DNA of 64,000 nt, from the IMG/VR virus record IMGVR_UViG_3300044633_000115, positions 1,728 to 65,727 of that record; one strand, written 5' to 3'. This document shows positions 1 through 64,000 of this stretch, in pieces. The DNA is from a virus. Taxonomy: Duplodnaviria; Caudoviricetes. The notes under the pieces were generated by a model. That model was not told where the DNA came from and did not search any database. It worked only from the letters and a program-made list of their open reading frames with translations. Both the position numbers and the translations under genes were made by a program. The number at the start of each line of letters is the position of its first letter. Position 1 is the first letter of the stretch.

Positions 1-1
1 C

Positions 2-634
2 ACATCCGAAGAAGGTGCCATCATTAAGCGCGAGTGGTGGAAGCTATGGGAGAGGGAAGACCCGCCAGACTGCGAATACATCATCATGACGCTTGACGCG
101 GCGGCAGAAAAGAACAACCGTGCCGACTTCTCAGCCCTGTTGACATGGGGCGTGTTTGAAGATGATGAGTTGACCCAAGGTGCGGCGCACTTAATACTGC
201 TGAACGCGATCAATGTGCGGGTGGAGTTTCCTGAGTTGAAAGACTTGTGCATGCGCGAGTACAAGGAGTGGGAACCTGACTCGTTCGTTGTTGAGAAGAA
301 GTCCAACGGCACCCCACTGTTCCAAGAATTTAGGCGAATGGGAATTCCCGTGGCAGAATTCACCCCACACAGGGGCACGGGTGACAAAGTGGCACGTTTG
401 AACGCTGTTGCTGATGTGTTCAGATCAGGCATGGTCTGGTATCCTGCGGGTAGGCGCTGGGCGGAAGCTGTGGTTGAGCAAGTAGCCGCATTCCCAGCCT
501 CTGAAAATGACGACATGGTTGACTGCACGTCAATGGCGTTGCAACGCTATCGCAACGGCGGATTTATTCGTCTTGACACCGACTATGAAGACAGAAATTA
601 TTTGTCGCGTTCGCGTAAAGCGGCGTACTACTAA
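2..634 (+). CDS. terL: Terminase large subunit, C-terminal nuclease domain (5'-truncated by window edge)
   Basis: Frame open from nt 2 (TSEEGAIIKREWW...EYIIMTLDAA); RNase H-like TerL motifs DFSA, VEKKSNG, GDKVAR, FP...DDMVD; directly upstream of portal. Confidence 0.93.
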   Translation, partial: TSEEGAIIKREWWKLWEREDPPDCEYIIMTLDAAAEKNNRADFSALLTWGVFEDDELTQGAAHLILLNAINVRVEFPELKDLCMREYKEWEPDSFVVEKKSNGTPLFQEFRRMGIPVAEFTPHRGTGDKVARLNAVADVFRSGMVWYPAGRRWAEAVVEQVAAFPASENDDMVDCTSMALQRYRNGGFIRLDTDYEDRNYLSRSRKAAYY

Positions 635-642
635 GGAAAAAT

Positions 643-3126
643 ATGGCGATTGACAAAGCAATTTATGGCGCACCGATGGGCTTGCAAGATACATCAGGTC
701 CAGCCTTAGAAATCGAGATAGATAACCCAGACATGGTGACTCTCGATGATGGCAGTGTAGAAATCACAATCGCACCGGGCGAAGAAAAAGGCAAAGACGG
801 CACAGCCTTCAACGACAACTTAGCCGACCACATGGATGAGGGCGAGTTAAATCAGTTATCTGGTGACTTGCTAGAAGACTACGACAACGACATCAGTAGT
901 CGCAAAGAGTGGGAGAAGACTTACACAGAAGGTTTAAAACTTCTTGGGTTGCAGTACGAAGAGCGCACTGAGCCGTGGAACGGCGCGTGTGGTGTGTTCC
1001 ACCCCATGTTGACAGAAGCAGTTGTTCGCTTCCAATCTGAAACCATCATGGAGACATTCCCAGCGATGGGGCCTGTGAAGACTCTAATCATTGGCAAAGA
1101 CACTCGCGAGAAAGAAGAAGCCGCCAAGCGCGTGCAAGATGACATGAACTATCAGTTGACTGAAGTCATGGTTGAGTACCGCCCAGAGCATGAGAAGATG
1201 TTATGGAACTTGCCCATCTCAGGTTCAGCATTTAAGAAGGTGTACTACGACCCAAGCCTTGGTCGCCAAGTATCGATGTTCATACCAGCAGAAGATGTGA
1301 TTCTGCCGTACGGCACATCAGAGATGACACTCGCACCCCGCGTGACACACCGCATGCGCAAAAGCGAGAACGAGATTAAGCGTCTTATCAATGCAGGGTT
1401 TTACCGCGACATCGAGTTGGGTGAACCAAGCAAAACAGTTGACGAGATTCAGAAAGCCAAAGACAAAGAGACAGGCTTTAGCGCGTCATACGATGACCGC
1501 TTCCAGTTGCTTGAGATGCACGTTGAACTTGATTTGGCGGGCTTCGAAGATAAAGACGAAGATGGCGAAGAGACAGGCATCGCCCTGCCATACGTCATCA
1601 CGATGGTCAAAGACACCAAAGAGATTTTGTCTATCCGTCGCAACTGGAAAGAGAACGACAAACTACATCAAGCGCGTCAGCACTTTGTACATTACCAATA
1701 TATACCCGGCTTTGGAGCGTATGGCTTTGGTTTGATTCACTTGATTGGTGGTGCCGCTAAGAGCGCGACATCTCTTACACGCCAGTTGGTTGATGCGGGT
1801 ACGCTGTCTAATTTGCCCGGCGGTTTGAAGACCCGTGGCTTGCGTATCAAAGGAGACGACACTCCCATCGCACCGGGCGAGTACCGTGATGTGGACATCA
1901 CATCAGGCACACTCAAAGACAACATCGTCAACCTGCCATACAAAGAGCCAAGCCAAACGCTGTTGGCGTTGATGAATCAGATCGTTGATGACGCACGCAG
2001 ATTTGCGGCGGTTGCTGATATGAAGGTGAGTGACATGAGCGCGAACGCGCCCGTGGGAACTACGCTTGCTATCCTTGAGCGCATGTTAAAGGTGATGTCT
2101 GCTGTACAGGCTCGACTGCACTACAGCTTGAAACAAGAATTAAAACTCTTGGCTGGCATCATCCGCGACTACACAGACCCAGACTATTCCTACGATGCTG
2201 ATGGTCCACGCGGCGCACAAGCGAAAGAGTCTGACTACCACAAGGTAGAAGTTATTCCTGTAAGTGACCCCAACGCCGCGACCATGTCGCAACGCGTTGT
2301 TCAGTACCAAGCCGTCATGCAGATGGCACAACAGTCACCACAGATTTATGACTTGCCACAACTGCATCGTCAGATGTTAAATGTGTTGGGTGTTAAGCAT
2401 GCTGAGAAACTCGTGCCGTTGGAAGACGACATGAAGCCAGTTGACCCAGTCACAGAGAACATGAATATCATGAAGGGCAAACCAGTCAAAGCGTTTATCG
2501 CCCAAGACCACAAAGCCCACATCGCTGTCCACATGGCGGCGATGCAAGACCCCAAGATTGCACAAGTGTTGGGTCAGAACCCACAGGCTCAGATGTTGAT
2601 GGCGGCGGCACACGCACACATCGCAGAACACCTTGGGTTTGCATACCGCCAACAAGTCGAAGAGCAGTTGGGCGTGCCACTACCAGCACCAGACCAACCG
2701 ATGGACCCGAAAGTGGAAGCACAACTTGCACCGTTGGTGGCACAAGCCGCGCAGCAGTTGCTACAAAACAACCAGAAAGAGGTTGCTCAACAGCAAGCCC
2801 AACAACAAGCACAAGACCCAGCCGTTCAAATCGAGCAGGCCAAGTTGCAGTTGGAAGGCAAGAAAGTTGAAATTTCCGAGAAGAAACTACAGATGGATGC
2901 GGCTGCGAAAGCAGATCAACTCGACATCGAGCGCGAACGCATCGCTGCCCAAGAACGAATCGCTGGCATGCAGACTGGCGCAAAAGCTGAGAGTGACAAG
3001 CTGAATCTCTCTGCTAAACAACAAGCCGAAGGCTTGCGTATAGGTGCTGAGGTGGCTAGAAACCAAGCACAGATGCAACAACAATCCGCCCAACAAAAGG
3101 CGCAACAACCGAAGGAAACTGATTGA
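643..3126 (+). CDS. Portal protein
   Basis: 827 aa right after TerL; HPMLTEAVVRFQ, GSAFKKVYYD, YGFGLIH motifs; long Q-rich C-terminal barrel as in P22-like portals; SD AAGGA. Confidence 0.9.
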   Translation: MAIDKAIYGAPMGLQDTSGPALEIEIDNPDMVTLDDGSVEITIAPGEEKGKDGTAFNDNLADHMDEGELNQLSGDLLEDYDNDISSRKEWEKTYTEGLKLLGLQYEERTEPWNGACGVFHPMLTEAVVRFQSETIMETFPAMGPVKTLIIGKDTREKEEAAKRVQDDMNYQLTEVMVEYRPEHEKMLWNLPISGSAFKKVYYDPSLGRQVSMFIPAEDVILPYGTSEMTLAPRVTHRMRKSENEIKRLINAGFYRDIELGEPSKTVDEIQKAKDKETGFSASYDDRFQLLEMHVELDLAGFEDKDEDGEETGIALPYVITMVKDTKEILSIRRNWKENDKLHQARQHFVHYQYIPGFGAYGFGLIHLIGGAAKSATSLTRQLVDAGTLSNLPGGLKTRGLRIKGDDTPIAPGEYRDVDITSGTLKDNIVNLPYKEPSQTLLALMNQIVDDARRFAAVADMKVSDMSANAPVGTTLAILERMLKVMSAVQARLHYSLKQELKLLAGIIRDYTDPDYSYDADGPRGAQAKESDYHKVEVIPVSDPNAATMSQRVVQYQAVMQMAQQSPQIYDLPQLHRQMLNVLGVKHAEKLVPLEDDMKPVDPVTENMNIMKGKPVKAFIAQDHKAHIAVHMAAMQDPKIAQVLGQNPQAQMLMAAAHAHIAEHLGFAYRQQVEEQLGVPLPAPDQPMDPKVEAQLAPLVAQAAQQLLQNNQKEVAQQQAQQQAQDPAVQIEQAKLQLEGKKVEISEKKLQMDAAAKADQLDIERERIAAQERIAGMQTGAKAESDKLNLSAKQQAEGLRIGAEVARNQAQMQQQSAQQKAQQPKETD

Positions 3127-3314
3127 TAAAAGAACTTGAAATACTACGAAAGAAATTTCGCGAACGCATGAACGAACTAGCCGATAACGTGGCTACGGGC
3201 AAGTGCGCTGATTTTGGTGAATACCAAAAACTCTGTGGGGTGATCGAGGGACTGGCCTACGCAGAGAGGGATTTAATCGACCTCGCAGAAACGATGGAGA
3301 AAAACGATGAGTGA
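3123..3314 (+). CDS. Small hypothetical head-module protein
   Basis: 63 aa, TTG start overlapping portal stop; YQKLCGVIEGL helix; sits between portal and GroES-like gene. Confidence 0.7.
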   Translation: MIKELEILRKKFRERMNELADNVATGKCADFGEYQKLCGVIEGLAYAERDLIDLAETMEKNDE

Positions 3315-3738
3315 ACTCACGCTAGAACCCGGCATGTATGCCATACCTGATGTACCCGCAATTTCTGAAAAAGAAGTTGAGAACATCCCCTTCGAAGACA
3401 GAGCCAAACAGTTGCCAAACCCCAAAGGTTGGATGTTGTTGGCGGCAGTAATCGATGTGCCTGAGACGTTTGAAGGCTCAAACATCATTCGCGCTGAAGC
3501 CACCCGTAGAGCAGACGAGATGACCTCGCCTGTCTTATATGTGATGGAACTTGGCCCCGAATGCTACAAAGATGAAACTAAATTCCCCAGTGGACCCCGC
3601 TGTAAGGCAGGTGATTTCATTTTGACGCGCCCGTATGCGGGAACACGCGTAAAGATTCACGGCAAAGAATTCCGCTTGCTCAACGATGACCAAGTAGAAG
3701 CAACCGTGCAAGACCCCCGTGGCATAAGCCGCGCTTAA
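3307..3738 (+). CDS. groES: GroES/Cpn10-like co-chaperonin
   Basis: LPNPKGWMLL...V.ELGP...KAGDFIL...YAGTRVKIHGKEFRLLNDDQVEATV matches the Cpn10 pattern. Confidence 0.85.
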   Translation: MSELTLEPGMYAIPDVPAISEKEVENIPFEDRAKQLPNPKGWMLLAAVIDVPETFEGSNIIRAEATRRADEMTSPVLYVMELGPECYKDETKFPSGPRCKAGDFILTRPYAGTRVKIHGKEFRLLNDDQVEATVQDPRGISRA

Positions 3739-3748
3739 GGAGACAAGT

Positions 3749-4780
3749 ATGTCAAAATTTAAAGGCGATACGTTTAGATTCCCCGACGAAGTACAAGTCA
3801 ACGTCAAAGACGAAAATACGGAAACGAAGGTTGAGTTTGAAATCGAGGGGCAAGAACCCGAAAAAGTAAGTAAAAAGGTTGAAAAGCAAGAACCTGAGAT
3901 TGAAATTGTTGACGATACCCCGCCCACAGAGACGCAATACGACACCAAAAACAAACATGTAGAAGACCCTACAGAAGAGGAATTGGAGTCGTATTCGTCA
4001 AATGTACGCAAGCGTATTGAGAAACTGACCTATGCACGCCGTGACGAAGAGCGTGCAAAACAAGCGGCATTAAGCGAAAAGCAAGAACTTGAAAAGTTAG
4101 CGCAATCGTTTGTTGAGGAAAACCGCCGTTTGCAAGAATATGTGCAAAGTGGCGAGAAGGCGTACATGGAAAAAGTCCAGACGCTGGCAAAGATAGAACT
4201 CGACAATGCCAAGGCCAAACTCAAGCAGGCGTACGATGCAGGGGATTCTGAGGCTCTTGCTTCCGCACAGGAAGAAATGATGCTTGCAGGCATGAAAGTG
4301 CAGCAAACACAAAATTTCAAGCCTACCCCTTTACAACAGCAAAATGATGTTGTACAGTCCGCTCAAACAGCCCCCGCACCTGCGGCACCCAAGCTGGACC
4401 CGAAGACATCCGCATGGATAGATCGGAATCCTTGGTTCGGTGACGATAAGGAAAAGGCCATGTCAGCTTATGCGATGGGACTGCATCAAGAATTAGTAGA
4501 CAAATACGGGCAAGACTTTGCCCGCACCGATGAGTACTTTACTCAAATCGACGACAACATGCGTCGCACATTCCCCAACAGGTTTAAGTCTGATTCAGAT
4601 GACGAACCAACTGTTCGGGACACTCCCAAAAACAAACCCGCAACTGTTGTTGCGCCTGCAAATCGTGTGACGTCTGCGAAGAAAATTCGCTTGACTCAAA
4701 CGCAAGTATCACTCGCCAAACGACTAGGTGTTCCCCTAGAAGTTTACGCAAAACATGTAGCTGCAATGGAGAATAACTAA
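3749..4780 (+). CDS. Capsid scaffolding protein
   Basis: Acidic N-terminus, long coiled coil, W..RNPWFG, C-terminal LTQTQVSLAKRLGVPLEVYAKH; upstream of MCP. Confidence 0.75.
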   Translation: MSKFKGDTFRFPDEVQVNVKDENTETKVEFEIEGQEPEKVSKKVEKQEPEIEIVDDTPPTETQYDTKNKHVEDPTEEELESYSSNVRKRIEKLTYARRDEERAKQAALSEKQELEKLAQSFVEENRRLQEYVQSGEKAYMEKVQTLAKIELDNAKAKLKQAYDAGDSEALASAQEEMMLAGMKVQQTQNFKPTPLQQQNDVVQSAQTAPAPAAPKLDPKTSAWIDRNPWFGDDKEKAMSAYAMGLHQELVDKYGQDFARTDEYFTQIDDNMRRTFPNRFKSDSDDEPTVRDTPKNKPATVVAPANRVTSAKKIRLTQTQVSLAKRLGVPLEVYAKHVAAMENN

Positions 4781-5229
4781 TGGCTGAAATCGACCGCACC
4801 GCACGTATCAAAACAACCCGTGACGCTATCAAACGCGTTGGGTGGCGTCCTGCCTCAGTTTTGCCAGACCCAGACCCACGTCCGGGTATTGCTCACCGTT
4901 GGATTGCAACGTCTGTTTTGGGTGAATCTATGCACACCAACGTGTCTAAAAAACGACGCGAAGGTTGGGAAGCCGTCAGAGCCGAGGACTATCCAGAATT
5001 AGAAATTCCGGGTAATTCCAGTGGCAATGTGGAAGTCGGGGGCTTGATGTTATGCGCGTGCCCACTTGAGATTGTGCAAGAACGCAATGAATACTTTGCG
5101 ATGCAAGCACAAGCTCAAACTGACTCTGTAGATTCGAAGTTCATGGGTCTTAGCGACCCACGTATGCCGACTTTTACTGAGAAAAAATCAAATGTGTCTC
5201 GCGGCACAGCTTTTGGTTCTGGTTCTTAA
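4780..5229 (+). CDS. Hypothetical head-module protein
   Basis: 149 aa, TAATG-coupled to scaffold gene. Confidence 0.65.
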   Translation: MAEIDRTARIKTTRDAIKRVGWRPASVLPDPDPRPGIAHRWIATSVLGESMHTNVSKKRREGWEAVRAEDYPELEIPGNSSGNVEVGGLMLCACPLEIVQERNEYFAMQAQAQTDSVDSKFMGLSDPRMPTFTEKKSNVSRGTAFGSGS

Positions 5230-5248
5230 TCTTTTTTTGGAGTCTTAA

Positions 5249-5845
5249 ATGGCATTTCCTACCGTTTCGGCACCTTACGGCCTAGAAGCCATCAACTCGC
5301 TTGATGGTAAACCCTATGCTGGTGCAATGCGTCAAATTCCAATTGCTGCTGGTTTCGGCACCGCTATTTTCAATGGCGATACCGTTCAAATCAACAGTGA
5401 TGGTTATTTGATTAAATCAACCTCTACTAATGCTGGCACTATTGTTGGTGTTTGCATGGGCGGTCAGTACGTTAATTCGTCTGGTCAAACCGTGCAAGGT
5501 CAATATATCCCCGCATTGGCTTCTACATCTGCTAACCCAGCTTACGCTTACGTTGTGGATGACCAACAAGCCCTGTTTAAAGTGGCCGTTGTTACCTCTG
5601 GTACAACTATGGGCACTGCAAGCCGCGCTGATGTTGGCTCTAACGTCGCTTTGGTGTTGAATGCAGGTAACACTAGTACTGGCAACTCAGCTTTTGCTGT
5701 GACATTGACTGGTGCCGGTACTACCGCAACTATCCCATTGCGTGTTATCGACGTAGTTGAACAAACTGCAACTGCCCCCGGTGTTTACGCCGAGTTGTTG
5801 GTGAAAATCAACGCCCACCAATACAACAACACCACTGGTGTTTAA
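5249..5845 (+). CDS. Capsid decoration/cement protein (putative)
   Basis: G/A/T/V-rich beta-type protein immediately upstream of MCP; SD GGAG. Confidence 0.6.
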   Translation: MAFPTVSAPYGLEAINSLDGKPYAGAMRQIPIAAGFGTAIFNGDTVQINSDGYLIKSTSTNAGTIVGVCMGGQYVNSSGQTVQGQYIPALASTSANPAYAYVVDDQQALFKVAVVTSGTTMGTASRADVGSNVALVLNAGNTSTGNSAFAVTLTGAGTTATIPLRVIDVVEQTATAPGVYAELLVKINAHQYNNTTGV

Positions 5846-5858
5846 GGAGTAAATTACC

Positions 5859-6767
5859 ATGGCTATTTCACGCGCACAACTACTTAAAGAACTCCTCCCC
5901 GGTCTGAACGCTTTGTTCGGCATGGAGTACGCTCGTTACGGCGAAGAGCACAAAGAAATCTTCGAAACCGAAGCTTCTGAGCGTTCTTTCGAAGAGGAAA
6001 CTAAGCTGTCTGGCTTCTCTGCCGCACCAGTCAAAAACGAAGGCTCTGCCATTTCGTATGACAACGCGCAAGAAGCATGGACTGCCCGTTACAACCACGA
6101 AACTATCGCTCAAGGCTTCTCCATCACTGAAGAAGCAATGGAAGATAACTTGTATGACAGCTTGTCTAACCGTTACACTAAGGCTTTAGCCCGTGCAATG
6201 TCTTACACCAAGCAAGTCAAGGCGGCATCTGTTTTGAATAACGGCTTCTCTGCTAGCTACCTCGGTGGCGACGGTGTTGCTCTGTTCTCTACAGCACACC
6301 CCTTGGTTTCTGGTGGCGTTAACTCCAACACCCCATCTACCCAAACTGATTTGAACGAGACTTCCCTCGAAGCCGCCGTTATTCAGATCGCTGGTTGGAC
6401 TGATGAGCGTGGACTGTTGATTGCCGCTAAACCACGCAAGTTGATTGTTCCTCCACAACTGATGTTCGTTGCTACCCGCCTGTTGGAGACAAATCTCCGT
6501 GTTGGCACAACTGACAACGACATCAATGCGTTGAAGAACAATGGTTCGATTCCAGAAGGTTATACAACTAACCACTTCTTGACCGACACCAACGCTTGGT
6601 TCTTGTTGACTGACGTACCTAACGGTTTGAAGCACTTCGAGCGTGTTGCTTTGGCAACTTCGATGGACGGTGACTTCGATACTGGCAACGTGCGTTATAA
6701 GGCTCGTGAGCGTTATTCGTTCGGCTGGTCTGACCCACTAGGCGCTTTTGCCTCATCTGGCTCTTAA
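5859..6767 (+). CDS. Major capsid protein (HK97 fold, Mu gpT-like)
   Basis: MAISRAQLLKELLPGLNALFG N-terminus, LFSTAHPL, PRKLIVPP, KARERYSFGWSD; strong SD AAGGAG; strongly biased codons; followed by terminator. Confidence 0.92.
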   Translation: MAISRAQLLKELLPGLNALFGMEYARYGEEHKEIFETEASERSFEEETKLSGFSAAPVKNEGSAISYDNAQEAWTARYNHETIAQGFSITEEAMEDNLYDSLSNRYTKALARAMSYTKQVKAASVLNNGFSASYLGGDGVALFSTAHPLVSGGVNSNTPSTQTDLNETSLEAAVIQIAGWTDERGLLIAAKPRKLIVPPQLMFVATRLLETNLRVGTTDNDINALKNNGSIPEGYTTNHFLTDTNAWFLLTDVPNGLKHFERVALATSMDGDFDTGNVRYKARERYSFGWSDPLGAFASSGS

Positions 6768-6776
6768 AAAGAGTGG

Positions 6777-6805
6777 AAAGGGAGCCTTGTGCTCCCTTTT
6801 CTTTT
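6777..6805 (+). terminator. Rho-independent terminator after MCP
   Basis: AAAGGGAGC-cttgt-GCTCCCTTT followed by TCTTTT. Confidence 0.85.
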
Positions 6806-6899
6806 GGTGTATATTTAACTAACCGGAAATTTCGGTGTATCAAACAGGTCCGGCTGACCTCATGCAGATTGATACGCCATAACGCATGGAGATATTCTT

Positions 6900-7364
6900 A
6901 TGGGATTCGCAACTCACTTAGGCCCGTGGTTACTGGGTACTACAAAAAACACAACAGGCACTACTGCCGCAACTACAGTTAACACTGGTTGTACTGTTGT
7001 ATCTCAATCTAAAAATGTTGTATTTGGCACTTTGACTGGAAATGCTGTTGCCGTTCCAGCAGGATCACAGATTGTTGACATTAAGGTTGTAACAACCGAA
7101 GTATTTAGTGCTGCAACAACCCTAAAGCTGTCTATTGGCGGTACAGATTTCACCACCACAGGAACGATTACTAGCGTTGGTAGCGTAACTCTGGGTGCTA
7201 ATGCAACTACCCCAGCATTGTGGCTGAACGTCGGTTCTACCGCTGTATTCATTGCTTACACAATGGCAGGTACTGCGTTGACTACTGGCGCTGCTACGGT
7301 CATCATTACATACGCTGTGCGTGATTCAAGCGGTAACCAAACTCAACCTGCTAGCCAAGTCTAA
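6900..7364 (+). CDS. Virion structural protein (minor capsid/spike, putative)
   Basis: Thr/Gly/Ala/Val-rich beta-sandwich-like composition; directly after MCP. Confidence 0.6.
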   Translation: MGFATHLGPWLLGTTKNTTGTTAATTVNTGCTVVSQSKNVVFGTLTGNAVAVPAGSQIVDIKVVTTEVFSAATTLKLSIGGTDFTTTGTITSVGSVTLGANATTPALWLNVGSTAVFIAYTMAGTALTTGAATVIITYAVRDSSGNQTQPASQV

Positions 7365-7371
7365 TCAATCC

Positions 7372-7394
7372 CGGGGGCTTCGGCCCCTGTTTTT
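7372..7394 (+). terminator. Rho-independent terminator
   Basis: GGGGC-TTCG-GCCCC (cUUCGg loop) followed by TGTTTTT. Confidence 0.85.
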
Positions 7395-7412
7395 AAAATT
7401 TAGGAGATTGAT

Positions 7413-7691
7413 ATGATGCAAACCGACGTTAAATCAGGTGCCGCCGCCGCTGGCGCAACTACCACTATTTTTGCAGGTCCTGCCCGCATTAAAGGCATAT
7501 CCATAAGTTATTCAACAGGCGCAACTGTTGTGTTAAATGATGGTACAGGTGGTACAGCTAAGTTTTCTTGGACTGCACCTGCGGCTGCGGGTTCTATTTA
7601 CATGGTGTTCCCCGGTGAAGGCATTAAATGCAGCACCAATATTTCCGCCGTAGTTTCTGCAACCACAACCGCAGTGGTGTTCTATGGCTGA
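7413..7691 (+). CDS. Small virion structural protein (putative)
   Basis: 92 aa beta-rich, FPGEGI motif; SD AGGAG. Confidence 0.6.
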   Translation: MMQTDVKSGAAAAGATTTIFAGPARIKGISISYSTGATVVLNDGTGGTAKFSWTAPAAAGSIYMVFPGEGIKCSTNISAVVSATTTAVVFYG

Positions 7692-8433
7692 TACCGAGAA
7701 AAGCATTAACCTAGTGGGGCGCAAACTTATGGTTTGCATTCCCGCTTACGATGGAAAGTTGAACATTGATTCAGCTTTCGCGTTGTCCAATCTAGCCGTA
7801 CAGGTTCAGTCGTTGGGGGTTAAGCTTTATCTCACACACCTTTCGGGGTGTTCTCTTATTACGAAGGCACGCAACTGTTTGGTTGCGGACTTCCTTAAAT
7901 CTGACGCAGACACGCTTTTGTTTGTCGATGCTGATGTGGTGGTTACCGCCGACGCAATACTCCGCTTGTTGGCGTTGAGTCTTGACAAAGACATCACGGC
8001 TGGTATCTACCCGCGCCGTGGCATGGACCGCAAATTCTTCCTCGACTACTACCTTGATGAGCAAGGTGCTCTGGAGTTTGACAAGAACGGCCTACTGCGT
8101 GTGAAGCGTATTGGTACTGGATTCATGATGATTCAGCGTCACGTTCTTGAGACGATGATTGCTAATCACCCAGAGTGGGACTACTTCAACAACGTAGATA
8201 ACCGTACTGACAGCGCCATCTTTGACTTGAAGATTGTGAACGGTGAGTATTACGGCGAAGACTACCTATTTTGCGACCGCGCAGTCGAAGACGGCTTTAC
8301 GGTTTATCTAGACCCATCAATTAGTTTGCCTCATGTGGGGCAAGAAAAGTTCACTCGTAGCTTTGAAGAAGACGTGTTACAGCCCTTACTTGCTGAACAC
8401 TGCACTCCAAAATTGAAAGTTGTAAATGGCTAA
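7684..8433 (+). CDS. GT-A fold glycosyltransferase-like protein
   Basis: CIPAY, SLITKARN, LLFVDAD (DxD), GTGFMMIQR, GEDYLFC, LPHVG motifs typical of phage GT2-like proteins. Confidence 0.8.
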   Translation: MADTEKSINLVGRKLMVCIPAYDGKLNIDSAFALSNLAVQVQSLGVKLYLTHLSGCSLITKARNCLVADFLKSDADTLLFVDADVVVTADAILRLLALSLDKDITAGIYPRRGMDRKFFLDYYLDEQGALEFDKNGLLRVKRIGTGFMMIQRHVLETMIANHPEWDYFNNVDNRTDSAIFDLKIVNGEYYGEDYLFCDRAVEDGFTVYLDPSISLPHVGQEKFTRSFEEDVLQPLLAEHCTPKLKVVNG

Positions 8434-8671
8434 ATCACCAGCATGGCAACGCAAAGAAGGCAAATCGGAGAAGGGTGGCTTGAATGCCAAGGGGCGAGCC
8501 TCCGCGAAAAAGCAAGGGATGAACTTGAAACCGCCGCAACCAGAAGGCGGCTCAAGGCGCGACTCTTTCTGTGCTCGTATGAGTGGGATGAAAAAGAAGC
8601 TGACATCCGCAAAAACAGCGAAAGACCCGAACTCTAGGATTAACAAAAGCCTGCGGGCTTGGAATTGCTAA
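8426..8671 (+). CDS. Small basic protein
   Basis: K/R-rich: MAKSPAWQRKEGK..GGLNAKGRAS...RRDSFCARM...SLRAWNC. Confidence 0.8.
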   Translation: MAKSPAWQRKEGKSEKGGLNAKGRASAKKQGMNLKPPQPEGGSRRDSFCARMSGMKKKLTSAKTAKDPNSRINKSLRAWNC

Positions 8672-8907
8672 TGGAAATGATTATTTGGAATTCACTCTTG
8701 TCTGCCTTGTCAGCCATACTCATGTGGGTGTGGAAAGATAAGTCGGACGAGTTAAAGCGGGTTGAAATCCTGCTTAATCGGACACGCGAGGAGGTCGCCC
8801 GTGATTACGCAACTAACGCAGAAGTGCAAAGAATTACTGACCACATTGACCAACGCTTTAACAAACTTGAAGCAAAAATTGATCAGCTTATCCAAGCGAG
8901 AGGCTGA
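8671..8907 (+). CDS. Small protein with N-terminal hydrophobic helix and coiled coil
   Basis: ATG at 8671 coupled (TAATG) to upstream stop; WNSLLSALSAILMWVW then coiled coil. Confidence 0.7.
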   Translation: MEMIIWNSLLSALSAILMWVWKDKSDELKRVEILLNRTREEVARDYATNAEVQRITDHIDQRFNKLEAKIDQLIQARG

Positions 8908-9242
8908 TGGCAACGGTAAGTAAACCAGTCAAACTCAGCAAAGGTGACAGTACCCGCGCTGATGTACAAGGTGTTAACCAGCCAAAGACCAATCACGGTG
9001 CGATGGCATTTTTTAAAAGAGGTGGAACTATGGCTACTAAGAAAATGAACGAAGGTTTTATGGCAATGATAGCTAAGAAAAAAGCTGGAGCCAAAGCAGA
9101 AATGCCAATGAAAAAAGGCGGCACTGCTAAGAAGATGGCTTCTGGCGGTTTAGCTTCCGGCCACAAGTCTGCCGACGGTATTGCTTCCAAAGGCAAGACC
9201 AAAGCCAAGCAGATCAAAATGGCTTACGGCGGTAAGTGCTAA
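8907..9242 (+). CDS. Small basic protein with four xxGG motifs
   Basis: K-rich; FKRGG, MKKGG, MASGG, MAYGG. Confidence 0.75.
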   Translation: MATVSKPVKLSKGDSTRADVQGVNQPKTNHGAMAFFKRGGTMATKKMNEGFMAMIAKKKAGAKAEMPMKKGGTAKKMASGGLASGHKSADGIASKGKTKAKQIKMAYGGKC

Positions 9243-9245
9243 ACC

Positions 9246-9521
9246 ATGATTCCGAGCCGTGGTATGGGGGCTATTGCCCCTAGCAAAATGCCTAAAGGCG
9301 TGAAAAAAGCACGCCGCGATGACACCGATTTCACCGAATATAAAAAGGGTGGGACGGTTAACGCCGCTGGTAATTACACAAAGCCCAGTCTGCGCAAGCG
9401 GATTGTGTCTCAGGTAAAGGCCGCAGCAACGCAGGGCACAGGCGCAGGTCAGTGGTCTGCACGCAAGGCACAACTTGTAGCCAAGAAGTACAAAGCGGCG
9501 GGCGGGGGCTACAAAGATTGA
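9246..9521 (+). CDS. Small basic protein
   Basis: YKKGG..NYTKP.LRKRI...GQWSARKAQL.AK.YKAAGGGY. Confidence 0.8.
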   Translation: MIPSRGMGAIAPSKMPKGVKKARRDDTDFTEYKKGGTVNAAGNYTKPSLRKRIVSQVKAAATQGTGAGQWSARKAQLVAKKYKAAGGGYKD

Positions 9522-9751
9522 AAGCGCCACAGCAATCCCTTAAAAATTGGGGCGACCAGAAGTGGCGTACCAAGTCGGGGAAACCCTCTTCCAAAACGGG
9601 AGAGCGTTATTTGCCAGAGGCGGCAATCAAGTCTTTAAGCCCAGCGGAGTATGCGGCAACCACCCGTGCGAAGCGTGCGGGCAAGGCGTCAGGTAAACAA
9701 TTCGTTGCACAGCCAAAAGGCGTCGCAAAGAAAACAGCGAGGTTTAGATAA
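9518..9751 (+). CDS. Small basic protein
   Basis: TTG start overlapping upstream TGA; KAPQQSLKNWGDQKWRTKSGK...GERYLP. Confidence 0.75.
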   Translation: MKAPQQSLKNWGDQKWRTKSGKPSSKTGERYLPEAAIKSLSPAEYAATTRAKRAGKASGKQFVAQPKGVAKKTARFR

Positions 9752-9924
9752 TGGCTGAAAAATGGATACAAAAAGCGATAAAGAAGCCCGGCGCTCTGCG
9801 CTCCGCTCTTGGTGCGAAAGAGGGCAAGCCGATTCCCGCCGCGAAACTCGCCAAAGCAGCCAAAGCCCCCGGCAAGATGGGTCAGCGTGCCCGTCTAGCC
9901 CAAACCCTCAAGAAGATGAAGTGA
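9751..9924 (+). CDS. Small basic protein (57 aa, missing from ORF track)
   Basis: TAATG-coupled; MAEKWIQKAIKKPGALRSALGAKEGKPIPAAKLAKAAKAPGKMGQRARLAQTLKKMK fills the gap to the next gene. Confidence 0.8.
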   Translation: MAEKWIQKAIKKPGALRSALGAKEGKPIPAAKLAKAAKAPGKMGQRARLAQTLKKMK

Positions 9925-9925
9925 C

Positions 9926-10858
9926 ATGGCGTATACCTCTGGAAGCACATCGTTCAACCTTGACCTCTCCGAGTTAGTCGAAGAGGCGTTTGAGCGCGCG
10001 GGTTCAGAGTTACGTACTGGCTACGACCTGCGTACAGCACGGCGTTCGTTGAACCTGATGTTTGCTGAGTGGGCAAATCGTGGCATCAACATGTGGACGT
10101 TCGAGCAAGGTACGATTACCTTGACCGAGGGTTTACCCACATACGCACTACCGCTCGATACAGTGGATTTGTTAGACCATGTGATTCGTACACAGGCAAA
10201 TGTGACGGCTACTCAGGCTGACCTGACCATTACGCGTATCAGCGTTTCTACTTACGCCACGTTGCCAAACAAACTGCAACAGGCGCGTCCCATTCAAGTT
10301 TGGGTGCAAAGGTTGGATGGTCAGACCTCACCTACCAGTTCCACGCTTAATGGTGCGATAACCTCTACAACAGCCACTACGATTACTTTAAACACAACTG
10401 TAGGGCTACCCTCTACTGGGTTTATTAAAGTCGATGCTGAAACGATTTGGTATGGCTACATCGATGGCAATACCCTTGGCAACTGTTTCAGAGGACAGAA
10501 CAACACAACAGCGACAACCCACACCACGGGTACAGCCGTTTACTTGCAGAATTTACCTTCCATCACTGTGTGGCCTACTCCTGACGGGTCGCAGACTTAT
10601 CAGTTCGTGTACTGGCGCATGCGCCGCACACAAGACGCTGGCGGTGGTGTGAATGTTATGGATGTGCCATTCCGCTTTGTGCCATGTATGGCGGCGGGTT
10701 TGGCGTATCACGTCGCTCTCAAAGTGCCCGGCGGCCTAGAGCGCATACAACTTTTGAAAGCCCAGTACGACGAAGCATGGATGGTCGCCGCTGACGAAGA
10801 CCAAGAACGTGCGGCAATACGCCTTGTCCCAAGGCAGATGTTTATTGGGGGTACGTAA
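9926..10858 (+). CDS. Head-tail adaptor/connector protein with an inserted Thr-rich beta domain
   Basis: ELVEEAFER...ARRSLNLMFAEWANRG, VWPTPD, VPFRFVPCMAAGLAY; insert TLNGAI...CFRGQNNTTATTH. Confidence 0.65.
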   Translation: MAYTSGSTSFNLDLSELVEEAFERAGSELRTGYDLRTARRSLNLMFAEWANRGINMWTFEQGTITLTEGLPTYALPLDTVDLLDHVIRTQANVTATQADLTITRISVSTYATLPNKLQQARPIQVWVQRLDGQTSPTSSTLNGAITSTTATTITLNTTVGLPSTGFIKVDAETIWYGYIDGNTLGNCFRGQNNTTATTHTTGTAVYLQNLPSITVWPTPDGSQTYQFVYWRMRRTQDAGGGVNVMDVPFRFVPCMAAGLAYHVALKVPGGLERIQLLKAQYDEAWMVAADEDQERAAIRLVPRQMFIGGT

Positions 10859-11247
10859 TGGGTAATCGGTTTGCATCGGGTAAGAATTCGATTGCGGAAT
10901 GCGACCGATGCGGGTTTCGTTTCAAGTTGACCAAACTGAGGCGTGAGGTCGTAAAGACCAAGAACTATGAATTGCTTGTATGTGGCCCCTGTTGGGACCC
11001 AGACCAGCCCCAACTCCAGTTGGGCATGTACCCAGTCGATGACCCACAAGGTGTTCGCAATCCACGTCCTGACAGAAGCTACCAAATTTCTGGCTTGGAT
11101 GTGGAGGGGTATCTTGGTGGTGGTAGCAGAATTTTCCAATGGGGCTGGAACCCAGTAGGTGGGGCAAGCAGTTTTGATGCGGCGTTGACACCAAATAATT
11201 TGAATTTGGTTGTACAACTTGGTACAGTTACGGTAGCAACAACTTAG
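10858..11247 (+). CDS. Zn-binding (CxxC...CxxC) morphogenesis-module protein
   Basis: CDRCGF...VCGPCWDPDQPQL...RNPRPD. Confidence 0.7.
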   Translation: MGNRFASGKNSIAECDRCGFRFKLTKLRREVVKTKNYELLVCGPCWDPDQPQLQLGMYPVDDPQGVRNPRPDRSYQISGLDVEGYLGGGSRIFQWGWNPVGGASSFDAALTPNNLNLVVQLGTVTVATT

Positions 11248-11256
11248 GAGTTGAAA

Positions 11257-11436
11257 ATGGACAAGAAAGACTTAAAGCAAGACAAGAAAATGATCGCAGG
11301 TGCCGTGCACAAGCACGAGAAGAAACTGCACCCCGGCAAGCCCATGACCAAATTAAAAAAGGGTGGCCCCACTTCTGAAGACCGTATGAATCAAGGACGT
11401 AACATGTCCCGCGCTAACAACCAAAGAGGTCGTTAA
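11257..11436 (+). CDS. Small basic protein
   Basis: SD AGGAG; VHKHEKKLHPGKPMTKLKKGG. Confidence 0.7.
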   Translation: MDKKDLKQDKKMIAGAVHKHEKKLHPGKPMTKLKKGGPTSEDRMNQGRNMSRANNQRGR

Positions 11437-11437
11437 T

Positions 11438-11695
11438 ATGGCTAAATTCAGCATGAAAAAAATGGGTAAAGAAGTTGGTTCTGCCAGCGTCTATGCCAAG
11501 CCACACGATATGTCTGGCAAAGAAACTAAAGCCGTAGTTCCAACTGAGACTGGCGCTAAACGCATGACAGAGATGAATCCATCTATTGGCGGTATCAGCA
11601 AAGGTAACTACCCACCCACTAAGACTAGCGGTATCAAAATTCGTGGTACTGGCGCGGCTACTAAAGGCGTTATGGCTAGAGGACCGATGGCGTGA
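11438..11695 (+). CDS. Small basic protein
   Basis: K-rich; KTSGIKIRGTGAATKGVMARGPMA. Confidence 0.75.
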   Translation: MAKFSMKKMGKEVGSASVYAKPHDMSGKETKAVVPTETGAKRMTEMNPSIGGISKGNYPPTKTSGIKIRGTGAATKGVMARGPMA

Positions 11696-12399
11696 CCTAT
11701 ACGGAGTTAGTAACAGCGATTCAGACGTATACAGAAAATACGTTTCCCGCCACCACCTTGGCGGATAGCACAGTTGTGTCTTCAACGACGCAAATAAATC
11801 GCTTTATTACTCAGGCTGAACAGCGTATATACAACTCTGTTCAGTTTCCATCGTTGCGTAAAAACGTGACGGGTAGCGTGACTACCAGCAATAAGTACTT
11901 GTCTTGCCCAGAGGATTTTCTGTCCACTTACTCTTTGGCTGTGATTGACGCCAGCGGTAACTACGAGTACTTGCTAAACAAAGATGTGAACTTCATCCGT
12001 CAGGCGTATCCAAATCCAACAACTGATACAGGTATCCCCAAGTACTACGCGTTGTTTGGCCCGACTGTTAACACCAGCACAATTACCAATGAACTCTCTT
12101 TCATTGTTGGTCCAACACCTGATGCGTCCTACTCTGTAGAACTGCATTACTTTTTCTACCCCGAATCAATCACTGTCACAGCCTCTGGACATACATGGCT
12201 GGGAGACAACTTTGATACTGTATTGCTTTATGGAAGTTTAGTAGAAGCGTATTTGTACATGAAAGGTGAAGCCGACGTAATGGGGTTCTACGAACTCAAG
12301 TACAAAGAAGCACTAGCTTTAGCCAAGCGTTTGGGTGACGGACTCGAAAGAGGCGACGCATACCGCGATGGACAAACAAAAATTAAGGTTACAACGTGA
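11692..12399 (+). CDS. Tail/head-completion (gatekeeper-like) protein
   Basis: MTYTELVTAIQTY, FITQAEQRI, GIPKYYA, VGPTPD..Y..ELHY, LLYGSLVEAY pattern. Confidence 0.65.
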   Translation: MTYTELVTAIQTYTENTFPATTLADSTVVSSTTQINRFITQAEQRIYNSVQFPSLRKNVTGSVTTSNKYLSCPEDFLSTYSLAVIDASGNYEYLLNKDVNFIRQAYPNPTTDTGIPKYYALFGPTVNTSTITNELSFIVGPTPDASYSVELHYFFYPESITVTASGHTWLGDNFDTVLLYGSLVEAYLYMKGEADVMGFYELKYKEALALAKRLGDGLERGDAYRDGQTKIKVTT

Positions 12400-12905
12400 T
12401 ACCAAATACACGCAAAGAAGCATTAGCTGGTGGGTACAAACGGTACTCTACCGGTGTTGCTTGCGTGCATGGACATATTACTGAACGCCGCGCCCTTACT
12501 GGTGAGTGCCTTGCTTGCAGAGCCGCGCATCTTGTTGAGTGGCGTAAAAGAAACCCCACCAAAGTAAAACAGCACAACGCTACGCAATACGAAAACCATA
12601 CACAAAAAATTAAAGATAATGTAAGAAAATGGGAAAAAAATAACCCCGTAAAAATACTTGCGCACACAAGGCAACAACAAACAAAAAGACTTATGCGTTA
12701 TCCAAAATGGATTACTGCCGATGACCGCTGGATGATTGAGCAGGCTTATGAATTAGCCGCTTTACGCACAAAAATATTTGGTTTTTCTTGGCATGTCGAT
12801 CACATTGCCCCGCTACAAGGTAAAACTGTTTCCGGCCTACATGTGCCAACAAACTTGCAAGTAATCCCCGCCGTAGATAATATACGAAAGGGAAATCGGG
12901 TATGA
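12396..12905 (+). mobile_element. Free-standing HNH homing endonuclease
   Basis: N-terminal CxxGH..CxxC finger; WHVDHIAPLQG..VSGLHVPTNLQVI...N..K.N HNH motif; AT-richer; overlaps both neighbours by 4 nt. Confidence 0.85.
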
Positions 12906-13339
12906 GTTTCACAGGTAACTGGACAACCAATACGTTCTTAGTTGGCTTGCTTGATGGCACGTTTGATTTTGGTACGGGTACAACTCAGACTTTCAAGATT
13001 GCTCTGTATACCAACGCAGCCACACTAAACCAAGACACAACTGCTTACACAAGCACGGGTGAAGCGTCTGGTGGTAACTACGCGGCAGGGGGACAGGTTC
13101 TGGCTATCTCCCAAGTTCCAACTACTGGTAACTCTGGTTCTACAGCCTATATATCTTTTACAAACGCAGCATGGACTGGCGCAATCACCGCAAGAGGTGC
13201 GTTGATTTACTTGGCTAATGGCACGACTAACCCGTCAGTTTGCGTACTAGATTTTGGTGCAGATAAGACCTCAACTACTACATTCACCGTACAATTCCCA
13301 GCAGTCACTAATACGTCTGCAATCATCCGACTCTCATAG
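12902..13339 (+). CDS. Virion tail protein (putative)
   Basis: FKIALYT, Y..GG..L, ITARGALIY, VLDFGADK motifs. Confidence 0.7.
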   Translation: MSFTGNWTTNTFLVGLLDGTFDFGTGTTQTFKIALYTNAATLNQDTTAYTSTGEASGGNYAAGGQVLAISQVPTTGNSGSTAYISFTNAAWTGAITARGALIYLANGTTNPSVCVLDFGADKTSTTTFTVQFPAVTNTSAIIRLS

Positions 13340-13347
13340 GAGCACAT

Positions 13348-13947
13348 ATGCACAAAGAACAATCCGGTTTTGGCGATAACGCCGTAGCCACACTGCAAGC
13401 TAACGCATCCATCCCAGAAGGTATGGGCATTGATGGTCAGTACCATGTTGTCTGCCGTGACGCTGAAGGCAACCTCAAATGGGAAGATGAATTTCCTAAC
13501 TTGGTCGTAGCCGTTGGTAAGCAGTTACTGCTTGATACACTCCTACGCACATCTGGCACATACACCACAGTTGGTCCGTTCTTAGGTCTAATTAACAACA
13601 GCACCACGTATGCAGCCGCAGACACCATGACTTCTAAGACATGGACTGAGTTGACTACCTACACCGTGGGCGGTTCAGCAGTTCGCGGTACGGCAGTATT
13701 CGCAGCGGCTTCCTCATCTGGTACGACCCCATCAAACGTCACTACGTCAACGGCTACGGCTATCACCTACACAATGACAGGTTCTGCTACTGTGTATGGA
13801 TGTTTCTTGGTGACAGGTACTGGCGCGGTCAGCACAATCTCTAGCACTGCGGGTACTTTGTACTCAGAAGGAAACTTCAGCACTGCCAAGACTGTTACAT
13901 CTGGCGACACCGTAACTGTTACATATTCGACTACTGCGACTTCTTAA
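13348..13947 (+). CDS. Virion tail protein (putative)
   Basis: KWEDEFPNLVVAVG, Thr/Ser-rich, GTLYS..F..KTVTSGDT. Confidence 0.65.
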   Translation: MHKEQSGFGDNAVATLQANASIPEGMGIDGQYHVVCRDAEGNLKWEDEFPNLVVAVGKQLLLDTLLRTSGTYTTVGPFLGLINNSTTYAAADTMTSKTWTELTTYTVGGSAVRGTAVFAAASSSGTTPSNVTTSTATAITYTMTGSATVYGCFLVTGTGAVSTISSTAGTLYSEGNFSTAKTVTSGDTVTVTYSTTATS

Positions 13948-13957
13948 GGAGTCTTAA

Positions 13958-15001
13958 ATGGCTCTAGCCCTCAATGACCGTGTCCAGCAAACAGGTTCTG
14001 CAAACACCACGGTAAGTTTTACCTTATCTGGCTCTGTCACGGGCTTCCAATCGTTCGCCGTCGTTGGCAACGGGAATACGACTTACTATTCTTCCTTTGA
14101 TGCTACGGGCAACTGGGAAGTGGGTATTGGCACGTACGCAACTTCTGGCCCCACGCTCACGCGCACAACCATTCTGGCATCCAGTAACTCTGGAACAGCG
14201 GTTACGTTCAGCGGCACAGTCAATGTCTTTGTAACCTATCCATCTAGCAAGTCCGTTAACCTAGACGCATCTGGTAATGTCAGTGCGTTGGGTACTGTGT
14301 CTTCTGGTACTTGGCAAGGTACAACTGTAGGCGTGGCTTATGGTGGCACCGGCGTGACTTCGTCTTCTGGCGCTAACTCAGTGATGTTGAGAGATGCTAA
14401 CCAGAACGTATCCATCAACCGTTTAAACCAATCCAACACAGCGACATCAGCGGCGGGCGGTACAACAGCCCTGACTGCGGCTTCTAGTTATTCACAGACA
14501 TTGAACGGCACGGGCAACCAGACCTACACAATGCCTGATGCGACTACCCTGACTACAGGCGTAGCGTTTGAGTTCAACAACAATGCAACTGGCACACTGA
14601 CTCTCCAAGACTATGCGACTGGTGCTATTGGCACGGTTGCCTCTGGTGGTGCGGTTGAGCTTGTATTGTTGGCTAACGGCACGGTTGGCGGAACATGGGA
14701 CGTACACGGATACATTCCAGAGAACATAACTTGGGGCACTAACGCACTAAACCTTGGCTCTACGGTCATCACGGGTGGCACTTGGAACGGCGGGACTATT
14801 GCTAGTAACTATGGCGGTACAGGGCTTACAAGTTACGCCGCTGGTGACATGCTCTATTACACATCTGGCACTGCCCTGTCTAAAGTGGGTATTGGTGCTA
14901 ATGAATATATTTTGACTTCTAACGGCAGTGCGCCAACATGGGCACCAAATGCAAGTGCTTCAGTTGACCAAGCGTACTACCTAGCTTTTATGATGGGATA
15001 A
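13958..15001 (+). CDS. Tail fibre protein
   Basis: MALALNDRV, WEVGIGTY N-domain; repeated GTW.GT.I...YGGTG fibre motifs. Confidence 0.75.
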   Translation: MALALNDRVQQTGSANTTVSFTLSGSVTGFQSFAVVGNGNTTYYSSFDATGNWEVGIGTYATSGPTLTRTTILASSNSGTAVTFSGTVNVFVTYPSSKSVNLDASGNVSALGTVSSGTWQGTTVGVAYGGTGVTSSSGANSVMLRDANQNVSINRLNQSNTATSAAGGTTALTAASSYSQTLNGTGNQTYTMPDATTLTTGVAFEFNNNATGTLTLQDYATGAIGTVASGGAVELVLLANGTVGGTWDVHGYIPENITWGTNALNLGSTVITGGTWNGGTIASNYGGTGLTSYAAGDMLYYTSGTALSKVGIGANEYILTSNGSAPTWAPNASASVDQAYYLAFMMG

Positions 15002-15004
15002 GAA

Positions 15005-15328
15005 ATGGCTACCTACACCAACGTATCGTATGGAGTAAAGAACATAAGCACTGGCGGGTCAACCGTCACTACGGTTTCTTCTGGCACATTGGCTGTAGCC
15101 AGCCTTGTGGTGTCTAACACTTCTACTTCACCCATCACCTGTGATGTCTACATTACCCGTTCGGCAGTTAACTACTATGTGGTAGAGACAGCCACTGTAG
15201 CGGTTGGCGGGTCACTAGAGGTAATCCAAGGCAACAGGATTATTCTGCAAGCAAGCGATGCTTTGGTAGTGGTAGCCAGCGCGTCTTCTTCAGCCGATGC
15301 TTGGGTATCAGGATTGACGGTGGTCTAA
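15005..15328 (+). CDS. Small tail-fibre-associated protein
   Basis: 107 aa beta-rich, V.VGGSLE...IILQASD. Confidence 0.6.
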   Translation: MATYTNVSYGVKNISTGGSTVTTVSSGTLAVASLVVSNTSTSPITCDVYITRSAVNYYVVETATVAVGGSLEVIQGNRIILQASDALVVVASASSSADAWVSGLTVV

Positions 15329-16138
15329 ATGGCAGCAATCGGTAATTCCCCCACACAACAGGCTTTCACCCCAGCCATTGATTACTTCAGTGGTACGGGT
15401 TCTGCCACGGCATTCACGCTGTCTCGCCCAGTCGCGTCTGTGGCGCAGGTGCAGGCGGTAGTCAATAACGTAGCGCAGAACCCCTCGGATGCCTTCACAG
15501 TTAGTGGTAACACCATCACGTTTACCTCTGCTCCATCCAGTGGCACAAACAACATTTATGTTTACTACACAAGCCCAATAACTCAGGTGATTGCACCGGG
15601 TCAGGGTACTGTGACGACTACGTCTTTGACTTCTGGTTTGACACTTACTAGCCCAATAGTGGCAACAACAATCGGAGTGGGAGGGGCTACTCCTTCTACA
15701 AGCGGTGCTGGCATTACTTTTCCCGCAACAGCATCAGCATCAACTAATGCTAATACCCTTGATGATTACGAGGAAGGTACTTTTACTATTACCGTTACGC
15801 CAACAATCGGTTCTTTGACTTCATATACATCTGCTGGAATTTATGTAAAAGTTGGACAAGCCGTAACTGTTAATTTTGGCTTTACGATTGGAACAGTAGG
15901 TACAGCAGGTGGTGGCGCTGTTTTTGCTGGTTTGCCTTTTCAAGGAGCCGTTGCACCAGTAGGAAATCGTTTAGCAATTGGAATGGTTAGAGAAAATGCC
16001 GCAACTGGAAATGTTTACCAGTTTTATATTGACACCAATGCAACTACTGGACTTACTTTAACTCTTACAAATGGCGCTATCCTTTGGGGAAATGGTTATC
16101 AATACGAATACACCATCACTTATCAATCAGCGGCTTAA
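15329..16138 (+). CDS. Tail fibre/receptor-binding protein
   Basis: IGNSP...FSGTGS.TAFTL N-domain; ANTLDDYEEGTFT then variable tip (YVKVG..V, GLPF). Confidence 0.75.
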   Translation: MAAIGNSPTQQAFTPAIDYFSGTGSATAFTLSRPVASVAQVQAVVNNVAQNPSDAFTVSGNTITFTSAPSSGTNNIYVYYTSPITQVIAPGQGTVTTTSLTSGLTLTSPIVATTIGVGGATPSTSGAGITFPATASASTNANTLDDYEEGTFTITVTPTIGSLTSYTSAGIYVKVGQAVTVNFGFTIGTVGTAGGGAVFAGLPFQGAVAPVGNRLAIGMVRENAATGNVYQFYIDTNATTGLTLTLTNGAILWGNGYQYEYTITYQSAA

Positions 16139-16159
16139 CCAAAACCACAAGGAAATAAA

Positions 16160-16408
16160 ATGGCACTTACAGAAACCAAAACAGTAGACCAAATTACAGT
16201 TACTGAAAACGGCACAGTCCTGTACCGTGAGGCAACACGCATCCTAAAAGATGGTGAGCAGATAGCACAGACATACCATCGTACAAGCCTAACACCGGGT
16301 CAAGACTTAACAGGTCAACCAGCCAATGTAGTGGCAATATGTAACGCCGCATGGACAGACGCAGTAGTAACCGCGTACCAAGCACAAGTGGCGGCACAAA
16401 GGATTTAA
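16160..16408 (+). CDS. Tail fibre chaperone/accessory protein
   Basis: 82 aa immediately after a fibre gene; YHR..L.PG.D...V.AIC..AWT. Confidence 0.6.
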   Translation: MALTETKTVDQITVTENGTVLYREATRILKDGEQIAQTYHRTSLTPGQDLTGQPANVVAICNAAWTDAVVTAYQAQVAAQRI

Positions 16409-16409
16409 T

Positions 16410-16898
16410 ATGCCTATTAGTACGATTAGTTCAGCAGGTTTAGCGACTGGGGGTATCGGTCGTTCTAATATGTACACGGGCGCTGTGTTGCAAGTACAGC
16501 AAGGGCTGCTAACAACACAAGTTACAACAACTACAAACAATACTTTTGTAACAACTGGATTAACGGCAAGTATTACTCCAACAAGTTCAACAAGCAAGAT
16601 ATTGGCAACAGTTAGTGGTTCTGGATACACAACTGCGTCTGCTGTGCAAGGTATTTACACTTTATATAAAAATTCAACTAATCTATCAACCTATGGGTTT
16701 ACTTTGATATATGCTTCCGGTGCAAATCTTCAAGGTGGGGTTACATTTTCATATTTAGATTCACCAGCAACTACATCTTCTACTACCTATACACTTTATT
16801 TTACTCTTTCAAACAGCGCAGGGACAGTTTATTTTAATCCTGTAAGTGCTTATGGGCAAGGAACAGCAACAATAATCTTACAGGAGATAGCCGCATGA
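16410..16898 (+). CDS. Short receptor-binding (tip-domain) protein
   Basis: GAVLQV, TGLTASITP.S..SKIL, YLDSPATTS, IILQEIAA; paralog of the C-terminus of 17997..18944. Confidence 0.7.
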   Translation: MPISTISSAGLATGGIGRSNMYTGAVLQVQQGLLTTQVTTTTNNTFVTTGLTASITPTSSTSKILATVSGSGYTTASAVQGIYTLYKNSTNLSTYGFTLIYASGANLQGGVTFSYLDSPATTSSTTYTLYFTLSNSAGTVYFNPVSAYGQGTATIILQEIAA

Positions 16899-17155
16899 CT
16901 AAGCATGACGCAATATACGCAACGCATACAAATGTGGCTACTATCCGTGGCGATGTGGCTTACGACGCAAATGAAAATATTGTTCAATACGACGAAGCAA
17001 CAGTTCAAGCCTACATAGATGCCAACGCATACAAAGAACAAAGAGCCAGAGCCTATCCATCATTTGCTGACCAGTTTGACCTGCTGTATCACGGTGGACT
17101 AGACGCATGGAAAGCCGCTATTGATGCGGTGAAACAGGAGTATCCCAAGCCATGA
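16895..17155 (+). CDS. Tail fibre chaperone-like protein
   Basis: YKEQRARAYPS..DQFD.LYH...WK..I.AVK..YPKP. Confidence 0.65.
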   Translation: MTKHDAIYATHTNVATIRGDVAYDANENIVQYDEATVQAYIDANAYKEQRARAYPSFADQFDLLYHGGLDAWKAAIDAVKQEYPKP

Positions 17156-17994
17156 GTCAGTACTGCACGTACCTAACAACCTACAAGGGGAACAAGATGC
17201 CCCCGTTTTACATTGGTTCGTCCAGTGTGGATAAGGTTGCCTCTGGGTACTGCGGTAGCGTCAAGTCTGCTACCTATGGAGAAACATGGCGGGAAGAGTT
17301 AGAGCAGAACAAAGACCTGTTTGAAACCAAAGTCATATCTATCCATGAGAATAGGGAGGATGCCCTCAAGCGGGAGAACCAACTGCACAAGAAATTGCGT
17401 GTGGTGGCAAACCCCCTGTATATAAACAAGGCTACAGCCGCTGGCACGTTTGGAATCATGGATGAGGCATCTATTGAGAAGATGCGCCAAACCAAGTTGG
17501 CTAACGCCCACATCACAGGCAAAAAGGTTTCCCAGCGCAGGAATGACCCAGTTTGGAAAAGCACGGTAGGCGCAGTTGCCAACCAAAGACTAAAACAGAC
17601 TAAAAACGACCCTGCGTGGATAGCCACTATGGGCGCACAGCGGAACAAAAAGAACTCCGAGACTGTTAACAGCCCAGAATGGAAAGCAACCATTGGAGCG
17701 GAGCGGTCACGCAAAATATCAGAGGCGGTACTGGCAACGCACTTGGCTCCAGATTACGAGCAGAAAAACAAGCAGCGGTTAGAGAATCTAAAGAAGACTG
17801 TATCCGACCCTGTGTGGAAGGCTACGGTACACGCCACTGCAAACGTCAAGCGTAGTGAGTCAGTTTCCCGCATAAAGTCAGACCCAGAGTGGAAAGCAAA
17901 GCATTACAAGACCTGTTGCCACTGCGATAATCTGTATGCTCCGAACGTTCTTGCTAGGCATGAGCGTAAATGTAAAACCATTACGAAAGACTAA
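17152..17994 (+). mobile_element. Free-standing GIY-YIG (Seg-like) homing endonuclease with C-terminal repeats
   Basis: YCTYLTTY...FYIGSS...Y.GS...A...E...YIN catalytic domain; repeated (D/S)P.WK.T units; C-terminal C.HC..H...C finger. Confidence 0.8.
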
Positions 17995-17996
17995 CC

Positions 17997-18944
17997 GTGT
18001 CATACATAGGCAATAGTCCGATTTCAGCGGCATTTTTAACCGATACATTCAGCGGTACGGGTAGCCAAACTGCCTTTACTATGACTGTCGCGCCAGCCAA
18101 TACTTCGTCCATCATTGTGGCGGTAACGGGCGTATTGCAGTCTCCAGATACCTATTCTGTATCAGGCACAACCCTGACCTTCTCTGCCGCGCCACCAAGC
18201 GGTACAAGCAACATCAGCGTCAGATACCTTGGCATCCCAGCAAGCGGAGTAACGACTACAGCCTATAGAACAGTAACGAACTTCACAGCGACAGCGGGGC
18301 AGACATCATTCAGTGTGCCCTCTTATACCGTTGGCTACATTGATGTGTACAGAAACGGGGTACGCCTTGTATCTACAGACTACACAGCCACTACGGGAAC
18401 GACAGTAGTTCTAGCCAACGCCTGCACGGTGGGAGACAGCGTAGTCACAGAGAGCTTCCTTGTCAGTTCGGTGTTGAATGCTATTCCTGCTACGAATGCG
18501 TCTATCAATTCAAGTTATTTGGCATCTGGTGTGGCAAGAGCTAACTGGGGCGCTGGCGGTATTTTGCAGGTGGTGCAAGGTACGTATGCTACTGAAACGT
18601 CTTTTACTTCTACAAGTTTTATTGCAACAAATTTAACCGCATCCATTACTCCTGCATCTTCCACCAATAAAGTTTTGGTTAGTGCCGTACTCCCATTGCA
18701 GTCAGGTTCTTCTGGGATTATTACTTACTCTCTTTATAGGGGGGCGACAAATTTAAATAGTGCTGGATTTGGTCGTTGGTATACGGCTAGTGCTGATACA
18801 AATGCGGTTATGCTTTATTTAGATTCACCATCTACAACCAGCGCAACTAGTTATTCTGTATATATAAAAACAAGTGCCTCTACTGCTTACTACTGCATTA
18901 ACAATGAAACCGCAACAATAATTTTGCAGGAGATAGCAGCATGA
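17997..18944 (+). CDS. Tail fibre/receptor-binding protein
   Basis: MSYIGNSP..FSGTGSQTAF; TATAGQTSF..Y..G.IDVY.NGV.L; tip ending YLDSP...IILQEIAA. Confidence 0.75.
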   Translation: MSYIGNSPISAAFLTDTFSGTGSQTAFTMTVAPANTSSIIVAVTGVLQSPDTYSVSGTTLTFSAAPPSGTSNISVRYLGIPASGVTTTAYRTVTNFTATAGQTSFSVPSYTVGYIDVYRNGVRLVSTDYTATTGTTVVLANACTVGDSVVTESFLVSSVLNAIPATNASINSSYLASGVARANWGAGGILQVVQGTYATETSFTSTSFIATNLTASITPASSTNKVLVSAVLPLQSGSSGIITYSLYRGATNLNSAGFGRWYTASADTNAVMLYLDSPSTTSATSYSVYIKTSASTAYYCINNETATIILQEIAA

Positions 18945-20014
18945 CTCTAGCCGTCAACTTAGCGCAAGGCGCATCAAACAACGTAACCTTCCGCAACAAA
19001 ATCATAAACGGGGCCTGTGTCATTGACCAGAGAAACGCAGGGGCTAGCGTAACACCTGTCAATGGGCAATATACGCTTGATAGGTGGGTATATTCTTTAG
19101 CGCAAACATCAAAACTAACTACTCAGCAAAGTACAACTGCGCCAACAGGTTTTGCAAACTCGCTTCTGGTTACTTCTTCTTCCGCATACTCTGTACTTAC
19201 TGGAGATAATTTCAATGTACTGCAATGGATTGAAGGTTACAATACAGCGGATTTGGCTTGGGGTACTGCATCGGCAGCAACAGTCACACTATCTTTTTGG
19301 GTTCGTAGTTCATTAACTGGAACATTTGGCGGGTCAATAGTAAACAACAACCAAAACTATTCTTACCCATTTAGCTACACAATTTCTGCTGCAAATACGT
19401 TTGAGTACAAAACAATCACTATTGCTGGGCCGACTGCTGGCACTTGGTCTAACACAACCACCACAAGGAATATTGGTGTCTGGATTGGTTTGGGCGCTGG
19501 AGCGTCAGCAAGCGGAACAGCAGGAGCATGGGCAGCAACTGGCTATTACAACGCCACAGGCGCAGTATCAGTCGTAGGAACATCAGGCGCTACCTTCTAC
19601 ATCACCGGCTTGCAACTAGAAGCAGGGACAACAGCATCCCCATTTGAGTATCGTCAGTATGGTACGGAGTTGGCTTTGTGTCAGAGGTATTTTTTGATGT
19701 GGGTTAATGGTGGAAGCCAGAACATAAATTTAGGTGGTTACTACAATTCAACTTACGTAACTACAGTGGTAAGTTTTCCAGTAACCATGCGAAGCGCACC
19801 AACGCTAACTCAGACATCAGGAACAAACTATTACGGAATCTATTCAAATAACACATTAGATTATTTTGATTCTTTTAGTAGTGGTATACAACAACCAACA
19901 ATAAATTCTGCTGGTATAGATTGCAGTACAAATGTAAGCGGAACTTCGGGGGCTTTAGGGAGAATAACTACCCATAGCGCAAGTTCCTATATTGGCTTTA
20001 GTGCGGAGTTATAA
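18941..20014 (+). CDS. Receptor-binding protein, copy A (carbohydrate-binding-like domain plus variable tip)
   Basis: FRNKIING...DQRNAG, DRW, VTLSFWVRSS.TG.FG, G.QLE.G..A..FEYR.YG.EL.LCQRY, FSAEL. Confidence 0.75.
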   Translation: MTLAVNLAQGASNNVTFRNKIINGACVIDQRNAGASVTPVNGQYTLDRWVYSLAQTSKLTTQQSTTAPTGFANSLLVTSSSAYSVLTGDNFNVLQWIEGYNTADLAWGTASAATVTLSFWVRSSLTGTFGGSIVNNNQNYSYPFSYTISAANTFEYKTITIAGPTAGTWSNTTTTRNIGVWIGLGAGASASGTAGAWAATGYYNATGAVSVVGTSGATFYITGLQLEAGTTASPFEYRQYGTELALCQRYFLMWVNGGSQNINLGGYYNSTYVTTVVSFPVTMRSAPTLTQTSGTNYYGIYSNNTLDYFDSFSSGIQQPTINSAGIDCSTNVSGTSGALGRITTHSASSYIGFSAEL

Positions 20015-20185
20015 ATGTATAAACTTGTTTTTAATCAAATGACTCAAAAAATTGAGTGTGTAAACAAACAAGAAGGTAATCTCTTGTTGAGCATCCCATT
20101 TGACCCCGCCAACACCGACTACCAAGCCTACCTTCGCTGGCTTGAGGCTGGCAACACACCAGAACCCGCAGAGGAGAACCAATAA
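20015..20185 (+). CDS. Fibre chaperone-like small protein, copy A (missing from ORF track)
   Basis: MYKL...SIPFDPANTDYQAYLRWLEAGNTPEPAEENQ, 56 aa, abuts both neighbours. Confidence 0.8.
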   Translation: MYKLVFNQMTQKIECVNKQEGNLLLSIPFDPANTDYQAYLRWLEAGNTPEPAEENQ

Positions 20186-21279
20186 TGGCTTTAACGCAAG
20201 TTGACCAAGGTCTGCTGGGTACTAACGCCCAGTACACAGGGTTTAAGAATAGGTTGATAAATGGGGCGCAAGTAATTGACCAAAGAAACGCTGGTGCTAG
20301 CGTTACTAATACAACATCTAATTTGTATGTAACAGATAGATGGAATATTTATGGACAACAAGCAAGTAAATTTACAGCACAGCAAAATGCTGGTTCTGTA
20401 ACACCGCCAACAGGATTTAAAAATTATTTAGGAATAACCTCATCTTCTGCATATACAGTTCTTAGTGGTGATAACTTTAAAGTTTTGCAACCGATAGAAG
20501 GATATAACTTTGCGGATATGGGTTGGGGTGCGGCTGGTGCATCATCAGTAACTTTATCCTTTTGGGTGCGTTCTAGTCTTACTGGAACATTTGGTGGTTC
20601 ATTTACTAATTCGTCATATAACCGCTCTTATCCATTCACTTACACAATTAGTTCTGCAAACACTTGGGAACAAAAATCAGTAACTATTGCTGGCGATACT
20701 AGCGGAACATGGCTTACAACAAATGGCATTGGTGTTAATGTTATTTTTAGTATGGGAATGGGTACAGACCAAAGTGGGACTGCTGGTGCATGGGCTGGCG
20801 CAAACTATCAATCCGCAACTGGCGCAGTCTCTGTTGTAGGTACTAATGGCGCAACATGGTATGTAACGGGAATAATGCTAGAAAAAGGCAGTACCGCAAC
20901 ATCGTTTGATTACAGACCTTATGGTACTGAGTTGCAGTTATGTCAGAGGTATTATTATTTAATGACTGCGGCATCAAACAGTGCTACTTTTTTTCATAAC
21001 CTTGCCGCAAATGCTACAAATAATGCATTAGGAGTTGTTAACTTTCCCCAAACAATGAGAGTTGCACCATCTTTAACAACTAGCGGAACTGCATCTAATT
21101 ACAGAATTTATTCTGCTGGTTCATTTGTTACTTGTACCGCTGTGCCATCTATTGACCAATCAAATCCTAATTCAACCAATATTTCTTATGGAGTTGCTTC
21201 AGGATTGACTAATGGTTATGGAGGGTGTTCCGTTGCAAATTCTACTTCAGCAATTCTTGGTTTTAGTGCGGAGTTATAA
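20185..21279 (+). CDS. Receptor-binding protein, copy B (paralog of 18941..20014)
   Basis: Same motif series (FKNRLING, VTLSFWVRSSLTGTFGGS, ELQLCQRY, GFSAEL). Confidence 0.75.
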   Translation: MALTQVDQGLLGTNAQYTGFKNRLINGAQVIDQRNAGASVTNTTSNLYVTDRWNIYGQQASKFTAQQNAGSVTPPTGFKNYLGITSSSAYTVLSGDNFKVLQPIEGYNFADMGWGAAGASSVTLSFWVRSSLTGTFGGSFTNSSYNRSYPFTYTISSANTWEQKSVTIAGDTSGTWLTTNGIGVNVIFSMGMGTDQSGTAGAWAGANYQSATGAVSVVGTNGATWYVTGIMLEKGSTATSFDYRPYGTELQLCQRYYYLMTAASNSATFFHNLAANATNNALGVVNFPQTMRVAPSLTTSGTASNYRIYSAGSFVTCTAVPSIDQSNPNSTNISYGVASGLTNGYGGCSVANSTSAILGFSAEL

Positions 21280-21432
21280 ATGTATAAATTACTTAAAAGC
21301 GTTACAGGCGAAACAACGGCTGTCTTAAAAGATGGGATTACAAGCATTCCATTTGACCCCGCCAACACAGACTACCAAGCCTATTTAAAGTGGGTGTCTG
21401 AAGGCAACACGCCACAGCCCGCAGACGAATAA
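21280..21432 (+). CDS. Fibre chaperone-like small protein, copy B (missing from ORF track)
   Basis: MYKL...SIPFDPANTDYQAYLKWVSEGNTPQPADE, 50 aa. Confidence 0.8.
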   Translation: MYKLLKSVTGETTAVLKDGITSIPFDPANTDYQAYLKWVSEGNTPQPADE

Positions 21433-22334
21433 TGTTTGGTTACGCCGCCTTTGCCCAATCTACCTTTGCCGGTCTTGGCGGGACGGCGTTCGCCTTATCT
21501 ATCTCTGAAGACATCGCACTAGCAGATGAAAGCGCACAAGCATCGGCGTTCCTACAGTCCGTAACCGAGAACATCATAGTAGATGACGTTGACAATGACG
21601 CAGGGACTAACTACTTCGGTAGCGTTACAGAAACAATCACGCTGGACGACTCCAGCACTCAGGCATCGACTTTCCTACAGTCAATCACAGAAGACATCAT
21701 TCTTGCCGACTCGCTTGCAATCGCTGCCCAGTTCGCTGTTGCCCGTGCAGAAGACATAACAATCGCAGATGACCAAGTTGTTTTCACCGCTATGTTGAAT
21801 GACCGCACCGAGCCGTTCGTAATAGAAGATACCCCAGCCTCGCAGTTTTCCTACCTTGCCTCAGTCACAGAGCCAATAACTCTAGAAGACACGCCGACTG
21901 CAACAGCCCAGTTTGCCCTAGCCATATCCGAAGCCATAACGATAGAAGATGCGGAGTCCATCTCTGCTCAGTTTGCTGCGGCTGTGAGCGAGAACATTAC
22001 GGTTACTGAAGCCATCACTATTTTCTCTGTGTTCTTCTTGGACATTTTTGAGAACTTTGGCGTAGATACGGCGCTGGTTGTATCCCAGAATGTATTCCTG
22101 TCCATCATAGAAAACGTCACCCTTGCGGATGTGCCGACCATCCAAGCCGCCTTCGTAGCAGCCATTGCCGAGAATGTCAATATGGCAGACAATACACAGG
22201 TAGCGGGCTGGATAAAAATTATCGATGACCAGACAGCAAACTGGACGTTAATCAGCAACACAGAGACAGCAAATTGGACAGTGGTAAATACCACCAACAA
22301 CGCAGGCTGGACAGATATAAACAACCTACAGTAA
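21432..22334 (+). CDS. Acidic 20-aa-repeat virion fibre/spike protein
   Basis: About 12 repeats of S(V/I)xE.I...D; almost no Lys/Arg; Trp-containing C-terminal repeats. Confidence 0.6.
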   Translation: MFGYAAFAQSTFAGLGGTAFALSISEDIALADESAQASAFLQSVTENIIVDDVDNDAGTNYFGSVTETITLDDSSTQASTFLQSITEDIILADSLAIAAQFAVARAEDITIADDQVVFTAMLNDRTEPFVIEDTPASQFSYLASVTEPITLEDTPTATAQFALAISEAITIEDAESISAQFAAAVSENITVTEAITIFSVFFLDIFENFGVDTALVVSQNVFLSIIENVTLADVPTIQAAFVAAIAENVNMADNTQVAGWIKIIDDQTANWTLISNTETANWTVVNTTNNAGWTDINNLQ

Positions 22335-22343
22335 AGGTAAACC

Positions 22344-23378
22344 ATGTCAAGTACGTACTCACCCAATCTAAAAATTGAATTGATGGGCAATGGTGACCAA
22401 GCCGGTAACTGGGGGTCAACCACCAACACCAATCTTGGCACGCTGATTGAGCAGGCTATCTCAGGCTATGTAACCCAAGCAGTCTCTACTGGCACGGACA
22501 CCATAATCACTATTCCAGACGGTGCGACTGGTGTTGCTCGTAACATGTTCATAGAACTAACGGGTACAGGCGGAGCGAGCACTAACTTAATTGTGCCGAC
22601 TAATAAGAAGCTGTACTTCATCTACAACAATACCTCTAGCGGTCAGGTCACGGTCAAAGTTACAGGTCTGACTGGGGTGTCAGTCCCTAACGGGGCGAAG
22701 ATGATTCTGGTGTCTAACGGCACTGACATAGTAAACGCCACTAACTACATCGCGTCTTTGACCCTTGGCTCTGCGCTACCTGTCACATCTGGCGGTACAG
22801 GTGGTACTACTTCTACTGGCTCTGGTGCGGTTGTTCTGGCTACTAGCCCTACGCTGGTAACTCCTGCTCTTGGCACGCCTACATCGGGTGTGATGACCAA
22901 CGTAACTGGAACAGCATCTGGTCTGACTGCTGGTTCTTTGGTGGCTGGTGCTGCGTTCTCAACTCCATCAATCACAATCCCAAGCGTTATTGGTGCAATG
23001 TTGGAGGCGGCAACCATAACGGCATCTGCCCCTGTATCCAGCACTAACTACGATGTATCTACCCAGACGGTGCAGTACTACACAAGTAACGCCACAGTTA
23101 ACTTTACGCTAAATATCCGTGGGAATAGCTCAACTTCGCTAAACACTTTGATGGCTATAGGTCAAGCCATGACTTTGGCATTATTGATTACAAACGGTGG
23201 CACCGCCTACTACCCTAACGTAATTCAGATTGACGGCACAACAGTAACACCTAAGTGGCAAAACGCTATAACGCCCAGCGCAGGTATCGCTAATGCAATA
23301 AATATCTATGTGTTCACGGTTATTAAAACAGCCAGCGCCACATACACAGTCCTTGGCTCACAGACTCAGTTTGCATAA
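22344..23378 (+). CDS. Tail fibre protein (proximal/anchor)
   Basis: MSSTYS.NL.IEL...G.Q.G.WG.TTNTNL N-terminus; GGTG, SPTLVTPALGTP fibre motifs. Confidence 0.75.
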   Translation: MSSTYSPNLKIELMGNGDQAGNWGSTTNTNLGTLIEQAISGYVTQAVSTGTDTIITIPDGATGVARNMFIELTGTGGASTNLIVPTNKKLYFIYNNTSSGQVTVKVTGLTGVSVPNGAKMILVSNGTDIVNATNYIASLTLGSALPVTSGGTGGTTSTGSGAVVLATSPTLVTPALGTPTSGVMTNVTGTASGLTAGSLVAGAAFSTPSITIPSVIGAMLEAATITASAPVSSTNYDVSTQTVQYYTSNATVNFTLNIRGNSSTSLNTLMAIGQAMTLALLITNGGTAYYPNVIQIDGTTVTPKWQNAITPSAGIANAINIYVFTVIKTASATYTVLGSQTQFA

Positions 23379-24142
23379 TGCCAATACTAACTAACCTTGG
23401 TTCTGCTACCGCCCGTGGCTACGGCTTTGGCGGGGTTGTGGTGTATGCGCTTACTATTTCAAGCAATCAAACCGACTTGAATCTAAGAACGTATGCGTTA
23501 GCAAATGGTTGGACGGCATCAGGCTCACTACTCCAAGTGACGGTTAACGCAGGGGTCTACATCTTGGCAAGTGGGACGGGAACCCCAGCACTAACAATCA
23601 ACGGAACATATCCCGGTGGCGTAGTCCTCATAAACAACGGATACATCATTGGTTATGGCGGTGCGGGCGGTGCTGGTGGTTCTGGCGACCCCCCACCCAG
23701 CAGAGTTGGTTCTGCCGGTTCTGTTGGTGGCACAGGTATTTCTGCTTCATCTGCGGTAAGAATTGCAAACAACGGCACTGTTGCTGGTGGTGGCGGTGGC
23801 GCTGGTGGTGGCGGTGGTTCAAACTTTGGTGACTGGTACGGCGGTGGCGGTGGCGGCGGAGGTGCTACTTATGGTGGTGGCGGTGCTGCTGGGGCTTCAA
23901 GTGGTCCGGGTACAGGTACATCAGGCGCGGGAGCCGCAGGTACTTTAAGCGCTGGAGGCGCGGGTGGACGTAGTAATTACGCTACTGGCGGTACAGGTGG
24001 TGGCTGGGGTGCGGCTGGTGCAGCAGGTAACAATAGCTCACAAGCAAGTGGTGGCGCAGGTGGCGGAGCAGGTAATTACATAGTGGGTAACTCCAACGTA
24101 ACTTGGCTAGTAAACGGCACTCGCTTGGGCGGGGTGTCTTAA
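23378..24142 (+). CDS. Glycine-rich adhesin (T-even gp38-like polyglycine domain)
   Basis: INNGYIIGYGGAGGAGG, IANNGTVAGGGGGAGGGG, GGTGGGWGAAG; follows a fibre gene. Confidence 0.65.
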   Translation: MPILTNLGSATARGYGFGGVVVYALTISSNQTDLNLRTYALANGWTASGSLLQVTVNAGVYILASGTGTPALTINGTYPGGVVLINNGYIIGYGGAGGAGGSGDPPPSRVGSAGSVGGTGISASSAVRIANNGTVAGGGGGAGGGGGSNFGDWYGGGGGGGGATYGGGGAAGASSGPGTGTSGAGAAGTLSAGGAGGRSNYATGGTGGGWGAAGAAGNNSSQASGGAGGGAGNYIVGNSNVTWLVNGTRLGGVS

Positions 24143-24145
24143 AGT

Positions 24146-24868
24146 GTGGATCCTTTCACTCTTCTCATGGCGGCCCAAACCGCCGTTGGTTTTATCAAGC
24201 AGGGGTGCGCTCTCCTGCATGAAGGGCGTATGGAGTTGGAAGGGGCTAAGAAGACAGCCGAGCAGGTCATTGGCGATGTCAAAGCAATTAAAGGTGTGTT
24301 TGATTGGTTCATTGGTCTATTCGTTAGTAAACCAGCCAAGCCAGCCGAAGAAAAGCCTGTGGCAAAAGCGAAAGCCAAAGCCACAACCAAACAGCAACAG
24401 TCTTACGAGGAACTTGAACTTAAACTCATCAGCGAAGTGGGCACACAGTTGGGAGAATTCTTTGATATTCAGCAACAACTCCAGACCTACTACCATGAGT
24501 TAGAGGAGCAGTCAAAAACTAACTACGACCCAGCCCAGAACACCAGCAAAAAAGCCATAGAGCGTGCGCTAGTTGAGTTGCAGTTAGAGAAGTTGGGAGA
24601 GCAGATTAGAGAGCAGATGACAACATATGCCCCCAAAGAGTTGAAAGCAATCTACAGCCGATTCCTAAAGATGTACGCCAAGATTGAACAGGAGCAGGAG
24701 TGGGCTAGGTCTGAGATGGTTCGCAGGGCTAGGTTAGCTAGGTGGCAGAAAGAGCAAGACGAGATTCGGGCTATTGAAACAACAACTGGAGTAATTGCCG
24801 TGATGTTCATATCAATGTTTTTTGGGTGGCTAATGTGGCAACTACGCGCCTTGTCTGGTGGATACTGA
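24146..24868 (+). CDS. Membrane-anchored coiled-coil protein in lysis region
   Basis: MDPFTLL start, helical body, single C-terminal TM helix. Confidence 0.7.
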   Translation: MDPFTLLMAAQTAVGFIKQGCALLHEGRMELEGAKKTAEQVIGDVKAIKGVFDWFIGLFVSKPAKPAEEKPVAKAKAKATTKQQQSYEELELKLISEVGTQLGEFFDIQQQLQTYYHELEEQSKTNYDPAQNTSKKAIERALVELQLEKLGEQIREQMTTYAPKELKAIYSRFLKMYAKIEQEQEWARSEMVRRARLARWQKEQDEIRAIETTTGVIAVMFISMFFGWLMWQLRALSGGY

Positions 24869-25002
24869 TAGGAGTAGCAATATGTATAGTCGTTGCAGCA
24901 ACCTCAATGGCATACGTAGAAACCCTATACATGCGAGCACAACTTAAACAAGAGATTAAAGAGTTGCGCAAACTTAAACGTGAATTGAAGGAGCAGAAAT
25001 GA
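24826..25002 (+). CDS. Small TM plus coiled-coil protein (missing from ORF track)
   Basis: GTG start; LVWWILIGVAICIVVAA then LKQEIKELRKLKRELKEQK; stop overlaps holin ATG (ATGA). Confidence 0.6.
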   Translation: MANVATTRLVWWILIGVAICIVVAATSMAYVETLYMRAQLKQEIKELRKLKRELKEQK

Positions 25003-25421
25003 TACCTATTGGCGCACTTTTAGACATTGGTGGGAAGATACTAGATAAGGTATTTCCTGACCCAGCACAGGCGGAGCAGGCCAAGCTCAAGTTACTTGAG
25101 ATGCAACAAAATGGCGAGTTAGCAAAACTCAATGCCGACGTTGCCGAATCCCACGAGTTGACCGAGCGGCTCAAAGCAGATATGGGTTCTGACTCTTGGC
25201 TATCCAAGAACATTCGTCCTATGACGTTGGTATTTATCTTGATTACCTACACGACTTTTGCGATGATGTCCGCGTGGGATATTGAAGTAAATAACAACTA
25301 TGTTGAATTGCTGGGACAATGGGGCATGTTAATAATGTCGTTTTACTTTGGCGGTAGGACGCTGGAGAAAATTATAGAGATGAAGGCTAAAAATGAATCT
25401 AAGCGAACACTTCAGTCTTGA
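24999..25421 (+). CDS. Holin (GTA-type 3TM holin-like)
   Basis: G.KILDKVFPDP..AKLKL, SDSWLSKNIRP, MSFYFGGRTLEK; adjacent to endolysin. Confidence 0.8.
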   Translation: MIPIGALLDIGGKILDKVFPDPAQAEQAKLKLLEMQQNGELAKLNADVAESHELTERLKADMGSDSWLSKNIRPMTLVFILITYTTFAMMSAWDIEVNNNYVELLGQWGMLIMSFYFGGRTLEKIIEMKAKNESKRTLQS

Positions 25422-25845
25422 CGAGGCAACGTATAGCGAGACTGCTATACGGATGAACATTGATAACCAGCCCGACGAACGCCAACTGGCAAACATGAAG
25501 TCGGCTGCTGAACAACTGGAGGCAGTCCGAAATGTCACAGGCGCTCTTCGTGTTAATTCTTGGCTACGCTTGCCTGATGTCAACATGGCTGTTGGCGGTT
25601 CTAAGGTATCCAGCCACATGGATGGTTGGGCTATTGACTGCTCTTCTTCTGCTCACACTCCTTACGCGCTATGTCAGCTTGTTATAAAAACTGGCATTAA
25701 GTTTGACCAAATGATTCACGAGTATGGACGTTGGATGCACATATCTTTTGCGCCTGAGATGCGTCAGCAAGCGTTGACTATCTATAAGCCAGAAGGCAAA
25801 TACAAACCCGGCATCTTGACAGAAGCCGAATACCACGCGAAGTAA
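25393..25845 (+). CDS. Endolysin, peptidase M15A family
   Basis: LSEHFSL.E, NSW.R...N.AVGG...S.H..G.A.D, W.HIS Zn-peptidase motifs. Confidence 0.88.
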   Translation: MNLSEHFSLDEATYSETAIRMNIDNQPDERQLANMKSAAEQLEAVRNVTGALRVNSWLRLPDVNMAVGGSKVSSHMDGWAIDCSSSAHTPYALCQLVIKTGIKFDQMIHEYGRWMHISFAPEMRQQALTIYKPEGKYKPGILTEAEYHAK

Positions 25846-25846
25846 T

Positions 25847-27961
25847 ATGCCATTACAGAAACTACAGTTCAGACCCGGCGTTAACCGCGAAGGCACTACT
25901 CTCTCCAACGAGGGCGGTTGGTTTGACTGCGACAAGATTCGCTTCCGCTCTGGCTACCCTGAGAAAATTGGTGGCTGGCAACGTGACGGCGGTTTAGCTG
26001 CTACAACAGAACCTGTTACAACACTTGTGGCTACTAGTGGGCTTACAACTGCGGCTGTGCCACCTAGCGGTGCGTTCTGGGGTGTTGCCAAAGCCATGTG
26101 GAATTGGATTAACCTGACAGGCTACAACCTATTGGCGGTTGGAACTAACCTCAAGTACTACATTCAGAACTCGTCTGGCGGTGCGTATAACGACGTAACC
26201 CCCATTCGCCTAACTAATACAGCGGTAGCCAACGCTTTCACTACGACGGACACCTCATCGACTGTGACGGTTAACGATGCTGGGCATGGAGCGCAAGCAG
26301 GGGACTTTGTAAATATTACTAGCGTATCAGGCACTGTTAACGGCATAACCGCTGCCCAGTTAACTGGAGAGTTTCAAGTCCAAACTGTTACAAGTAACAA
26401 CACCTACACAGTTATTGCGGGTGGTACGGCAACTTCTACGGGCACATCTGCTGTTACTGCAACATTTAACTACCAACTCACTACTGGTAACACAACATTT
26501 ACTTACGGTACAGGCTGGGGTGTAGGTGGTTGGGGCGGTGTTACCACAGGGTATCCAGACACAGGATGGGGTTCTCCTGCGCCAGCGGGTCTTGGTATTG
26601 GCGTGCAGTTGCGTCTATGGAGTCAGTCTAACTACGGTGAAGACTTGGTGTTTAACCCCCGTGGCGCTGCTATGTATTATTGGGCTAATAACGCTAACCC
26701 AAACATTTACGACCGTGGGCAGATTATCAAAGCAGGTACTGCTGTAGCCACAAAGTCAGGTTCATTTACACCTGATGCTACTTGCCCGTCTATTGCTAAC
26801 TTTGTGTTGGTGTCCGATGCATCCCGCTTTACGTTTGCTTTTGGCTGTAACGACCCAACTGGTGTGTATGCAACGACGGCTCAAGACCCTATGCAAGTGC
26901 GTTGGTCTGACCAGAATACATTGGTTACATGGTTGCCCCTTGTTACCAACCAAGCGGGTGGTATCCGTCTAAGCCACGGCTCAACCATCATTACTGCTAT
27001 ACAAACTCGTCAAGAGATTTTGGTTCTGACGGATTCAGCCATTTACTCCTTCCAGTACCTTGGCGCTCCTTATGTGTGGAACAGTCAAATACTTGGAGAC
27101 AACATTTCTGTTGCTAGTCCCAACGCAGTATCTACAGTAAACAACGTCACCTACTGGATGGGTACAGATAAGTTCTATATGTACTCTGGTCGGGTAGAAA
27201 CCTTACCTTGCGCTTTGCGTCAGTACATCTACGGCAATATTAACTTGCAAGAGTCCTATCAGATTCACTCTGGGACTAACGAAGGCTACAACGAAATCTG
27301 GTGGTTCTATCCATCTATTACGGGCACCACTTCAACTGGTGAGAACGGCACAGGAACTCCCGGTTCGCCAAACATCTTGATTGACCGCTACGTCATCTAT
27401 AACCATCTAGAGCGTACTTGGTACTACGGCACTATGAACGGTACGACTGTGCGCCCCCGCACGGCTTGGTTAGATAGTCCGTTACGTTCCGAGCCTATGG
27501 CGACTATTGGCTATGTTTCTAGCGGTGCTTATACAAATGGTTCGGTGGTGTACCAAGAAACGGGTGTAGATAACAACGAGACTGGCACTCCAATTGCCAT
27601 TGAATCTTATGTTCAATCCTCGGACTTTGATATTGGTGACGGTCATAATTTTGGTTTTGTGTGGAGGCTTATACCTGACATCACATTTGATGGCTCCTCC
27701 TCAGCAGCGCCTACCGCTTACTTTACGGTAAGACCCCGTCAAAACCCCGGTGCAAACTACAGCACCTCAAACAACCCGTCCGTAGAAAGCGCACAGTCTT
27801 ACGCAAGTACAACGACATACAACGTCCAACAATTTACCCAGCAAGTGTTTGTGCGGATACGCGGTCGTCAGATGGCGTTTAAGATTTCTTCATCAGACCT
27901 TGGTACACAGTGGCAACTAGGTGTTCCACGTATTGATGTCAGACCGGACGGTCGTCGATGA
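25847..27961 (+). CDS. Tail nozzle / DNA-stabilisation protein (P22 gp10/T7 gp12-like)
   Basis: 704 aa; PGVNRE, RFRSG.PEKIGGW, VRWSDQ, EIWWFYP, RIRGRQ; beta-propeller-like. Confidence 0.75.
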   Translation: MPLQKLQFRPGVNREGTTLSNEGGWFDCDKIRFRSGYPEKIGGWQRDGGLAATTEPVTTLVATSGLTTAAVPPSGAFWGVAKAMWNWINLTGYNLLAVGTNLKYYIQNSSGGAYNDVTPIRLTNTAVANAFTTTDTSSTVTVNDAGHGAQAGDFVNITSVSGTVNGITAAQLTGEFQVQTVTSNNTYTVIAGGTATSTGTSAVTATFNYQLTTGNTTFTYGTGWGVGGWGGVTTGYPDTGWGSPAPAGLGIGVQLRLWSQSNYGEDLVFNPRGAAMYYWANNANPNIYDRGQIIKAGTAVATKSGSFTPDATCPSIANFVLVSDASRFTFAFGCNDPTGVYATTAQDPMQVRWSDQNTLVTWLPLVTNQAGGIRLSHGSTIITAIQTRQEILVLTDSAIYSFQYLGAPYVWNSQILGDNISVASPNAVSTVNNVTYWMGTDKFYMYSGRVETLPCALRQYIYGNINLQESYQIHSGTNEGYNEIWWFYPSITGTTSTGENGTGTPGSPNILIDRYVIYNHLERTWYYGTMNGTTVRPRTAWLDSPLRSEPMATIGYVSSGAYTNGSVVYQETGVDNNETGTPIAIESYVQSSDFDIGDGHNFGFVWRLIPDITFDGSSSAAPTAYFTVRPRQNPGANYSTSNNPSVESAQSYASTTTYNVQQFTQQVFVRIRGRQMAFKISSSDLGTQWQLGVPRIDVRPDGRR

Positions 27962-28662
27962 CACTGCCTTTAGAACGCGCCTTTGCGTTAATCCCACCCA
28001 ATGCGCCGCGCCTACCTGCGGCTCCAGTGGAGTACGACCAGAGATACGTAGATACCTTAACGGGCATTTTGCGTCAGTACTTCAACACCATTGATAACTT
28101 TACGCAGGCATTTTCTTCTGGTACGGGTGGGGGGTTCCTGCAGTTCCCGTTTATCTCTGCATCAGATACTGCTACACAATATGCAACAGCCGCAAACACG
28201 CCGACCATAGTTCAATGGAACACCTTAGAGGTAGGTAATGGTTTTACACTAAACGTAGGCAATACCGCTACCGCACAAGTTTCTGGGATATACAAGATTA
28301 CGTATAGCCTCCAGTTCGCTAACAACGACAACGCTGCCCATGACTCTATTGTTTGGTTGCGTATAAACGGCTCTACATCTGCGGCGGACGTAACAGATTC
28401 CACAACTATTTTTACTTTACCCGCTCGTAAAAGTGCTGGTATACCGTCTTATGTCTGCGGCTACTCCGAAGTTGTTTTTTCATTATCCGCAGGAGATACT
28501 GTTGGCTTGTGGTGGGGAACTGACCAAGCCGCTACTTCTGGCGGGGCTACTGGTAACTACATCTTCTATCAAGCGGCGCAAACTACACCTATGGCTTACC
28601 CAGCAGTTCCTTCTGCTATTGGGTCAATAACATTTGTATCAGCCTTGTTCCCAACGGTCTAA
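27958..28662 (+). CDS. Tail needle/spike-like protein with C1q/BclA-like C-terminal domain
   Basis: LP.AP.EYD..Y coiled N-terminus; SGIYKITYSLQF, LSAGD.V.L jelly-roll motifs. Confidence 0.55.
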   Translation: MTLPLERAFALIPPNAPRLPAAPVEYDQRYVDTLTGILRQYFNTIDNFTQAFSSGTGGGFLQFPFISASDTATQYATAANTPTIVQWNTLEVGNGFTLNVGNTATAQVSGIYKITYSLQFANNDNAAHDSIVWLRINGSTSAADVTDSTTIFTLPARKSAGIPSYVCGYSEVVFSLSAGDTVGLWWGTDQAATSGGATGNYIFYQAAQTTPMAYPAVPSAIGSITFVSALFPTV

Positions 28663-28673
28663 CATGATAAACT
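28645..28673 (+). promoter_or_regulatory. Putative sigma70 promoter for the ejection-protein genes
   Basis: TTGTTC-17 bp-TAAACT with extended -10 TG, 28 nt upstream of ATG 28702. Confidence 0.5.
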
Positions 28674-28701
28674 CGATTAACCCCCTTTATACGAGGCAGA
28701 A

Positions 28702-30252
28702 ATGAGCCTACACAACGCCGCTAAACATATAGCCGCCCACGGTCGTGGCGAAGATACAGTACTCGTACACATGACCCCCAACGAGGTTTCTGGTCTGCAA
28801 GCCGTAGCCAAAGCGCACGGTGGCTCGTTGACAATTAACCCACATACAGGGTTGGCTGAAGCGGGCTTTTTAAACGCTATGCTTCCAATGATTCTTGGCG
28901 CTGGCCTTGCCGCCGCTACTGGCGGGTCTTCGCTACTTATTGGTGCGGGTATTGGTGGGCTTCAAGCCGCCCGTACTGGCAGTTTAAAGCAAGGTCTTAT
29001 GGCGGGTCTTGGCGCGTATGGTGGCGCAGGATTGGCTAGTTCGCTTGGTGCGGCGGGGGCGTCTTCGTTGCCAACTTCAGCCATAGCCGCTCCCCCTGCC
29101 CCAGTAATCCCAAGTGGTGTTCCAAACTTTGGCCCAGCTTTTACAGACGCACAGGCGTTTAACCCCGAACTTTTTAAACCTGCGGTAGTAGCGGGGGCTA
29201 CGGGGACTGCGGGGACTGCGGCTGGAACAACGCCACCAACAACGCCAACGCCTTCGGCAATACCGGGCGGTACCACCGCTGAAAACTTCCGATGGGACCC
29301 CATAACAAAAACAAATGTTCCTATAACCACACCTACTCCAACGGCAACGCCGATGGCAATTCCAGAGGTAACTCCAGTAGCGGCCTCAACACCAACACCA
29401 ACCCCAAAAACTTTTGCCGAACTTTCTCCTTCAGACCGCCTTACGGCTATAAAAGAAGGCGCATCTGCGGATAACATTACAGACTGGGCTACAAAAAACA
29501 AATATACAGCCGCTGGAACCGCTGGAAGCGTCGCTCTAGGTATGCAAGAAGAACCCAAGGCTCCAGACCCCGCCGACCCCGGCATGATTCGCCCATACAC
29601 ATTTGAGCGCACCAAGAATGCCGATGCGTTCCAAGATATGCCTGCTAGCGGTTATGCGCCATTAAGTTCTAGAGAACGCAACTATTTCACTGACCAGTAC
29701 ACGGCACAGACTCCATACAAAGCGCCCGGCCCTGAGTACATGGCGGCTGGTGGTCCAGTAGAGACAATGTCTAACAACGCGGCTATGGGTGCAAACACTA
29801 TGTATCCGATGGCTAACATGGCAACGTCATCTTTTGCTACGCCTTACCAATCTCCTGTATCTACTAATATGCTTGCGCCTACCAGCGACAGCGGTGTGAC
29901 CATGAACGGCGAACCTAGTATGCAAGGTACCCGCATGGCTGGTGGTGGGCAAGTTCCACAGTATGGTCTTGGTGGTGCGTTGGGTAGCTACTCAGATGGT
30001 GGGCGTATGCTCAAGGGGCCGGGTGACGGCATGTCTGACAACATCCCAGCAGTCATTGGTAAAAAACAACCTGCACGATTGGCAGATGGTGAGTTTGTAG
30101 TCCCAGCAGATGTGGTGTCACATCTAGGCAATGGCTCTACTGATGCGGGTGCCAAACAGTTGTACGCCATGATGGACAAGATTCGTGCCGCACGTACGGG
30201 TACAAAGAAACAGGGAAAGCAAATCAACCCCCGTAAATACATGCCAGCATGA
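28702..30252 (+). CDS. Internal virion/ejection protein
   Basis: GR.EDT.LVHM.P.E, TINP.TGL.EA, Gly/Ala hydrophobic segment, GPGDGMSD.IPA...ARLADGEFV.PADVV. Confidence 0.7.
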   Translation: MSLHNAAKHIAAHGRGEDTVLVHMTPNEVSGLQAVAKAHGGSLTINPHTGLAEAGFLNAMLPMILGAGLAAATGGSSLLIGAGIGGLQAARTGSLKQGLMAGLGAYGGAGLASSLGAAGASSLPTSAIAAPPAPVIPSGVPNFGPAFTDAQAFNPELFKPAVVAGATGTAGTAAGTTPPTTPTPSAIPGGTTAENFRWDPITKTNVPITTPTPTATPMAIPEVTPVAASTPTPTPKTFAELSPSDRLTAIKEGASADNITDWATKNKYTAAGTAGSVALGMQEEPKAPDPADPGMIRPYTFERTKNADAFQDMPASGYAPLSSRERNYFTDQYTAQTPYKAPGPEYMAAGGPVETMSNNAAMGANTMYPMANMATSSFATPYQSPVSTNMLAPTSDSGVTMNGEPSMQGTRMAGGGQVPQYGLGGALGSYSDGGRMLKGPGDGMSDNIPAVIGKKQPARLADGEFVVPADVVSHLGNGSTDAGAKQLYAMMDKIRAARTGTKKQGKQINPRKYMPA

Positions 30253-30710
30253 CGTACGCTTTCACCGTAGAACGCTTCTCTGACACATACAGTGAACTCG
30301 AATCGCTGTACAGGCAACACTACGGGGAAATGGTCGATAGGCTGGCTGGGCAGGGGGTTGAGTACTCGCCCTATAACCCACGGCTTGATGAGTACGTCAA
30401 GGCAGGTGATGGGGGTTGGTTGCTGACATTTGTTTTGCGTTGTGAGGGAGTTGCTTGTGGGTATGCAAATGTGTATATCACCAACGACATGCACAACGGG
30501 GATTTGATTTCGCAGGAAGACACGCTTTTTGTACTAAAAGAACACCGCAACGGGGTCGGCAAAAAGCTTGTTCAGTTTGTACTCCAAGAGCTAAAATCTC
30601 GTGGCGTAAAGCGTTTGATAGTGTCGGCAATGACCGACTTGCGCGTTGCGAAACTTTGGGGCCGAATGGGTTTCAAAGAGGCTGCTACGCAGATGATTTA
30701 CGAATTTTAA
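30249..30710 (+). CDS. GNAT-family acetyltransferase
   Basis: LFVLKEHRNGVGKKL acetyl-CoA motif, LWGRMGF; lies among ejection genes like T7 gp13/P22 gp14. Confidence 0.8.
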   Translation: MTYAFTVERFSDTYSELESLYRQHYGEMVDRLAGQGVEYSPYNPRLDEYVKAGDGGWLLTFVLRCEGVACGYANVYITNDMHNGDLISQEDTLFVLKEHRNGVGKKLVQFVLQELKSRGVKRLIVSAMTDLRVAKLWGRMGFKEAATQMIYEF

Positions 30711-30719
30711 GGAACCGCT

Positions 30720-31697
30720 ATGTGCAGTCCATCACAACCTACGCAACCTACCAACACAACAAACACTACTACGTCTATTCCCGAATACGCTAGACCGTAT
30801 GTAGAGAAGATGTTGGGTCAGACAGAAGCGTTGTCAAAGACCCCATACCAAACGTATGACCGTGAACGTATTGCGGGGTTTTCCCCCCTGCAACAACAGG
30901 CTATGCAAGGTGCGGCAAACATGAACCCTGCCCAACAGTTATCTCAAGGTAGCGGGTTGGCGTATGGCGCGGGATTGGGCGGTGTAGGCATGGCAATGCA
31001 AGCCAACCCACAAAACTTCCAAAACCAAGTTGGTGGGTACATGAACCCGTACTTGCAGATGTCTTTGGCACCACAGTTAGCAGAAGCAAACCGCCAGTAC
31101 GACATCGGTGCTACTAAACAGCAAAGCGCGGCTACTCAGGCTGGTGCGTTTGGTGGGTCACGCGAAGCAATCATGGCGGCTGAGAACGAACGTAACCGCA
31201 ACATGGGGCTAAACAGCATCATTGGTCAAGGCTACAACACAGCCTTTGGCAACGCGCAGAACCAGTACAACCAATCACAGCAACAAGCCCTACAAGGGTT
31301 GGGTATGGCAAATACTGCGGCTGGCACTTTGGGTCAGTTAGGTCAGACTCAGTATGGTCAGCAGATGGGTATCAATCAACTGCAAAACCAGTATGGTGGT
31401 CAACAGCAGGCGCAAGAACAAAACATCTTGGGTCAGCAGTACCAAGACTTCCAAAACCAAGTCAACTATCCGTACAAGCAGTTGGGCTTCATGTCTGACA
31501 TGCTTCGGGGTTTACCCTTATCGCAAGGTGCGTCTACGATGTACCAAGCGCAACCCTCTATGGCGTCACAGGCTGTTGGCCTTGGCTTGCTAGGTAAGGG
31601 TGTGGGTGCGTTTGCCGAGGGTGGCGAAGTTGAACAAGAAGATTACGCTGGCTTGCCAGCAGGTGCGTTACAACGCGTCATGGGAGGAATGGCATGA
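30720..31697 (+). CDS. DNA ejection (pilot) protein
   Basis: Q/G/A/M-rich; IPEYARPY, YMNPY, AGAFGGSR, YPYKQL. Confidence 0.7.
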   Translation: MCSPSQPTQPTNTTNTTTSIPEYARPYVEKMLGQTEALSKTPYQTYDRERIAGFSPLQQQAMQGAANMNPAQQLSQGSGLAYGAGLGGVGMAMQANPQNFQNQVGGYMNPYLQMSLAPQLAEANRQYDIGATKQQSAATQAGAFGGSREAIMAAENERNRNMGLNSIIGQGYNTAFGNAQNQYNQSQQQALQGLGMANTAAGTLGQLGQTQYGQQMGINQLQNQYGGQQQAQEQNILGQQYQDFQNQVNYPYKQLGFMSDMLRGLPLSQGASTMYQAQPSMASQAVGLGLLGKGVGAFAEGGEVEQEDYAGLPAGALQRVMGGMA

Positions 31698-33253
31698 TTA
31701 GTCAATCGTTAGCACACATGGATATTGCCGCCTTACAGAAGGCGGTGCTGGGTATGAACCCTGCGATTAAGCCATATGCCGCGCTTGCCGCGTTGCAAGA
31801 GAAGGTTAAGTCTGAGCAGATGAAACAAGGTCAAGCGATGCAGAACCCTGCACAGCCACCCGTAGCACAGCAGATGATGGCGCAAGCCCAGCAGTTAACC
31901 CCCGCCCAAATTGGCAATCCGTATATGTCGTCTGGTCTGGGTGCCGCACCTGTGCAGTCTCCTGTACAAGCACCCGCTACTGGCATGGCATCAGGTGGCA
32001 TCGTTGCGTTTGATGAGGGTGGAGAAGTTCCACGCTTCCAAGTTGGCGGTGCTATGACAGAGAGAGAAAGAGAAAGAGAAAGGGCAATTGCAAGAGAACA
32101 AGCACAGGAAGCCCGTGATGCTTTCCTAAATAGATTTGGTAGCTTTGGTGCGTCTGCAAGAGATATGTTTTCAAATGCATTTCCCGGTCGTAAAGCGGTG
32201 CAAGAAAGGGACCCTGCGTTTTTACAGAGAGATGCGGTACGTGACCGTGGTGTTGACCCACAATCATATGACCCCGCAATGTTTTCCAACGTAAATGCCC
32301 CTGTTGCCCCTGCGCCAGAGACTACTTCACAAGTTGCCCCAGAAGCGCCTAAAGATAAAAAAGAAGTTGCTTCTACCAAAAAAACTGCCCCTACCAAAAA
32401 AGAAGACCCTGTAGGTATTGCACAAGCCGTCACGGACGCAGACCGCTATAAAGTAAAACCACAGTACGGCACTATCGAAGAGTTTATGACGGCACGTAAA
32501 GCCGCTGAAACAAGTGCAGGTACGTTACCAGACGACGAATTCACCAAACTTCAACGCGAAAACCTTACTAAACGTGAAGCACGCTTGGCTAAGACAGAAG
32601 AAAAAGGTAATCAACTAGCTTACCTACAAGCCGCAGGGCATTTCTTCGGTCCGGGCAATCTGTTGCAAAACGCACAACGTGGGTTGCCTGCCTTTGCTGA
32701 AGCCAAGATAAGAGGTAACGCCGCACTAGAAGCCGCGCAAGAAAAAGTTATAGATGCACAAGACGCCTACGCACGCTACAACCAAGCACGCCAAGACGGT
32801 CACAAGAAAGATGCACGCGACGCATTTGGGCAATACAAAACATATAGCAACGAAGCTGAGAGATTAAGACTTACAGGCATACAACTAGCTGACACCGCTA
32901 AGTATCAACAAGCGCAGGCGGTCAACGCCTCGCGTATGGCTGATGCCGCTATGGTTGGTGCAAAAAATCGTGGGATTATGGGTGGCTATGGCGCGGATAA
33001 ACAACGATTAGCTGAATTAAAACTTTTACAAACTGGGCTTAGTAAAGAATTAGCCGATATGGGTGCGGGGGCGATGCTTCCAGCAAATCAAAACGCAGTT
33101 GCTGAACTCCGTAGAAAAATAAACTTAATCAATACTCAAATAGCCGCAATGTCGGATGTAGACCTTACAATGCCAGCACCCCCCAGTCCCGGTGCTGGCG
33201 GTGCAAACCTACCACCTTTAAGTTCTGTAGCAAATCAGTTCTATACCAAATAA
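31694..33253 (+). CDS. DNA ejection protein
   Basis: Q/A-rich, GMASGGIVAFDEGG, coiled coils; precedes the giant gene. Confidence 0.65.
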   Translation: MISQSLAHMDIAALQKAVLGMNPAIKPYAALAALQEKVKSEQMKQGQAMQNPAQPPVAQQMMAQAQQLTPAQIGNPYMSSGLGAAPVQSPVQAPATGMASGGIVAFDEGGEVPRFQVGGAMTERERERERAIAREQAQEARDAFLNRFGSFGASARDMFSNAFPGRKAVQERDPAFLQRDAVRDRGVDPQSYDPAMFSNVNAPVAPAPETTSQVAPEAPKDKKEVASTKKTAPTKKEDPVGIAQAVTDADRYKVKPQYGTIEEFMTARKAAETSAGTLPDDEFTKLQRENLTKREARLAKTEEKGNQLAYLQAAGHFFGPGNLLQNAQRGLPAFAEAKIRGNAALEAAQEKVIDAQDAYARYNQARQDGHKKDARDAFGQYKTYSNEAERLRLTGIQLADTAKYQQAQAVNASRMADAAMVGAKNRGIMGGYGADKQRLAELKLLQTGLSKELADMGAGAMLPANQNAVAELRRKINLINTQIAAMSDVDLTMPAPPSPGAGGANLPPLSSVANQFYTK

Positions 33254-33257
33254 TGAT

Positions 33258-36200
33258 ATGGCAACCTTCAACGCTGAAGCAGCATTAAAAGCCGGATACA
33301 CAGAACTCCAAATTGCAGAGTTCTTAGGACAACAAAATAAATTTAATACTGCGGCGGCGTTGCAAGCGGGGTATGCCCCTGCTGACATCATTAAAGAATT
33401 AAGTGGGCCACCACCTACTACCTTTGGTGGGCAAACAAAAGAATTTTTCAAAGGTATCCCATCTGGGGCAGTTAACCTTCTTGAAAGTGCGGCTACTGGT
33501 GCGTCTGCATTGTTGCCAGAGGAGATGGAGAAGTCTGCACGCAAGACTATCTCTGAAACTGCCGCCGCCGCTAAGAAGCCATTTGAAGCCGCTAGAGGTT
33601 ACGAAGAAACAATCCCCCGTAAATTAGGTGAAGCGTTTGGTTCTACTGCACCTTTCTTTGCGCTTGGCCCCGCAGGGTTGGCGGGGCGTATTGGTGCTAC
33701 AGGTTTGGGTGTAGGTGCTGGTGCAGGTGAAGCCCGTACCCGCGCAGAACAAGAAGGTGCAACAGGTGGACAGCGTGCGGGGGCTACTGCTCTTGGTGCT
33801 GTAGTAGGTGTAACAGAAATGTTACCCGTGTTTCGCTTTATAGATAACTTAGCCAGCCCAATTAAAAAAGGCATCATGGGTACGCTTACCCGCGCCGCCG
33901 CTACGGGTGGTGCAGAAGGTTTGCAAGAAGCCGCCGCACAAATAGCGCAAAATTTAATTGCCAAAGGCGTTTACAAACCTGACCAAGCCATCATTGAGCA
34001 AGTAGGTGAATCTGCCGCTTACGGCACAGCAACAGGCGCATTGGTTCAAGTTCTTACAGATATGGCATTGGGTCGCCGTGCTGGACAAGGAAGTTCTACA
34101 CCTGCTGGTAAGCCTACAGACATAGAAGCCGAACAGCAAGCCAAACGCCTTGCAGTAGCGCAAGAGCAGATGGGTGTTAAGCAAGGGCGTGAAGCCCGTG
34201 CTGGTGAGAAGCTACTTAATGCTGAAGAGCGAGAAGCCGCTAAAGCAGAAACCCTTGCACAGAAAGAACGCCTTGCTGAGATGGACCGCCTCAATGCAGA
34301 GGCACGCGCACAACGCGAAGCCGACTTAAAGGCGGCGTTCCCAACCGACTATGCGGATGTGATGCAACGCACAGACAACTACGTTGAACTGAGCAAAGAG
34401 TTAGATGCAATTAGCGGTTCTCAAACCAAAGAAGCCAAAGCACGCCGTGGGCAAATCCAAGCGCGGATGCAACAGATTGTTGAAGAAGATACCCGCGTAC
34501 CTCGCGAGTTAAAGCGCATTCAAGACGACCAAGAACGCTTGGCTAAACAGGCTGGGTTTCCAGCGAAGAAGTCTGCCGCCGCATTTGAAGCCGCGCCCCC
34601 GCAGATGGAGATGCGCGAAGCGATGCTTGAGCCGGGGCAAGAGTTGCCACCACAGCGTGACTTGCAAGGAAACATCATTACACCAGAGGCACCCGTAGCG
34701 GAGCCTACTAAGCGTTTCCCCACATTTAAAAACGAAGTTGACGCACGGCGTGGCATGCAACGTGGTGAGGCGGCACTAGCCAAAGAAGCCACAGCCCTAC
34801 GCAAAGAACAAGAAGCCGCTGGTCAGATGACGCTTGCGCCACGCGTTGAGCCAAAAGTAACAGAGCAGCCAGTTACCCCCGAGCCTACGCTGGTGCAAAA
34901 GCCAGAACCCCTTACACCTACAACTGTACCTACTACCGTCACACCTGATGTGCTGGGTGCTTTGGGTATTGGTCGCACGGCAATTATCCGTAAGCCTGAC
35001 CACGGCATTATGGGTAAAGATATTGCTGACCCTGCACAAGCCGCCGAAGTTAAGTCAATCCTCGAAGCCTATCGCCAAGGCCGTAGCGCACCCATACAAG
35101 AAAAGATAGATGCATACCTTGCACGTCCAGAATTCCAAGCCGTTGCGCCTGCCCAAGAAATTACAAAAGGAGAGACAAATGCTAGACAAACTGAGCCATC
35201 CGCAGTTGGAGACGGCGTTCAAGTACCTGACCAAACCGGTGAAGGAAAGCCCGCCAGACGAACTCTCACAGTTAAACGAAATGGAATGGTTTCTCCTAAG
35301 CCGGATGTTGGACAGCCTATTGTCAGAGAAGCTGAACAGTCCGCTCCAGTAGAAGAAGTACAACCACAGATAGAAGAAGTACAACCACAGGTAGAAGAAG
35401 TACAACCACAGGTAGAAGAAGTACAACCCCCAGCACCCCCTGCCGAGCCTAAGAAGCAGATGGGCATGTTTGACCAGTTGGTACAGCCAGACACTACTAA
35501 AAAAAGTAAAGGCAAGAAAGCCGCGCCTGTCGAAGAGGAAGCCCCTGCCGTAGAAGAAGTTAAGTTTGACCCGTGGGACCCAAAGAACTACAAAGGTCTG
35601 GCGCAAGAGATTGAAAAAGAATCTACACGTAGCAAAGAAGAAGCCGCGCAAGATTTAATTGACGAGAAGAAGGCTGACCGCGAAAGCAAGAAATCCATAA
35701 AGGTCAAGTCTAAGCCTATACAAGAAGCTGTAGAAGAAGAATCAACAGCAGAGAAAGATGTACGTGCAGAGGCTACTACTGCCGCTGTTAAGACCCTGAC
35801 GGGTGCTGACAAGATGGTGCTGGCAAAGCACTACAAGCAACCCAAGTTCAATAAGGTTGCTGAGACATCATTCGTTGACGACACCATCAAGGCTATTAAC
35901 GAAGGTATTGAGTCTGTCTCTAAGGCAATCCACAAGTATGTACGCAAGGCCATGTCTGGCATGCTGTCTGTGGCTTTGGTTATCAACCCAGCGTTTATGG
36001 GTTTGCCAGAAGCGGCGATTATCTCTAGCCCCGCTACCTATACGGTAGAGCAAGCGGTCAAAGCCACCATACCCGCAGAAGCCGCGAAGCTGATGTCGCC
36101 TGCCGCAAAGACTGCGTACGAAACAATACTGCCTGCTATCAAAGCAGACCTACAAGCACGCGATAAGTTATTCATCATCAACGACAAACCCTCGGCACGG

Positions 36201-39200
36201 ACATTCTTGTTCACCCCTGACGGGCAGTTGTTGATGCAGTCCAAGACCCTGCAAGGGGTTGGCGTGGGAGACTTGTACAAGGGTAACAACGACATTGTTG
36301 CAAACCGCGTCACACCTGCTGGTCTGTTTAATATTGAGCAACGCGTTGGTGGTAAGACTGCTGGCGAGTACGACTTTGGTAAGGTGTTTGGTATCAATGA
36401 CACCGAAGCGTTTATCACCATCATGCACTCGGTCTGGACAAAAGAAGCCGATGCACCGCAACGACTGAAAGCGCTTAACAACGACTCGGCGGCAGACTCT
36501 CGCTATTCGTTTGGCTGTATCAATGTGCCGACTGCTACGTTCAAGCAGATGCTTGAGAAGCACGAAAACCAGATGAACGGCGCAAAGATGTTCATCGTGC
36601 CTGATAACCAAGCACGGGTAAAAGACTTTATCAGCGGCGACATTGCCAAGAACACAGTACGCGAAGACAAACTCTTACGCCAATCAGTTGAGCCTGTAAC
36701 TGAGAAAGTTACCAAGACTACATCAGGCGCTGGCAATGTACAGGCTGGAGTTGACCGCACACTGTATGGCAAGCCAGAAGAAAGATTCTCTAGACAAGAG
36801 GTCATGCAAGGTCAAACCGTACAAGAGTTGACTGACGAAATTGCAAAAGGTAAGGGCATCCTTGCGAATGCTTTACGCCGTATGGTGCAGTCTGGCAAAG
36901 TAAGACTTGAAGAAAAGCATCCTAGTGGCGAAAAAATTGGTGGCTATTTTGATGGCAAGACAATCACGCTATACGCTGACGGCATCCCATCAGGTGACGC
37001 AATGGCGGTTGCCCTACACGAAGTAGGCGCTCACTTAGGGCTAAAGAATTTACTGGGTGTACAGCAATACAACAACATCATTAAGCGTATTCAAGCGATG
37101 GCTACTAGCAAAGAAGCTAGTCCAGCCCGTGCCCTTGCACAGCGTGCGTTGTCACGCATCCAGCAAGAAGACATTGTGCGTGGCGATGAAGTTATTGGTG
37201 ATGAGTCAGTTGCGTACTTCATCGAAGAACTTGCCAAAGCGCAAGCAAAAGGCGAACTGCAAACTGTTGGTCCAGCCCGCGCTTTATGGAATCAAATCAA
37301 AGCCGCTATCCAAGCAACTATCAATCGTGTGTTTGGCACTAACCTTGGCGTAGACGCTTTCACACCAGAACAGATTGGCTTACTGGCAAACGCCGCGTTT
37401 ACAAAAGAATCGTTTACTGCTCCCAAGGAAGGTACGGCTGACCTTGCGTCCCGCACCGAAGGATTTACGGACGCATTCCGCAAATGGTTTGGCAACAGCA
37501 AAGTAGTGGATGCTAAAGGCGCACCTCAAGTGGTTTATCACACTGGAAGATTTGATTCCAATGAAATCATTAGCGGCGCTGAAAAACATCGTCGTAGTGG
37601 GGCGACATATCCAATAGGTAATGAAGGAATTTATTTCACTGACAACCCAGAATACTCGGCAATGTATGGTCGCGGTGAAGGCCAGACAATGTACCCCGTT
37701 TATTTAAGTCTTCAAAATCCATTTGTTATTGAAGACCAAGCACAAATGTCGAAGCTTGAAAAACTTAAACAAGTTGTTTTAGGGAAAAAACAATTACCAC
37801 GCAATGAAACAAATACAAATCCACGCACGGATTCAATGTACATAACACCAGAGTACAAAGCAAAACTGATTGCAATGGGGTATGACGGAATAATCAATAA
37901 GCCATACACAGAAATTGTTGCTTTTGAACCGACACAAATAAAATCCGCCATAGGCAACCGAGGCACATACGATATAAACAACCCTGATATACGTTTCTCT
38001 AGGGCACAAGGGTTTACCCCACAAGACTACGATGAAGTAAATCGTATCGCTAATAGCTATGGCCCTGCCGCCGCCCCTGCGGTGGGCGGTTTGCTAAACG
38101 ACAGTTTAAAGGGAATGAATCGCGCCGCAGAAAGTTCTGGGCTATTTACCGCTTTCCGCCACAAGATAGTAGATAAATTGGCATCGGTGGAAGCTAAAGT
38201 ATCTAACAAGTTTTCTATGGGCGTACGGGATTTCTTTGGTAATTTGAACCCCATAGTCTTAGCGCGTCAGGCTGAAGACCACGGCAAAGTGTTTATGAGT
38301 TTTGCTGTTGATGGCGGCATCAAGTTCAACAAAGATGGTTTAGTACAAACTTTCAAACAGGATGCTTCAGTTGCGCAGGCGTTAAAAGATATACAGGCAT
38401 TTGGTCAAGATGCGGGCATGTCGTTTGACCAAGCCAAAGAGTATATATCTAGCATACTGGAAGGTCACCGCGCTTACGACATCCAAGAGAACCACAACAA
38501 GCCGTTAGAAGTATCTGCCGTTTTGCGAGAACAGCAAGGTAAAAACAAAGAGGCTGATGCCGAACGCGCTAAAAAGATTGATTTGCACCTGACTGCGGCT
38601 GACATTGCTTCGCTAGAAGCCAAGTACCAGAAGACCCCTGCAATAAAAGAAATACAAGATACGTTCAATAAGACCCGTATGCATACGATTGATTTGCTGG
38701 CGCAGTCAGGCCGTATCTCCAAAGAGCAGGCTGACGATTGGAAGGCTAACTCTGCGTACGTACCGTTTGACCGTGTATTTGAAGACCTTGGCGTTAACCT
38801 GTTGCCACGCGGTAAGGGTCTTGGTGTGATGACCAAGACGCCAGAGATTAAAGGTTCACTTGACCGCCGCGTTAAGAATGTTGTTGACTCCTATATGGGC
38901 ACACTTGGCTGGATGGTTGAAGAAGCCATGCGCCATAACGCTTCCGTCAAACTGCTAAACGAAATGGAGTTGTCAGGGTTTGCAGAAAAGCATCCGACAA
39001 TCAACGCCGCCAAAAACAAAGACTTGGTAGTTCGCCTGTACAAAGATGGTAAGCCTGTGTTTTATGAAGTGCAGAACGAATACGACATACTAGCGTTTAA
39101 GCAAGCACCCGAAATAAACAACTTTTTAGTAAATGGTTTAACGGCTACGTCCAAGATTCTGCGGGTCAGCGTTACCGCAATGCCACCGTTTGCCATCAAA

Positions 39201-40700
39201 CAGGTTGTAGAAGATGCAACTCGCGCCGCGTTTTACTCTGGTGTAGAACGCCCACTAGTTGTAGCAATGAAGACTCTGTACAACTTACCCCGTGCGTTCT
39301 TTGGTGAAGTGACAGGTCGCAAATCACCAGTCGCCAAAGTACTCGAACAACTGGGTGTTATAGGGGATTACGATTTAAATATCTATAAGCCAACCACTGC
39401 AATCGAGAAAGATATTGGTGCTAAAAAACGCGGCATGGCTGGCGCAATTTTTCATACGTTAGAAGGTTTTACTAAAGCATCTGACCTTGCCGCTCGTATG
39501 GCTGTGTACGAAGAAACTATACGGGATACCAAATCCGAGCAGAACCCAGAGGGCGACACGCTGCTAGCGCAAACCCGCGCACGCGAATTGATTAACTTCC
39601 AACGCCGTGGTTCTAGCGGTTCAATGCGGGTAGCAACTCGTATCATCCCGTTCTTTAACGCCTACGCGCAGGGTATGGATGTGCTGTACCGTAGCGCATC
39701 TGGTATTGACTCATCATCCTCTATAGAACGTGGGGCTGCACGACGTTTATTCATGGGTCGCGTTGCCATGATGACTGCAATGGGTTTTGCTTACGCAATC
39801 GCAATGAGTGACGATGACGGTTACAAAGAAGCTACGGACGAGAAGCGTGATAACAATTGGTTACTACCTAACAATTACAAAATACCATGTCCAAAAGAAT
39901 TGGGATTCCTATTTAAAGTTATTCCAGAACGTATTGTTGAGTACATGAATCGTAAGGGTACACCCGAAGAACAAAGCGTAATGGATGCGCTGTCTGGGGT
40001 TATGAAAGCGGGTTACTCTGCTTACTCGACACCAACTACGATACCGTCATACGTTCGCCCAGTTATTGAAAACATGGCTAACTACTCGTTCTTCTTGCAA
40101 CGCGAGTTGGAATCTACTGATTTGCAAAAGAAACTGCCGGGCTATCGTTATACATCTACCACCTCAGAAGTAGCAAAGTCTTTGGGCGAAGCGACTAACG
40201 TCTCGCCAATCAAAATAGACAACTTGCTCAAAGGTATGTTCGGTATGGCAGGGTCAACTACGCTGTTGATAACAGACGCTATGCTCAACCCGACGCGCCC
40301 TGACCGCCCAATTTCTCAGCTACCCTTTGCTAGTATCTTTACGTACGACACAGTTGGTGGGCGGGCTAAGACTGAGTTCTATGACTTGCGTGAACGTGTA
40401 TCGCAGGCGGATTCCACGTTTAAAGACCTTCTGAAATACAACCCAGAAAAGGCGCAAAAGTTTCTAGAAGAGAACCAATCGCTTATTGCTATGGCACCGC
40501 TAATTAACAAGAGTTTAAAAGACCTTAGTGAAACACGTAGCGTGCGTATGGTACTTGAGCAAGGCACCGATGCCCAACTTGGTATAGATAGTGCAGAGCG
40601 CCGTAGACTTATTGACGAACTGCGGGGTTATGAAAACGACTCTCTCAGTTATGTGCGCGGGATTGAGAAACAAATGCGCGAGATGGATTTACTGCAATAA
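33258..40700 (+). CDS. Giant polyvalent ejection protein (L,D-transpeptidase-like, zincin metallopeptidase, ART-like, LPD38-like domains)
   Basis: 2480 aa; INDKP...TPAG.F...MHSVW...SFGCINV; ALHEVGAHLGL...ESVAY; FRKWFGNSKVVD...VYH...GIYFT...PVYL...GYDG...EIVAF...QIKS; IPFFNA..QG...IP.P.E.G...P.KID.L. Confidence 0.8.
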   Translation: MATFNAEAALKAGYTELQIAEFLGQQNKFNTAAALQAGYAPADIIKELSGPPPTTFGGQTKEFFKGIPSGAVNLLESAATGASALLPEEMEKSARKTISETAAAAKKPFEAARGYEETIPRKLGEAFGSTAPFFALGPAGLAGRIGATGLGVGAGAGEARTRAEQEGATGGQRAGATALGAVVGVTEMLPVFRFIDNLASPIKKGIMGTLTRAAATGGAEGLQEAAAQIAQNLIAKGVYKPDQAIIEQVGESAAYGTATGALVQVLTDMALGRRAGQGSSTPAGKPTDIEAEQQAKRLAVAQEQMGVKQGREARAGEKLLNAEEREAAKAETLAQKERLAEMDRLNAEARAQREADLKAAFPTDYADVMQRTDNYVELSKELDAISGSQTKEAKARRGQIQARMQQIVEEDTRVPRELKRIQDDQERLAKQAGFPAKKSAAAFEAAPPQMEMREAMLEPGQELPPQRDLQGNIITPEAPVAEPTKRFPTFKNEVDARRGMQRGEAALAKEATALRKEQEAAGQMTLAPRVEPKVTEQPVTPEPTLVQKPEPLTPTTVPTTVTPDVLGALGIGRTAIIRKPDHGIMGKDIADPAQAAEVKSILEAYRQGRSAPIQEKIDAYLARPEFQAVAPAQEITKGETNARQTEPSAVGDGVQVPDQTGEGKPARRTLTVKRNGMVSPKPDVGQPIVREAEQSAPVEEVQPQIEEVQPQVEEVQPQVEEVQPPAPPAEPKKQMGMFDQLVQPDTTKKSKGKKAAPVEEEAPAVEEVKFDPWDPKNYKGLAQEIEKESTRSKEEAAQDLIDEKKADRESKKSIKVKSKPIQEAVEEESTAEKDVRAEATTAAVKTLTGADKMVLAKHYKQPKFNKVAETSFVDDTIKAINEGIESVSKAIHKYVRKAMSGMLSVALVINPAFMGLPEAAIISSPATYTVEQAVKATIPAEAAKLMSPAAKTAYETILPAIKADLQARDKLFIINDKPSARTFLFTPDGQLLMQSKTLQGVGVGDLYKGNNDIVANRVTPAGLFNIEQRVGGKTAGEYDFGKVFGINDTEAFITIMHSVWTKEADAPQRLKALNNDSAADSRYSFGCINVPTATFKQMLEKHENQMNGAKMFIVPDNQARVKDFISGDIAKNTVREDKLLRQSVEPVTEKVTKTTSGAGNVQAGVDRTLYGKPEERFSRQEVMQGQTVQELTDEIAKGKGILANALRRMVQSGKVRLEEKHPSGEKIGGYFDGKTITLYADGIPSGDAMAVALHEVGAHLGLKNLLGVQQYNNIIKRIQAMATSKEASPARALAQRALSRIQQEDIVRGDEVIGDESVAYFIEELAKAQAKGELQTVGPARALWNQIKAAIQATINRVFGTNLGVDAFTPEQIGLLANAAFTKESFTAPKEGTADLASRTEGFTDAFRKWFGNSKVVDAKGAPQVVYHTGRFDSNEIISGAEKHRRSGATYPIGNEGIYFTDNPEYSAMYGRGEGQTMYPVYLSLQNPFVIEDQAQMSKLEKLKQVVLGKKQLPRNETNTNPRTDSMYITPEYKAKLIAMGYDGIINKPYTEIVAFEPTQIKSAIGNRGTYDINNPDIRFSRAQGFTPQDYDEVNRIANSYGPAAAPAVGGLLNDSLKGMNRAAESSGLFTAFRHKIVDKLASVEAKVSNKFSMGVRDFFGNLNPIVLARQAEDHGKVFMSFAVDGGIKFNKDGLVQTFKQDASVAQALKDIQAFGQDAGMSFDQAKEYISSILEGHRAYDIQENHNKPLEVSAVLREQQGKNKEADAERAKKIDLHLTAADIASLEAKYQKTPAIKEIQDTFNKTRMHTIDLLAQSGRISKEQADDWKANSAYVPFDRVFEDLGVNLLPRGKGLGVMTKTPEIKGSLDRRVKNVVDSYMGTLGWMVEEAMRHNASVKLLNEMELSGFAEKHPTINAAKNKDLVVRLYKDGKPVFYEVQNEYDILAFKQAPEINNFLVNGLTATSKILRVSVTAMPPFAIKQVVEDATRAAFYSGVERPLVVAMKTLYNLPRAFFGEVTGRKSPVAKVLEQLGVIGDYDLNIYKPTTAIEKDIGAKKRGMAGAIFHTLEGFTKASDLAARMAVYEETIRDTKSEQNPEGDTLLAQTRARELINFQRRGSSGSMRVATRIIPFFNAYAQGMDVLYRSASGIDSSSSIERGAARRLFMGRVAMMTAMGFAYAIAMSDDDGYKEATDEKRDNNWLLPNNYKIPCPKELGFLFKVIPERIVEYMNRKGTPEEQSVMDALSGVMKAGYSAYSTPTTIPSYVRPVIENMANYSFFLQRELESTDLQKKLPGYRYTSTTSEVAKSLGEATNVSPIKIDNLLKGMFGMAGSTTLLITDAMLNPTRPDRPISQLPFASIFTYDTVGGRAKTEFYDLRERVSQADSTFKDLLKYNPEKAQKFLEENQSLIAMAPLINKSLKDLSETRSVRMVLEQGTDAQLGIDSAERRRLIDELRGYENDSLSYVRGIEKQMREMDLLQ
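35179..35352 (+). CDS. Putative nested +1-frame gene (57 aa) inside the polyvalent protein gene
   Basis: AAGGAG at 35167-35172, 6 nt before ATG; MLDKLSHPQLETAFKYLTKPVKESPPDELSQLNEMEWFLLSRMLDSLLSEKLNSPLQ with two amphipathic helices. Confidence 0.55.
   Translation: MLDKLSHPQLETAFKYLTKPVKESPPDELSQLNEMEWFLLSRMLDSLLSEKLNSPLQ
35349..35432 (+). repeat. 21-bp tandem repeat x4 (EEVQPQV)
   Basis: (g/a)tagaagaagtacaaccacag four times, last copy degenerate. Confidence 0.95.
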
Positions 40701-40727
40701 AAAAACCCCCGATGATTAGTCGGGGGT
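40699..40727 (-). terminator. Rho-independent terminator at the convergence of late and replication modules
   Basis: ACCCCCGA-7 nt-TCGGGGGT stem with T-run on the - strand. Confidence 0.85.
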
Positions 40728-40777
40728 AATCCAGTTAAGGAGAGACAACGGCAACTGCTTGCCGCGTGCAAATGTTA

Positions 40778-40996
40778 TCACGCAACTCTCCATGCGCGTA
40801 CACCCCACATACCGTTTTCGATGCGTGCCCTGCACTGCACTCTCATATCAAATGACCTTGCTACCACGATGATGTGAGTAACTACAGCGCGGTTGTCTAG
40901 GCAAGGCACAAAGAAGGACGAGCCCGTTATGAACTTGCCCCACTCTATGTTTACTTGTACGCCCTCAACCTCAAGCGACTTTGAGGTTGTCGTCAT
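40778..40996 (-). CDS. Small hypothetical protein
   Basis: I.W..F..GSSFFVPC...GVRAWR; start uncertain. Confidence 0.65.
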   Translation of the reverse strand: MTTTSKSLEVEGVQVNIEWGKFITGSSFFVPCLDNRAVVTHIIVVARSFDMRVQCRARIENGMWGVRAWRVA

Positions 40997-43817
40997 CGGT
41001 GGTCTTAGCGATGATGGAATCTACGTCAAACACACTGCTAAGTGAGTCGTCTATCAGGATAGCGTTTACAGGTGGTGCTGCAACCATCAGACCCTTTGCC
41101 ATACGTTTCTTCACGACCTCTACGCGTACGCCATCGTTCTTCAGCGCGTTTAATGTTTCGTGGTAACTAACTTGGTTCTTTGAACACCAGTCTTTAAACG
41201 CACGTTGTACGAAGTACAGACACTTTGTATCCATATCGTATCGAATCATCAACGCATTCATCGGGGTCATCAACGGCGCTTTGGGTAGCCCGTTGTCTGC
41301 GGTCTTGTCGTGACCGACCAAGATGCTACGGATGTTGGAGTTGATAAACGAACCGATTGCAGAGATGCCGTCTGTTGGGATAGCCTTGATGTCGGTACTG
41401 CCCTTACGCAAGAACGCTATGAGCCACTTGAAGATGCGCTTAACGTCAATATCAATCAAGCCCAAACGCTGTGCGATAAACCCGCCTGTGATGGCAACAG
41501 CACCAAGGCTAGACCAGAAGCGTTCGCGTTGACCCAAGCCAGCCGCCGCATCCAGTTTAAGTTGGACATCATGCAAAACTTCCAACGCTTCAGCGCGATT
41601 CTCTACAAGATACTTCATGTAGATTTCACCAGCCAAACCAAAGTTTTTGTGCAACTTGGCAAACAAAGCGTCAGTAAATTCCTTAGAGAAGTTGGCATCG
41701 CGCTCAATCTTCAACTCGATGATACGCATCAACTCACCTTCTGGAAATTCCTTTAGGCTATACAGCTTGTCGTACAGGCTGGCGTTAGATGATGTGATTG
41801 CTATCAGTCGCCACATTGTGTTGTTGATACGCTCTGCGTTGACTTGTGACTCCATGCGATTCTTGCCACGCCCTTGGGTTGTAGCGTAAGCCAACTGCGA
41901 AACGATGTCTTCGCGCATGTTTGTGATTTCGTCAATCGTCACAGGCAAGTTGTTCATCACCCCAAAGCGGAAAATCTTTGAGTTGTATGTATCGTCATTT
42001 TGTAGAAGTAAGTCAAACGGCTCACCCCAGATACTGTTGATTGCCATCTGCACAGTTGACTTGCCTGTACCAGAACTGCCACTCAGTAAGTTAACGATAC
42101 CGCCCCGCACTTGGGTGAACTTCAGCAATGGTGTACCAAAGCCCAATAGAAAAGCAAACGCTTGTGCTTCCATGCCGGGGTTGTCGTAGAAATTAACGAC
42201 TGACTTCCACTCTGCCAAGTCACCCTTCTTACCCAGCAAACCACAAGTCTGCAAGATGGCAGTTGATGGCGGGCTGTACTTGACCCCAGTAGGCGTGATT
42301 TCTCTGTCGCCTAGGATGAACGTATTTTCTTCTGTCCAACCAAATTGTGTTCTAACTTTTTCTGCTTGTTCCATATTTTGTAACTCCTTTACCCAACGTG
42401 ATACATAAAACATGAGTTCGTTTACGCCTTTATCAAGGGCTACTACACCATGTTCACCAATCGCATCGCGAAATCGGTCTTTGGCGAGTGCCGCTGTAAG
42501 CGGTATCGAAAACTCCCTCACTCCATCTTTTGGCAGATGCAACCGCATCCACAACACTTCCCCTAAAGCTGGGTCAAACATTCGCTTGACCACATAAAAA
42601 TCGTTCTCATAGACTAACTTGTCTTGCCCGTCTTCTTGGCCTGCATCTGCTTTGCGGTAGATGCCACCATACTTGCCACGAAAAAAGGGAAAGGGATACG
42701 CGGGTATGTCGTACACCCGCTTTTCTTTTGTCTCTGCGTTAACTTGTTCTACTTTATTATCTGCTTCTGTAGCCGCTTCAATTTCTTTTCCCAACACGAT
42801 GGGCGAACCAAACTTACCCTTGTGCTTGCATGACCCGCAAGTGTTGGGGTGCAGGGTATCAAACATACCGCATGTGTATGGACCCTTGGTTAGACTCGCC
42901 TTGTATTCTGTCTGCCCCCTATCGTATGCGGGGTGCATGTTGGAGATGTCGTGGATGGCAGAGTCGCGGTCAATGCAATGCTGTGCAACCGATAAGCCCG
43001 CACGCCACAAGGGTTCTTCTATGTTGGTTTGGTCTTCTAGTATGCGGTTGAGTTGCGGGCAACCCTCTGCTTTGAGGGCGATGATTTTCTGAAAGCGAAA
43101 GGTATTGTTCTTACCAATCAGGCTTTTGCTAGTCTCGTCTAGCCCCTCGGCCTTTAAGTGTTCTGGTACCTCAAAGGGTAGCGCGTCAGCAGACTGGGTG
43201 GTTGTTGCACCCAGCGCCTTTGCGAACTCTATCAAATCAACCTTGCCATCACCAGCGATGTACTCGACAGGCAACGGGTTGGTTGGGTCTTTAAAGTGTG
43301 TGGTGTCAGGCACGCGCAGAATACGGGCGGAATCTGTGGTGCATGCTGAGTCGACGTGCAGTTGCTTTTCTAGGCAAACTTCTTTTAGGCGTTTCGCTAC
43401 GGGAATCCAAATGTCTTTCGGTATCGCTTCGTCTAGCACCCAGTACGTATGTAGTCCGGTGCCAGAGTTAATGCAGATAGGTTGTGGGAGATTGAGGTCA
43501 GCACAGAACTGACCGAGTGCCGCTATCGCATCGACCCGCGTGGCGTAGGGTTTGGTGGGTCCGCAATCTATGTCAAGCCAGAACGACTTGATGAATGATA
43601 CGTTTGCCGCCAACCTACGTGGTGGGTTGATTGCTGGGTCGAATGACGACATCGCGAAGTACGCGTCTGCGCCAGCACTATGGATAGTTTCAATCTCTGC
43701 AACGAGTGTGGGAATGTCATTTGCAAACCGTGTGCGAATCTTGCCGTGCATTATTCCAACTGCGCAGTATGTGCCTGTATTGGCAAGCACTGCGGTTAGA
43801 AATTCTGTTTTTGTCAT
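40971..43817 (-). CDS. Primase-helicase (AEP-like primase plus DUF927/P-loop helicase)
   Basis: FWLDIDCG, INSGTGLHTYW, RILRVP.T, Cys cluster C..C.H, Walker A GSSGTGKST, TIDE. Confidence 0.85.
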   Translation of the reverse strand: MTKTEFLTAVLANTGTYCAVGIMHGKIRTRFANDIPTLVAEIETIHSAGADAYFAMSSFDPAINPPRRLAANVSFIKSFWLDIDCGPTKPYATRVDAIAALGQFCADLNLPQPICINSGTGLHTYWVLDEAIPKDIWIPVAKRLKEVCLEKQLHVDSACTTDSARILRVPDTTHFKDPTNPLPVEYIAGDGKVDLIEFAKALGATTTQSADALPFEVPEHLKAEGLDETSKSLIGKNNTFRFQKIIALKAEGCPQLNRILEDQTNIEEPLWRAGLSVAQHCIDRDSAIHDISNMHPAYDRGQTEYKASLTKGPYTCGMFDTLHPNTCGSCKHKGKFGSPIVLGKEIEAATEADNKVEQVNAETKEKRVYDIPAYPFPFFRGKYGGIYRKADAGQEDGQDKLVYENDFYVVKRMFDPALGEVLWMRLHLPKDGVREFSIPLTAALAKDRFRDAIGEHGVVALDKGVNELMFYVSRWVKELQNMEQAEKVRTQFGWTEENTFILGDREITPTGVKYSPPSTAILQTCGLLGKKGDLAEWKSVVNFYDNPGMEAQAFAFLLGFGTPLLKFTQVRGGIVNLLSGSSGTGKSTVQMAINSIWGEPFDLLLQNDDTYNSKIFRFGVMNNLPVTIDEITNMREDIVSQLAYATTQGRGKNRMESQVNAERINNTMWRLIAITSSNASLYDKLYSLKEFPEGELMRIIELKIERDANFSKEFTDALFAKLHKNFGLAGEIYMKYLVENRAEALEVLHDVQLKLDAAAGLGQRERFWSSLGAVAITGGFIAQRLGLIDIDVKRIFKWLIAFLRKGSTDIKAIPTDGISAIGSFINSNIRSILVGHDKTADNGLPKAPLMTPMNALMIRYDMDTKCLYFVQRAFKDWCSKNQVSYHETLNALKNDGVRVEVVKKRMAKGLMVAAPPVNAILIDDSLSSVFDVDSIIAKTTDDDNLKVA

Positions 43818-43885
43818 GGCTTGGGTTTTCGCAGGGGGTGTTTATCTTGAGCCAATGAAGGCTCGACTTTTGAAGGGTGTATAGG

Positions 43886-44110
43886 TTACTGCTTTTCAAG
43901 GTAAGCAAATACCTTGTCGGCGATTTTTTGTTTGGGGTTGAAGTCTCCCGCAAACCAGCCGTACACCGCCACCGTACTTACCCCTGCTACTTTTGCAATC
44001 GTTGATACTGGGATACCAAGTTTGATGCATTTGCGCCCGATACGCACGCCAGACTTCTTTATGTCTGCTTGTTTGTTCTTATGAACTGTTGATAGTGAAT
44101 AGCCAATCAT
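43886..44110 (-). CDS. Cro/XRE-like HTH protein
   Basis: VSTIAKVAGVSTVAVYGWF.G...P. Confidence 0.75.
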   Translation of the reverse strand: MIGYSLSTVHKNKQADIKKSGVRIGRKCIKLGIPVSTIAKVAGVSTVAVYGWFAGDFNPKQKIADKVFAYLEKQ

Positions 44111-44148
44111 ATGATTCCTTGTATTTGGGGGCCGAAGCCCCCATAAAT

Positions 44149-45033
44149 TTACTCAGCGATGTCGTCATCAGCCCATTGGTCGAGAACACTAGCAACGCTC
44201 TTAGTCTCAACTTTCTTGGTGGCAACTTTCGTTGGCTCTTTAACAGGCTCTGCCACTGCAACAGCAGGCTTGGCAAAGGTAGCGGGCAACGCTGGCTTGG
44301 ACTCATCAGTGCCATCCACTTGAGCAACAGTCATAACAACTGCGTTCAACGCATCAGGCGATTGACCTTGGGCTTTGGCAGTAGCCATCTCTTCAACGCT
44401 CAGTGGGCGCACGGCCTTGAACGTCAACTTCGGTGTGGCGCTTGCTGTATCGAAGCGCATCTCTGTCACAACCGCAGTCACGGGGATACCATGTCCACCC
44501 AAGAACTTGGCGTACTGCTGTAGTGGCATCTTGCCGTTGTCGCCTGTGCCAAAGATTGACTGGGCTGGCAAGGTGAGTTGATACACATCACCTTCGATGT
44601 TGTTCTCCAATACCAACGCTACGCGGTGGCTGAAGCGGCAAGCACGGCTGTCGCCTTGACCAGAACCTTTGATGTTCTGTTGGCAGTTCTGGCAGTTAGT
44701 AGACTGCGGGTTCTTTGAAGACTTGTCAGGTGCAACACCATCGTTAGACCAACACACAGGCGCAGAGTTCTGACCTTCTGTGTAAGTACCAGAGTAGTAA
44801 CTGCGTGAGGTCTTCTCAGCAGAGCGAACCACAACTACGTTCATGGCGCGGTCGTCATTTTGTGCGACTTCTTTGCCACCAACAATCATGCGGAATACAC
44901 CGCCACGGATAGACACACGCTTACCGCTACCACCGCCACCCATCAGGGCTTTAGTTGTTGCATCGAGTTCCAAGTTTTGGAAGTGGGCTGGGAGGGCGTT
45001 ACCGCCTTGGGAAAACAGAGTGAGTTCAGACAT
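44149..45033 (-). CDS. ssDNA-binding/annealing protein (putative)
   Basis: SD AAGGAG before MSELTLF; KRVSIRGG.F, PVCWS.DG..P, C..C..N..GS...RAC; acidic C-terminal tail WADDDIAE. Confidence 0.6.
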   Translation of the reverse strand: MSELTLFSQGGNALPAHFQNLELDATTKALMGGGGSGKRVSIRGGVFRMIVGGKEVAQNDDRAMNVVVVRSAEKTSRSYYSGTYTEGQNSAPVCWSNDGVAPDKSSKNPQSTNCQNCQQNIKGSGQGDSRACRFSHRVALVLENNIEGDVYQLTLPAQSIFGTGDNGKMPLQQYAKFLGGHGIPVTAVVTEMRFDTASATPKLTFKAVRPLSVEEMATAKAQGQSPDALNAVVMTVAQVDGTDESKPALPATFAKPAVAVAEPVKEPTKVATKKVETKSVASVLDQWADDDIAE

Positions 45034-45229
45034 TTGTTGGCTCCTTGAGAATGTCAATGTTCATGTTGAAGTGGCGAGAAAGTTCGCTGGCAAAGAATCG
45101 ATAACTCTTACCAACGCGAACATACGGGATACGCTTAGCTGGGTCTTTCTCCCGAATCAAAGCGTGGATGGTTGACGGGGCGACTTGCAATAGCTTTGCC
45201 ACCTGCGCCAACGTGAGTGCAGTTTCCAA
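45026..45229 (-). CDS. Excisionase/MerR-like HTH protein
   Basis: LTLAQVAKLLQVAPSTI...IP..RVGKSYRF. Confidence 0.8.
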   Translation of the reverse strand: METALTLAQVAKLLQVAPSTIHALIREKDPAKRIPYVRVGKSYRFFASELSRHFNMNIDILKEPTNV

Positions 45230-45619
45230 TTAGGCTCTCCTTACAGTTACTGTGTATTTGTTATCTACGTTCAGACCCGGTGGTAAGAGGTCTGGGTTTT
45301 CACGTAGGAAGTTTTTCATGCTGAGTTGCGATATGCGTCTCTCAACAAGGTCAAGCGCATCGTGGTCACGAATGAACTTGTGCATAGAACCCCAGTCACC
45401 TGTCCAATAGCGGGTACTCATTGAACGAATGGCTGTGCCGTGCGCGGTCTTGATGCTTTCAGCACCAGTCGTCTTGCAGATTTCGAGTAGGTTAGATTCA
45501 ACCATCTCCATCTGTTCTTTTATTTCATTGTCTTCTGCTTCGTATGCGGCTTTAATTTCGGCACGCTTATCGCGCATCTTGATGTAAGCCCGTACGAGTT
45601 TGTCTGCTGTTATATCCAT
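45230..45619 (-). CDS. Replication-module coiled-coil protein (Gam-like, tentative)
   Basis: LV..YIKMRD, SIKT..GT, DW..F, LPPGLN motif set. Confidence 0.55.
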   Translation of the reverse strand: MDITADKLVRAYIKMRDKRAEIKAAYEAEDNEIKEQMEMVESNLLEICKTTGAESIKTAHGTAIRSMSTRYWTGDWGSMHKFIRDHDALDLVERRISQLSMKNFLRENPDLLPPGLNVDNKYTVTVRRA

Positions 45620-45646
45620 GTCTTTCCTTTCGCTGTTTTTTGGTTA

Positions 45647-45674
45647 ATCATACATCACAACTTTACTTTGTCAA
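45647..45674 (-). promoter_or_regulatory. sigma70-like promoter
   Basis: TTGACA (45674-45669)-16 bp-TATGAT; -35 overlaps the helicase stop codon. Confidence 0.65.
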
Positions 45675-47224
45675 GTCCTTTCTAGTTCGTCTTTATAAAG
45701 TTCCATTAAATTAAATTGTGCTTGCTCTTTACTATCAAGGGCTTTGTACAACTTAGCTTCTACTGGACTACCCATTAGTTTTACAACCAAGCATTTGTTT
45801 GTCTGGCCTGCACGGTGGATGCGGGCATTTGCTTGAGCGTATGTTTCGTAGGAAGTGATAGGCGACCACCACACTACGGTATTCGCGGCGTGCAAGGTGA
45901 CACCGTGTGACGCTGCTTGGGGCTGTATGACAAGCACCCGTGGGTCAGCGTCTTCTTGAAATCGTTTGAAGATGTCGGTGCGCCTGCCTGCGGGTACGCC
46001 CCCGTGGATGACTTCTACTGTGTAGTTATCTTTGCGTAGGTTGTCATACAAAAGTTCAATCGAATGTCTGAACGGCACAAACACAAGTACCTTCTTTGTG
46101 GATTCATCGATTACTTCTTTCAACACCTCGATGCGATTGCTGGCATCGAACGACACCACTTCATCGTTGTCTGTGTACACAGCACCGCAGGAAATCTGTA
46201 AGAGTTTGTTTAACTTAGCCGCCGCGTTAACTGCCGTGATTTCTTCACCTGCCGCTTGCACCGCCATGACCTTGCGTAACTTGTCGTAGTACTTGGTCTG
46301 CTGTGGGGTAAGTGGTACTTCTCGCTCGGTGTACAACATGTCTGGCAAGTCAAGGCATTGGTCTTTGGTAAAGCGTATAGCGGGCTGTAGCAGTGAGTTA
46401 ACCACCTGCTCTGCGTCTACCTTGGGCACCCACTTGAACTGGGTAATCTTATGCATCACTTGGTCGCGATACATAGTGAAACTACGGGGTGTAGTAGATG
46501 GGCTAACTAACTTGGCTAGGCCGTACGCATCAAGGGGCGACTGCGAAGCGGGCGTACCCGTCAACATCCACAACCACATGTGGGGTTTCAATATGCGGTT
46601 CAACACCTTCCAACGGGTTGTGGTCGCTGTCTTATAGGCATTGGCTTCGTCAATCACAATCATGTCAAAGCCTGCGTTTGCTATATCGTCTTCAACCACA
46701 GCTACACCATCAAAGTTAATGATGACGAACTCAGCATCTGAGTTGATGACTTGCTTACGCTTTTCTTTACTGCCGTAGGCTATGCCTACCTTGCGGTGCA
46801 TCGCCCCTTTAAAGATGTCGTTCTGCCATGCGGCTTGCATGATAGATAGTGGGCAGATGACTAGCACGCGCTTGATGTGCTTGGTGTTCATCAGATAGTC
46901 GCAAGCCCATGTAACGGATAGCGTCTTGCCTGTGCCCGGCTCGTTAAAACAAAATGCTCTGCGGTGCATGGTGAAGAACGCGGCAGTTTGTTTCTGATGG
47001 GTGAATGGTTGGTAGATACCGGGCCACTTGTACCTAGCCACGATGGGGGATGGCACGTTCTTGATACGTAAGTTTTTAAGTACCTGTGCTTCTTCCAAAC
47101 CCCAATGCACCATGACAGTACTTACGTCACCTTCCTCTAGCAATGCGCTCTTTGGGATTACGTTTAACACCTTGTGCGGGTTACGCAGTTTTAGTTTTAA
47201 TGCTTTACCTTCAATGATTTCCAT
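45671..47224 (-). CDS. SNF2-like superfamily 2 helicase
   Basis: PGTGKT, VIDEA, LTGTP, HGVTL, QANARIHRAGQ; SD GGAG before MEIIEG. Confidence 0.9.
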   Translation of the reverse strand: MEIIEGKALKLKLRNPHKVLNVIPKSALLEEGDVSTVMVHWGLEEAQVLKNLRIKNVPSPIVARYKWPGIYQPFTHQKQTAAFFTMHRRAFCFNEPGTGKTLSVTWACDYLMNTKHIKRVLVICPLSIMQAAWQNDIFKGAMHRKVGIAYGSKEKRKQVINSDAEFVIINFDGVAVVEDDIANAGFDMIVIDEANAYKTATTTRWKVLNRILKPHMWLWMLTGTPASQSPLDAYGLAKLVSPSTTPRSFTMYRDQVMHKITQFKWVPKVDAEQVVNSLLQPAIRFTKDQCLDLPDMLYTEREVPLTPQQTKYYDKLRKVMAVQAAGEEITAVNAAAKLNKLLQISCGAVYTDNDEVVSFDASNRIEVLKEVIDESTKKVLVFVPFRHSIELLYDNLRKDNYTVEVIHGGVPAGRRTDIFKRFQEDADPRVLVIQPQAASHGVTLHAANTVVWWSPITSYETYAQANARIHRAGQTNKCLVVKLMGSPVEAKLYKALDSKEQAQFNLMELYKDELERT

Positions 47225-47422
47225 GTCTTCTCCAATAGCAAATCGCTCCAAACGCGAATGTCGTTTGAAGATTTGGGTGGTACCTTACGGGTACCAATCG
47301 ACTAAATCACCTACTCGGAATACCGATAGAAAGGGGAATAGGCTTTAGCTGGTGGGGTTAAAAGGGTATCAAACTTTAACAAAGCGCCCCCGTAGTCTCA
47401 CTCTCACCTTACAGACTACGAA

Positions 47423-47701
47423 TTATTTTTTCTTGGGTTTGTTCACCTTCACAGTATGGTCGCTGTTGCGACTGAACGAACGGTTGGCGGATGCCGACTT
47501 CAACTGCAAGTTGGACTTGCCTGCGCTACCACCCTTGCTGAGTGGCACCTTGTGGTCGATGTCTTTACCCTTGCGGTCTATACCTTCGCGGTCGTACAAG
47601 TCACGGGCGTTCTCGCGCTTGCGTCTTGCAGGGGCTTCGCCCCTCTCGACTTGCTGTTTGTATTCTTTCTTGTAGGGGCGGGGCTTATTTACGTATGGCA
47701 T
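47423..47701 (-). CDS. Small HNH endonuclease
   Basis: GKDIDHKVPLSKGG...NL......NR. Confidence 0.8.
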   Translation of the reverse strand: MPYVNKPRPYKKEYKQQVERGEAPARRKRENARDLYDREGIDRKGKDIDHKVPLSKGGSAGKSNLQLKSASANRSFSRNSDHTVKVNKPKKK

Positions 47702-48379
47702 TTATTTCCTTCCACAGTGAGCGCACTCGCTCACCCAGCAGTAATTCTTGCATAAACCATTGGGTTTTGCATTCCAAACGCCCGAACTATAGGCGCCTTC
47801 TAGCATGGTGATGGTGGGCATCCAGTTGCCCCAGTAGCGGTGCTGTTGTTGGGCTTCGTAAACAGATGGCACAAACTTGCCCTCAGTCAGAAACAACAAC
47901 CCACCCTTGACCTTGGTCACCTTGGGAAACATCTTGAACACAGCCAACGCCATGAGTTCCAACTGACCAACGTCAGCGTAACGGCTCTTGCCAAGTTTGT
48001 AGTCCACGACTCGCGCTTCGCCCCTCTCCTCGTCCACGATAAGCAAGTCGGCTACGCCACGAAACCAGCAGTCGGGTGAGAAGAAGTCGCACGGCTCTAA
48101 CGCTTCGGTCAAAGCCATTTTGATTTCGCAATACTTGGTGCCAGAGATACGCTTCAAAGACTCAAGCGGTTCTTGCATAAAGTCAAACTTTGGGGGTATG
48201 GGTACATCGTCACGGATATACAACTCAGCGGCTGTATGTGCTTCCTTGCCATACATGGCGGCTTCGCCCTCTGGCTCTTTCACATCCTTGATTACCTTGG
48301 TGTGGTAATACTTCTTTGGACAGGTTGTAAAAGTTTTCAGACTAGAAAACGACCATGCTGGAATCTTATTAGCAATCAC
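47702..48379 (-). CDS. Cas4/RecB-like PD-(D/E)xK exonuclease
   Basis: WSFSSL..F..CP..Y, G...H, GVADL, VVDYK.GK, QL..A, C..YC....C (Fe-S); probable GTG start at 48379. Confidence 0.85.
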   Translation of the reverse strand: MIANKIPAWSFSSLKTFTTCPKKYYHTKVIKDVKEPEGEAAMYGKEAHTAAELYIRDDVPIPPKFDFMQEPLESLKRISGTKYCEIKMALTEALEPCDFFSPDCWFRGVADLLIVDEERGEARVVDYKLGKSRYADVGQLELMALAVFKMFPKVTKVKGGLLFLTEGKFVPSVYEAQQQHRYWGNWMPTITMLEGAYSSGVWNAKPNGLCKNYCWVSECAHCGRK

Positions 48380-50273
48380 CGTATGACATCCCCATCCCGC
48401 TCTCGCAGTTGACTGGTAACCCTTCGGCCCATGATGGTGTCCAACGCATGCAGGATTCCACATAGGCTCGTGCCTCATCTGCTTCTTCTTGCCGAGCGAC
48501 AATACCGATAGCATCGTGTACTGTAAGTACAACCTTGTACCGCTTGGCAATTCGTAACATTTGTTCGCCAATGATACACCGAGCGATTGCCTGTGTGAAG
48601 TTCTCTACGACCTTTCCACCATAAATTTTATTGGTGCCCTTGCGGGTGGTGTACTGGAATTGGCGTTTACCCTCACCATCCACAACCTCGACTAGCCCGC
48701 TATAGAACACATACAACCCGTTGGGTAAGCGGATGCGCCCACCACTCGGACCAGCGTCTACAGTCAGCAAGCCGTTGCGACCCAAGTTCATCGTCTGCCC
48801 ACGCGCCATGCATCTCAGGGCTTCTTGGGATTCGCGCCAAAGTTGCGGTATCTTGGGGTACGTCTGGCGGTAAGTATCAATAATACGTTTCGCCTCATCG
48901 CCGTCAATCTCCGTGCCAAGTGTTTTGAGTTGTAGTTGAAACTTCGGGCCACCCATGCCGTACCCCGCGCCGAGAATCGTTGTCTTACCAACGAACCGCT
49001 CGTCTTTGCTAATCTTATCAACCGACTGGTTGTAGATAACAGATGCCATGATTTTGTATACGTCCTCGCCATTTGCAAACGCCTCCACTAAATCGTCTTG
49101 CTCGGATTCCCACGCCAAGGTGCGGGCTTCAATTTGTGATGAGTCAGCATCGATAAACACGTAACCCTCTGGGGCAAGAATGGCTTGCTTGAGTTTGGGT
49201 GGTGGTTCGTCTTGCTTTTGACGGGGTAAGTTCTGTAGGTTCACAGAATCCGTACCACCCCATCGCCCTGTGTGGGCGGCGTAGTACTTCAACGGTACTG
49301 GGAATAACCCTCGCTTGCCGATGTCGATGAATCGTTGGGTGCGAGTCTCTTCAATCGTTGACTTAGTACCCAGCCTAGCCGCAACCAACGCTTGCACCCG
49401 TTTGTCTTCATGCTCTAGCAAATCTTGTAGGGCAGCATCTGTCTTGGCAAATGCAAATGTCTCTTTGCCTGTGGTCATGCTTATCTTGACGGGGGGTGAC
49501 ACGCCTATGGACTCAAGCATCTTGGCAAACTTGGGGTTGCTCATTAACGTCTTGCGTACTTCTGCCTTTACCTCTTCGTCACCCAGTATGTGTTTGACGG
49601 CTAAGTCTTTGTGGCCTACGGCTTGCAGGGCGTTGACCAAGTGGTTGGTCTTTTGCCCGACAGTCTCAGCAAGGTGTTGCTCTAACAGCACGCTATCAAG
49701 GCGCAGTACTGGGTCGATGAACATGCGTAGCGTCAGGTCAATCAGCTTTAGTTCTGACTTGGGAAACTTGCCCATCATTTTGTTAAAGATGTCGTAGGTT
49801 AACTGCACATCGTTCTTGCAGTACTCGCCGTACTGGTCGAGTTCACGCGGGGTGAACTGCACCAAGCGTTTGCCCTTGGCATCGTCCACCTCGGTGCCCT
49901 TATGCCCCACGCCATATTGAACGGCAATGTTCTTGAGAGATACGCTTTGTTCTACGCCATGCAAGGCACGCGCCATCGACTGCGTGTCGAGCCAGCCCAT
50001 AGGTTTGATGCCGTACCGCCATGACAAGATAGCCCCATCGAACATGGTGTTGTGTGCCAGTACAAGTGAGTCTGCCCAAGGCAGTCGGTCAAGGGCTGTG
50101 GTTACCCGCAGTTCACCACCTGACACCCACACAGGTGGGGCGTCATCTACCTTGTAAGAAAAACCAATCGTCTGAAACAAGCCAGCCCGCACATACTCTT
50201 CGGTACTTATCTTGCTAAGGCTGTAGTCTTGGTCGTAGTAAGTTTCAAAATCTATTGTGATTAGGTGAGTCAT
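48369..50273 (-). CDS. polA: DNA polymerase, family A (3'-5' exo plus polymerase)
   Basis: IDFETY, AHN..FD, YC..DV, TGR, NLQN, D.SQIEAR, R..GK...LG..YG, VHD. Confidence 0.93.
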   Translation of the reverse strand: MTHLITIDFETYYDQDYSLSKISTEEYVRAGLFQTIGFSYKVDDAPPVWVSGGELRVTTALDRLPWADSLVLAHNTMFDGAILSWRYGIKPMGWLDTQSMARALHGVEQSVSLKNIAVQYGVGHKGTEVDDAKGKRLVQFTPRELDQYGEYCKNDVQLTYDIFNKMMGKFPKSELKLIDLTLRMFIDPVLRLDSVLLEQHLAETVGQKTNHLVNALQAVGHKDLAVKHILGDEEVKAEVRKTLMSNPKFAKMLESIGVSPPVKISMTTGKETFAFAKTDAALQDLLEHEDKRVQALVAARLGTKSTIEETRTQRFIDIGKRGLFPVPLKYYAAHTGRWGGTDSVNLQNLPRQKQDEPPPKLKQAILAPEGYVFIDADSSQIEARTLAWESEQDDLVEAFANGEDVYKIMASVIYNQSVDKISKDERFVGKTTILGAGYGMGGPKFQLQLKTLGTEIDGDEAKRIIDTYRQTYPKIPQLWRESQEALRCMARGQTMNLGRNGLLTVDAGPSGGRIRLPNGLYVFYSGLVEVVDGEGKRQFQYTTRKGTNKIYGGKVVENFTQAIARCIIGEQMLRIAKRYKVVLTVHDAIGIVARQEEADEARAYVESCMRWTPSWAEGLPVNCESGMGMSYGDC

Positions 50274-50739
50274 TTACTGTCTGTCCTTTTTCGTATTCTT
50301 CGTTTGCCCACGGGTTGGTGGTAGTGGCGCTAACTATTCCACCATTACCTACTTGTGCTTGTGTAAACAACGCTGGGTCTGCCCACCCTGTTGAGTAGCG
50401 GTCTTTGGCTTTGTATATAAGGTTTTTCGCGCCTATTGCTGTTCCTAGCATCTGTTTCTCAGCGGTTACATCTGAACCAGAAAGGATTTGGTGCAACATA
50501 TGTTTGTGCATATCTTTAAGGTAGATGTGTCGGTACGCTTCAACTAGCGCATCGATTTCTTCTTTGGGTAGTGCCCAGAGCGACCGCGCAAAATTTTCTG
50601 TGGGATTGCGTGCAACATCTTGCAAGTTTTCAATCAGAGTACCCCATCTAGACCTTGGACTGTGGTGCATGAACTCTTCTGGGTTTGAAGCCATGCGGTC
50701 TAGCACTAAGTTGGTGTAGTCACTAAAGTTTTTGGGCAT
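50245..50739 (-). CDS. Hypothetical protein
   Basis: 164-aa ORF overlapping both neighbours, SD GAGG. Confidence 0.65.
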   Translation of the reverse strand: MPKNFSDYTNLVLDRMASNPEEFMHHSPRSRWGTLIENLQDVARNPTENFARSLWALPKEEIDALVEAYRHIYLKDMHKHMLHQILSGSDVTAEKQMLGTAIGAKNLIYKAKDRYSTGWADPALFTQAQVGNGGIVSATTTNPWANEEYEKGQTVNDSPNHNRF

Positions 50740-51037
50740 ATAAGTCCTCTATCTTCATCAGCCATTCTTTCAACTGGCCTACGTTTGTTTCGTTGATGAC
50801 CCACGCTGTGCCGTGTGCCTTGCGTATCTTGGCAATCTCGCGCTCTTGCAAGACTGTCGTTACACCCTTACCCGCTTTGCACTCGATGGCTATGAAGTGC
50901 CCATCAAGACAGCAGATGATGTCGGGTATGCCTTGTCTGCCGTAGCCGTTGGCGGGCGGGCAGAAGTAATAGACACCATGCTCATCGAGTATGGTGCGTA
51001 CCGCGTGCTTGACCTTAACTTCAGGCGTCTGGGCCAT
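50723..51037 (-). CDS. VRR-NUC / Holliday-junction-resolvase-like nuclease
   Basis: TPE.KVK, G.GR.GIPDII, AIECKAG, LQ. Confidence 0.85.
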   Translation of the reverse strand: MAQTPEVKVKHAVRTILDEHGVYYFCPPANGYGRQGIPDIICCLDGHFIAIECKAGKGVTTVLQEREIAKIRKAHGTAWVINETNVGQLKEWLMKIEDLYAQKL

Positions 51038-51305
51038 AGCCAACCTCTGCTAGTTTGTGCATGTAATGCTTGGCCTTACCAGCATCGTCACTACCATCTT
51101 TGCGACCAGCACGCATGCTGTACTTGATGATGTTGCCTTTTAGAAAGCCACGGAATTCTTCTGGTTTCAGCACCGCTTCCATTACAGCCCAAGGTTGCAC
51201 GGGCATATTTTTGTAGTGGTTGCCGCTTACCTGTAGGTCATCAGCACGCGTGCCGTTGAACTGTTGGTCAATCAGGGTTTCGGGGAACATTTCAAGTTGT
51301 TTCAT
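51021..51305 (-). CDS. DUF3310 (SaV-like) protein
   Basis: G.HYK, GF..GN.IKY..RAG.K...D..KA.HY. Confidence 0.8.
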   Translation of the reverse strand: MKQLEMFPETLIDQQFNGTRADDLQVSGNHYKNMPVQPWAVMEAVLKPEEFRGFLKGNIIKYSMRAGRKDGSDDAGKAKHYMHKLAEVGYGPDA

Positions 51306-51307
51306 AG

Positions 51308-51535
51308 TTATCTCCAAAATCGGTTGAGGTTATCGGTTGTAAAAGTTTTTTGGTATTCTGTTTGTTTGGGTTCTGTCAGTCGTTTTTTACTTGGCAAAGC
51401 ACCCGCGAATACTTCTTCTTTGGTTTTGAAATTACAGAAACAAAGTTTGCAATACCTTCTGCGGTAAGTGAACTCTTCGTTCTGTATCGTTTCGACAATA
51501 GCTATCTTGTCGCCCTCGCACTTGGGGCATTTCAT
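51308..51535 (-). CDS. Zn-ribbon protein (resembles NrdR N-terminus)
   Basis: MKCPKC...V.ET....RRR.C..C...FKT.E. Confidence 0.75.
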   Translation of the reverse strand: MKCPKCEGDKIAIVETIQNEEFTYRRRYCKLCFCNFKTKEEVFAGALPSKKRLTEPKQTEYQKTFTTDNLNRFWR

Positions 51536-51699
51536 TCCTCTCTCGCTTTTAGCATTGCGTCTGCCAACGCGTATGAGTCCAAGGCAATAACATCTGCGGG
51601 TACGTCTTGGTAATCTTCTCGACTGTTCATTGACTGCATAGCCTGTGCCGCAAAGTAATCACGCAAGGTAATTGCGGAAATCATTTCGTGGTCTTTCAT
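51532..51699 (-). CDS. Small phage protein (missing from ORF track)
   Basis: TLRDYFAAQAM...SYALADAMLKAR, 55 aa, SD GGAGG. Confidence 0.75.
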   Translation of the reverse strand: MKDHEMISAITLRDYFAAQAMQSMNSREDYQDVPADVIALDSYALADAMLKAREE

Positions 51700-51801
51700 C
51701 TAGTCCTCCGAACTCAACATAAAAATTGCCACGGCAACCGTCACTACCACCACTCCACCAAGGCACATCAATAAGACTACCCATGCAATAGTTTCAAGCA
51801 T
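51700..51801 (-). CDS. 33-aa single-TM peptide (missing from ORF track)
   Basis: MLETIAWVVLLMCLGGVVVVTVAVAIFMLSSED; SD AGGAG; fills the gap exactly. Confidence 0.6.
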   Translation of the reverse strand: MLETIAWVVLLMCLGGVVVVTVAVAIFMLSSED

Positions 51802-52009
51802 CTTTGTCTCCTAGTTCTTTAAGCCTTTCTTCGAGGCGACGTATACGCTGGCGGTTGTACTCGACAACGCTCGTTGCGTACTCAAGTGACTTCTCTGCTT
51901 GCATCTTCGATAGGAATGCGTCACGCATCTCAATGTCAATGAGTTCTTGCATCGTGCGTGGGCGTAACATATCTTTGATAAAAGTTACTATGGTTTCTCG
52001 TTTAGTCAT
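51794..52009 (-). CDS. Small coiled-coil hypothetical protein
   Basis: 71 aa, packed in operon, SD GGAG. Confidence 0.65.
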   Translation of the reverse strand: MTKRETIVTFIKDMLRPRTMQELIDIEMRDAFLSKMQAEKSLEYATSVVEYNRQRIRRLEERLKELGDKDA

Positions 52010-52166
52010 CGTTGTTCTCCATGTCTTTAAGCATTTGACTCAAAGCCATCATCTGCTTGCTTTTTTCCATACGTTGCGCATGGAGCACATCCATTGCTTC
52101 GCTCAGTGCTTTGGATGCCCCATACAGTTCAAGAATTTCGTCCTTGATTTCTTGCTTGGTTTTCAT
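52002..52166 (-). CDS. Small coiled-coil protein (missing from ORF track)
   Basis: MKTKQEIKDEILELYGAS...KDMENNDD, 54 aa; ATGA overlap with upstream gene. Confidence 0.6.
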   Translation of the reverse strand: MKTKQEIKDEILELYGASKALSEAMDVLHAQRMEKSKQMMALSQMLKDMENNDD

Positions 52167-52855
52167 GTGTTCTTCTCCTTGAGTTTGGCTTCAATGCCTC
52201 TGAAAAATTCACGCCAAAAACTATCGGTCGGGTCTGATGCTTCCATTTTTTCAGCGCAATCTGCAATCTCTTCATCAGTCAGCCCAACCCATGTGCGCTG
52301 TGGTGGGGTGGTGTAGAGAGGAATTGGTTTATATACACTTGATGGCTTCTTCCATCTAAAGTATTTGTGACCTGTTGCATTTTCACAAAGGTATGCAACG
52401 GGCGTAGACGTGGTTATAGAAATAGTGCCAGACTGTTTTGCTTCTGGTTGCTCTAATTCTTCGGCATAAACATCATCAAGCAATGCTTGCGCTACTGCTT
52501 GTCGTACCTTCATGGCATCCGTTATGTATCGCTCTGGCTGTGGTGGGGTAGGTGCTTCATCCCAAGCCGCCATGTAAACAGATGCGGCATGACCTGCATA
52601 TAGGCGCTCGTCATACCCTTCTGTTGAGCACTCATCCATTGCTTTAAGCATTGCATCGGTTGCATATCTTGGCATGAGTTTCCACGCCACAGGCTCTTGC
52701 TCTGGCTGTGCCAAGGCTTCTTTGATGGCGGTGATGGCTTCGCGGCATTGAACCACCTCATACAAGCCGCCCGAAATAGACGCATCCAGCACTTTTGGAG
52801 AATTATCTAAAACCCCCTCCAACGCCTCAAGCGCCAGTTCTAATGCTTGTCTCAT
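52163..52855 (-). CDS. Mosaic hypothetical protein (AQPEQEPVAW / YTTPPQRTWVGLTDEEI modules)
   Basis: Repeated PVA(W/Y) and TPPQ module boundaries. Confidence 0.7.
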   Translation of the reverse strand: MRQALELALEALEGVLDNSPKVLDASISGGLYEVVQCREAITAIKEALAQPEQEPVAWKLMPRYATDAMLKAMDECSTEGYDERLYAGHAASVYMAAWDEAPTPPQPERYITDAMKVRQAVAQALLDDVYAEELEQPEAKQSGTISITTSTPVAYLCENATGHKYFRWKKPSSVYKPIPLYTTPPQRTWVGLTDEEIADCAEKMEASDPTDSFWREFFRGIEAKLKEKNT

Positions 52856-53133
52856 TGCTTGCCCTCCAACTTAGCCAGTCGGTCACCCAACTCGCGTATA
52901 CATACCCTAGCAATAGCTAGTTCGTCCATGAGTTTTAGATAGTCATCTACAGAGATAGACATAAACTGCGCAGATTTTTCGCCATACGCATCTTTATACA
53001 AACCCAATCGTTCGTTCTCGTCATGCAGTGCTTGCAGTACAGCTTCTTTGCGTTGCTTGCTCTCGCGCTCTATGCGGTTAAACAGTTCACGCTCTTCGTC
53101 TGTTTCAATCATTAAGTTTTTAATTTTCCCCAT
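52852..53133 (-). CDS. Hypothetical coiled-coil protein
   Basis: 93 aa, SD AAGGAG. Confidence 0.65.
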   Translation of the reverse strand: MGKIKNLMIETDEERELFNRIERESKQRKEAVLQALHDENERLGLYKDAYGEKSAQFMSISVDDYLKLMDELAIARVCIRELGDRLAKLEGKQ

Positions 53134-53459
53134 GTCGCATACTCCTTGTTAAAGCCAAAGTTAATTAAATCTAGTGCAAAGTCTACCTTTAGTTTCTTTA
53201 GTTTCATTAAGTGTTTACTTGTTTCCGAGACGAGCCAGAACGCGCCGCCTACGCGGTGGCCTATGCTCTTAATCTCGCCCATTTTGTCTACCATACTTAG
53301 CAGTGCTACGTCTTTGCGTATCCAATCAGGCAGATGTTCGTCATCGAATAGGGCTTGTGGCCCGATGATTTCTTTTCTGTTGTCTAGATACGCGGTGACG
53401 CGCCACCGCCCATCACTCTCGTAGGTGACGCGGTAGATGTACTCAGAGTTACGTTTCAA
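53112..53459 (-). CDS. Hypothetical protein
   Basis: Probable TTG start after VWA gene; LPDWI...ALL...IG.R. Confidence 0.55.
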   Translation of the reverse strand: MKRNSEYIYRVTYESDGRWRVTAYLDNRKEIIGPQALFDDEHLPDWIRKDVALLSMVDKMGEIKSIGHRVGGAFWLVSETSKHLMKLKKLKVDFALDLINFGFNKEYATWGKLKT

Positions 53460-53469
53460 ATCTTTACCT

Positions 53470-54630
53470 TTACATATGAATAGTTTTGCCGTTGGAAGCA
53501 ACAGCATGTCGGTTGTCGGCGATACACCAGAGGATAGGCGCAGGCCAGTTGTTGCCCCAGTCATTGAATACCTCTCCATCTGTGAGCATGACGATACAGT
53601 CGGGCTTGATGTTGTGTTCATTCAAGTAGTCCGACAAACAAGAAGGTGCTGTACCACCACCGCCCTTGGGCTTGGTGCTTTCACGCAGTGAGGTCAGCGC
53701 CTGCTCGTCATAAGTTTCGTGTGCGGCTACAGTATGCCCCCAATAGATGACATCGACAAGTTCGGGTTTAACCGATTCGCAAATACCCTGTGCCTCACCA
53801 AGAAATGCAGCCAGTTCCCTGTTGCCAATAGAACCAGACGAATCAACACCCAACACAATACGGCGCACCCTGTCGCTATACGATGTAGGCAACGTCAAGT
53901 CTTGGCTTTGAAACCTGCGGTCGATACGGCGATACGATGTGTAGTCGTCCCCGATGATTGAGTTGGTCGCAAACTCACGCATAGCATCACGCCAATCTAC
54001 CTTGGGCTCGAGCATCTCCATCAGACCCCTGTCTACATTCGCACCCGCCTTGCTTGCAAGGATGCCACCCTGACGCAACGCTTGGTCGATAGTGTTAGAC
54101 AACTCATCTACTTCTTCTTGGGTCATAGACTCGCCTGATTCCCAGTCATGCTCATCGAAGCCTCGCCCACCGCCTTGTGGCTTGCCGTTGGGGTATTGCT
54201 TGTTAAGTAGACGGAACACCTCGCCCGCATCCATGTCACGGTACTGCTCGTCAATGCACCCACCATCGGGTAGTTTCACAAAACCATCTCGTATGTATCT
54301 ATCGTTGATGGGTATGTTGATGACGAAGTCGCACGCCATGTTAGCTAGTTGGGGGTTCTGTTTGTACATCCACCGCCATGTATGCATATGCTTATAGGCG
54401 CAGTGCATCTTCTCGTGCAGTACAAGCCCCATAAGTTCTGCATCAGTTAGTTTGCTGATGAATTGCAAGCCGTACTCGGTATTGACACCATCTGTACGCG
54501 CTGTCATTGTGGGGTCGTCCACTACTGTAGATTTCCCATACATGATGATGCAAGCAATCATCATGTAGTCAGGGTCGCGGATAAGCGACACATGCGCCCG
54601 CTCAAGGCGCTGTTGTGGTGATAGGTTCAT
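53470..54630 (-). CDS. Metallopeptidase plus VWA domain protein (DUF2201-like)
   Basis: TA.TDG, LHEKMH, N.A.D..IN; MIDAS VDSSGS, GGGT, LTDG. Confidence 0.88.
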   Translation of the reverse strand: MNLSPQQRLERAHVSLIRDPDYMMIACIIMYGKSTVVDDPTMTARTDGVNTEYGLQFISKLTDAELMGLVLHEKMHCAYKHMHTWRWMYKQNPQLANMACDFVINIPINDRYIRDGFVKLPDGGCIDEQYRDMDAGEVFRLLNKQYPNGKPQGGGRGFDEHDWESGESMTQEEVDELSNTIDQALRQGGILASKAGANVDRGLMEMLEPKVDWRDAMREFATNSIIGDDYTSYRRIDRRFQSQDLTLPTSYSDRVRRIVLGVDSSGSIGNRELAAFLGEAQGICESVKPELVDVIYWGHTVAAHETYDEQALTSLRESTKPKGGGGTAPSCLSDYLNEHNIKPDCIVMLTDGEVFNDWGNNWPAPILWCIADNRHAVASNGKTIHM

Positions 54631-54827
54631 GCTTGTCCCCTTACTACTTCAGCACAGCGACACTCGCATTGGTTATCCCCGATAACATCAAGAATACGCT
54701 TACGCTCGGCTTCTATCGCATGGTTTACTAGCCCCACTAGGTGCGGTGTTGATACCGTCCATGTTGTGAAGTTCTGGTTCTCTGCTACAACCTTGTGTAG
54801 CACTTGGATTATTTGGTCTTGTGTCAT
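54627..54827 (-). CDS. Small hypothetical protein between the AAA and VWA genes
   Basis: 66 aa, AIEAER...C.C. Confidence 0.55.
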   Translation of the reverse strand: MTQDQIIQVLHKVVAENQNFTTWTVSTPHLVGLVNHAIEAERKRILDVIGDNQCECRCAEVVRGQA

Positions 54828-54834
54828 ACACCCC

Positions 54835-55890
54835 TCACGCAAACAAGTATTGGTTAGCGATAGCGAAGTCGGTGAACTTGCTGTTCTCCATAGCGAAGTC
54901 TTTGTTGGGCTTCTTCACGATAGTTGTACAGAACAACGCTTGCATTTCCTTGGGCATGCGTGCCATGTAATCCATCCATGAGTCGAGCGTATCTTCTGTA
55001 ACCCAGTTCAACGCTTGGTGTGTAAGCATCATCTTGCCCGCGATTTCCTTGGGCATGGGTGCGCTATCGGGACCCGCAATAATCTCGGCACGGCGGGGTA
55101 ATGAGTCACCCATCTGTATCCACGCTTGCAAGTCCACAGTCGCAGGCGCACCGATAGTACCCATCAACGCGTTCTCTAACGCACGCTTGGTAAACATACC
55201 GCGCTTGTTCACAATCTTGCTAGCCTGTGCCAATGAGCGATGTGTAACGAACGCGCTACGCTGTGCCTTGGGGTGGTAAATCAGCGGATTGTCATCGGGG
55301 TTGTCGTACATATCGAACGGGTGTAATGCTTCGGGACGCTCACCCACCCACATAATGATTTCGGGTGCGATGTCATTGAAGCGTGCCCATGTATCTACCC
55401 ACTCAGGTGCGGGCATCTTCTCTAGGTCGGTGAACGATACGCGGTTGCGGTGATGGCCTTGGAACACATCGCCCACATTCTCTGAACCCTTGTTGGTAGT
55501 ACCAAACACAATCGACTCAGGGTGTAGGTATCGGTTGCCCGCTCTACGCTCAACCAGTAGGGGCAGAGACGCATTCAGCGTGGGGCGTGGTGACTTGCCA
55601 ATCTCATCTAGCATGAGTAGCACAGGCACATCGTCATGTAAGCCAAACGATTCGTTGTAGTAGAACTCGGTTGTCTTGGTGTCGTGGTTAACTGCGGGTA
55701 TGCGGAAGTCACCCTCATGCATCACAGTCATATCCATGTACACCTTGCGATGGTTGGGGAAACGCTGATGTAGTGCATCTATTAAAGATGATTTGCCAGA
55801 ACCGATGTGGCCTTGCACGATACAGGTGACCTCGTGGCCTACTGCGCTAATCAGGTCAACTGTCTCTTGGTAGTTCATTGAAGTTTGCAT
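54835..55890 (-). CDS. MoxR-like AAA+ ATPase
   Basis: Walker A GHIGSGKS, Walker B LMLDEIGK, TTN, RNR, VTHRS. Confidence 0.88.
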   Translation of the reverse strand: MQTSMNYQETVDLISAVGHEVTCIVQGHIGSGKSSLIDALHQRFPNHRKVYMDMTVMHEGDFRIPAVNHDTKTTEFYYNESFGLHDDVPVLLMLDEIGKSPRPTLNASLPLLVERRAGNRYLHPESIVFGTTNKGSENVGDVFQGHHRNRVSFTDLEKMPAPEWVDTWARFNDIAPEIIMWVGERPEALHPFDMYDNPDDNPLIYHPKAQRSAFVTHRSLAQASKIVNKRGMFTKRALENALMGTIGAPATVDLQAWIQMGDSLPRRAEIIAGPDSAPMPKEIAGKMMLTHQALNWVTEDTLDSWMDYMARMPKEMQALFCTTIVKKPNKDFAMENSKFTDFAIANQYLFA

Positions 55891-55908
55891 ATTCACTTTC
55901 TTGGTTGG

Positions 55909-56775
55909 TTAAAGGGCTAAACTAAATTTGTCAGTCAGGTCGTCCATCTTTGTCTTGATAGAGTCCCGCATCTCAGGTGATTCACGTAACGACTTGATGT
56001 CTACATCCACTAAAGATATTTCAAGTGCCCTACGCGCTGCTTCTAAGTCAGGGTCGTCAAGCACATTCAATGATTGCAAGGTAGTGCATAGACCCAATGC
56101 GTTCTCAAGCATGGATGCATACAACTTCTGTGGCTTGCCATCTTCCTTGGGTAGCATCTTGGCGCGGATGTGTACCACCTCTTGATACAGGCGTTCCCAC
56201 GGGGCATTCATAGCTTCTTGCACTCGCGACTTTACAGACGCTTCGAACTTCTCTTTGAGTTGTACTGCCGCTTCTGCGGGTATGTCCACACGGAAATCAC
56301 CAGACTCAGGCACAGGGGTGAAGTGATACCTAAACCCGAACTTGCGGTGCATATCGTTTGCAGATGGATACTCTTTGGCATCGAACAACTTGCCCAACTT
56401 GAACGCTTGCGCGGCTACCTTGGTGCTGAAATTGTTGACGAATGTATCGACTAGCGCATTGAACTGTTGCTCACGCTGTGCCAACTCATGGCTTATGTCC
56501 ATGAATACCTTAGTAGGTACGAGACGCGTACCACTATCAGACCACGGCAGAGTTACGTTGTACAACCAAGTACGTGATACCCCTGCGAATGAATTGATAG
56601 CTTCCAAGTCTGTATCTTCAGCAAACAGATTCTTCTGCACCGATGTGGCTGAAGCCCGCGCACCCTTGGCTACGCTGACCTCGTTAGCCGTGGCTTTGTC
56701 TTGCTTACGGCCTGTGTATACGCTGATGTTTAAGTCTAGCAACATGGCGCTAGACGATATGCTTTTGTGTTTCAT
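55909..56775 (-). CDS. Helical protein associated with the AAA/VWA pair (DUF3150-like, tentative)
   Basis: TLPW...G.RL.P, YP....KF.F.....PVP..GDFR, LN...DP.L. Confidence 0.65.
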   Translation of the reverse strand: MKHKSISSSAMLLDLNISVYTGRKQDKATANEVSVAKGARASATSVQKNLFAEDTDLEAINSFAGVSRTWLYNVTLPWSDSGTRLVPTKVFMDISHELAQREQQFNALVDTFVNNFSTKVAAQAFKLGKLFDAKEYPSANDMHRKFGFRYHFTPVPESGDFRVDIPAEAAVQLKEKFEASVKSRVQEAMNAPWERLYQEVVHIRAKMLPKEDGKPQKLYASMLENALGLCTTLQSLNVLDDPDLEAARRALEISLVDVDIKSLRESPEMRDSIKTKMDDLTDKFSLAL

Positions 56776-57215
56776 GCTGTTTTCAACAACTCAACAGAGT
56801 CGTTGTCCTTGTTCATAAATATCTTATGGGCGTTGTTACCCCAATCGCTCGATGCCATGCTAGATATAGCACCCAGTATGGTTAACAACTCTACGCCCGC
56901 AGTAACCATCTCAGGTGTGCGGTGGAATACTTCGACGTCACCTACAACCATCTTTGTCATGGCTGGCCCATAAACCTTGCGGTATGTGCCGTATGGCATG
57001 AGTGACCTAGCCTTGCGTGGCTTCTCAGGTTTAGGCGGTATGAGTTGAATCAACTCACCGCCCTTGTTAATAGTCGTGCCATCAGATAGCACGATGATGT
57101 ATTGCGCCTTGCATGCATCGAGAAGTTTCGTTGCTTGTTCAACTGTCTTGCGTATAGCAAGGGGTATAGGTTGTGGTGTTGTGTTCATATCTCGTGTTAA
57201 AGGTTTGTGTTTCAT
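56772..57215 (-). CDS. Hypothetical early protein
   Basis: 147 aa, SD GGAG, downstream of a promoter. Confidence 0.65.
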   Translation of the reverse strand: MKHKPLTRDMNTTPQPIPLAIRKTVEQATKLLDACKAQYIIVLSDGTTINKGGELIQLIPPKPEKPRKARSLMPYGTYRKVYGPAMTKMVVGDVEVFHRTPEMVTAGVELLTILGAISSMASSDWGNNAHKIFMNKDNDSVELLKTA

Positions 57216-57248
57216 AGAAGTTTCTCCATTAGTTTGTTTACAGAGTTA

Positions 57249-57277
57249 AGTTTACATTCAAAAGATGGTTGTGTCAA
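57249..57277 (-). promoter_or_regulatory. sigma70-like promoter
   Basis: TTGACA (57277-57272)-17 bp-TAAACT (57254-57249). Confidence 0.75.
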
Positions 57278-57326
57278 ACATCTTTCAAGAGTTTGTCCAA
57301 TGATGTCCAACCAAGTGCATAGCGTG

Positions 57327-57581
57327 TCATACAGTGTCATGGCGTGTCCCTCCGAACAAGTTGTTGTACTGCTGTGCTAGGTGCGCAATCGATTCCGCAT
57401 CGCCTTCCACGACTGCATCGAACAGATTGTTTATTGCATCACGCATACGCGTTATCAACAACAGCTTCTGTGCTTCATGTTCAGCGCCAAACAAGTTGTC
57501 GCCATGCTCATCGCTGATGTAGTCCCCTGTGTATTTGTCTTGCACCATGAACCCATCGGGGGTTTGAATAATCTTATACAT
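57327..57581 (-). CDS. Hypothetical early protein
   Basis: SD AAGGAG before MYKIIQT. Confidence 0.6.
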   Translation of the reverse strand: MYKIIQTPDGFMVQDKYTGDYISDEHGDNLFGAEHEAQKLLLITRMRDAINNLFDAVVEGDAESIAHLAQQYNNLFGGTRHDTV

Positions 57582-57777
57582 AGTCTCTCTCCTTAGTGAA
57601 CTTAGTGAATGTGACAACGCCATCGTAGTAGTGCGGGGCTAGGTAGTCCGCCCCACCCAGAGCCAAGGCTTTGCTTTCGATTTCGCTCTCTTCCATGTAC
57701 TCGGTATGCACGATGTTATGCACGACCACTTCTTCATCGCCTATTCGCATAGACCCAAACAATACAAACATTTTCAT
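57574..57777 (-). CDS. Hypothetical early protein
   Basis: 67 aa, overlapping neighbours, SD AGGAG. Confidence 0.6.
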   Translation of the reverse strand: MKMFVLFGSMRIGDEEVVVHNIVHTEYMEESEIESKALALGGADYLAPHYYDGVVTFTKFTKERDYV

Positions 57778-58019
57778 GCTGTCTCTCCTATAAAAATACG
57801 TTTCTTAAATATTTCTTGCTCTGGTGTGTATTGGAAGTACTGCCCCTGTGTCATGTCATACACAACCACGGCTATTTGATTCGGTCTATCCCCCCAATCA
57901 AAGAAGTTAAAGTCGTAGTCGTCTGTGCCATACCACCAATCACCATCTCGTAGTATTTCTTCGCTGTTTAACTTAAACAGCAAGTCGCACACTCGTGACA
58001 AGCGTTCTTCTTTAGTCAT
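57774..58019 (-). CDS. Hypothetical early protein
   Basis: 81 aa, SD AAAGG. Confidence 0.6.
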   Translation of the reverse strand: MTKEERLSRVCDLLFKLNSEEILRDGDWWYGTDDYDFNFFDWGDRPNQIAVVVYDMTQGQYFQYTPEQEIFKKRIFIGETA

Positions 58020-58028
58020 AGTTACCTT

Positions 58029-59126
58029 TCAATGTGTGGGGTGGTACAAGTAGTCAAACAATTCATTCAGCACAGTGTGTGCATCGAATGTCTCTAGCAT
58101 GAGTTCTGCATCTTGAATAATGGTTTTATTTAATTTGCGTGGGTCTAAGAACTTAAACACAAACTCAGGGTCATCGGGATAGCAAGCGTCACCGATTAGA
58201 TAAAACAAGTCATCAATCTGCCCGAACTCTGCGTCAGTCAAAGCGTCATACAACATTTCTTTTTCATAGTCACCGTCAGACCACGCGAACGACTGCGACC
58301 CCGCGCCCGACCAGTTCCCTGCCCACGCCTTGGGGCTGTAGTACTTGTCATCTATCTCACCAGCTTTCCTACTAGTAGGAAGTTTGTCCCACGGTACAAC
58401 CAGTACAGTCTCAGCCAACGCTTGGTAGTGCAGAATGTTTAGTGACTCTTTGTCGGTATGCTCTTTGTCATAGCCCACGCTGATGTTGGTGCACTCGGGT
58501 ATGTAGTCGGTGAACTCTGCTGTGTCTGTGTACACACCCGTATCGTCAGGCGAATACATGAAGTCAGGGTTACTGTTCAACGCATCAGACAACGCTTGTG
58601 CAAACGCATCACTACAGCATCTACCCCACCCTTGGTGCGAGATGACACTATCGATACCCCTGCGGTCAAAGGCAATGGCTCTGTCGAACTGACCTAGCAA
58701 TTCCTTGTTGTGTTCGGCTAGATAGGTCGCACCTATGCCACCACACTCCTCGCCCTGAGTAAAGATGTAATAGCCCGCCACATCTTCATGCAGCATATGC
58801 ATGAGCAACGCACAGCCCGCGCCATCGTCCGCGCCTAGTGGCGCACCATCGGCATACCACATAGTCTTGGTCTTGGTTATCTTGTTCGCGCCATCTTCAC
58901 GATGCACAGTATCCACATGGGCAACGAACAGCGTACGACTTGTGTCGTCATGGCGATTGTCCACATGCAGATTGCCAATAGCATCGACATAGATAGATTC
59001 ATTCAAGCGTTCAGGCACAGCGTTAGCAAGCCAGTCGGTAAAGTATTTCACGGCTTCACCCTTATGCCCACGCCTGATAGACAAGGCACGACATAGAGTT
59101 ACATACAACATAGATTTTTTATTCAT
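58029..59126 (-). CDS. M28/M20-like Zn peptidase
   Basis: AHVDTVH, LGADDGAG, GEECGGIG, AFDRRG, YTDT, GY..EH. Confidence 0.8.
   Translation of the reverse strand: MNKKSMLYVTLCRALSIRRGHKGEAVKYFTDWLANAVPERLNESIYVDAIGNLHVDNRHDDTSRTLFVAHVDTVHREDGANKITKTKTMWYADGAPLGADDGAGCALLMHMLHEDVAGYYIFTQGEECGGIGATYLAEHNKELLGQFDRAIAFDRRGIDSVISHQGWGRCCSDAFAQALSDALNSNPDFMYSPDDTGVYTDTAEFTDYIPECTNISVGYDKEHTDKESLNILHYQALAETVLVVPWDKLPTSRKAGEIDDKYYSPKAWAGNWSGAGSQSFAWSDGDYEKEMLYDALTDAEFGQIDDLFYLIGDACYPDDPEFVFKFLDPRKLNKTIIQDAELMLETFDAHTVLNELFDYLYHPTH
58366..58381. promoter_or_regulatory. 16-bp palindrome TTCCTAC-NN-GTAGGAA, copy 1 (inside peptidase gene)
   Basis: ttcctac-ta-gtaggaa. Confidence 0.8.
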
Positions 59127-59140
59127 ATATTCTTTCAAGT

Positions 59141-60502
59141 TTATTCGTTGCACTCGGGTGCTACATCGGGGTGGAACTTCTCGCCATTGACTTCGACGCA
59201 CTCAGTCCATTGCGTATACCACTTGTCGGTATGCGTGCATTGCCAACAATCTTCTTTGAGTTTCATCTCACCCTTGGTATCTTCGGGTGTGCAGATGTCG
59301 TCATCGTCAACGTGATACCACTCGCCATCGACACACATGGCGTTGTCTTGGTGCGTGTACTCACCGTTCGAGAGTTCAACGATATCGTTATCGCCTAGAC
59401 AGTCTTGGTGATACCAATCGTCATCAACACTTATCGCTTCGTCACAGTCGACGTAGTACTGCCTACCTCTCAAGCCATACGCATAGGTATAGTTGCGGTC
59501 GCAACAACTGCTACAGATATGCCTGTCTTCGTGATAGCCCACCCAGTAGCCATCGCCATCATTGAAGTACTCGTCACAGTCTTCGCACTGCACGCCATCG
59601 GATTGTGAGGGTGTGCCGTCTGTGTTGTTGCACTCGAACTCGCCATCGTCATAGGTGATTTGTATGTACCCCTGACTACGGAATACATTCACGCGTTGGT
59701 GGCAACCATCGATATACGGCGCAAGGAAGTCGTTGCATGTCTCGATGTACAACAACTTCTCACGACCATACCCATCACGCTTGACATAGCCCTGTTCCAT
59801 TAGCCACGCTTCGAGCATCTCATCGCTTGGTGAGTACCCGCCTGTGGATTTGTACGAACGCACCCAGTACTTTCCGTCCTCGTTATCGATACACAGCGCA
59901 CGGCCTACAGTCTGCTCACCCTCGACACGCACAGCCATGCACCACCCGAACTTGGGGTCATAGCATTCGTATGGGTGCGAGTCATCTCTACTACCACTTT
60001 CGTCAGGGTCTTTGTAGGAATCCCACACCATGCACGACCTCGGGCCACGATGCAGGTGCGCAATCATTTCCTTGGTAGTATGGACGAACTCGCACCCAGT
60101 CGCTGAGTGTGCCGCGACCAAGTCACGAATGGCATGGTCGGGTAAGTTGGCAAAGTGCATGCGCAAGTACTTGCCAAGCGATGTAACAGTCTGCACATTG
60201 GCTTCACCCTTGCGTTCGTTCTGCGTATACGCAATTCGAGTGGGGTCAGCGTCTGCGCCATGAGGCCATTGCAACAGCAAGAGTTGCCAGTCTTTGGGGC
60301 GTGACATACGCATGGCTTTGCGTACTGCTGAGTGCAGAGTCGCGTTGTTCTGCTCACGGGCATGCCACCCACGGCAGAGAAAATGCTGTTCATTAGGGAT
60401 AGTCGGGTGTTCAGTCCACCACCCACGCATGATGCGGGCACTTGTGTCAAAGATGTTTTCCATTTCATCGGCGTTGTAGCCTGCTTCGGTATAAGTTTCC
60501 AT
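59141..60502 (-). CDS. Early protein with acidic Cys-rich C-terminal repeats
   Basis: GP.SCM, GRAL, PYID; then CEDC...IC..C and repeated V.G.WY...D units. Confidence 0.7.
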   Translation of the reverse strand: METYTEAGYNADEMENIFDTSARIMRGWWTEHPTIPNEQHFLCRGWHAREQNNATLHSAVRKAMRMSRPKDWQLLLLQWPHGADADPTRIAYTQNERKGEANVQTVTSLGKYLRMHFANLPDHAIRDLVAAHSATGCEFVHTTKEMIAHLHRGPRSCMVWDSYKDPDESGSRDDSHPYECYDPKFGWCMAVRVEGEQTVGRALCIDNEDGKYWVRSYKSTGGYSPSDEMLEAWLMEQGYVKRDGYGREKLLYIETCNDFLAPYIDGCHQRVNVFRSQGYIQITYDDGEFECNNTDGTPSQSDGVQCEDCDEYFNDGDGYWVGYHEDRHICSSCCDRNYTYAYGLRGRQYYVDCDEAISVDDDWYHQDCLGDNDIVELSNGEYTHQDNAMCVDGEWYHVDDDDICTPEDTKGEMKLKEDCWQCTHTDKWYTQWTECVEVNGEKFHPDVAPECNE

Positions 60503-60558
60503 ACCGTACCTCTTTCTAGTTTCAGATACCCTGTGAGTCGGCACAGGGCTTACCGTTT

Positions 60559-60574
60559 TTCCTACGAGTAGGAA
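60559..60574. promoter_or_regulatory. Palindrome copy 2 (intergenic)
   Basis: ttcctac-ga-gtaggaa. Confidence 0.85.
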
Positions 60575-60577
60575 TTT

Positions 60578-60787
60578 TTAAGTCCGTTTCGGATTGAGTT
60601 GTTTAAGTATGTCCATGTCTGTTACGAGCATATAATTACTTTTGTTCATAGGTACTATTGTATGCTTATGTTGCGTTGCTGTCAACTCGCCACATGACAG
60701 GCACGACCTATACCCAAGGCTTGCTCGGGCAGGCGGTACGCGTTCGTAATAACATGTTGTACAGATTAAATTATGGTAGTGGGTCAT
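60578..60787 (-). CDS. C4 zinc-finger protein (finger resembles DksA/TraR type)
   Basis: CTTC...VPPAR..LGY..CLSCG. Confidence 0.65.
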   Translation of the reverse strand: MTHYHNLICTTCYYERVPPARASLGYRSCLSCGELTATQHKHTIVPMNKSNYMLVTDMDILKQLNPKRT

Positions 60788-61058
60788 GTTCAATCCAATC
60801 TAAGTCTGCGCCTACCATGAAGAACACGCGCCCATCTACCAAGCGTATGCGGTTGAAGTTGTACTCGGGGCAGTCGGTGCATCGGTCGGGCAGTTGAACC
60901 GCCCCCACTAGTTCTCGCGAGGTTAGCCATGTGATGCCAATGCCAGTATCGGGTTCATCGATAGAGTCATAGCCCGCCACACTTATGCGTGCGTGTGCCA
61001 AGTCTTTACGCATACGCACCTGTGGGTTTTTCCTACCTGTAGGAAATGTATTCATCAT
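60771..61058 (-). CDS. Hypothetical early protein
   Basis: 95 aa, SD in AAGGGGG; C..C. Confidence 0.6.
   Translation of the reverse strand: MMNTFPTGRKNPQVRMRKDLAHARISVAGYDSIDEPDTGIGITWLTSRELVGAVQLPDRCTDCPEYNFNRIRLVDGRVFFMVGADLDWIEHDPLP
61030..61045. promoter_or_regulatory. Palindrome copy 3
   Basis: ttcctac-ct-gtaggaa. Confidence 0.85.
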
Positions 61059-61215
61059 CGCCCCCTTTCTCTTCTAGTAGGTCAGACAGTAGCCAGTTGG
61101 CAAAGAAGCCCGCGAATATGCAGAACAGCTTGGCAAGCCAGCCCTCATGGGCAAAGCCCATGTATGTAGCCACACACATTAGTATGGTGATGATGAGCAT
61201 TTGTAATTTAGACAT
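61033..61215 (-). CDS. Small two-TM membrane protein
   Basis: LQMLIITILMCVATYMGF...WLAKLFCIFAGFFANWLL. Confidence 0.6.
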   Translation of the reverse strand: MSKLQMLIITILMCVATYMGFAHEGWLAKLFCIFAGFFANWLLSDLLEEKGGDDEYISYR

Positions 61216-61438
61216 TGCGTTTACCTTTCTTTTCAAATGTGCCGAGCCATTGCGTACCTTCTACTTGCGGTTGGTAGTGTCTAATCTCGTATGTCGCATC
61301 GTGTGGTAGGGGCACGAGGAATAGGTTGTATGTGTACCCCTCTTTGTCCATGTGCTTGATGAGTTGTTGCAAGTTGCGTTCAGCAGTGGTTGTTATCCAA
61401 GTGAACGCGCTTGACGCGTAGAAATGTTTGTTTTCCAT
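61208..61438 (-). CDS. Hypothetical early protein
   Basis: HFYASS...W, LVP.P.DA.Y.I..Y.PQVEG; SD AAAGG. Confidence 0.65.
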   Translation of the reverse strand: MENKHFYASSAFTWITTTAERNLQQLIKHMDKEGYTYNLFLVPLPHDATYEIRHYQPQVEGTQWLGTFEKKGKRNV

Positions 61439-61499
61439 ATGTACCTTTCAGTTTCGAAGTAGTGCGGTATGCACCCACAAGCCCACACAATCTACAGAT

Positions 61500-61515
61500 T
61501 TCCTACAGGTAGGAA
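61500..61515. promoter_or_regulatory. Palindrome copy 4 (non-coding leader)
   Basis: ttcctac-ag-gtaggaa. Confidence 0.85.
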
Positions 61516-61566
61516 ACCTTATTTCATACAGGCTTGCAGTTGTCTACAACTTGTTGTAACGCACAA

Positions 61567-61582
61567 TGTTTCATGTGAAACA
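61567..61582. promoter_or_regulatory. parS-like site
   Basis: TGTTTCATGTGAAACA, 15/16 match to the chromosomal parS consensus TGTTTCACGTGAAACA; non-coding. Confidence 0.65.
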
Positions 61583-62004
61583 TATAGCGCATCGTCTACT
61601 CTTGGTTTGATTCGCATACACGATAGGTCTTGTCGTTCGCACATATTCCCTTGTGAGGGTTTGCGTTCCGCTTGTATCGGGGTCATTGCATAGGCGCGAG
61701 TAATCATCAGGGCGGGTGTGCCCCATAAAAGAATAGTTGATTGCTGTTGTCTATGCACCACGGCGAAGCCGTTGTTATCCGATGCAATAGGGGTGCGCGA
61801 TGCACCCCGACCATTTAAGTGTTAGTACAATTTTCTATGACCTCTGTTACCAAGGTCATATGCCGACTGCCTACGGCACGCCACATTCACACAAGGAAGC
61901 GTCAACTAGTAACGCTATGTGCTTCTCGTATATATTAGTTCCGAGGGGCGATGTAATTTAAGCCATTGGTTAGGTGGCTTGTGGTTAGTATGTTTTTAAA
62001 GAAC

Positions 62005-62020
62005 TTCCTACTGGTAGGAA
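62005..62020. promoter_or_regulatory. Palindrome copy 5 (just downstream of strong promoter)
   Basis: ttcctac-tg-gtaggaa. Confidence 0.85.
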
Positions 62021-62058
62021 AAAAGAAACCGCGATAGATTTCCCACTTATTAAGACAT

Positions 62059-62087
62059 AGTATAACACAACCAAAGGTGCTTGTCAA
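62059..62087 (-). promoter_or_regulatory. Strong sigma70 early promoter
   Basis: TTGACA (62087-62082)-17 bp-TATACT with extended TGn. Confidence 0.85.
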
Positions 62088-62119
62088 GTCAGAACAAGGG
62101 GAAACAGTAGCAAACAATA

Positions 62120-62617
62120 CTAACGCATACGGGTGATTTCTAGTGCGCGGTCTTCGCCCGCCCGCTTACTCTTAAAGCGTTTGCCGTCCAACTTCTTGTT
62201 GTAGTAAGAAATTAGGGCTTGCATATTGTGCGTTAACTCGTTGGGCACAAAGAACGATTGCCGATAACCAAGGTCTTGTAGTTTCGCTTTGGCTTCGATG
62301 CTTGTGCGTACCATGTCTTTGCTCTTGCGTGCGTCACGCAGGGCGCGTGCCTGTTCGCGGTTGCGACTGGCTAATGTGTTGGCTTCTGTCGCGCTTGTGT
62401 TGATGCGCCTGTCTATTTCGCGGTTCGCCATCAGTGCATCAATCGTGGCATCAGGCAACGCCATGTCATCTAGCCCATCAAACAAGTCTGCGTACTTGGT
62501 TTTTGATAGTGCAGACATCTCGCGCTTTACTTGGGGCAATACTCCGCTCATCTTGTGGGGGTTGGCAGTGCGCTCAGGTGATGCGTACCAAGTGGTAAAG
62601 TCGTTGATTAGAGACAT
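62120..62617 (-). CDS. Hypothetical protein, basic C-terminal domain (possibly DNA-binding)
   Basis: 165 aa, SD AAGGAA; L..L...QSFFVP...KRF......I.R.R. Confidence 0.65.
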   Translation of the reverse strand: MSLINDFTTWYASPERTANPHKMSGVLPQVKREMSALSKTKYADLFDGLDDMALPDATIDALMANREIDRRINTSATEANTLASRNREQARALRDARKSKDMVRTSIEAKAKLQDLGYRQSFFVPNELTHNMQALISYYNKKLDGKRFKSKRAGEDRALEITRMR

Positions 62618-62840
62618 GGTGTTCCTTGTGTTCTGTGTTCCTTGAGATTATAGCCGAAACCAAAATGGAACGCACTCGGAACGATGGGTCAAACGATAGT
62701 GGAGGTGCGTGGTTAGTAATGAAAGATAGAAAATAAATTATGTGTTCGCTGAAACTTGGTTTTTGAAAATAGTTTCTAGACAAAAAAGGGAATGCGCTGG
62801 GGCTAGTCGAACGAACGGAAAAAGCGTTGAAATTAAAAGA

Positions 62841-62856
62841 TTCCTACCAGTAGGAA
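62841..62856. promoter_or_regulatory. Palindrome copy 6
   Basis: ttcctac-ca-gtaggaa. Confidence 0.85.
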
Positions 62857-62900
62857 ATTTGCCAGCCAGACTTCTAAGAAACAAAAGAAACAAGAACAAC

Positions 62901-62943
62901 TAACTAATAATAATAATATATATCTATATCTCTCTCTCTCTCT
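62901..62943. repeat. AT-rich microsatellite tract (TAA)n-(TA)n-(TC)n
   Basis: taactaataataataatatatatctatatctctctctctctct. Confidence 0.85.
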
Positions 62944-63126
62944 GCTGTGCTGTTCTTGCTTCGTTGCTACTAAACATCATCAAAAGATACGTTCCGCTAA
63001 CTTGAGTAGAACTTTAAGTACTTGCATAGTTTCTTAGAACATAGAACGCGTAGTTGCATAGGCGTGGTTGCATGGGTGCTTTGGCATGGCGACCCACCAG
63101 TTCCCACCAGTTCTCTGGGGGGAAAC

Positions 63127-63186
63127 AAAAAAGCCCGCAGGGCGCAAACCATGCGGGCAATAAAAAACCCCGCTTGCGCGGGGTTT
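63127..63186 (-). terminator. Two tandem rho-independent terminators
   Basis: AAACCCCGC-ttgc-GCGGGGTTT and GCCCGCA...TGCGGGC, each followed by a T-run on the - strand. Confidence 0.85.
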
Positions 63187-63193
63187 GTGGAAA

Positions 63194-63209
63194 TTCCTAC
63201 TGGTAGGAA
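63194..63209. promoter_or_regulatory. Palindrome copy 7 (abuts stop codon of 63210..63689)
   Basis: aa-ttcctac-tg-gtaggaa-tt. Confidence 0.85.
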
Positions 63210-63689
63210 TTATTCTTCGATTTTGTAACCTTGTTTTTCTAGGTAAGACTGAATGATGTCGTGAATTGTGCCTTCATCGTTTTTGTAAGACTCTTCGATA
63301 TCATTCGCGAGTGCCACAAATTCCTTATGGCTAAACACCTTTGCGAGTAACGCGTCAATTTCAGCGGGTGTGCCACCTTTGCCACCTTTGGCTTTGCCTT
63401 TGGACGCGCTGAAAGAAAAAGGCACATCATCATTCACCGCGCCTACAATCGAGGTAATGTAATTCGCTACAGTCTTGGACGATACACCTTTGAATGTACC
63501 TTTCATAGCATCTTGCAAGGTTGCACGATTCACACAAGTCTTGACTGACTTACCAAATGTAAGACCAAGGGTTTTACATTCTTTCACCTTTGCGTTGATT
63601 ACTTCCAAGGCCGTGTGCCCCGCGTGTACCGCGACCACAATAGACTTGATGATACCGATTGAATCGTTTTGTGTTTTTGCGTTTGTCAT
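63210..63689 (-). CDS. Monocistronic early protein with HTH-like helix
   Basis: SD AGGGG before MTNAKTQ; GVSSKTVANYITSI resembles an HTH recognition helix; own promoter and terminators. Confidence 0.7.
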   Translation of the reverse strand: MTNAKTQNDSIGIIKSIVVAVHAGHTALEVINAKVKECKTLGLTFGKSVKTCVNRATLQDAMKGTFKGVSSKTVANYITSIVGAVNDDVPFSFSASKGKAKGGKGGTPAEIDALLAKVFSHKEFVALANDIEESYKNDEGTIHDIIQSYLEKQGYKIEE

Positions 63690-63752
63690 TTGAAATCCCC
63701 TAAAGTTTCTAGGTATTGGTAGAGATAAGACACTCTTTAAACCAATGACTAT

Positions 63753-63781
63753 ATTATGCCTGAGTTTAATCACTTTGTCAA
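63753..63781 (-). promoter_or_regulatory. sigma70 early promoter
   Basis: TTGACA (63781-63776)-17 bp-CATAAT (63758-63753). Confidence 0.85.
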
Positions 63782-63795
63782 GTGTTATCTATTCT

Positions 63796-63811
63796 TTCCT
63801 ACTGGTAGGAA
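63796..63811. promoter_or_regulatory. Palindrome copy 8 (14 bp upstream of the -35 box)
   Basis: ttcctac-tg-gtaggaa. Confidence 0.85.
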
Positions 63812-63947
63812 AAACGCCCCTACGCCAAACGATTCGCGCAACCAGTTCCCCCACCCGCCCCCCACCGTCCCGCTATGGGCTTGGAGTCCCGTGGCTGCTC
63901 TACACTGTATTCCACACGAATGATGTCCAACAAATTTCAAATTGACC

Positions 63948-64000
63948 CCCCACCCCCTTCGTATTTCCAGCCACCTAGACCCCACCCCCTTCGTATTTCC
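63948..64000. repeat. 21-bp direct repeat CCCCACCCCCTTCGTATTTCC x2 (32-bp period), running off the window end
   Basis: Copies at 63948-63968 and 63980-64000. Confidence 0.9.

Follow-up and report, generated by a model that had tools for sequence, protein, structure and literature searches.

Inside the gene for a 2480-aa protein of a lake phage lies a second and much smaller reading frame, which we consider with a probability of about 0.85 to be a genuine, independently initiated protein-coding gene, overprinted on a tolerant linker of the giant gene. It occupies positions 35179 to 35352 on the plus strand of the window, i.e. the whole stretch of 64,000 nucleotides of viral DNA that was analysed. 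It would be a clean example of dual coding, conserved to great depth, in a phage with a large dsDNA genome, where compaction offers no explanation and where automatic annotation omits the nested gene, so that real genes can go unnoticed behind gene counts and "linker" labels in giant phage proteins. A first-pass annotation of the sequence had proposed an overprinted gene with its own Shine-Dalgarno (SD) sequence and start codon, and this is borne out by its conservation, by purifying selection in the +1 frame and by a host frame that stays open.

The nested reading frame and its host gene

Rereading the sequence places the SD sequence AAGGAG at 35167-35172 on the plus strand, followed by a 6-nt spacer (AGACAA), an ATG at 35179-35181 and 57 codons that end with a TAG at 35350-35352, all at the positions given by the first-pass annotation. 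The predicted product is a peptide of 6.66 kDa (rounded 6.7 kDa) with a pI of 4.87. The host gene runs from 33258 to 40700 on the same strand, and since the offset of the nested ATG within it, (35179-33258) mod 3, is 1, the nested ORF is in the +1 frame. Its TAG falls within the opening unit of a tandem repeat of 21 nt (35349-35428, plus strand, 3.8 copies, read as VEEVQPQ in the host frame) that begins at the nested stop codon, in agreement with the earlier placing of the end of the ORF at the first EEVQPQV repeat. From the start of this repeat onward, that is from the nested stop, the relatives differ by indels.

A longer form of 80 aa, beginning at an ATG at 35110, is open in the window. 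We rejected it as the conserved gene, because in two of the relatives (L004 and L005) the +1 frame is shut by a stop four codons before the ATG of the 57-aa form. No sigma-70-like promoter was found in 34600-35700. On both strands of the 64-kb window there are two ATG-initiated ORFs of at least 50 aa that have an SD-like motif and lie out of frame inside an ORF of at least 200 aa, and the ORF at 35179 is one of them, while the giant gene is rich in alternative-frame ORFs of 50-80 aa that lack an SD. The combination of SD and nested ORF is therefore uncommon and by itself not decisive, and it is the comparative data below that raise the ORF at 35179 above chance. An antisense ORF of 198 aa (35055-35651) has its third codon positions in common with the nested gene, and 13 of 41 relatives have a break in the frame of this antisense ORF.

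The host gene encodes a polyvalent protein of the virion or ejection type. It is giant and multidomain, with an effector domain and an LPD domain that are both above the Pfam cut-offs: ART-PolyVal at residues 1418-1570 (74.4 bits, cut-off 31.2) and LPD38 at residues 2186-2358 (106.8 bits, cut-off 27). The same two domains place it among the phage polyvalent proteins described by Iyer et al. 2017 (PMC5512222). Its N-terminal domain, at about residues 60-280, is conserved. The gene is preceded by one at 30720-31697 that matches the PHROG "DNA ejection protein". The peptidase and transpeptidase domains that had been read into the giant protein are unconfirmed, since ART-PolyVal and LPD38 are the only domains that Pfam detects there. 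The stretch that overlaps the nested gene, host codons 641-699 (35178-35354, plus strand), is a linker in which the amino acids drift and no stop is ever acquired.

Conservation among related viruses

A search of IMG/VR with the peptide matched 127 stretches, of which 97 encode relatives, and 80 loci were kept; one of these is truncated at its 5' side, which leaves 79 that are evaluable. The same ORF is present in the +1 frame of a giant ORF in all 79, the complete host ORFs being 1775-2637 aa long and the third frame short (5-161 codons). Among 58 unique nucleotide versions the start codon is ATG in 37 and GTG in 21; GGAG, GAGG or AGGA is found at -16 to -4 in 57, and the spacing is 6-7 nt in 52. 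One locus (L057) has an alternative ATG 14 codons upstream with AGGAGG before it. The three elements on which the first-pass annotation had made its case depend, the SD, the start and the ORF, are in this sense kept among the homologues.

The end of the ORF is fixed as well, its stop being kept, and the nested product is 56-59 aa long in these relatives, and up to 60 aa in the more distant groups discussed below. Residues L5, E11 and A13 are invariant in 51 sequences, and the conservation is strongest at residues 36-44 and 47-50. Between the window and five of the loci (L010, L022, L044, L015 and L048) the peptides are 58-67% identical, and in the same five comparisons the N- and C-terminal parts of the giant proteins align at E-values from 1.6e-4 to 1.1, all of them at least 0.009 except for the C-terminal part of L022. 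The nested peptide is better conserved than the gene that carries it, which makes it a candidate general factor for polyvalent and ejection proteins, whose packaging and delivery are little understood. At the nucleotide level the nested region forms an island of conservation flanked by variable linkers. A protein profile of the family reaches 148 database clusters at E<=0.001. Almost all of the family members examined lack a name, and the few that are named are called "hypothetical protein"; gene callers do miss the nested ORF, as had been predicted, and otherwise call it sporadically under that same label.

The nested gene was not found in any of the cultured phages that were searched. When the DNA of 34600-35900 was compared with cultured phages, the sole match was of low complexity and covered 6%. 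Searches of 50,697 phage records by tblastn with the 80-aa form and with the P0099 and P0154 proteins produced no match, or none of significance (best E 0.7), and a profile of the family (A5) matched none of three cultured phages that have LPD38 giants (Pag-Yong1, phiARM81mr and PTXU04). Viral contigs searched with three further database proteins (P0132, P0093 and P0081) did not yield relatives.

Selection in the two frames

The pattern of substitutions between close relatives points to the nested frame as the one under selection. Of the 12 differences between the window and its relative L001, every one is silent in the nested frame and changes an amino acid in the host frame; towards L003 the nested frame has 10 silent differences out of 12, and the remaining two together make up one L>I change. 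The frame-specific dN/dS that the first-pass annotation had suggested was calculated by NG86 on 41 sequences (35 pairs with p<=0.20), and came to 0.10 for the nested frame, 4.37 for the host frame (an apparent value) and 0.96 for the third frame. Both the nested and the host frame are open in 41/41 of these sequences, and the three antisense frames contain stops in 13, 20 and 40 of the 41. The variation has a period of three that follows the third position of the +1 frame, and changes between CTN and TTR leucine codons are seen at nested codon position 1.

The loci are related by descent and raw counts are for that reason not independent, which counts on independent pairs correct only in part. 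Over 20 independent nearest pairs, the synonymous differences number 257 of 505 when read in the nested frame and 68 of 505 when read in the host frame; for the 13 closest pairs (sums from the pair table) the figures are 129 of 168 and 13 of 168, with random expectations for the synonymous fraction of 0.21 and 0.26 in the nested and the host frame, respectively. Synonymous sites saturate in more distant pairs, as between L005 and L019, where 19 of 57 differences are synonymous. A separate clade, the P0099 group, behaves in the same manner (66/100 synonymous in the nested frame versus 7/100 in the host frame).

Along the 2480 codons of the host gene, pN/pS in the host frame exceeds 1 in only two segments, which together span residues 627-704 (1.87 and 1.23 against L005; 2.02 and 1.73 against L006). 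In line with a host frame that avoids stops, a T at nested codon position 3 in front of AA, AG or GA codons was seen in 0 of 958. Lake and freshwater metagenomes (four runs) agree with the comparison of the loci: among the variants listed, 12 of 13 between 34862 and 35126 are on host codon position 3, and inside the nested ORF three of four are on nested position 3 and none of the four on host position 3. Taken as a whole, these comparisons show that selection acts on the amino acids of the +1 frame, and that the host frame is held only to staying open.

The predicted protein

The AF2 model of the product is compact and consists of three helices, two long and one short, with a pLDDT of 79.5. 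Helices are predicted at residues 7-18 and 34-53 with a Pro-rich loop between them, much as in the original description of two helices joined by a PP turn. Cys is absent from the peptide, its N-terminus lacks a hydrophobic stretch, and there is one Arg and one Lys in the long helix. A homodimer prediction scored 0.02 and gave no verdict.

Neither the peptide nor its distant relatives match a family in Pfam, PHROGs or NCBIfam, the only weak rows being one for DUF6794 (E 0.0036) and two more that fall short of their cut-offs. There was no usable match in the ESM Atlas, nothing at E<=0.001 with Foldseek against PDB and BFVD, and a best E of 0.042 for the sequence profile against PDB. With VIA-align the first and the second model reached best Z values of 3.8 and 4.8, respectively; the top rows, at Z 4.0-4.8 and an rmsd of 2.3-3.3 over 46-54 residues, belong to Myb, homeodomain and MarR-type chains, and all these Z values are below the trust level of the tool of about 8. 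Judging from the sequence searches and the models, the nested gene would encode a new small helical protein without a named family.

Distant relatives and a stand-alone homologue

Three distant groups, named after the database proteins P0099 (10 loci), P0154 (one locus) and P0145 (two loci), also have the gene nested in the +1 frame with an SD and an ATG, in host ORFs of 1747-2271 aa. The GC content of the loci in this comparison is 39-55%. By BLASTP against the window peptide, a member of the P0099 group (L086) is 38.9% and one of the P0145 group (L129) 41.5% identical, and the P0154 locus (L095) gives no match.

In a fourth group (P0132) the homologue is not nested, and is found in bacterial chromosomal context in metagenome-assembled genomes of freshwater Burkholderiaceae. 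A first scan of genome contigs with the phage motif did not find a relative, and a profile built from the phage sequences only has exactly one match per Burkholderiaceae genome, at E 1e-9 to 1e-10. By hhalign the phage family and the stand-alone homologue are related with a probability of 97.6% (E 4e-12). The stand-alone homologues are 81-86% identical, lack an overlapped partner and begin at the same residue as the nested peptide. The family therefore also occurs as an ordinary gene that stands alone.

In the few freshwater Burkholderiaceae that have it, the stand-alone gene is always downstream of a FlgM-like gene. No FlgM-like match was found in the phage genome. A motif in the host frame upstream of the nested gene (GKDIADP...KIDAYLAR) was considered as FlgM-like, which would have matched the arrangement in the bacteria, and rejected, with an hhalign probability of 0.1% and no match in Pfam; in many carriers it is missing from the 90 residues upstream. 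The stand-alone homologue beside the FlgM-like gene offers a route to experiments.

Comparison with known systems

The nearest parallel in organisation is Rz1 of phage lambda and its relatives, a small gene inside Rz that is read in the +1 frame on the same strand from its own ribosome-binding site. The two are on one late transcript and their products bind each other. The nested gene described here is likewise complete: it has a ribosome-binding site and a start codon of its own, and is read from the strand of the larger phage gene, shifted to the +1 frame. Rz1 is however an outer-membrane lipoprotein of the lysis cassette, with a signal peptide and a lipobox Cys, whereas the present peptide has neither a Cys nor a hydrophobic signal and its host gene encodes a giant polyvalent virion protein, and on these grounds we rejected an embedded o-spanin of the Rz1 type. 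The nested gene also differs in that it overlaps an unconstrained linker and not a functional part of the host protein.

Genes B, K and E of phiX174 are the overprinted genes of a small virus. As in overprinting of that type, two frames share one DNA, and selection in one of them inflates the apparent dN/dS of the other. The differences are that the genome here is 65.7 kb, so that compaction is not an obvious reason, that the nested gene is the better conserved partner, and that it has stand-alone cellular homologues. The last two suggest that the small gene may be old rather than newly arisen de novo, which raises the evolutionary question of whether an older small gene was swallowed by a growing reading frame.

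Small, acidic and helical proteins are also found among the export and assembly chaperones, e.g. FlgN and the chaperones of type III secretion, and in many flagellar clusters flgN comes directly after flgM. The likeness is a functional analogy only: the peptide is acidic and predicted to be helical, its gene is beside or inside that of a large protein that passes a narrow channel, and the bacterial homologue is behind a FlgM-like gene. In contrast to FlgN, it has no sequence match to FlgN or another family and is less than half as long as the FlgN model (PF05130, 147 positions), which itself has no match in the five bacterial genomes with the stand-alone homologue.

Overprinted genes have been treated in general reviews (PMC8227390, PMC3494269). 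In the main text of Iyer et al. 2017 (PMC5512222) the words "overlapping" and "frameshift" occur 0 times and "nested" and "embedded" are used in other senses, and genes nested in polyvalent proteins are for that reason not described in that text. The core motif is in no paper found, and literature searches on polyvalent proteins with overlapping genes and on overprinted virion genes returned nothing on the nested gene.

Function and alternative explanations

In the mechanism that we propose, ribosomes would initiate in their own right at the internal SD and ATG of a late mRNA that also encodes the giant protein, and the product would be an acidic protein of 57 aa with two long helices and one short. 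From the position of the gene it is plausible that it is co-expressed with the giant protein. We hypothesize, tentatively, that the peptide works with the conserved scaffold of the giant protein, either as a chaperone for assembly or packaging or as a co-packaged partner. It is likewise possible, if far from assured, that none of the payload domains in particular is its partner.

A more speculative and rather doubtful extension joins these observations. The small protein could be the sole constant element of hypervariable giant phage proteins that are injected: an obligate adaptor, expressed from within the giant gene, that either serves to load the giant protein into the capsid or accompanies it into the host cell. 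A regulatory pair of the host might be its target there, because its only relatives in cells come straight after a FlgM-like anti-sigma gene, in one narrow freshwater lineage of the Burkholderiaceae. These bacteria would have captured or donated the gene, perhaps as a decoy against such phages, and the nested state may stem from flanking frames that fused across a pre-existing small gene rather than from de novo overprinting.

The role first suggested for the peptide was that of an inhibitor of, or protection against, the ART, peptidase or transpeptidase domain of the giant protein during assembly. The gene is located inside the gene of its would-be target and the window protein does have ART-PolyVal, but ART-PolyVal is found at E<=0.001 (Pfam) in 0/9 other giant carriers, where the detectable domains vary (LPD38 in five, LPD39 in three, one of which also has HATPase_c, and none in one). 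As all nine lack an ART domain the idea of an ART inhibitor is unsupported, and with the 58-67% identity of the peptide between carriers whose payload regions barely align, and a bacterial homologue that adjoins a FlgM-like gene and not an ART, we find a payload-specific role very unlikely. Also very unlikely, though slightly less so, is a regulatory ORF acting in cis, where translation or stalling on the nested frame would tune the ribosomes that finish the giant gene and the peptide would have no free-standing function. An ORF in the middle of a 7.4-kb reading frame that ends exactly where the host enters a variable repeat would suit such a role, as would a strongest conservation 7-21 residues from the C-terminus. 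The conservation is however full-length and includes the N-terminal helix with its invariant residues, the model is compact, and the bacterial gene is kept without any overlapped partner to regulate.

An incidental open frame over a conserved RNA or DNA signal, or an ORF by chance, is a reading to which we give next to no credence and which we regard as already refuted as far as comparison of sequences reaches. The island of nucleotide conservation would be expected from it, but not a periodicity that is locked to the third position of the +1 frame together with leucine changes at the first, nor a low dN/dS in that frame only, a protein profile of such reach, or amino acids that are recognisable at 39-42% identity over loci of so different GC content. 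A programmed +1 frameshift, finally, would give an N-terminal fragment of about 640 aa with the 57 aa as an alternative C-terminus and AAGGAG as the stimulator, and internal SD-like sequences can stimulate frameshifting, as in prfB and dnaX. The product of such an event should be reachable in frame from upstream and need no start of its own, and we rejected it on both points: a stop in the +1 frame is present 0-6 codons upstream of the start in 19/79 loci, and the first codon is ATG or GTG in 58/58 unique sequences, as one expects where translation starts but not at a Met or Val inside a protein. The peptide is moreover conserved from residue 2, and the stand-alone homologues share its first residue, which together make a frameshift highly improbable. 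In its favour, the +1 frame of the window has 23 open codons ahead of the ATG at 35179, and one database protein of 266 aa (P0055) has exactly a join from the host to the nested frame, with host-frame sequence fused in frame to the C-terminal half of the peptide, which could be due to frame-switching, or to an indel or an assembly error.

The nested ORF and its giant host gene

The giant virion-protein gene (33258..40700, plus strand) is a single 2480-aa ORF in which Pfam, at E<=0.01, finds ART-PolyVal and LPD38 and nothing besides; the peptidase and transpeptidase domains that the first-pass annotation had placed there are thus unconfirmed. Virion genes precede it, namely those for a structural protein (PHROG) and a 'DNA ejection protein', with the portal gene lying further upstream. 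Inside the gene a Shine-Dalgarno (SD) sequence, AAGGAG (35167-35172), stands 6 nt ahead of an ATG at 35179, which opens a 57-aa ORF on the same strand in the +1 frame, closed by the TAG at 35350-35352, exactly as that annotation had read it. The 64 kb hold just two out-of-frame nested ORFs of at least 50 aa with SD and ATG, the other one being an 85-aa ORF (48815-49072, minus strand) inside the DNA polymerase gene (48369..50273); this rarity is suggestive of a gene, but no proof. The nested TAG lies within the first unit of a 21-nt tandem repeat (35349-35428, plus strand), which begins at the nested stop and reads VEEVQPQ in the frame of the giant gene (the main frame).

The source record is 65,727 bp long and rated 100% complete, and the window covers nearly all of it. 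Its DNA is present in lake and freshwater metagenome runs, and lake water is the likely habitat of the phage. There is no close cultured relative, since the primase/helicase-like protein (40971-43817, minus strand) has as its top cultured-phage match Pseudomonas phage Rollin, at just 30% identity over 86% of the length.

Conservation of start, SD and frame

With the giant protein as query, IMG/VR gave three loci, and the two that span the nested site both retain SD, ATG and TAG with zero indels. Querying with the nested peptide brought up 127 stretches; relatives are encoded in 97, and the set retained for comparison comprises 80 loci, one of them truncated. In 79/79 evaluable loci the ORF occupies the +1 frame of a giant ORF, and the third forward frame closes in 5-161 codons. 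The first codon of the 58 unique nucleotide versions is always ATG (37) or GTG (21), and 57 of them have a GGAG-type motif at -16 to -4, mainly with a spacing of 6-7 nt, so the conservation looked for in the proposed overprinted gene is there in SD, start and frame alike. One locus (L057) has instead an ATG preceded by AGGAGG 14 codons upstream of the usual start. The window could itself encode an 80-aa form from an ATG at 35110; this is not the conserved unit, because a +1-frame stop lies 0-6 codons ahead of the start in 19 of the 79 loci.

Frame-specific selection

Within the ORF the window differs from the related viral locus L001 at 12 sites, every one of them silent for the nested peptide and changing an amino acid in the main frame; of 12 differences from a second locus, L003, 10 leave the nested peptide unaltered, and the remaining two jointly make one L>I change. 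Nei-Gojobori dN/dS (35 pairs, 41 gapless sequences) is 0.10 in the nested frame, 4.37 in the main frame and 0.96 in the third. The nested frame is conserved and the main frame drifts, as anticipated, yet both are open in 41/41 sequences. One antisense frame, which in the window belongs to a 198-aa ORF, has its third positions in common with the nested frame; it is broken in 13 of the 41.

Because related sequences inflate raw difference counts, 20 non-overlapping nearest pairs were analysed, in which 257 of 505 differences are synonymous in the nested frame versus 68 in the main frame. For the 13 closest pairs the counts are 129 versus 13 of 168, where chance would give fractions of 0.21 and 0.26; the signal weakens in the most distant pairs, as saturation predicts. 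A distant clade around the database protein P0099 has 66 versus 7 synonymous differences out of 100. When windows of 58 codons are slid over the whole giant gene, main-frame pN/pS exceeds 1 only at residues 627-704, with medians along the gene of 0.15 and 0.24. A T at the nested third position before AA/AG/GA codons, which makes a main-frame stop, occurs in 0/958 cases versus 78/2307 elsewhere; the main frame is, for all its drift, constrained to remain open.

Population variants, taken from contigs of four metagenome runs, give the same picture. Among the variants listed, main-frame third positions hold 12 of 13 at 34862-35126, 6 of 10 downstream at 35423-35510, and 7 of 13 at 34732-34772, where conservation is poor; of the four within the ORF, three fall at nested third positions. 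Judged from these comparisons, a small gene able to start on its own has been conserved out of frame, and the main frame reads its DNA as a drifting linker.

The end of the nested gene bounds an indel hot spot, and several metagenome contigs diverge directly past the nested stop. At the repeat, L001 and L003 show either a lower copy number or an unrelated ~200-nt insertion, and metagenome contigs have skips of 72-177 nt beginning at 35354-35357.

Distant relatives and their carriers

A profile of 51 peptides, searched against 1.84 billion representatives, matched 148 proteins at E<=0.001 (46 of them at E<=1e-10), mostly of 47-160 aa with the match C-terminal; a handful of long proteins with repeats look like spurious matches. 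In the 266-aa protein P0055, main-frame sequence with an ART-like stretch runs on without a frame break into the C-terminal half of the peptide; an indel, an assembly error or a naturally occurring fused-frame variant could account for this.

The genomic context was examined for four distant groups, each named after a database protein, and three of them are nested, always with SD and ATG: P0099 (10 loci, +1 frame of giant ORFs of 1747-1893 aa), P0154 (one locus, 1888-aa ORF) and P0145 (two loci, 2210-aa and 2271-aa ORFs), with a locus GC of 39 to 55%. The carrier genes vary widely: the nested start falls anywhere from codon 264 to 737 of the giant ORF, the 90 main-frame residues preceding it are unrelated in many carriers, and the detectable payload domains are not the same from carrier to carrier. 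The best conserved main-frame part, over 60 carriers, is N-terminal residues 60-280. In five loci (L010, L022, L044, L015 and L048) the nested peptide is 58-67% identical to that of the window, while the two terminal parts of the giants, N and C, align only at E 1.6e-4 to 1.1 (E>=0.009 in all except the C-terminal part of L022); L019, at 64% in the C-terminal part, and L086, at 27%, depart from this poor alignment. The point to stress is that the nested gene outlasts its host gene in conservation.

A stand-alone relative in bacteria

P0132, the fourth group, stands outside any larger ORF, the neighbouring frames running for only 7-118 codons. Its context is chromosomal, with genes for glutamate kinase, Obg, polyprenyl synthetase, rhodanese and MFS, and its records are freshwater Burkholderiaceae or Burkholderiales MAGs. 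A phage-only profile finds exactly one site in each of three genomes (E 1e-9 to 1e-10) and hhalign pairs the phage and P0132 groups with 97.6% probability over 53 columns; the homology is in our judgement sound. The stand-alone gene is rare in cells, being present in 6 of 172 genomes of the same bacterial family. When the order and the phylum were sampled evenly (401 genomes each), the centre genome was the sole match, the phylum sample adding one marginal match with an internal stop.

On the same strand, 108-438 nt upstream, there is a 105-aa ORF in all 17 loci (of 20) with enough upstream sequence. It scores just below the curated FlgM cut-offs (TIGR03824 37.7, cut-off 40.75; Pfam 23, cut-off 25), and in two of these genomes the FlgM near flhA, presumably the genuine one, scores no better. 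The pair of sub-threshold FlgM-like ORF and stand-alone gene (bacterial locus L101, 7541-8177; matching places in L096-L115; G001:C65:80446-81122) is conserved downstream of the polyprenyl synthetase gene in freshwater Burkholderiaceae, both with FlhA (G001, G003) and in three genomes where FlhA was not found (G002, G108, G109). That a cellular stand-alone relative exists is a second point to stress, and it is an independent line of evidence for the family being protein-coding.

Nature and possible role of the product

The arrangement works like that of other overprinted viral genes, embedded Rz1 among them, and is a new instance of an already known gene organisation. The peptide lacks the lipobox of the Rz1 spanin and sits in another host gene, and it forms a new protein family. 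No match to any family (Pfam, PHROG, NCBIfam) or solved structure (PDB) was found by sequence, and no literature on this gene under polyvalent proteins, overlapping or overprinted phage genes, or its core motif; the main text of the reference description of polyvalent proteins (PMC5512222) does not mention genes nested within them.

A nested-frame product could also come from frameshifting, the ORF could be purely cis-regulatory, or the stretch could be a non-coding element, but the conservation, the selection and the stand-alone relative speak against each of these. Ribosomes on the late transcript would rather start at the gene's own internal SD and ATG. As to function, the first-pass annotation had suggested an inhibitor of the giant's own payload; this explanation is weakened, since the ART domain occurs in 0 of 9 other carriers. 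We tentatively favour, at a probability of roughly 0.3, a partner or chaperone for packaging or delivery of the giant protein, because this small, acidic, helical peptide tracks the carrier class as a whole and is made inside that gene. A bolder alternative is a host-directed, co-delivered factor linked to the FlgM-like pairing, and the FlgM-linked stand-alone relative is the only functional lead.

The product of 6.66 kDa (pI 4.87, zero Cys) is modelled by AlphaFold2 from 107 aligned relatives with pLDDT 79.5 and pTM 0.54 (an earlier model from 51 sequences reached pLDDT 70.5). The two helices suspected earlier are predicted at 7-18 and 34-53, with a short helical turn at 27-29. Fold searches give a weak likeness to three-helix HTH-like domains (Z<=4.8), which we treat as a lead, since the long helix is hydrophobic and acidic, not basic.
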